Virus record (IMG/VR): IMGVR_UViG_2695420427_000010
Reading direction: 5' to 3' (one strand)
Length of the DNA stretch: 7,214 nucleotides
Source: a virus
Taxonomy: Duplodnaviria; Heunggongvirae; Uroviricota; Caudoviricetes
Shown here: one piece after another, positions 1 to 7,214 of the stretch
Layout of the letters: every line of letters begins with the position of its first letter
Position numbering within the stretch: position 1 is the stretch's first letter
Position numbers and translations under genes: made by a program
The notes under the pieces: model-generated
Told to the model about the DNA's origin: nothing
The model's input: the letters and a program-made list of their open reading frames with translations, nothing else
Databases searched by the model: none

Positions 1-229
1 GCGGCGCTGGGCAACGACCCGAATTTTGCGACCACCATGACTAACGCGCTTGCGGGTAAGCAACCGAAAGATGCCACCCTGACGGCGCTGGCCGGACTTA
101 CTACTGCGGCAGGCAAGTTTCCGTATTTTACGGGGAATGATGTCGCCAGCCTGGCAACCCTGACAAAAGTCGGGCGGGATATTCTTGCGAAATCGACCGT
201 TGCCGCCGTTATCGAATACCTCGGTTTAC
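1..229. repeat. Inverted repeat copy 1 of the 3' end of the stf constant region, paired with 4236..4464
   Basis: Direct comparison: the reverse complement of 1..229 equals 4236..4464 except for one mismatch (204 C versus the equivalent of T at 4261, synonymous). Identity stops at 229/4236, inside the variable-side half of the crossover site. Confidence 0.9.
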
Positions 230-1122
230 AGGAAACGGTAAACAAGGCTGGTAACGCCGTTCAGCGTTCCGGCGATAAAATGACCGGAGAACTGAAAATT
301 GGCACGGTGAATGCGCTGCGAATTTTCAATGATACCTTCGGTCTAATTTTCCGTCGTTCAGAAGATTTTCTTCATTTCATTCCGACGGCTGAAGGACAAG
401 GCGAAAACGGTAATATCGGCCCATTAAGGCCATTCGCTATAAATCTGAGAACAGGTGCTATATCTGTCAGCCACGGGGCCAAAATTAAAGGAGGTCTAGC
501 TATTGGAGCTACTGATAACGCACTGGGTGAAAACTCCATTGTTCTGGGAGATAACGACACCGGATTTAGGCAAGATGGAGATGGTATTATTAGCTTCTAT
601 TCAAATGGTTCGCGCATCGGACATATTGATGAGTTAGGATTACATCTTTATAAAGATATTGAATCTAATGGCAGCAATTTTAGATTAAAAAGTAATTACC
701 GCCACCACATTACATTCGCCAACGAAGACGGAAGAATTCGTATGTTTTTGTGGAAAGATAACGGTGGTGATGGTGTTCATATTAATAACGGTTCAGATGG
801 TGGTGGTGATTTCATTTTTAAAACAGATGGGGGATTTGCGCTGGGAAGTGGTGCGCAAGTTGCGTCTAGTGGCGATATTTATGGTTCAGTGTGGGAAAAC
901 AACTGGTTAAGCACATGGCTGCATAATCATGTCGTTCGGGATATTCGTCTTGGCAGCATTGAATATAAAAACGTATGGCGCGACTACGGCTTTGGCGATG
1001 CGTCAGGTTATGTTTTAACAGCCGCAATTAACAGCAATGCGGATGATATTGTCGACACTGTTGCCAGAAGGCCAATTCAGAAATTGATTGGGGGAATATG
1101 GTACAACGTGGGGAGTGTTTAA
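1..1122 (+). CDS. stf: Side tail fibre protein, 3' portion: end of constant region (1..229) plus variable tip cassette C1 (230..1119). Partial, the reading frame is open from position 1 and the gene continues upstream of the window.
   Basis: Frame 1 is open from nt 1. The first 76 codons match the constant-region segment of the minus-strand stf ORF ([12 protein letters not shown]...AVIEYLGL). The downstream cassette carries tail-fibre-like motifs ([23 protein letters not shown]) and ends with TAA at 1120-1122, 1 nt before the tfa start. Confidence 0.85.
209..234. other. Site B, gix/pix/hix-like 26-bp inversion crossover site (12-bp half-site, 2-bp core, 12-bp half-site) at the stf constant/variable junction
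   Basis: TTATCGAATACC-TC-GGTTTACAGGAA. From memory, the Mu gix site is TTATCCAAAACC-TC-GGTTTACAGGAA; the right half matches exactly and the left half has 2 mismatches. The position at a tail-fibre constant/variable boundary is the classical one. Confidence 0.75.
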
Positions 1123-1123
1123 G

Positions 1124-1651
1124 ATGATGCACCTGAAAAATATTAAGGCCGGGAATCCGAAAACACCGGAACAATACCAGCTAACTAAAAAAGCGGGCGT
1201 GGTATGGCTCTTTTGCGAAGATGGCAAAAACTGGTATGAGGAACAAAAGAATTTTCAGCCAGACACCATAAAAATTGCTTACGATGAGAACAACATCATC
1301 GTTGCTGTCAGTAAAGACGTTTCAACTATTAATCCTGAAGGGCTAAGCATAGTTGAAGTTCCTGATATTACGGCAAATCGTCACGCAGACAATAACGGAA
1401 AATGGATGTTTCTGGATGGTAAAGTAGTAAAGAGGGAATATACAGAACAGGAACTGCAACAACAGGCCGAATCACAAAAGGCCGCATTGCTTTCCGAAGC
1501 TGAATCAGTCATCCAGCCGCTGGAACGCGCTGTCAGGCTGAATATGGCGACGGACGAGGAACGCACACGACTGGAAGCATGGGAACGCTACAGTGTTCTG
1601 GTCAGCCGTGTGGATACGGCAAATCCTGAATGGCCACAAAAGCCTGAATAA
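1124..1651 (+). CDS. tfa: Tail fibre assembly protein (Tfa chaperone) for cassette C1
   Basis: Product begins [21 protein letters not shown], the conserved Tfa N-terminus of lambda Tfa / Mu U type. GGGGAG ribosome-binding site 8 nt upstream. Starts 1 nt after the stf stop. Confidence 0.85.
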
Positions 1652-1656
1652 AAATT

Positions 1657-1676
1657 AAGGCCCGATAGCGGGCCTT
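1657..1676. terminator. Candidate bidirectional intrinsic terminator between the convergent tfa genes
   Basis: Perfect 8-bp stem AAGGCCCG / CGGGCCTT with a 4-nt loop in the 28-bp gap between the Tfa1 stop (1649-1651) and the Tfa2 stop (1680-1682). The minus-strand transcript has a T-rich run after the stem; the plus-strand tail is weaker. Confidence 0.5.
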
Positions 1677-1679
1677 CTC

Positions 1680-2213
1680 TCATTCTGGTTGTTCGGGAAA
1701 CGTTACTGGCAGGCTGGAGGTGTCTGTGGATTCAACCTTCTGCGCATAGAGCATCCACTCGGTTAATTTTTGTTTATTCTCATCGGAAATGATGCCCAGC
1801 TGTAGCTGAGAGTCCCACAGCTGGGTTTTATCCCTGACGAGCTGCAGCAGGCTCTGCTTTTCATTTTCCGCTTGTTGCCTTTGCTCTTCCTCGGTATAAG
1901 TTCGCTTTATCACCGCACCATCTTTGAACATCCAGTTGCCCGAAATATCAGCCCGGCGATTTGCTGTAATATCAGGCAACTCAACGACACTTAAACCTTC
2001 TGGATTAATTGCTGATACATCCTTGTCTATAGCAATAATTATTCCCTCAACTGTGTAAGCCAGTTTTATTGTATCCTCCTGAAAGTTTTTTAATTCCTCA
2101 TGCCAATTTTTTCCATCTTCGGACCATAACCAGATAACATCAAAATTCTTTGTTAGCTGGTATTGTTCAACGGTTTTTGGATTACCTGCGACAATGTTTT
2201 TTAAATGCTGCAT
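1680..2213 (-). CDS. tfa: Tail fibre assembly protein (Tfa chaperone) for cassette C2
   Basis: Product begins [21 protein letters not shown] and is a paralogue of Tfa1 with a divergent C-terminal half. AGGT ribosome-binding site. Convergent with Tfa1. Confidence 0.85.
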
Positions 2214-2215
2214 GA

Positions 2216-3142
2216 TTATACCTGCGATACGTTATACCATGTTCCGTTAATTAACTTTTGTATTGGTCTGAATACTGCCGGATCATCACCATCGACTTCA
2301 CCGATAATACCAAGCCCCGTGATTACATGGCCTGATTTTTCATACATCACGCCTTTCTTCATGGTCTAAACAACTCGTGTGCCAAGTCTGACATCTCTCA
2401 CATAGCGGGAATCAAAGTTACCGTAATCCGAGGGATTAACACGTCCCGTAATATTTATGGTTTTATTACTTTGAATGCTTCCGGAGACAAAGCGCATAAC
2501 ATGGACGTTATTAGCATAAACATCCAGATTACCATCGCCTTTTTGTTTAAAGCCCGTGTCATTATCACCCAATACAATCGAATTACCGCCAAGAGCACTG
2601 GATGTTCCGATACCCAGTGCACCATTCAGTTGACCACCAGATAACGGCAGTGCACCAACATCTCCTGCTGAAGGTTTTCTGGTGGTGTAAAATTCGGACC
2701 AGTCGGCTTCAAAACCATAACCATCACGGGCTGAACGATAAAAAATACCGCCATTTTTATAATTAATCCGAAACTGAGCTGCAGGACAACTTCCTTCTCC
2801 CATATAAAAATGAATAATTAACGTTGATGCACCACTAATAGTTGCGTTATAGGCTCCGCTACTCCAGTTCCATCCAACTGCTTTATCATTCGCAACGGTG
2901 CTTCCTGTTTTCCCTAAGGCAAACGCACCAACATGACTTGCTTTTAATGTGATATCGGAGGAACCATCAAAAGCCACATTGCTTATTTTCCTGGCAGTTT
3001 TTAATTTTGCAGCTGTAGAAGCATTGCCGGATAGTTCACCAGAAAGGCCACCGCTGAATGTTTGTCGATTAGTCCAGGTATTCGCTGTACTGAGTAACGG
3101 TATTTTCTCCCCGCTTGTGCCGAGTTCTCGTAAACCGAGGTT
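2216..3142 (-). pseudogene. Alternative tail-fibre tip cassette C2 with no start codon of its own (would be expressed only when fused at site C), interrupted by a single in-frame amber codon at 2366-2368
   Basis: The frame is open from the codon after the site-C stop (3142) down to TAG at 2366-2368, then continues in the same frame for 49 codons (T, then MKKGVMYEKSGHV...[17 protein letters not shown]) to TAA at 2216-2218. The post-amber tail aligns with the last residues of cassette C1 ([18 protein letters not shown]), and VRDVRLG before the amber aligns with VRDIRLG in C1. Confidence 0.7.
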
Positions 3143-3150
3143 TTAGATAA
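3125..3150. other. Site C, gix/pix-like 26-bp crossover site immediately upstream of the invertase gene (gixR-equivalent position)
   Basis: TTCTCGTAAACC-GA-GGTTTTAGATAA, a near match to the recalled gix sequence TTCCTGTAAACCGAGGTTTTGGATAA. The reading frame through the site is the same as through site B, so recombination gives an in-frame const-C2 fusion. Confidence 0.75.
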
Positions 3151-3204
3151 TGGCGGTTTCTGGCCTGCATGGCATGATTTGTGCTTTTGGACGGGAGATT
3201 CAGC

Positions 3205-3531
3205 GTGCTGATTGGCTATGTAAGGGTATCAACAAATGACCAGAATACAGACCTGCAACGAAACGCTCTTGTTTGTGCAGGATATGAACAAATATTTGAA
3301 GATAAATTAAGCGGAACAAGGACAGGCCGACCTGGATTAAAACGTGCTTTAAAGCGCCTTCAAAAAGGTGACGCACTGGTTGTCTGAAAACTGGACTGAC
3401 TGGGTCACTGTATGCGGCATCTTGTCGTGCTGGTGGTGGAAGCCTAGAAAAAGTATCGGGTGTTGCTGAACCGTGTTGATACATCAACTGCACCTGATAT
3501 TGAGTGGCCTACGAACCCTGTCAGGGAGTAA
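3205..3531 (+). pseudogene. pin: Serine DNA invertase of the Pin/Gin/Hin/Cin family, inactivated: 60 N-terminal codons intact, then multiple stops and frame decay, 3' end missing
   Basis: GTG at 3205 with a GGGAG ribosome-binding site gives MLIGYVRVSTNDQNTDLQRNALVCAGYEQIFEDKLSGTRTGRPGLKRALKRLQKGDALVV, the recalled Pin/Gin N-terminus. TGA at 3385-3387 sits where the family has Trp (VVWKLDRLGRS); further stops follow at 3397-3399, 3445-3447 and 3529-3531. An intact gene of about 185 codons would run to about 3770, which is occupied by the convergent methyltransferase coding sequence. Confidence 0.8.
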
Positions 3532-3545
3532 TCATTGGGATTATG

Positions 3546-3578
3546 CCGCAGCACGTCTTAAGCAAGAACGTGCTGCGG
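3546..3578 (+). terminator. Strong hairpin between the invertase remnant and the stop codon of the stf-methyltransferase fusion; possible plus-strand terminator
   Basis: Perfect 11-bp stem CCGCAGCACGT / ACGTGCTGCGG with an 11-nt loop. On the plus strand it is followed by TTGGATGCTATTTTTT, an interrupted T-tract. There is no T-tract on the minus strand. Confidence 0.35.
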
Positions 3579-3585
3579 TTGGATG

Positions 3586-6099
3586 CTATTTTTTCCCTGA
3601 AGCGGAAAACATTACTACAGTACCTTGAACCCTGGTTTTAACATTCTCGAAATGCTCTGAGAGTATATGTGTTAAGCCTTCTTCGGAATCTTTTGTGTTT
3701 GAAAAGATGCCTTTCTGATTGTAAATGCGCATCAGTTTTTGACCGAAGCTATTGTGCACAACTCCATCGCCAAGAATTGTGGCTCCGTATAGAGTTCCAT
3801 CGTCAGTTAAGGCCTGCGCCGCATTGCGTATTACACAGCTTTTTGTAGATATATTTCCAGGCAGGCAGTGAAGAAGGTAAAACATGGAAATGGAATCAAA
3901 TTGACCATGTAACGCCGCGGGATAAGGTTCAAAAACATCATGGCTAATTTTATGTTTAATTTTTGATTCCCCAGCCCTTGTAGATGCCGCGTTCAGGCTA
4001 GCTTCGTTCAAATCCATTAAAGATATCAGACTACTCTCAGGTACGTGAGTAAGGTAAAACCCAGTTCCAACACCAATATCCAGATGGTTGTTACCTAAAT
4101 GTTCCAGAAAGTGTGGAAGAAGGTGTTCCTTTGTAGGACATCCCCATGCAAGCCGATTTGATACTCCCAAAACCCACCAGTCATAAAGCTTTAGGGTAAG
4201 TGGTGTGTAAATTTTAGCCCCATCATCTGTGTTTAGTAAACCGAGGTATTCGATAACGGCAGCAACGGTCGATTTCGCAAGAATATCCCGCCCGACTTTT
4301 GTCAGGGTTGCCAGGCTGGCGACATCATTCCCCGTAAAATACGGAAACTTGCCTGCCGCAGTAGTAAGTCCGGCCAGCGCCGTCAGGGTGGCATCTTTCG
4401 GTTGCTTACCCGCAAGCGCGTTAGTCATGGTGGTCGCAAAATTCGGGTCGTTGCCCAGCGCCGCAGCCAGCTCGTTCAGCGTGTTCAGTGCATCAGGTGA
4501 CGAATCTACAAGGGCGGCAATCGCAGCCATAACGAAAGCCGTGCTTGCGATTTGGGTATTATTCGTTCCCTGTCGCGCAGTTGGTGTTGTTGGCGTTCCG
4601 GTCAGTGCAGGACTATTTAAGGGCGCTTTCTTGTTCGTTTCACCCATTACCGCCTTAACCGCTTTTGGCGTTGCCGCCAGTGACTCGGAAGTGCTGTTGG
4701 TCGCACTGCTGAGCTGTACTATCCCCTTTTTCGTCGTGCTCGCATCCTCCAGCGCCACGGCGGATGCAATATCCTCTGCCCGTTTTGCTGCTGTCTCGGC
4801 GCGCGTTGCCGCGGATTCAGCAGCAACTTTGCTCTGAGATGCAGCCGTCGCACTGCCTGCCGCCTCTGATGCTTTCGTTGTTGCTGTCGTGGCACTACCT
4901 TTCGCTGCTGACGCTTGTCTGGTCGCCTCATCTTTTGAAGCAGACGCAGATGATGCCGATGACGCCGCTGAACTGGCTGACGATGCGGCTGCTGCCTTAG
5001 AGGAAGCAGCATTGTCTGCTGAAGTCTTTGCATTTGTTTCAGAGGTTTTTGCTGCAGAAGCAGACCTCGCTGCTGCAGTGGCTTGCTCAGTGGCTTTGCC
5101 AGCCTTCGTTGTGGCTGTTGAAGCGGATGATGCGGCGCTTTCTGCCGATTTTCCGGCGGCGGTGGCACTGGCTGAGGCCTGCCCGGCACTTGTTGACGCG
5201 GCACTGGCAGATAATGCAGCCGCTGTTTTTGAACCTGCCGCAGCTGAGGCGCTCTGTCCCGCTGCTGTTTCAGAAGACTTAGCGTTCGTCTCGGACGTTT
5301 TTGCCGCCTTCGCGGAATTTCCTGCCGCCGTTGCCGAGGAAGCTGCACTACTGGCACTTGATGATGCATTCGTTTCTGAAGATTTCGCTGCCTCTTTTGA
5401 GGCCGCCGCACCCCGTGCCGAGGTGGCAGCTTCTGACGCCTTCGTGGTCGCTGTGGATGCAGAAGTGGCTGCCGATTTTTGTGATGCTGCGGCATTCGTT
5501 TCTGACGTTTTCGCGGCACTGGCGCTGGTAGCTGCCGCGCTTTTTGATGACTCTGCAGCAGCACTTTTTGCTGCTTCACGGGCCTTTGTCGATGCCGTTC
5601 CTGCGCTGGAAGACGCTGACTGAGCCGACGACGCGGCCTGTCCGGCTGACGTGCTGGCGGCACGTGCTGAGGCTGCAGCATCGGTTGCATGAGTTGCCGC
5701 CTCGCTGGCTGATTTTTTCGCGGCTGCCGTATTCTGTGCAACCGCGGAGGCGTTACGTGACACCTCTTCCACCATCTGCTCAAAGCGGCGCAGTGCCTCC
5801 GGTCGGACATCATCCTCCGTCATGGCACCGAGAAAATCATTCAGCGTACCTGGTCTGGAACCTTCATAGACGGTAATGGTCCCGGCATGTGAAGGCGGAA
5901 AACCTTCAACCAGCAGGGTGACGCTGTACTGACCATGCTCAACATCCATGCTGTAACGTCCGGCTTCATCCGGATTTTCAGAGGCCACCGTGTTCACCAC
6001 CATCGTGCTGCTGGTTCGTCTGGCCTTCAGCACAATGGTGCAGTTCTGTACTGGTTTTCCTGTGCCATCTTTAAGCACGCCAGAAATTTTTACTGTCAT
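3586..6099 (-). CDS. stf: Side tail fibre protein Stf (lambda-like N-terminal and central constant region, 4237..6099) fused in frame at crossover site A to a C-terminal SAM-dependent methyltransferase-like domain
   Basis: 837-codon ORF with a GGTGGA ribosome-binding site. The N-terminus MTVKISGVLKDGTGKPVQNCTI...GFPPSHAGTITVYE is recognisably the lambda Stf N-terminus. A long Ala/Ser/Thr-rich repetitive shaft follows. The constant region ends ...AVIEYLGL at the site, then LNTDDGAKIY... runs into the methyltransferase motifs. Confidence 0.85.
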   Translation of the reverse strand: MTVKISGVLKDGTGKPVQNCTIVLKARRTSSTMVVNTVASENPDEAGRYSMDVEHGQYSVTLLVEGFPPSHAGTITVYEGSRPGTLNDFLGAMTEDDVRPEALRRFEQMVEEVSRNASAVAQNTAAAKKSASEAATHATDAAASARAASTSAGQAASSAQSASSSAGTASTKAREAAKSAAAESSKSAAATSASAAKTSETNAAASQKSAATSASTATTKASEAATSARGAAASKEAAKSSETNASSSASSAASSATAAGNSAKAAKTSETNAKSSETAAGQSASAAAGSKTAAALSASAASTSAGQASASATAAGKSAESAASSASTATTKAGKATEQATAAARSASAAKTSETNAKTSADNAASSKAAAASSASSAASSASSASASKDEATRQASAAKGSATTATTKASEAAGSATAASQSKVAAESAATRAETAAKRAEDIASAVALEDASTTKKGIVQLSSATNSTSESLAATPKAVKAVMGETNKKAPLNSPALTGTPTTPTARQGTNNTQIASTAFVMAAIAALVDSSPDALNTLNELAAALGNDPNFATTMTNALAGKQPKDATLTALAGLTTAAGKFPYFTGNDVASLATLTKVGRDILAKSTVAAVIEYLGLLNTDDGAKIYTPLTLKLYDWWVLGVSNRLAWGCPTKEHLLPHFLEHLGNNHLDIGVGTGFYLTHVPESSLISLMDLNEASLNAASTRAGESKIKHKISHDVFEPYPAALHGQFDSISMFYLLHCLPGNISTKSCVIRNAAQALTDDGTLYGATILGDGVVHNSFGQKLMRIYNQKGIFSNTKDSEEGLTHILSEHFENVKTRVQGTVVMFSASGKK
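3589..4236 (-). other. Class I (Rossmann-fold) SAM-dependent methyltransferase-like domain forming the C-terminus of the stf ORF
   Basis: Motif I HLDIGVGTGFY (about 4050..4080); an acidic post-I residue in LMDLNEASL; DVFEPYP and FDSISMFYLLHCLP resemble motifs II/III. No DPPY/NPPY motif and no PCQ motif, so it does not look like a DNA methyltransferase. No Met between the junction and motif I. Confidence 0.6.
4231..4256. other. Site A, gix/pix-like crossover site at the junction of the stf constant region and the methyltransferase domain
   Basis: GTTTAGTAAACC-GA-GGTATTCGATAA. The constant-side half-site is identical to that of site B (TTATCGAATACC on the coding strand) and the core is the same. 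The variable-side half keeps the inner GTAAACC but differs in the outer 5 positions. Confidence 0.7.
4236..4464. repeat. Inverted repeat copy 2 (3' end of the stf constant region on the minus strand), paired with 1..229
   Basis: See copy 1: 228/229 identity to the reverse complement of 1..229. Confidence 0.9.
4735..5770 (-). repeat. Low-complexity, internally repetitive Ala/Ser/Thr-rich shaft-coding region of stf (approximate bounds)
   Basis: Translation shows reiterated KTSETNA / SASAA / TATTKASEAA units. The GC-rich codon repetition produces long open frames on both strands (track ORFs 4719..5813 minus, 4889..5623 plus and others). Confidence 0.5.
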
Positions 6100-6100
6100 A

Positions 6101-6136
6101 CTTTTCCACCAATAAAAAAAGCCCGCAGCAGTGACG
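6101..6136 (-). terminator. Intrinsic terminator downstream of lom, immediately upstream of the stf ribosome-binding site
   Basis: Minus-strand RNA: stem AAGCCCG / CGGGCTT (7 bp, 14-nt loop) followed by TTTTTTTTAT, then GGTGGA and the stf ATG. Confidence 0.6.
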
Positions 6137-6250
6137 CCACGGGCTTCAGGACAGTGTAACTTTACGTTTCCTCAAACGCAGTTCACCCCATAAGGTGGAT
6201 GAACCTGCGTATCATAACAATATTTACAGAAGATAAATCGGCGTCTGTTG

Positions 6251-6850
6251 TCAGATACGGTATCCGATACCAACAATAAATGCATCCGTTCGCCAGTCAC
6301 CACTACCGGAACCTTCATAAGCAAGGTCAATGGTCACGGATTCGGTCGGGTTAAACTGCACGCCAGCCCCCCACGCCAGAGACGTGTTGCTGTGGCGACC
6401 GTCATCACTTCCGGTCAGCACGTCGTGCGTTTTCCCCTTGTTGTCAGTTACGCGGAGATAATCCCCGGAGAAAGTCGACACACGGCTGTAAGCCACGCCT
6501 GCCATCGCATACGCGCTGAACCATTCATTCACGCGTACAGACGGCCCCGCCATCACGCTGAACCAGCGGTTACGCACGGAATCTTCATGCCAGCGGGTAT
6601 CGCTGTAGTGCGTTTTTTGCTCATCCTCAGCATTGGCATAACTGAAGGACGTAATCAGCCCCAGCGCGTCCGTAAACTCATAACGGTATTTCACGTTAAT
6701 CCCGTTCAGATTATCGCTGCCGGGAGCGTTCGTACGGGCATGAAGATACCCCGCGCTCAGTGTGGACTGATGTTCAGACGCCCATGCAGGCGCACCGGAT
6801 ACGGACAGACAGATGGCTGCGGACAAAATGGCTGCACAAACTTTACGCAT
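6251..6850 (-). CDS. lom: Lom outer-membrane protein (Ail/OmpX/PagC family beta-barrel)
   Basis: 199-codon ORF with a signal-peptide-like N-terminus (MRKVCAAILSAAICLSVSGAPAWA) and a C-terminal aromatic residue. The sequence is recognisably lambda Lom, and its position between J and stf matches lambda. GAGAGG ribosome-binding site. Confidence 0.9.
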   Translation of the reverse strand: MRKVCAAILSAAICLSVSGAPAWASEHQSTLSAGYLHARTNAPGSDNLNGINVKYRYEFTDALGLITSFSYANAEDEQKTHYSDTRWHEDSVRNRWFSVMAGPSVRVNEWFSAYAMAGVAYSRVSTFSGDYLRVTDNKGKTHDVLTGSDDGRHSNTSLAWGAGVQFNPTESVTIDLAYEGSGSGDWRTDAFIVGIGYRI

Positions 6851-6871
6851 AATTACCTCTCGCTTTTCTGC

Positions 6872-6898
6872 AATAAAAAAGGCGCCATTTCTGGCGCC
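6872..6898 (-). terminator. Intrinsic terminator between J and lom
   Basis: Minus-strand RNA: stem GGCGCCA / TGGCGCC with a 4-nt loop followed by TTTTTTATT. Confidence 0.6.
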
Positions 6899-6917
6899 CG
6901 TATATGGGTTATAAAAT

Positions 6918-7214
6918 TCAGCTGATACTGATGCCTGCGGTGGCTTTCTTCATCACCACAACCAGCAAATCGCTGATACTTGCTGTGGGATACCAGTCAT
7001 TTACCAGCCATGATGACACCGAAAACTCCAGCGTCATGTGGCCGCGACCAGCTGGCATATCAATAACACCACTGTAAATCAGCGTATTATCCAGCGCGGT
7101 ACGGTTATAAATTTCAGCACCGTTTTTCCGTACTATCAGGCGGCATGACGAATAAATATCGTTATTCTCCCGCTCATGTTTAGCGCCGCTGAATGCCACC
7201 GCCGGAATAACAAT
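6918..7214 (-). CDS. J: Tail tip host-specificity protein J, C-terminal end (partial, continues beyond the window end)
   Basis: The ORF is open to the window edge and ends 68 nt upstream of lom, separated by a terminator. Synteny J-lom-stf is that of lambda. Assignment rests mainly on position and recalled similarity of the C-terminus; not verified. Confidence 0.65.

Follow-up and report, generated by a model that had tools for sequence, protein, structure and literature searches.

The DNA analysed here (the window, 7,214 nt) is the entire draft contig CXDV01000178.1. It carries the following genes and features:

1–229, + strand: conserved 3′ end of the fibre constant part, the copy on C1 (...MTNALAGKQ...AVIEYLGL), reaching the contig end
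209–234, + strand: crossover site A, 26 bp, gix/pix-type (TTATCGAATACC TC GGTTTACAGGAA), its right half identical to Mu gix
230–1122, + strand: C1, variable tip exon 1, intact; it continues the frame of the conserved end after EYLGL and has its stop codon at 1120–1122
1124–1651, + strand: Tfa1, tail-fibre assembly protein of 175 aa, 144/175 residues (82%) identical to Mu U
1680–2213, − strand: Tfa2, tail-fibre assembly protein of 177 aa, 150/177 residues (85%) identical to Mu U′
2216–3129, − strand: C2, variable tip exon 2, promoterless; a TAA in the flank just upstream and an in-frame TAG at 2366–2368
3125–3150, − strand: crossover site B, 26 bp, gix/pix-like (TTATCTAAAACC TC GGTTTACGAGAA)
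3205–3387, + strand: remnant of a Gin/Pin-type serine invertase, 60 codons comprising the Resolvase N-terminal domain only, 57/60 (95%) identical to Gin
3446–3531, + strand: what is left of a third tfa gene, its 3′ end (...YRVLLNRVDTSTAPDIEWPTNPVRE*), fused to the invertase remnant
3586–4234, − strand: class I SAM-dependent methyltransferase, a prophage cargo gene lacking its first 6–7 codons
4235, no strand: scaffold gap; the window has an A here, the public record an N
4236–6099, − strand: stf constant part with its N-terminal domain (PF08400), Ala/Ser/Thr-rich repeat shaft and conserved end
6251–6850, − strand: lom (Ail/Lom outer-membrane protein), the upstream neighbour of stf, as in lambda
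6918–7214, − strand: 3′ end of the tail-tip gene J, running off the contig; PF12421 was detected on the product of relative L019

The constant fibre part is of the lambda Stf type, as phage_tail_N (PF08400) scored 232 bits over residues 1–134 and both lom and the 3′ end of J lie upstream. It stops at GGTTTAC, the last base common to all cassette junctions. Since base 4235 is an N, the apparent stf::methyltransferase fusion and the 229-nt inverted repeat (1–229 is the reverse complement of 4236–4464 except for one mismatch, 204 C against T) both span a scaffold join, and because of this join the shaft is connected to neither cassette in the window. The methyltransferase lacks its start because the sequence stops at the gap; the gene has its own start codon in all relatives. 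Across its junction, the 837-aa fusion ORF (3586–6099) is not continuously sequenced; in the source contig it is split by gene callers, and an exact look-up of it returned no record. This contig can thus be read as a warning about draft assemblies, where an in-frame fibre::methyltransferase ORF and a near-perfect 229-nt repeat span a one-base scaffold gap.

Should the arrangement be taken literally, a ~4-kb rearrangement in the isolate or in a subpopulation would have put the methyltransferase directly after the shaft, creating the fusion and the inverted repeat. We regard this as very unlikely. Although the scaffolder joined the contigs at these ends, which would normally need linking read pairs, and the contig ending at 4234 stops where relatives go on for 340–410 nt before a repeat, the N provides no read-level junction and leaves the reading frame across it undefined. 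The shaft contig ends exactly at GGTTTAC, the point where C1 and C2 diverge, as expected of a branch point in an assembly graph. No gix-like quasi-site was found near the 5′ end of the methyltransferase gene, the best candidates (13–14 of 22 positions) being at the level of shuffled sequence, and the junction was not found in 5,426 E. coli genomes, species-representative genomes, JGI metagenomes, phage records or 13 related loci. Moreover, the 229-nt conserved end occurs twice, which a plain inversion cannot bring about.

Several more specific origins of this junction were considered and rejected. A Gin/Pin-type crossover at a secondary site is contradicted by the homology of the shaft continuing 7 nt past the core, by the lack of a quasi-site and by the N at the joining base. 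A natural third cassette starting with GGTTTACTAAAC had just two unrelated chance matches in IMG/VR. Template switching or inverted duplication is unnecessary for the 229-nt repeat, as the conserved block terminates each of the two joined contigs. That the left arm ends at 229 nt because of a shared-repeat boundary was not confirmed, the block shared with the P2-like fibre gene in E. coli 4/1-1 being 407 nt long.

Between the arms, two opposed sets of a fibre 3′ exon and an assembly gene were found, C1–Tfa1 on the + strand and C2–Tfa2 on the − strand, while the constant 5′ part that they share lies outside the segment. Both Tfa proteins contain Caudo_TAP (PF02413; 126.8 and 117.8 bits, the gathering score being 22.1), both genes lie directly downstream of their fibre exon, as is typical of this family of assembly proteins, and both products match PDB chain 5YVQ_B (Mu U) with E = 1e-93 and 6e-64. 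The earlier note had described Tfa1 and Tfa2 as alike in their N-terminal half only, and pairwise alignment agreed: 98/175 positions (56%) were identical, with sliding identity of 55–85% over residues 1–110 and 20–35% over the last ~65 residues. In a secondary summary, the N-terminal domain of Mu Tfa is described as the fibre-binding part (PMC9608196). The same note regarded the cassettes as receptor-binding tips with matched chaperones. Pfam (gp37_trimer, gp37_C and Phage_fiber_C on the tips) and PDB sequence matches of tips and Tfa proteins to Mu S, S′ and U identify them as fibre tips with assembly proteins; that each Tfa is the matched chaperone of its tip we infer from gene adjacency.

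That C1 and C2 share short islands only, instead of being near-identical duplicates, was also confirmed by alignment. Globally, 95 identities were counted in 224 aligned columns interrupted by long gaps (z = 9.2 against 200 shuffles), and windows of at least 60% identity formed two islands only, one ending in [RK]Q together with its surroundings (nt 532–573 in C1, 2543–2584 in C2) and one at the C-terminus (1069–1110 and 2228–2269). The short VRD[IV]RLG motif occurs in both tips (934–954 and 2381–2401). C2 is not one open frame, since the TAG at 2366–2368 cuts the C-terminal island off from the rest; in relative L012 this codon is CAG. Residues 72–170 of C2 are 75–95% identical to residues 163–260 of Mu S′ while the flanking parts are unrelated, and C2 DNA is 97.4% identical in the P2-like prophage L003. 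For C1, no relative above 44% identity was found among isolated phages. The tips presumably have receptor specificities of their own; assigning a receptor class is unjustified, as the relatives of C1 reach at most 44% among isolated phages and C2 matches Mu S′ in its central block only.

Sites A and B lie at the two cassette boundaries in inverted orientation and have the common core ACC-TC-GGTTTAC, identical over 12 bp (ACCTCGGTTTAC), of which three copies occur in the window where none is expected by chance. The 26-bp consensus likewise has three matches against an expectation of zero, and the two that bound the cassettes in inverted orientation deviate from it by 2 mismatches each. The site sequences match Mu gixL and gixR, and region 3130–3395 is 93% identical at DNA level to Mu gixR with the 5′ end of gin. 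The whole segment showed ~80% DNA identity to the invertible segments of Mu, D108, SfMu, P1 and P7. The reading frames of both C1 and C2 run on in frame from EYLGL, and relatives carry either stf::C1 genes of 918 aa or stf::C2 genes of 875 aa. Considering these data, region 230–3142 very probably represents a homologue of the Mu G segment, namely the invertible host-range segment carried by a lambda-like (J, lom, stf) prophage from the E. coli/Shigella group. Site-specific inversion swaps the two tip-plus-chaperone cassettes, which lack promoters and serve one gene as alternative 3′ ends; this explains both their convergent layout and the sharp boundary at ...EYLGL. Flip-flop switches of the G-segment type that exchange the receptor-binding end of a tail fibre are already known, and this region is a real but ordinary example of them.

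Both orientations were observed in relatives and in other E. coli genomes rather than in the isolate of the window itself. In the near-clonal strains E. coli 4/1-1 and 4/0, a 3,065-bp segment is exactly inverted at the core, while its flanks of 3,635 and 6,931 nt (10.5 kb) are 100% identical. A search of 5,426 complete E. coli genomes showed that loci with the truncated invertase are split 239 to 144 between the two orientations. A crossover inside the common core would exchange the outer half-sites, and precisely this exchange is seen in L009, L011 and L017. The complete chromosomes L005 and L012 are in the opposite state to L009 and L011, and the draft relatives L016 and L017, which encode an identical Lom protein, also differ in orientation. 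Since the invertase truncation is common to all these genomes, the inversion happened after the truncation.

This order of events bears on the possibility that the switch is dead in this isolate, i.e. that an architecture of the invertible type has been frozen for want of a compatible invertase and is decaying. Of the invertase, 60 codons are left with further stops behind them, no intact copy lies in the window, C2 carries the amber codon, and in relatives J is split and IS elements have been inserted; pin genes were reportedly present in three Shigella subgroups only (the 1991 survey of Tominaga et al.). The amber codon and the decayed surroundings suggest that the element is degenerating here. 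Nevertheless, the opposite states of L016 and L017 and of L005/L012 and L009/L011, all reached after the truncation, speak against a frozen switch, which we consider unlikely.

The invertase remnant adjoins site B and is followed by decayed codons up to ~3445, with stops at 3385 and 3397, and then by the third tfa remnant, annotated in relatives as an incomplete tail fiber assembly protein. No HTH follows the remnant, and the window contains no intact serine invertase gene (Resolvase plus C-terminal HTH). As the invertase is cut to 60 codons and yet both orientations occur, inversion must be driven in trans, and the locus is an orphan segment depending on an invertase supplied from elsewhere. 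In E. coli 4/1-1, a P2-like prophage with the same sites encodes an intact invertase of 199 aa (Resolvase+HTH_7), and P2-like prophages of this kind are a likely source of the trans-acting enzyme. In Mu and Hin, a Fis-dependent enhancer sits in cis in the 5′ part of the invertase gene. The first ~190 nt of the gin-like gene are kept here at 93% identity to Mu, and the remnant may retain such an enhancer; in the Hin system, ~100 bp separate the recombinational enhancer and hix (PMC3798978). That a Pin invertase can act in trans on the segment of another prophage has been documented for PinQ and e14 (PMC12529663).

According to the mechanism we propose, a serine invertase of the Gin/Pin/Cin/Hin type would cut both sites at the central TC and rotate the segment. 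Translation would continue in frame from ...EYLGL into whichever exon then adjoins the constant shaft, and this exon would share a transcript with its own chaperone gene, while the module away from the shaft would be silent. As the element's own invertase gene comprises 60 codons only, flipping would be supplied by the invertase of another prophage, and owing to the amber codon in C2, full-length fibre would be made in this lineage from the C1 state only.

The cassettes had been noted as more AT-rich than the stf shaft, and base composition is indeed not uniform across the window: the GC content of 230–3142 is 43.6%, against 56.9% in the stf phage part, 4236–6099 (two-proportion z ~9). Low GC runs on past the cassettes through the invertase remnant and the methyltransferase gene (3143–4235, 43.7%), therefore the step lies at the crossover site instead of enclosing the cassettes alone. 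Amino-acid composition accounts for part of the contrast, since the Ala/Ser/Thr-rich middle of the shaft has a GC2 of 0.79 with a GC3 of only 0.44. A contrast at synonymous sites is real, GC3 being 0.55–0.60 in the conserved stf end versus 0.33–0.37 in C1 and C2.

Such a step could be thought to reflect a static mosaic, in which the cassettes were imported horizontally, came to lie side by side and never switch, their AT-richness being the trace of a recent arrival in a GC-rich fibre gene. The step itself is real, and the cassettes are mosaic and common to unrelated phage types. However, Mu shows a similar step (42–47% in the G segment versus 53% upstream), as does the P2-like prophage (43% versus 54–55%), so AT-richness is a trait of the cassette family, Mu and P2-like phages included, and the step is no evidence of recent acquisition by this prophage. 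Furthermore, the lambdoid stf and the P2-like fibre gene share 407 nt of the GC-rich conserved end with 100% identity; the shared block thus reaches into the GC-rich part and the GC step does not mark the edge of the exchanged unit. Crossover sites exactly at both boundaries, exact inversions between clonal genomes and the frequent occurrence of both states are also at odds with a static arrangement, which is already contradicted by the orientation polymorphism and seems hardly credible to us. Of the horizontal acquisition proposed in the earlier note, the mosaic nature of the cassettes holds (the central block of C2 resembles Mu S′, and the cassette is shared with L003), while the GC step fails as evidence of recent import.

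With the invertible-segment reading, the orientation found in any single assembly is arbitrary: the region is a phase-variable host-range switch, and in annotation its fibre genes are best given a single constant part and two alternative 3′ exons. The locus is of modest biological interest in that its own invertase is dead and yet the segment still flips in natural clonal populations, which fits recent evidence that invertible segments of cryptic prophages can be driven in trans and perhaps used by the host. Hundreds of E. coli/Shigella genomes still have the orphan switch, within a prophage that has decayed. By analogy with StfE2/PinQ of e14, one could speculate that the cassettes, the sites and the 5′ stub of the invertase gene, possibly with its enhancer, are kept for the host and not for the phage, and that in one orientation a fibre-derived protein masks a surface receptor so that other phages cannot infect, an idea that we offer as quite unlikely.

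Among known systems, the G segment of Mu (and of D108 and SfMu, with Gin) has the same layout, Sc/Sv–U, U′–S′v/gin, and the same 26-bp sites with the core ACCTCGGTTTAC, the right half of site A being identical to gix. The likeness extends to the proteins: Tfa1 is 82% identical to U and Tfa2 85% to U′, the remnant is 95% identical to the Gin N-terminus and a block of C2 is 75–95% identical to S′. In contrast, the element described here is a lambda-like siphovirus prophage (J–lom–stf) and the Mu-like phages are myoviruses; its constant part resembles lambda Stf (PF08400), its invertase is truncated, C1 reaches only ~27% identity to Mu Sv and C2 contains an amber codon. The C segment of P1/P7 (Cin) and the B segment of S. 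boydii (PinB) resemble it in the Tfa genes and the adjacent tip ends (~80% DNA identity), and the P1 record mentions in its annotation a 93% match with the pinB locus of S. boydii. P1 differs by an extra gene and by 0.6-kb inverted repeats within its segment; here the repeats are the 26–32-bp sites only. The P segment of e14 (stfP/stfE, PinE, with PinQ of Qin acting in trans) is likewise an invertible fibre segment of a defective E. coli prophage, where inversion makes chimeric stf genes and can be driven by the invertase of a different prophage (PMC12529663). Unlike our locus, e14 keeps its own pinE, its reported inverted repeats differ in sequence (TTGGTTTGGGAGAAGG), and a role in host defence has been shown for e14. 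The P2-like E. coli prophages L003 and L020 belong to a different phage family, being myoviruses with a baseplate gene context, and have an intact 199-aa invertase; they share with this locus the same sites, the 407 nt of the conserved end at 100% identity and a C2-type cassette at 97%.

The window represents the distal end of a lambda-like prophage, lying on the minus strand, and an exact match to its Lom protein led to contig CXDV01000178.1 (draft assembly GCA_001260535.1), which is the window in reverse. Since the window is the whole of this contig, its ends are contig ends. The sole difference between the two is position 4235, which is N in the record and A in the window.

Features of the window (coordinates, strand, description)
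209-234, site A, 26-bp crossover site where the conserved fibre end (...EYLGL) meets C1
230-1122, plus strand, C1, variable tail-fibre tip exon
1124-1651, plus strand, Tfa1, assembly protein (putative chaperone of C1)
1680-2213, minus strand, Tfa2, assembly protein (putative chaperone of C2)
3129-2216, minus strand, C2, the alternative tip exon
3125-3150, site B, crossover site in inverted orientation at the junction of C2 and the flank of the recombinase remnant
3205-3387, Gin-like recombinase remnant of 60 codons, Resolvase domain only
3586-4234, minus strand, cargo gene at the end of the prophage, a class I SAM-dependent methyltransferase (Methyltransf_12/23/25)
start at 6099, minus strand, stf, the fibre shaft
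6251-6850, minus strand, lom
6918-7214, minus strand, 3' end of J

The closest relatives were found in E. coli and IS-rich chromosomes of 4.8-5.0 Mb, where the prophage adjoins the trp operon. Eight substitutions (1549, 1552, 6422, 6497, 6500, 6998, 7002, and 7013) are clustered, mostly apparently synonymous, and absent from all 13 related loci compared, a clustering which suggests either short patches recombined in from a paralogous prophage or a consensus of paralogues collapsed in short-read assembly.

As given, the window carries the shaft in frame into the methyltransferase gene, forming an 837-aa ORF (3586-6099, minus strand), and contains the conserved fibre end twice in inverted orientation (1-229 and 4236-4464), the left copy reaching exactly to the contig end. 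The 229-nt copies differ at one position (C at 204 against T at the equivalent of 4261), though the repeat tool gave 100%. Because the record has N at the joining position, the window consists of two contigs placed across a one-base scaffold gap, and the inverted repeat results from both of them carrying the conserved fibre end at an end. Positions 1-4234 run collinear with three related loci (L005, L012, and L016) in their canonical stf::C1 arrangement, and 4236-7214 corresponds in reverse complement to the canonical J-lom-stf region. The shaft part stops exactly at GGTTTAC, the last base common to the C1 and C2 junctions, and the first contig ends at 4234, the exact divergence point of two natural 5' alleles of the methyltransferase gene (GTGTTT followed by T in E. 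coli-type loci and by G in L005); the joining base matches neither parent. The scaffold link might instead reflect a real rearrangement in a subpopulation, which we consider improbable: the junction was not found in any collection searched, and near the methyltransferase start no gix-like quasi-site was detected, the best scores (13-14 of 22) being the same as in shuffled sequence. In every relative this gene begins with a start codon of its own and is oriented away from stf. Determined sequence therefore backs neither the 837-aa fusion ORF nor the inverted repeat, and the ORF does not count as an established gene.

Three copies of the 12-mer ACCTCGGTTTAC lie in the window against 0 expected by chance, each within a 26-bp sequence that fits the gix/hix/pix-type consensus. 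Mu gixL and gixR read TTATCCAAAACC TC GGTTTACAGGAA, and site A reads TTATCGAATACC TC GGTTTACAGGAA. The resemblance to Mu extends to the genes, with 144/175 residues identical between U and Tfa1, 150/177 between U' and Tfa2, and 57/60 between Gin and the recombinase remnant, while Mu gixR with the 5' end of gin matches 3130-3395 at 93% DNA identity. At DNA level the whole segment is approximately 80% identical to its invertible counterparts in Mu, D108, SfMu, P1, and P7. The region is very probably a host-range switch of the G-segment type on a lambda Stf shaft (PF08400).

Both orientations were observed among the relatives. L005 and L012 encode stf::C1 (918 aa), and L009 and L011 encode stf::C2 (875 aa, ended by an amber codon), between the same flanks. 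The outer half-sites are swapped between the two pairs (positions 208, 214, and 217 against 3142, 3145, and 3151), exactly as predicted for exchange inside the shared core. The same kind of difference was seen between two drafts with identical Lom protein and opposite segment states (L016 and L017). In E. coli 4/1-1 and 4/0, the flanks (3,635 and 6,931 nt) are 100% identical and the inner 3,065 bp is inverted, with breakpoints in ACCTCGGTTTAC. When 5,426 complete E. coli genomes were searched with two 631-nt queries, each joining the flank of the truncated invertase to 200 nt from the start of one cassette, C2 adjoined this flank in 239 genomes and C1 in 144.

The invertase gene beside the segment is dead: TGA stops follow codon 60 (3385 and 3397), and gin homology has faded by ~3445, where the remnant runs into what is left of a third tfa gene (its 3' end, last ~28 codons, to 3531). 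The identical truncation was present in every relative examined. Since all of these genomes share it and yet near-clones differ in orientation, we infer that inversion must have postdated the truncation and been catalysed in trans. E. coli 4/1-1 offers a candidate enzyme, a 199-aa Resolvase+HTH_7 protein that is intact and belongs to a P2-like prophage whose own fibre segment carries the same sites. There is a precedent for action in trans, as PinQ of prophage Qin inverts the e14 P segment (PMC12529663). The Hin enhancer lies ~100 bp from a hix site (PMC3798978) and that of Mu, going by the title of Kahmann et al. 1985 (cited in PMC3798978), is located inside the gene for the invertase; given these positions, a putative enhancer could still be present in the 190-240 nt that remain of the gin-like gene.

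Both C1 and C2 extend the frame of the shaft past EYLGL, and a TAA stands directly upstream of the silent exon copy. Their alignment gave 95 identities in 224 aligned columns with long gaps (z = 9.2 against shuffles), and the short shared islands were found where the earlier note had placed them. Its description of the chaperones also held: Tfa1 and Tfa2 are 56% identical overall, with an identity of 55-85% in the first 110 residues that drops to 20-35% in the final 65. Residues 72-170 of C2 are 75-95% identical to Mu S' with unrelated adjoining parts, and among isolated phages no relative of C1 exceeded 44% identity. One correction is necessary, namely an in-frame TAG in C2 (2366-2368, minus strand), 50 codons ahead of the natural stop, so that the last 50 codons, including the C-terminal island, lie beyond a stop. 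This TAG is common to most close relatives (gene calls of 203 and 48 aa) and is CAG in L012; the homologue in E. coli 4/1-1, annotated up to the tfa-adjoining position, appears from this extent to be an uninterrupted frame. In the C2 state, the fibre of the window's lineage would be without the conserved C-terminal island.

The cassettes were confirmed to be more AT-rich than the shaft (43.6% GC in 230-3142 against 56.9% in the phage part of stf, z ~9). The step is located at the crossover site, and low GC runs on through the remnant and the methyltransferase gene (3143-4235, 43.7%). The shaft repeats are rich in Ala, Ser, and Thr (38% Ala, 23% Ser), with a GC2 of 0.79 and a GC3 of only 0.44; part of the shaft GC is codon choice imposed by amino-acid content. 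The difference at synonymous sites is real, GC3 being 0.55-0.60 in the conserved end and N-terminal domain and 0.33-0.37 in C1 and C2. The shaft at 4700-5700 (minus strand) is a low-complexity repeat, with a 33-nt repeat family (D1) at 4876-5517, and the repeats produce spurious long ORFs of 202, 244, and 364 aa in other frames and on the other strand (4229-5813).

The observations of the earlier note were real, with the C2 stop as the one correction, and its interpretation was partly right. Exchange between phage types is clear: C2 has a 97.4% identical DNA copy in a P2-like prophage, its Mu S'-like block has unrelated neighbours, and 407 nt of the conserved fibre end (4236-4642) are 100% identical to the P2-like fibre gene of E. 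coli 4/1-1 (L020, 3501-3907), making this end a shared recombination module that stops well upstream of the crossover site. However, Mu has the same GC step (52.7% in upstream genes, 42.5-47.2% in G-segment genes), as does the P2-like prophage (43% against 54-55%). Low GC is a trait of this cassette family wherever it resides and not a sign of recent import here. The methyltransferase gene (41.7% GC) is >99% conserved in hundreds of E. coli genomes, and in the relatives a second copy of the third-tfa 3' end with a hairpin lies on its far side, so that the cargo gene is bracketed by ~130-bp direct repeats (1570-1700 and 2640-2770 in the related locus L001).

Elements of this kind and the mosaic evolution of their tips have been described for decades, reportedly by Haggard-Ljungquist et al. 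in 1992 and Sandmeier in 1994, among others. The invertible segment itself is an already known kind of element. Like Din-family invertible fibre segments, it has crossover sites, two exon-plus-chaperone sets in convergent layout, and one constant part common to both sets, and it is observed in both orientations, the breakpoints falling in the sites. An intact adjacent invertase is missing, making it an orphan segment dependent on supply in trans. The closest relatives of the locus are the Mu G segment, the e14 P segment, the P1/P7 C segment, the segments of P2-like prophages, and the S. boydii B segment, which the annotation of the P1 record mentions.

Follow-up and report, generated by a model that had tools for sequence, protein, structure and literature searches.

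The second tip cassette (C2) of an invertible tail-fibre region in a Shigella sonnei prophage is interrupted by a single in-frame amber codon (TAG), which we take, at a probability of roughly 93%, to be a recent nonsense mutation inherited clonally within a defective prophage. By this account, a change at the first position of a glutamine codon (CAG to TAG) occurred recently, either within clonal S. sonnei or at its base, and clonal descent would explain why most sequenced isolates of the species carry it. Isolates in which the segment has flipped would make an 875-aa side-tail-fibre protein (Stf) without its last 49 residues and, because the prophage is already defective, the mutation is most simply viewed as neutral decay.

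Anatomy of the window and the interrupted cassette

The DNA analysed here (7,214 nt, hereafter the window) is the whole of a public draft scaffold of S. sonnei (CXDV01000178.1, assembly GCA_001260535.1): the reverse complement of that record equals the window at all bases except 4235, which is an N in the public version, and exact products of the window's open reading frames (ORFs) carry Shigella sonnei as their source name, including that of strain Ss046 (UniProt Q3Z104). Because the window is a S. sonnei scaffold, an end-to-end copy of it is missing from complete E. coli genomes (0 of 5,426).

The window opens with the expressed 3′ end of stf, the side-tail-fibre gene of a lambdoid prophage (1-1122, plus strand), which comprises the end of the constant part of the gene (1-228) and an intact tip cassette, C1 (229-1122), and is followed by tfa1 (1124-1651, plus strand), encoding the 175-aa chaperone for C1. 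The opposite strand carries tfa2 (1680-2213), an intact gene for a 177-aa tail-fibre assembly chaperone (Pfam Caudo_TAP) that is cognate to the C-terminal module of C2, and then C2 in its entirety (2216-3142). Two gix/cix-like crossover sites enclose these genes, the left one at the junction of the stf constant part with C1 (203-234) and the right one, its inverted partner, at 3125-3156 (TTCTCGTAAACCGAGGTTTTAGATAA...); the two 32-nt sites are 84% complementary and share GTAAACCGAGGT. Beyond the right-hand site lie a truncated gene for a Pin-family serine invertase (3181-3387, plus strand), whose 68 codons cover positions 2-69 of the 145-position Resolvase N-terminal domain, and, further on, the constant N-terminal part of stf (4236-6099, minus strand), which in the real genome runs on into window positions 1-229 and has been misoriented by the scaffold join at 4235.

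The N in the public record marks the window as two contigs that were joined by the scaffolder at 4235, the left one misoriented. Apart from a single mismatch at 204, window positions 1-229 repeat 4236-4464 in reverse complement, and the true order, as seen in sister contigs, is J-lom-stf-C1-tfa1-tfa2′-C2′-pin′-MTase. An 837-aa ORF (3586-6099, minus strand) that fuses the stf constant part to a class I SAM-dependent methyltransferase is an artefact of this join and is absent from a collection of 15 billion proteins; the junction itself is absent from IMG/VR, as the N in the public record explains. Inversion by Pin at a secondary gix site was considered as the origin of the 4235 junction and rejected: the join sits about 9 nt off the crossover core and corresponds to the scaffold gap. 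Several long ORFs (200-364 aa) run through the Ala/Ser-rich repeats of the stf constant region, out of frame and on the opposite strand (4719-5813, minus strand; 4889-5623 and 4229-4837, plus strand); these probably reflect biased repetitive composition and are probably not genes.

Translated on the minus strand from 3148 to 2216, C2 reads as a stop within the crossover site, 258 open codons, the TAG, 49 further codons and a terminal TAA (2216-2218). The 258 codons make up the body of the cassette (2369-3142), which is homologous to the S′ tip of phage Mu; they read NLGLRELGTSG...NFDSRYVRDVRLGTRVV, up to VRDVRLGTRVV before the TAG, and the first four of them (NLGL) are encoded by the crossover site, the variable part beginning at 3130. 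The premature amber codon (2366-2368, minus strand; CTA on the plus strand) carries a derived base, A, at 2368, where orthologues have G. This translation bears out the in-frame split of C2 that had been described in the first-pass annotation, together with its estimate of about 308 residues for the restored frame (308 codons with the TAG restored) and the likeness that it saw between the end of C2 and the C-terminus of C1 (the 17-residue ends of the two resemble each other). That annotation also spoke of the last 48 codons of the cassette: a 48-aa ORF beginning with ATG does exist, but what follows the TAG is 49 codons, a threonine and those 48, and the range of 2216-2368 given for the split takes in the terminal TAA. 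The severed C-terminal part (2216-2365, minus strand), which consists of the 49 codons and the TAA and includes the 48-codon ORF, is not open by chance, since its 49-codon frame matches the C-termini of intact tail-fibre proteins at 90-100% identity.

The ancestral codon and the two alleles

The closest orthologues, found in E. coli NCTC86 and OZ040035, share 98.6-98.7% identity with the window over 1 kb, and both have GTT GTT CAG ACC ATG in place of the window's GTT GTT TAG ACC ATG; the tail-fibre gene of OZ040035 is a single uninterrupted CDS of 935 codons with the same TAA end. The flanking 12 and 13 nt are matched by 13 IMG/VR contigs, of which seven carry CAG and six TAG. A 91-nt stretch spanning the codon is found in 161 complete E. 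coli genomes, never as a perfect match (the best hits are one base off), and a 26-mer with an N at the variable base is absent from the species-representative genomes of GTDB, where Shigella is presumably merged into E. coli and the E. coli representative presumably lacks the cassette. Because the orthologues carry CAG, the ancestral codon is CAG (Gln), one of those that the first-pass annotation had named as possible ancestors, and the stop came from it by one transition, C to T (plus strand, G to A at 2368). Deamination at a Dcm hotspot (CCWGG) was entertained as the cause of this transition and ruled out, the ancestral context being GTTCAGACC.

Relatives of the C-terminal module carry glutamine at the same position. 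In an alignment of 19 relatives, drawn from a homologue search with the 73-aa C-terminal region that yielded 24 mostly partial proteins and is thus narrower than a broad survey of the family, Gln is at least 90% conserved at the TAG column; no stop occurs at or downstream of this column in any of the 19, and all 17 that extend upstream read straight through it. E. coli relatives in which the module sits on quite different fibre bodies (148-1401 aa) read RLGTRVVQTM. Similarly, the body of C2 matches the Mu S/S′ chimera 8JU3 (E = 8e-55), with Mu S′ showing Q at the TAG position, and its C-terminus matches residues 424-502 of the 504 in Mu S (5YVQ); by sequence alignment, both of these proteins, whose structures are solved, are continuous across the position of the TAG. 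C2 has two marks of a nonsense pseudogene, namely a stop where orthologues have a sense codon and a downstream frame that encodes a homologous C-terminus.

Gene callers report the two sides of the TAG as separate genes: the body of C2 is given as a protein of its last 203 codons only (2369-2977), and the 48-codon ORF is annotated in S. sonnei records as a protein in its own right, either "tail fiber protein (GpH)" or hypothetical. Such calls could be taken to mean that C2 is a natural two-gene arrangement, in which a shorter fibre acts together with a 48-aa peptide restarted at the ATG, and a start codon does lie 3 nt past the stop (TAG-ACC-ATG; ATG at 2360-2362), the ORF that it opens being among those found in the window. 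However, the methionine is that of the conserved Q-T-M of the intact protein, and the 17 nt upstream of the ATG hold no Shine-Dalgarno sequence (best match to AGGAGG, 4/6), in keeping with the earlier remark that no ribosome-binding site is obvious there. Nor do homologous cassettes naturally end at this position, as the first-pass annotation had allowed they might: every homologue examined is continuous and reads through. Among the listed members of the cluster, stand-alone forms of 40-48 aa are all named S. sonnei or E. coli, and some of these are marked as partial. A functional pair of genes is highly improbable on this evidence, and we return to the TAG as a nonsense mutation.

The TAG recurs far beyond the scaffold in which it was noticed. 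Each of the two fragment proteins, of 203 aa and 48 aa, occurs in its exact form on at least 1000 contigs named S. sonnei, the longest of which spans 5.04 Mb, and Ss046 (Q3Z104), a complete S. sonnei genome, is among their source names; six independent contigs of IMG/VR have the identical TAG as well. Given that the window is a draft scaffold built from short reads, with one assembly artefact, the N at 4235, a sequencing or assembly error is a natural suspicion, but such recurrence refutes that explanation, including the base-call error raised in the first-pass annotation.

The intact, glutamine-bearing form of 253 aa occurs as well, on 27 contigs named S. sonnei. Over 3484 nt, a S. sonnei-type locus with CAG (L013) and one with TAG (L016) differ solely at window position 2368, and the same is true over 2879 nt of another CAG locus (L012) when compared with L016. 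Because the CAG and TAG haplotypes differ at one base, the change is recent, and the single-base difference, together with the CAG orthologues, backs the first of the options put forward earlier, that of a recent inactivating mutation. The mutation thus arose on the S. sonnei haplotype itself and is its majority allele now. Three other bases of the scaffold (204, 1549 and 1552) are private to it when compared with all other S. sonnei-type loci; those at 1549 and 1552 fall in the conserved 3′ portion of tfa1 and may represent genuine SNPs or else errors of assembly caused by repeats among the tfa paralogues.

Inversion of the segment and other lesions of the prophage

The segment that holds C2 is an invertible tail-fibre region of the Gin/Pin type, like the G segment of Mu: two opposed tip cassettes with a tfa gene after each (plus strand, C1-tfa1; minus strand, tfa2-C2) lie in the order stf constant part, gix, C1-tfa1 / tfa2-C2, gix, pin′. 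As in Mu G (S/S′, U/U′, Gin), P1 C (Cin) and e14 P (Pin), a constant 5′ part of the fibre gene leads through a crossover site into one of two opposed tips, each cassette has its own chaperone of the tfa/U type, inverted gix-like sites of 26-32 nt form the borders, and an invertase gene adjoins. The likeness to Mu extends to the proteins themselves, the body of C2 being homologous to S′ and its C-terminus to S, and to the occurrence of both orientations in nature. Unlike these systems, the region described here has an invertase truncated to 68 aa, a constant part that is the N-terminal domain of a lambdoid Stf, and a nonsense codon in one of its cassettes.

In the present isolate, C1 is the "on" cassette and C2 is a silent, promoterless copy, because the stf constant part joins C1 and the frame of C2 is closed by the stop within the gix site. 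The segment of about 2.9 kb between the gix-like sites occurs both ways round in closely related S. sonnei isolates. One sister contig (L017) has C1 on and C2 silent, whereas another (L018), which shares with it the same rare Lom allele, has C2 on and encodes an 875-aa Stf that ends at the TAG; a 918-aa product is found on 277 contigs and the 875-aa product on 72. The gene next to the segment is not an intact serine invertase, with only 68 codons of the Resolvase N-terminal domain remaining, and E. coli relatives likewise annotate their invertase gene as incomplete. Because the segment still flips although the adjacent pin has been cut to 68 codons, we infer that inversion must be the work of an invertase whose gene lies at another place in the genome. 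Gin, Cin, Hin and Pin are known to complement one another.

The prophage bears further lesions. In the sister contig L017, the tail-tip gene J (6482-9933 of that contig, upstream of the window's right end) has a premature stop, W68* (TGG to TGA), and a deletion of 22 nt at J nt 1867-1888; three other contigs (L018, L019 and L016) have gaps of at least 22 nt relative to the same intact E. coli J. Truncation of pin is found in E. coli relatives too. With its truncated pin, the stop in J and the 22-nt deletion in J, the prophage is already defective, and the order of the TAG and the J lesions is not readable from the CAG-type loci L012 and L013, which come without the relevant part of J.

Just past the truncated pin, and separated from it by 3390-3585, is the class I SAM-dependent methyltransferase gene (3586-4234, minus strand), whose first seven or so codons are cut off by the contig end. 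E. coli relatives annotate short fragments of tail-fibre-assembly genes beside this gene, and the region looks like a moron or a rearrangement scar at the end of the prophage.

The lesions outside C2 bear on a further explanation, that the TAG is decoded, either by an amber suppressor (a glnV/supE-type tRNA that inserts Gln) or through useful readthrough, to yield a full-length C2 fibre. CAG to TAG is a textbook amber change, of the class that a Gln-inserting suppressor repairs perfectly, restoring the wild type, and the allele is widespread in S. sonnei. The 49 codons past the stop are also intact, but this is expected of a mutation so young (one SNP on an otherwise identical haplotype) and is neutral for either reading. 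Against decoding, the stop is not conserved: all orthologues and homologues examined outside the S. sonnei haplotype have a sense codon, nearly always Gln. In addition, the 7.2-kb window holds no tRNA gene, the same prophage bears lesions that are not amber-suppressible (the TGA stop and the 22-nt deletion in J, and the truncated pin), and the cassette is silent in the present isolate. The TAG thus shares its CAG-to-TAG change with the classical phage amber mutants grown on supE (glnV) hosts but differs from them in belonging to a natural clinical lineage, with no suppressor known or detected and with the stop conserved nowhere else. We regard decoding of the TAG as extremely unlikely and infer that the nonsense mutation is both neutral and unsuppressed.

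Loss of the C-terminal module and fate of the allele

The 49 residues cut off by the TAG align with the extreme C-terminus of Mu S. The Tfa protein of Mu is described as binding the distal moiety of the fibre and ensuring its correct assembly and trimerisation (PMC9608196). Variation among E. coli cassettes points to a similar partnership of fibre end and chaperone: in the cassette of ST131 (EC958, L002), the body is 98.7% identical to that of C2 at the amino acid level, whereas the last 55 or so residues are 39.6% identical, and the tfa of EC958 is 69.5% identical to tfa2, as against 98.9% for that of OZ040035, which shares the C-terminal module. Because EC958 differs in both the C-terminus and the chaperone while sharing the body, the two are exchanged as one module. 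In this part of C2 (about 2216-2382), the junction with the ST131-type cassette is a sharp, mosaic one, at the conserved VRDVRLG motif.

The TAG falls four to five codons inside this module. Because the tip module that is lost co-varies with its cognate Tfa, a fibre truncated at the TAG most likely cannot fold or bind its receptor, and loss of its function would be the expected outcome. It is most improbable that, in isolates with C2 on, reinitiation or low-level readthrough at TAG-ACC-ATG supplies an 875-aa fibre and a 48-aa peptide, or a little full-length fibre, that assemble with Tfa2; if this were true, inversion would toggle between a normal and an attenuated fibre.

The frequency of the TAG raises the question of whether the nonsense allele has been positively selected in S. 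sonnei, for example by abolishing a C2 fibre that is costly or immunogenic once the segment flips. Most contigs carry the TAG (at least 1000, versus 27 with CAG), and the segment still flips, placing C2 behind the stf promoter in many isolates. However, S. sonnei is clonal, so that hitch-hiking explains the frequency; the other lesions of the prophage make its tail genes unlikely to matter; and there is no sign of independent recurrence, all TAG loci sharing one haplotype. The rise of the TAG to high frequency is compatible with drift or hitch-hiking and with selection against the C2 fibre alike, but we consider positive selection very unlikely. We retain neutral decay by a clonally inherited nonsense mutation as the explanation of the allele.

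Such decay fits what is known of the host. Nonsense mutations, indels and IS elements are known routes by which Shigella genomes degrade (Hawkey et al., 2020; PMC7373316), and the mutation in C2 resembles the pseudogenes described there in being a single-base premature stop found in one species, with E. coli relatives intact, and in varying between S. sonnei strains. It differs from them in its target, a prophage cassette in place of a metabolic or surface gene of the chromosome, and in that this C2 copy is silent in one orientation of the segment. Both fragments are already present in public annotation, and we regard C2 as an ordinary, recent pseudogene and not as a recoding signal. Its biological weight is minor: the TAG is one more lesion in the decaying prophage of a species that accumulates pseudogenes. 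For annotation, it means that a single pseudogene cassette underlies two entries of S. sonnei genomes, the "bacteriophage tail protein" of 203 aa and the "tail fiber protein (GpH)/hypothetical protein" of 48 aa, each of which is a fragment of it, and the CAG/TAG SNP, being polymorphic in S. sonnei, could serve as a lineage marker.

Follow-up and report, generated by a model that had tools for sequence, protein, structure and literature searches.

Organization of the Locus

The DNA analysed here, hereafter the window, is the entire 7,214-bp contig CXDV01000178.1 of the draft assembly GCA_001260535.1, read in reverse complement. It covers the tail end of a lambdoid prophage, i.e., the 3' part of the side tail-fibre gene stf, the assembly gene tfa, the alternative pair tfa'/Sv', an invertase-like ORF and a convergent methyltransferase gene, followed on the minus strand by the stf N-terminus, lom and J. 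The locus adjoins ompW/trp in approximately 426 complete E. coli genomes, including those of ST131 EC958 and NCTC86, and the element is prophage Phi4 of E. coli ST131, which is also present in Shigella sonnei and in other E. coli.

Plus-strand positions 1-1122 hold the 3' part of stf, which aligns co-linearly with the 918-aa stf of sister contig L021 (99.9%). Positions 1-229 form the end of the constant region, and 235 to the stop codon at 1120-1122 encode Sv, the variable C-terminus that is currently expressed. Crossover site A (209-234, plus strand; TTATCGAATACC TC GGTTTACAGGAA) is identical to the site listed by Forde et al. (2014; PMC4134206, Table 3) as Phi4_5prime. Downstream of Sv is its partner tfa (1124-1651, plus strand; Caudo_TAP, 127 bits), followed on the minus strand by the alternative assembly gene tfa' (1680-2213, Caudo_TAP) and the silent alternative fibre C-terminus Sv' (2216-3124), which carries an in-frame stop at 2363-2365. 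Crossover site B (3125-3150), which reads TTATCTAAAACC TC GGTTTACGAGAA on the minus strand, is inverted with respect to site A and corresponds to Phi4_3prime (Forde et al., 2014). Additionally, a GC-rich palindrome, AAGGCCCGATAGCGGGCCTT, occupies 1655-1680, between the convergent tfa and tfa' genes and at the centre of the invertible segment, and is likely a bidirectional terminator.

Just beyond site B lies an invertase remnant, gin' (3205-3440, plus strand), which comprises 78 codons plus 2 nt from a GTG start and is gin-type over 3205-3395 and pinE-like over 3396-3440. It is followed on the same strand by 'tfa, a 3' fragment of approximately 28 codons of a tfaR/tfaQ-type gene (3434-3531). 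Downstream, a hairpin with a 15-bp stem followed by a T-run (3545-3579; -28.5 kcal/mol, z = -4.2) stands between the 'tfa stop and the stop of the convergent methyltransferase gene at 3586; it was absent from a simple terminator scan and is probably a terminator shared by the two. The PGAP annotation places a 45-aa "hypothetical protein", WP_001309429.1, at 3504-3641 (plus strand), overlapping both the hairpin and the 3' end of the methyltransferase gene, and this is probably a spurious ORF. The methyltransferase itself (3586-4234, minus strand) is a class I SAM-dependent enzyme that lacks its first approximately 7 codons, at the end of the first of the two contigs joined in the window.

A Scaffold Mis-join at Position 4235

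Position 4235, an A in the window, is an N in the public record CXDV01000178.1 and represents a one-base scaffold gap. Specifically, the window consists of positions 12387-16620 of L021, one base, and the reverse complement of L021 positions 9637-12615, the latter matching at 99.8%. The second contig (4236-7214, minus strand), which carries the stf N-terminus and constant region (4236-6099), lom (6251-6850) and the C-terminus of J (6918-7214), stands in the wrong place and orientation and really belongs upstream of position 1. It ends exactly at the GGTTTAC of site A, where the paths into Sv and Sv' diverge. Thus, the 837-aa ORF that fuses a tail fibre to the methyltransferase (3586-6099, minus strand) is a scaffolding artefact of two contigs joined in the wrong orientation, and so is the 229-nt inverted repeat formed by 1-229 and 4236-4464. 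The stf::methyltransferase junction is absent from 5,426 complete genomes, IMG/VR, GTDB representatives, JGI metagenomes and 5.8 billion proteins, and native methyltransferases, which begin with MVKSMKKNTDDG, have no crossover site in their vicinity.

Other origins of the 4235/4236 junction were considered and rejected. An invertase-mediated exchange with a third site or quasi-site finds no crossover site beside the canonical methyltransferase, and the one-N gap explains the junction; the gap likewise accounts for it in place of an inter-prophage inversion or duplication or a template-switch fold-back. One match reaching 9 nt past the junction (H31) is a chance extension, and three protein matches covering approximately 82% of the query (P0031, P0046 and P0056) are ordinary tail fibres and not relatives of the fusion. 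The stf constant region occurs twice in the window, and the copies differ at a single base: C at 204 (as in EC958) and T at 4261 (as in all sister contigs). Possibly, some reads came from another prophage whose stf constant region is nearly the same, as with Phi1 and Phi4 in ST131. More generally, draft contigs near invertible segments can hold mis-joins, of which the one at 4235, with its spurious fusion protein, is an example.

The Tail-Fibre Switch Is Still Inverting

The segment between sites A and B shows the architecture of a tail-fibre switch: the two inverted 26-bp crossover sites conform to the family consensus, the constant 5' part of stf lies outside, and the mirrored cassettes Sv-tfa (plus strand) and tfa'-Sv' (minus strand) lie inside. 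The first-pass annotation had considered this switch frozen owing to the loss of its resident enzyme, a view that is contradicted by the distribution of the two orientations. Among complete genomes, 302 carry the segment in the orientation of the window and 152 carry it flipped, all with the same dead stub; flipped copies were counted by full-length matches to a synthetic junction that places Sv beside the stub. In ST131, comparison of EC958 with JJ1886 reveals a clean 3.1-kb inversion at 99.8% identity, with co-linear flanks and identical stubs containing both TGA codons of gin', and the breakpoints fall inside the 26-bp sites (overlaps 3199-3225 and 6291-6317). Similarly, the segment lies as in the window in sister contigs L021 and L014 and is reversed in L022 and L018, with 99.7-100% identity. 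In line with these comparisons, a separate PacBio contig with the alternative orientation of the Phi4 segment was reported from an EC958 culture, together with approximately 50% alternative-orientation reads for the Phi1 segment (Forde et al., 2014). Population comparison and published PacBio contigs thus show that inversion of the 3.1-kb A-B segment continues.

The stop at 2363-2365 splits Sv' into ORFs of 203 and 48 aa, a split that is also called in the sister contigs. Correspondingly, annotation of the flipped sister contigs gives a fibre of 875 aa and a distinct 48-aa ORF, versus 918 aa in the other orientation; in the lineage of the window, the fibre made in one state of the switch may thus be truncated at its C-terminus.

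As to the enzyme, the first-pass annotation had allowed for an invertase acting in trans, and this part of it agrees with the occurrence of both orientations beside a dead stub. For the Phi4 segment, trans action by the invertase of Phi1 was proposed by Forde et al. (2014). Phi1, a P2-like prophage that encodes an intact 199-aa Gin-type invertase and whose crossover sites are nearly identical to those of Phi4, is the candidate source of the enzyme in ST131. Judging from the orientation polymorphism and the literature, an intact Gin-type invertase of a co-resident prophage most probably supplies the activity. Flipping by homologous, RecA-dependent recombination between inverted repeats would dispense with a trans-acting invertase, and the segment does contain candidate substrates, since imperfect inverted repeats of 32-36 bp occur at the two crossover sites and tfa and tfa' share a further one of 159 nt (71% identity). 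However, such repeats are poor substrates for RecA, being either very short or too diverged for exchange to be efficient, the breakpoints that separate EC958 from JJ1886 lie within the 26-bp sites, and the alternative-orientation contigs of Phi4 and the proportion of inverted Phi1 reads (Forde et al., 2014) are frequencies that fit site-specific inversion, all of which makes the RecA route very unlikely. The reading favoured here, which in all likelihood is correct, is that of a chimeric remnant gin'::'tfa whose enzyme is dead, beside a segment that keeps inverting, most probably through the invertase of a co-resident prophage and with a putative enhancer retained in the remnant.

Coding Capacity of the Invertase Remnant

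The GTG-initiated ORF at 3205 (frame 1; VLIGYVRVSTNDQ...) has 60 clean codons before a TGA. Codons 5-13 encode YVRVSTNDQ, which carries the Ser nucleophile motif YxRVSTxxQ, and the Pfam Resolvase profile (PF00239) matches the 60-codon ORF with 57 bits over profile positions 2-69, in agreement with the initial description of a pseudogene with an intact N-terminal catalytic segment. That description had also recognized a TGA where the family has Trp, and nucleotide alignment bears this out: codon 61 (3385-3387) is TGA, versus TGG in Mu Gin, P88, Phi1 and PinE, and this stop is confined to the ompW/trp-site lineage. A second in-frame TGA at codon 65 (3397-3399), where all intact relatives have Arg (CGN), is common to all copies examined. 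Of the further stops noted earlier, this one is genuine, whereas the TAG at 3445-3447 belongs to the tfa fragment. The apparent frameshifts vanish on alignment with Mu gin, the P88 and Phi1 invertases and e14 pinE, in which the invertase frame is kept with zero indels to 3440.

When the stops are read through, the Resolvase profile extends over positions 2-91 of 145 on residues 3-83. Of the catalytic domain, which has approximately 140 residues when complete, the remnant thus lacks the C-terminal half with its E-helix, and the C-terminal helix-turn-helix DNA-binding domain is wholly absent, the sequence 3' of 3440 being the tfa fragment, the hairpin and the methyltransferase gene. Sequence for invertase codons 79-185 is absent from the locus in every copy. 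With half of its catalytic domain and its entire DNA-binding domain missing, gin' cannot make an invertase.

A Remnant, Probably Mosaic, Fused to a tfa 3' End

Within gin', the 191 nt at 3205-3395 differ from Mu gin at 6 positions (96.9% identity), the changes being C27Y, D41G, T57A, W61stop and two synonymous substitutions, and are only 70% identical to pinE. Over the following 45 nt (3396-3440) there are 22 differences from Mu gin (51% identity) versus 8 from e14 pinE (82%), and 3410-3436 is identical to pinE. High-identity matches to the gin genes of Mu, D108, SfMu and P88-type phages all stop at 3395. In phage and plasmid collections no intact parent of 3396-3440 was found, the closest sequences being pinE-type at no more than 87-89%; pinR and pinQ of K-12 are unrelated at the DNA level and were discarded as relatives. 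Alignment thus suggests that gin' is a gin/pin mosaic with its junction at 3395/3396, with locally faster decay as an alternative for 3396-3409.

From approximately 3434 onwards, the match is to the 3' end of tail-fibre assembly genes of the tfaR/tfaQ type (...E A W K K Y R V L L N R V D T S T A P D I E W P... stop). The invertase sequence ...CTG GTG GTG GA/A GCC TAG AAA AAG..., in which the slash marks the join, compares with ...TTG CTG GAA GCA TGG AAA AAG... in tfaR, and the join is in frame, within a short microhomology at 3433-3440. The read-through translation matches positions 104-130 of 131 of the Pfam Caudo_TAP profile on residues 79-105, and PGAP annotates the same two partial genes, invertase and tail-fibre assembly, in reference genomes. 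Within the fragment, TAG 3445-3447 is a mutated Trp codon, TGG in tfaR and in the copies at att-lambda (see below), and TAA 3529-3531 is the natural tfa stop. Additionally, 3434-3580 is 89% identical to a second tfa fragment located beyond the methyltransferase in canonical genomes.

The first-pass annotation had treated 3205-3585 as a single invertase pseudogene, with a decayed 3' part, cut by the methyltransferase gene and leaving a frozen switch. Several features invite this interpretation, since the stops come after codon 60, the methyltransferase gene is only 54 nt downstream, and Gin (..RSLTDSIDTSSP..) and Tfa (..RVLLNRVDTSTAP..) happen to resemble each other at the protein level, by chance. 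Nevertheless, all invertase homology stops at 3440, well short of 3585, and 3434-3580 matches tfa 3' ends together with their downstream DNA, so that what had been taken for a decayed invertase end is, at 3434-3531, a tfa fragment fused in frame at invertase codon 78. The absence of indels, the occurrence of the same junction without the methyltransferase and the frequency of both segment orientations also speak against it, and the single-pseudogene interpretation is hardly tenable. By sequence comparison, the flagged region is best described as a fixed chimeric remnant, gin'::'tfa, at the right end of a lambdoid tail-fibre switch, not as one decaying gene. The contrast between a clean and a decayed part does exist within the remnant (6 differences in 191 nt versus 8 in 45), but it reflects the mosaic junction and the foreign tfa fragment, not graded decay. 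An apparently decaying tail can thus be a fusion to the 3' end of another gene, and graded decay is not inferable from stop codons alone.

In canonical genomes the methyltransferase gene is bracketed by two direct copies (89%) of the tfa 3' end plus approximately 50 nt of downstream DNA, the first corresponding to 3434-3580 of the window and the second located at 10384-10531 of contig L001. The position of the methyltransferase looks like a cargo slot that is exchanged by recombination at tfa 3' ends.

Distribution and Order of Events

The junction of stub and tfa occurs in approximately 763 of the 5,426 complete E. coli genomes, and the exact 60-aa product is found on at least 999 contigs bearing the names of S. 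sonnei and E. coli. The gin'::'tfa module resides at two attachment sites, ompW/trp and bioA/ybhB (att-lambda), with different cargo downstream. Specifically, strains 90-1 and 13C1065T carry it in an att-lambda (bioA/ybhB) prophage, upstream of a diguanylate cyclase and with no methyltransferase. These copies have Cys at codon 27 and TGG both at codon 61 and at the tfa Trp codon, together with TGA at codon 65 and the identical junction; their 64-aa ORF is annotated as WP_001378636.1. Alignment confirms that the window, NCTC86, EC958, JJ1886, 90-1, 13C1065T and L021 all share the identical junction, in which the tfa 3' end follows invertase codon 78, as well as the TGA at codon 65.

Since the att-lambda copies share the junction and the codon 65 TGA and keep codon 27, codon 61 and the tfa Trp codon, the comparison places the truncation/fusion and the codon 65 stop first, and C27Y, W61stop and the tfa Trp-to-stop change later, as lineage-specific events. 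As reconstructed from these alignments, an ancestral Gin-family invertase gene was cut at codon 78 by an illegitimate, microhomology-mediated deletion, which fused gin' in frame to the last approximately 28 codons of a tail-fibre assembly gene. The remnant then gained nonsense mutations: the TGA at codon 65, carried by all copies, and, in the lineage of the window only, the TGA at codon 61, accompanied by C27Y and the tfa Trp-to-TAG change. The methyltransferase had been held responsible for the truncation, by replacing the DNA-binding domain. However, the truncation predates and is independent of the methyltransferase, because the identical junction lies upstream of a diguanylate cyclase in the att-lambda prophages; the methyltransferase gene is thus variable cargo and not the cause of the truncation.

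Does the Remnant Act as a Peptide or as DNA?

The clean 5' sequence of gin' could be explained if an N-terminal peptide of 60-64 residues were expressed with a function of its own, such as modulating co-resident invertases. Such a peptide would begin at the native GTG start of the family, and the ORF is annotated as a protein in many genomes. Nonetheless, the 63 codons compared with Mu gin contain 3 missense, 1 nonsense and 2 synonymous changes, a pattern that looks neutral, and the stop lies at codon 61 or 65 depending on the lineage. The E-helix, which invertases need for dimer and tetramer contacts, is missing from the fragment, and a promoter scan found no promoter-like site. A peptide function is therefore most improbable; because 3 missense and 1 nonsense changes stand against 2 synonymous ones, the 5' part of gin' shows no visible purifying selection as a protein. 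The other way to rescue a product, namely that the stops are sequencing or assembly errors in a gene that is really intact, can be dismissed even though the window is a short-read draft contig with one demonstrable scaffolding error, since 330 nt of the stub region are identical in a sister assembly, the same TGA codons recur in hundreds of finished genomes (including EC958, JJ1886 and NCTC86), the 60-aa product is so widespread among contigs, and codons 79-185 are missing in every copy.

The remnant may instead matter as DNA. In Gin/Hin systems a Fis-bound enhancer is required in cis, and in Mu three Fis sites lie within the gin coding region, approximately 550 bp upstream of the mom start. 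Matches to the Fis consensus are found at nt 94, 129 and 140 of gin in Mu, P88 and Phi1. The window keeps the stretch homologous to Mu gin nt 94-154 (3298-3358), with Fis-consensus matches at 3298-3312 and 3344-3358; these two matches, versus 0.54 expected by chance, are a weak signal when taken alone, and the middle Fis-type match of Mu gin is degraded in the window (G to T at 3333). The two motifs are 46 bp apart and the spacing of Fis sites in the Hin enhancer is 48 bp, and no argument is drawn from spacing. By positional homology and two weak motif matches, 3298-3358 is thus a predicted Fis-dependent recombinational enhancer (sis).

Retention of 5' gin DNA with a putative enhancer would explain efficient inversion in trans. 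It is conceivable, if on balance rather doubtful, that the stub persists in hundreds of lineages and at two att sites because its first approximately 160 nt are a cis Fis enhancer that the switch still needs. If so, a lambdoid prophage would outsource its enzyme to a co-resident P2-like or Mu-like prophage and keep just the sites and the enhancer, which would constitute a cross-prophage dependency and a case of selection on a non-coding function within a pseudogene.

Relation to Known Inversion Systems

The window shares its architecture with the G-segment/Gin system of Mu, as well as with the C-segment/Cin of P1, the P-segment/Pin of e14 and Hin of Salmonella. Common to the Mu-type systems and the window are a constant 5' part of the fibre gene, inverted 26-bp sites with a central TC/GA, mirrored cassettes, and an invertase gene immediately beyond the right-hand site. 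The 191 nt at the start of the stub, which are so close to Mu gin, include the stretch corresponding to the mapped Fis sites of Mu. Unlike these systems, the window has a dead resident enzyme (78 of approximately 193 codons, with two stops) and its inversion would depend on a foreign one; in contrast to Mu, the switch resides in a lambdoid prophage whose tail module is J-lom-stf. The resemblance to pinE of e14 in E. coli K-12 is restricted to the 3' part of gin', whereas the 5' 191 nt are far more distant, which points to a gin/pin mosaic and not to a pinE allele.

The closest relative is Phi4 of EC958 (Forde et al., 2014, PLoS One 9:e104400), which represents the same locus: its Phi4_5prime and Phi4_3prime sites are letter for letter sites A and B, it also has a 3.1-kb invertible segment, its stub is 99.3% identical to that of the window and carries the same two TGA codons, and it has the same methyltransferase neighbour and ompW/trp integration site. 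It belongs to another lineage, with Sv/tfa cassettes to which those of the window are only approximately 74-94% identical; by the names attached to identical proteins, the window is probably from Shigella sonnei. The feature is thus real but ordinary, the truncated invertase and the idea of inversion in trans having already been published in 2014 (PMC4134206). Since PGAP already annotates both gene fragments, it carries little weight as a discovery; the gin'::'tfa fusion, the mosaic structure and the enhancer are not described in the 2014 paper. That prophage tail-fibre switches can remain active without an enzyme of their own bears on the prediction of phage host range and on the interpretation of assembly breaks. 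Additionally, lom is split by ISEc12, an IS21-family element, in the ST131 prophage (EC958, positions 741-3926 of contig L002, and JJ1886, contig L010) and is intact in the window.

Follow-up and report, generated by a model that had tools for sequence, protein, structure and literature searches.

A candidate recombinational enhancer in the remnant of a dead invertase gene beside an inverting tail-fibre segment of an Escherichia coli prophage

Tail-fibre cassettes, crossover sites and the dead invertase gene

The window, by which we mean the whole 7214-nt stretch of DNA that was analysed, represents the tail-fibre end of a lambdoid prophage. This prophage is inserted in ompW, adjoining the trp operon, in E. 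coli of phylogroup B2 (NCTC86, ST131) and in related assemblies. Positions 235–3124 hold an invertible segment, delimited from the open reading frames and from the occurrence of both orientations in relatives. It comprises two C-terminal tail-fibre cassettes and two assembly genes in a head-to-head arrangement. On the plus strand, the first cassette extends up to 1122 and is followed by the first assembly gene (1124–1651). On the minus strand lie the second assembly gene (1680–2213) and the second cassette (2216–3120), which is interrupted by a stop. The invertase remnant follows on the plus strand (3205–3448). Beyond the invertase reading frame we found a fragment of a tail-fibre assembly gene and then a SAM methyltransferase gene on the minus strand. 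The side tail fibre gene (start at 6099), lom (6251–6850) and the end of gene J are likewise encoded on the minus strand.

The stop codon in the second cassette is located at 2363–2365 and divides it into open reading frames 2366–2977 and 2216–2362. Thus, the flipped orientation in the lineage of the window would yield a truncated fibre. The counterpart of this cassette is intact in the ST131 strain 4/0, where the product has 941 aa.

Two 26-bp crossover sites border the segment. The gix-type site beside the dead invertase gene is found at 3125–3150 and reads TTATCTAAAACC TC GGTTTACGAGAA on the minus strand, with its centre at 3137/3138. The partner site at 209–234 reads TTATCGAATACC TC GGTTTACAGGAA on the plus strand and marks the junction between the constant and the variable part of the tail fibre. 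Both sites carry the central TC, are close to the gix site of Mu and are inverted relative to each other. As in a segment of the Gin type (G, C or P), sites 209–234 and 3125–3150 flank alternative tail-fibre C-termini together with their assembly genes. The functional invertase gene that adjoins such a segment is missing here, as the resident copy is dead.

The remnant opens with a GTG start at 3205, and homology to invertase genes stops near 3448. Two in-frame stops have replaced sense codons, namely Trp61 (TGA at 3385–3387) and Arg65 (TGA at 3397–3399). The short invertase reading frame therefore runs from the GTG at 3205 to the TGA at 3385–3387, and everything from about codon 82 on is absent. 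The RefSeq annotation lists the remnant as an incomplete pseudogene. It is also a mosaic. Positions 3125–3395 resemble Mu gin (92–96% identity) and positions 3396–3448 resemble pinE of e14. In the pinE-like part there is near-identity over about 45 nt (TATGCGGCATCTTGTCGTGCTGGTGG), after which the homology ends. Comparison of its first 60 codons with Mu gin shows five changes, of which two are synonymous and three missense. One of the affected positions is codon 27 (3283–3285), which is TAT (Tyr) here and Cys in all 70 of the intact invertases examined (70/70). The remnant is thus a dead gin/pin mosaic, in which the seemingly intact 5' end is so only superficially. This 5' stump is the leftover of a 3' rearrangement near 3448.

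An enhancer homologue in the first codons of the remnant

A first-pass annotation of the window had proposed that the 5' part of the dead gene retains the Fis-dependent recombinational enhancer of the invertase family. The position of such an element was determined with three anchors: the annotated enhancers of P1 and P7, a real Salmonella hin gene, and 70 distinct intact invertase genes. The window was aligned without gaps to Mu gin, to cin of P1 and P7, to pinE of e14, to the ST131 prophage invertase gene and to hin. A literature search retrieved no usable enhancer alignment of gin, cin and pin. The P1 record (AF234172) carries an 'enhancer of Cin-mediated C-segment inversion' at 418–489 of locus L003, with the cin coding sequence starting at 400 of that locus, which places the enhancer at +19..+90. 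A similar annotation in the P7 record spans +19..+86 of cin. The P1 interval aligned without gaps to positions 3223–3294 of the window.

The enhancer of Hin has been described as a 65-bp element with a Fis site at either end and 47 bp between the site centres; about 100 bp separate hixL from the proximal site, and the spacer includes the motifs ATTTA and TAATG (PMC3798978). In the hin gene of S. enterica subsp. diarizonae we located TGTCAACAATTGACC at +26..+40 and GTGCAAATTGTGACC at +74..+88, a distance of 48 bp from centre to centre. Between these sites are the motifs ATTTA and TAATG, and the hixL centre lies 106 bp upstream of the proximal centre. This hin gene thus fits the published description, and its two sites align to 3227–3241 and 3275–3289, so that it serves as an anchor for the enhancer in the window.

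The putative proximal Fis site at 3227–3241 (TATCAACAAATGACC, centre 3234) is the same in Mu gin and in e14 pinE. The spacer at 3242–3274 is free of insertions and deletions in comparison with those of gin, cin, pin and hin. The putative distal Fis site at 3275–3289 (GTGCAGGATATGAAC, centre 3282) aligns to GTGCAAATTGTGACC of hin and to GTGCAGGATGTGAAC of Mu. With centres 48 bp apart, a spacing that gives the fixed helical phasing of these enhancers, the two sites stand at the ends of an element of about 65 bp, and at 3227–3289 this element occupies the position in the 5' coding region (approximately codons 8–29) that is expected for an enhancer of this family. From the proximal centre it is 96 bp to 3137/3138, where the crossover site is centred. 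In the alignment no indel separates window and Mu from the gix site through the enhancer, hence the spacing is identical. Over positions 3205–3304 the same alignment contains one differing base. At +2 from the distal centre the G of Mu is replaced by A, which makes this centre richer in A/T and at once converts Cys27 to Tyr. A/T-rich Fis cores have been described as favourable (PMC4784862). The ST131 copies show one synonymous difference at 3252, within the spacer.

Both sites were also compared with motif descriptions. The published Fis motif has G/C at −7/+7, an A/T-rich centre and pyrimidine–purine (Y-R) steps at ±3–4 (PMC4784862). The distal site 3275–3289 conforms to it in full, and the proximal site 3227–3241 has both Y-R steps, with T and not G at −7, as in gin, pin and hin. 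For scoring across the family we used a seven-position degenerate Fis consensus, (G/T)NNYRNNWNNYRNN(C/A). This consensus reportedly goes back to Hubner and Arber 1989. It is matched by chance about once per 128 nt and has 45 matches in the window; the distal site fits all seven of its positions (7/7). Because motif matches are common by chance, the case for the enhancer rests on homology and not on the motif. From this homology, the decayed gin/pin-type invertase gene probably has its Fis-dependent recombinational enhancer at 3227–3289, where 48 bp separate the two site centres and the crossover site at 3125–3150 is 96 bp away from the proximal one. The proposal that the dead gene retains the family enhancer is thus upheld as to its presence, while its location has to be moved by about 70 bases upstream.

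Conservation was evaluated in the 70 distinct intact invertase genes, which comprise 68 genes from hin-related loci plus those of Mu and P1. The position homologous to the proximal site fits the degenerate consensus in 96% of the 70 invertases, and the position homologous to the distal site in 46%. Within the proximal site, the codons for Ser9 and Thr10 have four-fold degenerate third positions, and these are conserved at 0.96 and 0.94. At the other invariant four-fold codons within the first 73 codons the values range from 0.31 to 0.64. Hence there is constraint at the DNA level at the proximal enhancer position, and none at the two 15-mers to which the first-pass annotation had assigned the Fis sites.

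These 15-mers, GAAGATAAATTAAGC at 3298–3312 and GTGCTTTAAAGCGCC at 3344–3358, do read as reported. Their centres at 3305 and 3351 are 46 bp apart, and, counted from the GTG start at 3205, they together span +93 to +153, as had been stated. Both also fit the loose Fis pattern on which they were chosen, a fit that is no better than chance. The pattern, G followed by 13 nt with at least five A/T among the seven central positions and then C, has 138 matches in the 7214-nt window (19 per kb), with 112 ± 10 per window expected from first-order Markov simulations. Seven matches fall within the invertase remnant alone, and of random 190-nt stretches matched in composition, 35% contain a pair spaced 40–55 bp apart. 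As the loose pattern is this common by chance, the observation of the two 15-mers carries no evidential weight on its own. The annotation had expected the enhancer roughly 100 to 170 bp into the coding sequence. This is wrong, as the distance in question counts from the crossover site and not from the start codon. Alignment to the known enhancers, which the annotation had named as a check, puts 3298–3358 at invertase codons 32–52, beyond the annotated cin enhancer and the hin sites and outside the position in the gene where the enhancers of this family lie.

That the enhancer nevertheless consists of these two 15-mers is very improbable. Beyond their G-N13-C form with an A/T-rich centre, the idea can draw on 3298–3312 satisfying six of the seven positions of the degenerate consensus (6/7) and on the presence of both 15-mers in Mu gin, where 3344–3358 has one base altered. 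Against this stand the codon position, the loose pattern being expected by chance, and the spacing of 46 bp where the invertase family keeps 48 bp free of indels. When the published Fis motif was applied, 3298–3312 showed one of the two Y-R steps and 3344–3358 neither. At the positions homologous to the two 15-mers none of the 70 intact invertase genes (0/70) matches the seven-position consensus, and third codon positions under 3298–3358 are unconstrained in this set, so that synonymous sites vary freely there. We therefore regard 3298–3312 and 3344–3358 as ordinary coding sequence, outside the enhancer homologue.

Inversion of the segment in carriers of the dead gene

Relatives of the window were gathered by a look-up of the assembly-gene product, and their copies of the remnant were compared over 440 nt. 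Locus L007 and loci L011 and L013 have the segment in opposite orientations, and their remnants show no differences over these 440 nt. In L007, the constant part of the tail fibre is joined to one cassette (Ca) and the remnant side to the other (Cb). The two are swapped in L011 and L013. Identity between the crossover sites is limited to a 12-bp core, ACCTCGGTTTAC, outside which the half-sites are distinct (TTATCGAATACC and TTATCTAAAACC). Since the outer half-sites differ and the flanks switch at the core, reciprocal exchange occurred within the 12-bp core. Such core-confined exchange is the signature of a serine invertase and not of homologous recombination.

Among 5426 complete E. coli genomes the remnant–Cb junction was present in 377 and the remnant–Ca junction in 153, each at 100% identity, and both occur within ST131. 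The ST131 isolates 4/0 (urinary) and 4/1-1 (faecal) belong to one Swedish series and have an IS insertion in lom in common. Their flanks are 100.000% identical over 3027 and 6109 bp, and the 3.1-kb segment alone is inverted between them. An O25b:H4 assembly (CP015085, CP015087) contains both orientations, as its chromosome record and an additional 32.7-kb record differ in this respect. The segment of about 3 kb thus flips on very short time scales in cells in which the local invertase is dead. This inversion explains the disagreement among ST131 assemblies in this region. The first-pass annotation had supposed that the flanking sites are still competent for recombination by an invertase acting in trans. 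This is borne out by the two orientations next to the same dead gene, by exchange in the 12-bp core, and by a full-length invertase gene elsewhere in the genome.

The two orientations could in principle stem from RecA-dependent recombination between inverted repeats, or form a polymorphism older than the death of the invertase, with nothing acting in trans today. Partial similarity of the cassettes in some strains, such as NCTC86, where both ends start alike, would lend itself to the former. We consider this account very improbable, because identity at the sites amounts to just 12 bp (L007 versus L011 and L013; 4/0 versus 4/1-1) with flanks that switch right outside, which is too short for homologous recombination. 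The account is further contradicted by the 9.1 kb of 100% identical flanks in 4/0 and 4/1-1, including the same IS insertion in lom, by the presence of both states in one assembly and by a remnant that is identical in either state. Homologous recombination and ancient polymorphism were accordingly rejected as the cause of the two orientations on the grounds of the 12-bp exchange and the identical flanks.

Several of the IS-rich relatives (L006, L008–L010 and L012) have IS elements in place of the tail-fibre constant part and its gix site. They keep only the site on the side of the dead invertase gene, and these copies should therefore be locked.

Candidate source of the invertase and proposed role of the remnant

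A candidate for the enzyme was found in the same genomes. A full-length invertase of 190 aa, with the catalytic Ser in the motif RVST and with an enhancer-like 5' sequence of its own, is encoded in a P88-like prophage adjoining aroA/serC, about 482 kb from the remnant. The protein is 100% identical in 4/0, 4/1-1, 4/4, EC958, JJ1886 and many other ST131 genomes. It is plausible that this ST131 invertase is the source of enzyme for the orphan switch. The gene lies at 957834–958406 in 4/0 (NZ_CP023849.1) and at 1002379–1002951 in 4/1-1 (NZ_CP023844.1). Compared with the sister isolates, the gene in 4/0 is displaced by about 45 kb and reads from the other strand, which hints at a further rearrangement around this prophage.

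Gin, Cin, Pin and Hin are interchangeable. Deletions of the Keio type take out nearly the whole coding sequence, and hence an enhancer within it. For the P segment of e14 it has been reported that PinQ of prophage Qin inverts the segment, and that a pinE deletion mutant is locked though pinQ and pinR remain (PMC12529663). In our own reading the pinE deletion removes the enhancer within pinE, so that a locked P segment is what the loss of an enhancer acting in cis predicts. The cited study makes no mention of an enhancer inside pinE, the loss of which would explain its locked mutant.

On the model for Hin and Gin (PMC3798978), the enhancer would be bound by a Fis dimer at either end. The 26-bp sites 209–234 and 3125–3150 would be occupied by an invertase produced from another place in the genome, and the three loci would assemble as an invertasome on supercoiled DNA. 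The Fis-bound enhancer would then switch on the invertase tetramer, and the 2.9-kb segment of tail-fibre cassettes would invert. Wild-type enzymes of the Hin/Gin type strictly need the Fis-bound enhancer in cis (PMC3798978). As the enhancer acts in cis only, the 5' stump of the dead gene would keep the orphan switch responsive to a foreign invertase. The simplest reading is that the remnant stump supplies the enhancer for inversion in trans, a reading in which we infer Fis binding, the need for the enhancer and the identity of the invertase.

Alternatively, the enhancer homologue might be an inert relic, with the segment flipped by an invertase that is independent of Fis or that uses an enhancer elsewhere. 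The intact ST131 invertase gene does have its own enhancer-like sequence, and enhancers work from many kb off (PMC3798978), which would allow for such a scheme. The sequence in question is about 482 kb distant, far past the kb range reported. This also exceeds one supercoil domain. The strict requirement of wild-type Hin/Gin-type enzymes for the enhancer in cis argues in the same direction, as do the locked e14 segment in the pinE deletion despite PinQ and PinR, and the fact that the local copy has preserved the two sites with unaltered spacing and as far from the crossover site as in the native arrangement. We thus hold the inert relic to be unlikely and favour the stump as the enhancer used during inversion.

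A separate question is whether the stump has been retained for this function. The first-pass annotation had offered enhancer function as the reason why the 5' part of the gene stays intact. This finds no support in the alignment to Mu, as three missense changes have accumulated, one of them at the invariant Cys within the core of the distal Fis site. Copies of the remnant differ by 0–3 bases among carriers, and with so few differences there is no power to detect selection. One could imagine that the stump is kept by selection as a cis 'socket' that lets any acquired invertase drive the tail-fibre switch of a cryptic prophage. The host would in this case profit from the variation, for instance by way of chimeric tail-fibre proteins that block phages, of which StfE2 of e14 is a reported example. 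We consider selection of this kind quite improbable.

Compared with known systems, the element comes closest to the enhancer (sis) of Mu gin. Over the first 100 nt of the two genes there is a single mismatch, and the enhancers are equally far from the crossover site; the enhancer of Mu was itself placed by way of cin and hin. In contrast to Mu, the gene is dead here (two in-frame TGA codons, an end near 3448), is a gin/pin mosaic, belongs to a lambdoid prophage remnant and depends on an invertase from another locus. The enhancer of Hin occupies the same codon positions with 48 bp from centre to centre and about 100 bp to the nearest crossover site (96 bp here, 106 bp in hin). Unlike in hin, the spacer in the window lacks ATTTA and TAATG, and the centre of the distal site reads GGATATG instead of AAATTGT. 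The switch also acts on tail-fibre cassettes, whereas a flagellin promoter is switched in the hin system. The Cin enhancers of P1 and P7 share the homologous position in the gene (+19..+90). In P1, about 500 bp separate the enhancer from the crossover site, which is found at the 3' end of cin, whereas the site here is upstream of the gene, as in Mu and hin. With the e14 P segment the locus has in common that tail-fibre cassettes of a cryptic prophage are flipped by the invertase of another prophage, and that both orientations are common in genomes (PMC12529663). Yet e14 still has an active PinE, while the resident invertase gene is a pseudogene here and the switch is wholly dependent on a foreign enzyme.

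The element is thus of a known kind, and it is the orphan setting that is unusual. Being nearly a copy of the Mu gin enhancer, it leaves the knowledge of enhancers themselves unchanged. What the locus suggests is that a tail-fibre switch can go on inverting after the loss of its own recombinase, when the 26-bp sites and the enhancer in cis survive and another prophage supplies the enzyme. For annotation this means that a 60-codon 'recombinase fragment' beside tail-fibre cassettes can mark a live switch.

The window contains one further gix-like site at 4231–4256 on the minus strand, which makes the surroundings of the remnant anomalous in this copy and counts against the enhancer reading. Here, an inverted second copy of the end of the tail-fibre constant region meets codon 4 of the SAM methyltransferase gene. 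The full-length tail fibre is thereby fused in frame to the methyltransferase, giving an 837-aa open reading frame at 3586–6099 on the minus strand; this fusion is not on record. Exact matches to the junction numbered zero in metagenome and viral contigs, and it was absent from the 5426 complete E. coli genomes and from phage records. Among complete E. coli genomes, none covers at least 80% of the window in one place. An origin as an invertase product at a pseudo-site in the methyltransferase gene was considered and ruled out, as GGTTTAC is kept past the crossover dinucleotide and the parental ATGAAAAAAAAC is mismatched. With no matching half-site at the parental methyltransferase start, the third site is not a simple invertase product. 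The window corresponds to 8878–13111 of L007 followed by the reverse complement of 6128–9106 of L007, so that the final 229 bp of the constant part of the tail fibre occur twice and inverted, at 1–229 and 4236–4464. The two copies differ from each other by one base and have in common a private variant relative to L007. The junction may represent a strain-specific inverted duplication or an assembly artefact.

Follow-up and report, generated by a model that had tools for sequence, protein, structure and literature searches.

Among the closest described relatives of the locus studied here are the invertible fiber systems of the Gin/Pin/Cin/Hin type, represented by Mu G, P1 C, and e14 P. Each pairs a constant fiber part with two alternative C-terminal cassettes, each accompanied by a tfa gene, and has 26-bp inverted crossover sites and an adjoining serine-recombinase gene. 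Serine invertases cut at the central dinucleotide, and either orientation of the segment occurs among isolates. For e14, chimeric Stf proteins made by an invertase and endowed with a new function have been documented (StfE2; PMC12529663).

The window, by which we mean the whole 7,214-nt stretch of DNA that was analyzed, follows the same plan (Table 1). Two 26-bp inverted crossover sites flank alternative fiber C-termini with their tfa genes, and the constant part belongs to a lambda-Stf-type fiber whose N-terminal domain matches PF08400 with E = 3e-69. Both segment orientations occur among Shigella sonnei isolates: the complete genomes L006 and L008 have one, and the window and the draft contigs L012 and L017 have the opposite, with the exchange at the site center. 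Unlike in Mu G, P1 C, and e14 P, the local invertase is a 68-codon remnant, with no intact serine invertase adjacent to the segment; the same truncated remnant also occurs in E. coli prophages. Inversion would therefore need an enzyme in trans, one candidate being, for example, the 195-aa recombinase of a P2-like prophage in L004 and L007. A further difference is that the fiber constant region is joined to a methyltransferase sequence in a way that is not a crossover product. An ORF scan of the minus strand finds 837 open codons from 6099 to 3586, the tail-fiber portion of which ends at residue 621 (EYLGL).

Table 1. Features of the 7,214-nt window
Feature	Position	Strand	Remarks
Second copy of tail-fiber 3' end	1-229	+	Left end of contig X; reverse complement of 4236-4464
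Gin/Pin-type crossover site A (TTATCGAATACCTCGGTTTACAGGAA)	209-234	+	24/24 to local consensus
Invertible segment	235-3124	.	Holds Sv, tfa, tfa', Sv'
Sv	235-1122	+	Inside invertible segment
tfa	1088-1651	+	Inside invertible segment
tfa'	1680-2213	-	Inside invertible segment
Sv'	2216-3124	-	Split by stop at 2363-2365
Crossover site B (TTCTCGTAAACCGAGGTTTTAGATAA)	3125-3150	+	24/24 to local consensus
Truncated serine invertase (68 codons)	3181-3387	+	N-terminal part of Resolvase domain (PF00239) only
Class I SAM-dependent methyltransferase body (PHROG 2132 family)	3589-4234	-	Stop codon 3586-3588
Placeholder base	4235	.	'A' in window, 'N' in CXDV01000178.1; one-N scaffold gap between two contigs
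Lambda-Stf-type side tail fiber, constant part (621 codons, PF08400 N-terminal domain)	4236-6099	-	End of contig Y
lom (Ail/Lom outer-membrane protein)	6251-6850	-	Contig Y
Tail tip gene J, 3' end	6918-7214	-	Contig Y

A sequence-only reading of the window had proposed that the methyltransferase can be made only as a fusion to about 620 residues of tail fiber. No fusion is encoded. By sequence comparison, the public record CXDV01000178.1 (assembly GCA_001260535.1) corresponds to the whole window, and after reverse complementation the two differ solely at position 4235, which is N in the record and 'A' in the window. The record was identified by a look-up of the exact Lom protein. This base agrees with neither parent sequence, and the junction codon CTA (Leu 622) becomes CNA, or X, in the record. 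Given the N, the window consists of two contigs, 1-4234 (contig X) and 4236-7214 (contig Y), joined by a scaffolder. The apparent fiber-methyltransferase fusion is an ORF read over a one-N scaffold gap and not a real gene. We put the probability that a two-contig scaffold, and not a continuous stretch of genome, is the best account of the window at about 0.93. On the fiber side the join reads GTAAACCGAGG (GTAAACCGAGGTATTCG) and continues into the tail-fiber constant region. On the methyltransferase side contig X ends ...CATCTGTGTTT, and the natural continuation past this end is T/GTTTTCATT(A/G)ATTTCACCAT, the natural methyltransferase 5' end being TTTTCATT(A/G)ATTTCACCAT.

Related S. sonnei loci show where the two contigs belong. 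We compared the complete genomes L006 and L008, the N-free draft contigs L012 and L017, and the scaffold GCA_900159025.1 (L009). The prophage order in related assemblies is J, lom, stf, invertible segment, truncated invertase, methyltransferase, and both contigs map onto it. Contig X is colinear with 11636-15866 of L012 and 12387-16620 of L017, and contig Y is the reverse complement of 8886-11864 and 9637-12615, respectively; in these loci the two stretches share 229 nt, and the second contig is turned around. Neither L012 nor L017 has an N, and both carry a 222-aa methyltransferase with its own start and a fiber of 917-918 aa that is contiguous with its C-terminal part. In the scaffold, this receptor-binding part is not contiguous with the fiber and lies on contig X as Sv. 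The normal layout was found in all complete S. sonnei genomes sampled (L006 and L008) and in both N-free drafts. Window positions 3130-4234 agree at 100% with the region of S. sonnei CP044151 that holds the free-standing gene, and 4236-6421 match L006 and L012, and L009 from 4378, with zero mismatches. Single-N joins in the S. sonnei scaffolds L007 and L009 link segments that are not adjacent in N-free loci; at this locus, such joins are unreliable. The odd joins of L007 were considered as further rearrangements and dropped, as each has a single N.

Contig X runs from the end of the fiber constant region through the Sv/tfa/tfa'/Sv' segment and the truncated invertase into the methyltransferase, up to its 4th or 8th codon. 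Contig Y holds J, lom, and the fiber constant region and ends at the branch point of the two alternative cassettes. The fiber-side break lies 7 nt past the crossover center, at the very point where the TTCCT cassette parts from the TTCTC cassette; we take this as the place where a de Bruijn contig should end. On our best account, Y precedes X in the genome via the common 229 nt. The scaffolder instead put Y, reverse-complemented, after X with a single N, which was converted to 'A' during preparation of the window. The frame is kept across the N by chance, giving the apparent 837-aa fiber-methyltransferase ORF. For the end point of contig X and the flip of Y, we can only infer a reason. The flip probably came from read pairs of cells with the opposite segment orientation, which would place the fiber constant region beside the Sv' end of contig X with a negative gap estimate.

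Two observations sit less comfortably with a scaffold gap. First, the 229-nt copies differ at one base (204 versus 4261), which is unexpected for a single locus, yet explicable if the near-identical fiber end of the P2-like prophage supplied reads. Second, L009, another S. sonnei assembly, encodes an N-free fiber-methyltransferase hybrid (P0190) with matching topology and equal relative orientation, so the adjacency could exist in some cells. If the scaffold link were right, a true inversion or fold-back would have put the start-less methyltransferase beside the fiber constant region with a tiny gap, as a chimeric ORF or near-fusion. The P0190 junction is 390 nt shorter than that of the window and has 3-nt microhomology; an in-frame deletion of 390 nt could have produced it out of a join like that of the window. 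Inversion of the segment does occur in S. sonnei, so the region is recombinationally active. Nevertheless, we regard a correct scaffold link as very improbable: the join is an N, and L006, L008, L012, and L017 all show the normal layout. A simple inversion would also leave a methyltransferase 5' fragment beside Sv, where an intact crossover site and a second fiber end were found instead. The natural methyltransferase 5' end offers no secondary crossover site (best 14/24), and the break is off the central dinucleotide. Slightly less probable still is that some S. sonnei cells carry a fold-back or inversion-type rearrangement at the fiber crossover site, with the methyltransferase in frame behind the shaft and P0190 as a deletion derivative. 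Were that adjacency true, the locus would be a recurrent rearrangement hot spot yielding fiber-enzyme chimeras.

Several routes to the join were examined and rejected. A canonical invertase crossover at the junction fails because the break is 7-8 nt off the central dinucleotide. Recombination at a quasi-site in the methyltransferase 5' end was discarded since the best score, 14/24, is background, reached by about 230 windows in 16 kb; the hybrid site at 4231-4256 scores 21/24. A supposed third natural cassette, with half-site GTTTAGTAAACC (match H89), is an ordinary TTCTC cassette whose extra bases are a chance BLAST extension. In a simple inversion between the fiber site and the methyltransferase gene, the expected place of the 5' fragment is occupied by the intact site and the second fiber end. 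Template-switch, fold-back, and tandem-inversion-duplication models were a paper exercise, all made needless by the N at 4235.

With two contigs as the preferred account, the missing start of the methyltransferase has an ordinary explanation. The sequence-only reading had noted the lack of any ATG or GTG from the junction to motif I, with the first Met coming later, and this is true of the window as supplied. On the minus strand, motif I (LDIGVGTG) occupies residues 673-680 of the 837-codon ORF, with no in-frame ATG or GTG between it and the junction, and the first Met past the fiber part is residue 695. The methyltransferase has no start in the window because contig X stops short of it; L012, L017, L006, and L001 all have the start. 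Homologue N-termini follow the pattern M-x3-T-x2-GAK(I/V)YTPL, and comparing them, as had been suggested, gives the number of missing codons: 3 from the family-consensus start (218-aa form) or 7 from the RefSeq start (222-aa form) lie beyond the contig end. The window thus spans codon 4 or codon 8, respectively, to the last codon, and the 3-7 residues lost are non-conserved, the domain being otherwise complete. An earlier suggestion was that a free-standing ancestral gene may have lost its first codons to recombination. The gene is indeed free-standing and its first codons are absent here, but what cuts it short is the end of contig X, not recombination, and the fiber contig was attached there through a scaffolder's N. 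Nor is a separated 5' fragment to be sought left of position 1, as had been advised: the record extends no further than the window, whose left end is the second copy of the tail-fiber 3' end.

The sole start-like codon in frame in this interval is a TTG, found at residue 644 (window 4170). Together with promoter-like hexamers over the join (4240-4211, minus strand), one match of which crosses it, this codon might allow the methyltransferase to be expressed alone. We find this hardly credible. The number of promoter-like matches is what chance would give (2 versus 1.6 expected), and the hexamers draw on both sides of the N gap. The nearest Shine-Dalgarno (SD)-like run, GGTGGG, is only ~2 nt upstream of the TTG, and the product would be without seven invariant family residues, Y10 to V22.

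The sequence-only reading also favored a non-DNA, small-molecule-type methyltransferase, and here profile, model, and fold evidence agree with it. The protein matches Pfam Methyltransf_12 (37.7 bits, cut-off 30) and PHROG 2132 (E = 8e-157, profile positions 1-218), and it aligns with family members along their whole length. It carries motif I, rich in glycine (D-x-G-x-G-x-G), as well as the conserved acidic residue that follows strand 2, and D53, G55, G57, G59, and D75 are invariant in an alignment of 48 homologues. An AlphaFold2 model has a mean pLDDT of 93.1 and a pTM of 0.90. All 50 PDB matches listed by Foldseek are SAM-dependent methyltransferases or methyltransferase-fold entries, the best being juvenile-hormone-acid, phosphatidylethanolamine, phosphoethanolamine, and natural-product methyltransferases; none of the 50 is a DNA methyltransferase. 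The absence of DPPY/NPPY and PCQ, on which the class had been argued, was borne out by a motif scan: the ORF contains no [DNS]PP[YFW] or PC[QK] motif, and its single ENV has no PC to go with it. Neither Pfam nor NCBIfam gave a DNA-methyltransferase match, and PADLOC gave a marginal match (E = 0.0026) and no defense-system membership. Sequence and model together predict a class I Rossmann-fold SAM methyltransferase of the small-molecule, non-DNA type.

Among solved structures, juvenile-hormone-acid methyltransferase (7ec0), bacterial phosphatidylethanolamine N-methyltransferase (8ys9), Plasmodium phosphoethanolamine methyltransferase (3uj7), and UbiG (4kdr) share with it a Rossmann-type fold and an N-terminal helical cap (Foldseek E 1e-11 to 1e-9, TM-scores 0.57-0.67). 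Small-molecule and lipid methyltransferases of solved structure match weakly in sequence, with E about 1e-3. Identity to the four is only 12-21%, a likeness of fold that implies neither family-level membership nor substrate. We found no literature on the PHROG 2132 methyltransferase family. In Salmonella and Erwinia, distant homologues stand alone on the chromosome, and no operon is conserved around them.

Elsewhere, in S. sonnei relatives, E. coli genomes, and lambdoid phages, the methyltransferase gene stands alone, has its own start, and encodes 218-222 aa. At least 80% of a query that spans the gene (window positions 3380-4300) is present in 3,115 of 5,426 complete E. coli genomes, the listed matches ending at window 4234, and the full-length protein occurs in 14 sequenced lambdoid phage records, including ev243 and 2G7b. 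The lambdoid-prophage protein WP_000239881.1 (PHROG 2132) is 98-100% identical over all 215 retained residues. Its gene has a like context, with the truncated invertase, tfa fragments, and the end of the tail-fiber region, and an equal relative strand. Compared with it, the window is without the first 3 codons (MKK/MKT) or 7 codons (MVK(L/S)MK(K/T)), the SD sequence, and the promoter, all of which fall past the end of the contig. The methyltransferase is an ordinary accessory gene in the non-essential region of lambdoid phages and prophages, transcribed from its own start in the direction opposite to the late operon.

A very improbable reading takes the ORF for an evolved, functional architecture, either a methyltransferase carried on the tip of the tail-fiber shaft or a 'cassette' that would be the third switchable one of the invertible system. 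In its favor, the frame is open throughout, the domain is whole save for 3-7 non-conserved residues, the hybrid site 4231-4256 keeps 21/24, and StfE2 of e14 offers a precedent for a chimeric Stf with a new function (PMC12529663). The N at the join refutes this idea in practice. The domain also shows zero divergence from the free-standing gene, and the ORF is without the receptor-binding C-terminus of the fiber, normally found ahead of tfa. No fusion with such a junction occurs among the 120 best fiber or the 120 best methyltransferase homologues. The former contain no methyltransferase domain; the latter are 130-286 aa long and include a single fiber hybrid, P0190, which is without motif I. 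We found the junction in none of 5,426 complete E. coli genomes, nor in plasmids, phages, or viral, genome, and metagenome contig collections, and neither junction nor fusion in a 5.8-billion protein set. The exact-match junction queries used the 'A' version and are unable to match the N-containing CXDV01000178.1.

These results carry a caution. One N shown as 'A' turned a scaffold gap into a seemingly continuous in-frame ORF with an exotic domain architecture. In windows from draft scaffolds, N positions need to be kept or flagged, and junction-type findings need comparison with the source record. The biology beneath is ordinary: a lambdoid prophage with a Gin/Pin-type invertible fiber segment and a widespread accessory methyltransferase. 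As in the StfE2 and StfP2 chimeras of e14 (PinQ/PinE; PMC12529663), a fiber constant part from a cryptic prophage meets a new C-terminus at a site used by a recombinase. However, those chimeras are real and reversible products of canonical sites in which fiber is joined to fiber, whereas the join in the window is a scaffold gap and its partner an unrelated enzyme gene.

As supplied, the window carries an 837-codon reading frame in which the constant part of a side tail fibre runs directly into a methyltransferase domain. From the junction (residue 621/622) to motif I, LDIGVGTG at residue 673, the frame contains no ATG or GTG, and the first methionine of the methyltransferase part is residue 695; on both points the sequence-only reading is literally true of this DNA. 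The lone in-frame TTG (residue 644, window 4170) has an SD-like run only ~2 nt 5' of it, and a start there would lose seven residues that are invariant in the homologue alignment.

Features of the window
Feature	Position	Strand	Remarks
Apparent fibre-methyltransferase ORF	6099-3586	minus	837 codons
Constant part (Sc), lambda-Stf-type side tail fibre	ORF residues 1-621	minus	PF08400, E = 3e-69
Class I SAM-methyltransferase domain	ORF residues 622-837	minus	Methyltransf_12, 37.7 bits (cut-off 30 bits)
lom	6251-6850	minus	followed by end of J, same strand
Gin/Pin-type invertible fibre segment region	1-3387	plus
3' end (229 nt) of a fibre constant region	1-229	plus	frame open to left window edge
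26-bp crossover site	209-234	plus
Sv and tfa, then tfa' and Sv'	between the two crossover sites		tfa' and Sv' on opposite strand; Sv, Sv', alternative C-terminal cassettes
Second crossover site	3125-3150	plus
Serine invertase remnant	after second site, within 1-3387	plus	68 codons

Through the exact Lom protein of the window we matched record CXDV01000178.1 (7,214 nt, assembly GCA_001260535.1). Its reverse complement equals the window except at one position, 4235, which is N in the record and A in the window; the gene caller's product on the record has 353 aa and reads ...EYLGLXNTDDGAK.... This N in an otherwise identical record shows the window to be a scaffold made of two contigs, X (1-4234) and Y (4236-7214). 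In two N-free drafts of close relatives, L012 and L017, contig X is colinear with 11636-15866 and 12387-16620, respectively, and contig Y is the reverse complement of 8886-11864 and 9637-12615. The X and Y ranges share 229 nt, the common fibre 3' end. Both relatives encode an Sc-Sv fibre of 917/918 aa, and in both the methyltransferase has 222 aa and a start codon of its own.

The proper place of contig Y is ahead of contig X; the scaffolder put it behind X, flipped. The start-less, fibre-fused methyltransferase is thus no real feature, and the apparent fusion is a reading across a gap placeholder. The claim that the domain can be made only as a tail-fibre fusion falls with the N in the source record and the free-standing gene in L012 and L017. 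What remains is an accessory methyltransferase gene of the usual prophage kind, annotated before and cut short by a contig end. Swapping N for A in window preparation can yield false continuous ORFs across scaffold gaps.

The methyltransferase is one of a large family whose members are free-standing proteins. Of the 5,426 complete E. coli genomes searched, 3,115 contain 80% or more of a gene-spanning query (window 3380-4300). Identity among the listed matches goes up to 99.6%; they carry the annotation "class I SAM-dependent methyltransferase", and they stop at window 4234. In ETEC H10407 and NCTC86 the gene lies at a lambdoid prophage end. The invertible fibre segment and the truncated invertase seen here precede it, and the late genes are on the other strand. 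The full-length protein also occurs in 14 phage-collection records, including 2G7b and ev243, which has the gene between its fibre genes and int. The RefSeq protein (222 aa) begins MVKLMKKNTDDGAKIYTPL. PHROG 2132, annotated as function unknown, matches with E = 8e-157; its profile and 48 aligned homologues (from Escherichia, Salmonella, Citrobacter, Enterobacter, Klebsiella, Yersinia, Erwinia and others) start at the second methionine, M-x3-T-x2-GAK(I/V)YTPL. With these starts known, the window lacks 3 codons of the 218-aa form or 7 of the annotated one; judged from the alignment, nothing is missing from the conserved core. An ancestral free-standing gene short of its first codons had been proposed, and that much stands; the cause is the contig end rather than recombination.

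The anatomy of the junction was examined base by base. Identity to the natural gene runs through CATCTGTGTTT, ending at 4234. Base 4235 differs from both parents and is followed by GTAAACCGAGG, the inner part of a crossover site plus the fibre gene. The fibre-side break falls 7 nt past the central dinucleotide, at the exact point where the TTCCT and TTCTC cassettes diverge. Serine invertases cut at the central dinucleotide, not at the position of this break. A secondary crossover site in the natural methyltransferase 5' end was rejected, the best candidate scoring 14/24, a value reached at hundreds of positions in 16 kb. A simple inversion was likewise rejected: it would leave a methyltransferase 5' fragment beside Sv, where the window instead has an intact site together with a second fibre end. 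No such fragment occurs anywhere in the window.

The junction turned up neither in the 5,426 E. coli genomes nor among plasmids, phages or contigs from viral, genome and metagenome collections, and no fusion protein with it appeared among the best matches from a 5.8-billion protein set. Among the best matches, every one of the closest fibre proteins comes from Shigella sonnei. In two complete genomes of this species the order is J, lom, Sc-Sv', tfa', tfa, Sv, truncated invertase, free-standing methyltransferase, and window 3130-4234 is 100% identical to the methyltransferase region of a complete S. sonnei genome. Single-N joins between segments that are not adjacent in N-free loci recur in the S. 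sonnei drafts L007 and L009.

That the scaffold link reflects a true adjacency seems very improbable to us. It would have a parallel in P0190, a 223-aa protein of L009 (assembly GCA_900159025.1) that is an N-free in-frame hybrid of fibre constant region into methyltransferase, with the topology of the window. Its junction (L009 10249-10270, between DATLTA and ASTRAG, with 3-nt microhomology GCG) lies 390 nt "earlier" than the window's, and the hybrid has no motif I. Gap closing may have produced P0190, or it may reflect a genuine rearrangement at minority level.

A misplaced contig Y also has a probable origin. The fibre segment (window 235-3124) is found in either orientation in S. sonnei assemblies (the complete genomes L006/L008 versus the window and the drafts L012/L017), with exchange at the centres of the 26-bp sites. 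Only a 68-codon remnant of the adjacent invertase is left, which implies an enzyme acting in trans; a P2-like prophage of the same species encodes a full 195-aa invertase (drafts L004, L007). Read pairs from Sc-Sv' cells would tie the Sv' end of contig X to the fibre constant region, in the direction seen in the scaffold, and would give a negative gap estimate. SSPACE-type scaffolders insert a single n when the gap estimate is negative. The flipped placement of Y is probably an effect of such mixed segment orientations.

Window 1-229 is the reverse complement of 4236-4464 with 1 mismatch, 204 versus 4261, 26 nt from the crossover centre, and this mismatch leaves some doubt over the two-contig reading. 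The left-copy variant (204) is the allele adjoining both lambdoid and P2-like fibre genes in the draft L003, which suggests that the difference came from the P2-like prophage's near-identical fibre end, via reads or exchange. Over its final ~365 nt, the lambdoid fibre constant region shows 100% identity to a P2-like gpH-equivalent fibre gene of E. coli S14. In L003, L004 and L007, this constant region is assembled straight onto a P2-like prophage's invertible segment, invertase or baseplate genes, links that may be inter-prophage exchange or repeat-induced misassembly.

Other variation was seen along the locus. Degenerate ~33-nt repeats at 4876-5517, irregularly spaced by 84-150 nt, code for KTSETNA-type, Ala/Ser-rich shaft repeats in the constant part of the fibre and produce spurious long ORFs on both strands (e.g., 4889-5623 plus, 244 aa). 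Sv' (2216-3124, minus) is interrupted by a stop at 2363-2365, leaving its conserved C-terminal end as a separate 48-codon ORF (2216-2362); reference S. sonnei genomes share this split (875-aa fibre and 48-aa ORF). Relative to L012, Sv has a 3-nt insertion at 798-800, an extra codon in a glycine-rich DNGGDG... stretch, also found in L017 (918-aa versus 917-aa fibre). Fibre gene 4236-6421 has 0 mismatches to L006, L009 (from 4378) and L012, and one, at 4261, to L003. Seven substitutions against L003, L006, L009 and L012 cluster at 6422-6501 and 6998-7013 (lom, J 3' end); most are common to L017, L018 and L019, which suggests a small mosaic patch.

As for the type of enzyme, neither DPPY/NPPY-type nor PCQ motifs occur in the methyltransferase part, as had been noticed from the sequence. 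NCBIfam and PADLOC searches gave no significant match for it, and the distant Salmonella/Erwinia homologues are stand-alone chromosomal genes with no conserved operon around them. An AlphaFold2 model on the family alignment scored pLDDT 93.1 and pTM 0.90, and no DNA methyltransferase was among its 50 listed PDB fold matches. The motif absence, the fold matches and the PDB sequence matches agree with the earlier assignment to a non-DNA, small-molecule or protein type and point to a predicted small-molecule-type methyltransferase rather than a DNA methyltransferase. The best fold matches are juvenile-hormone-acid, bacterial phosphatidylethanolamine, phosphoethanolamine and natural-product O/C/N-methyltransferases, consistent with the sequence-level matches to UbiG and JHAMT (E ~1e-3).
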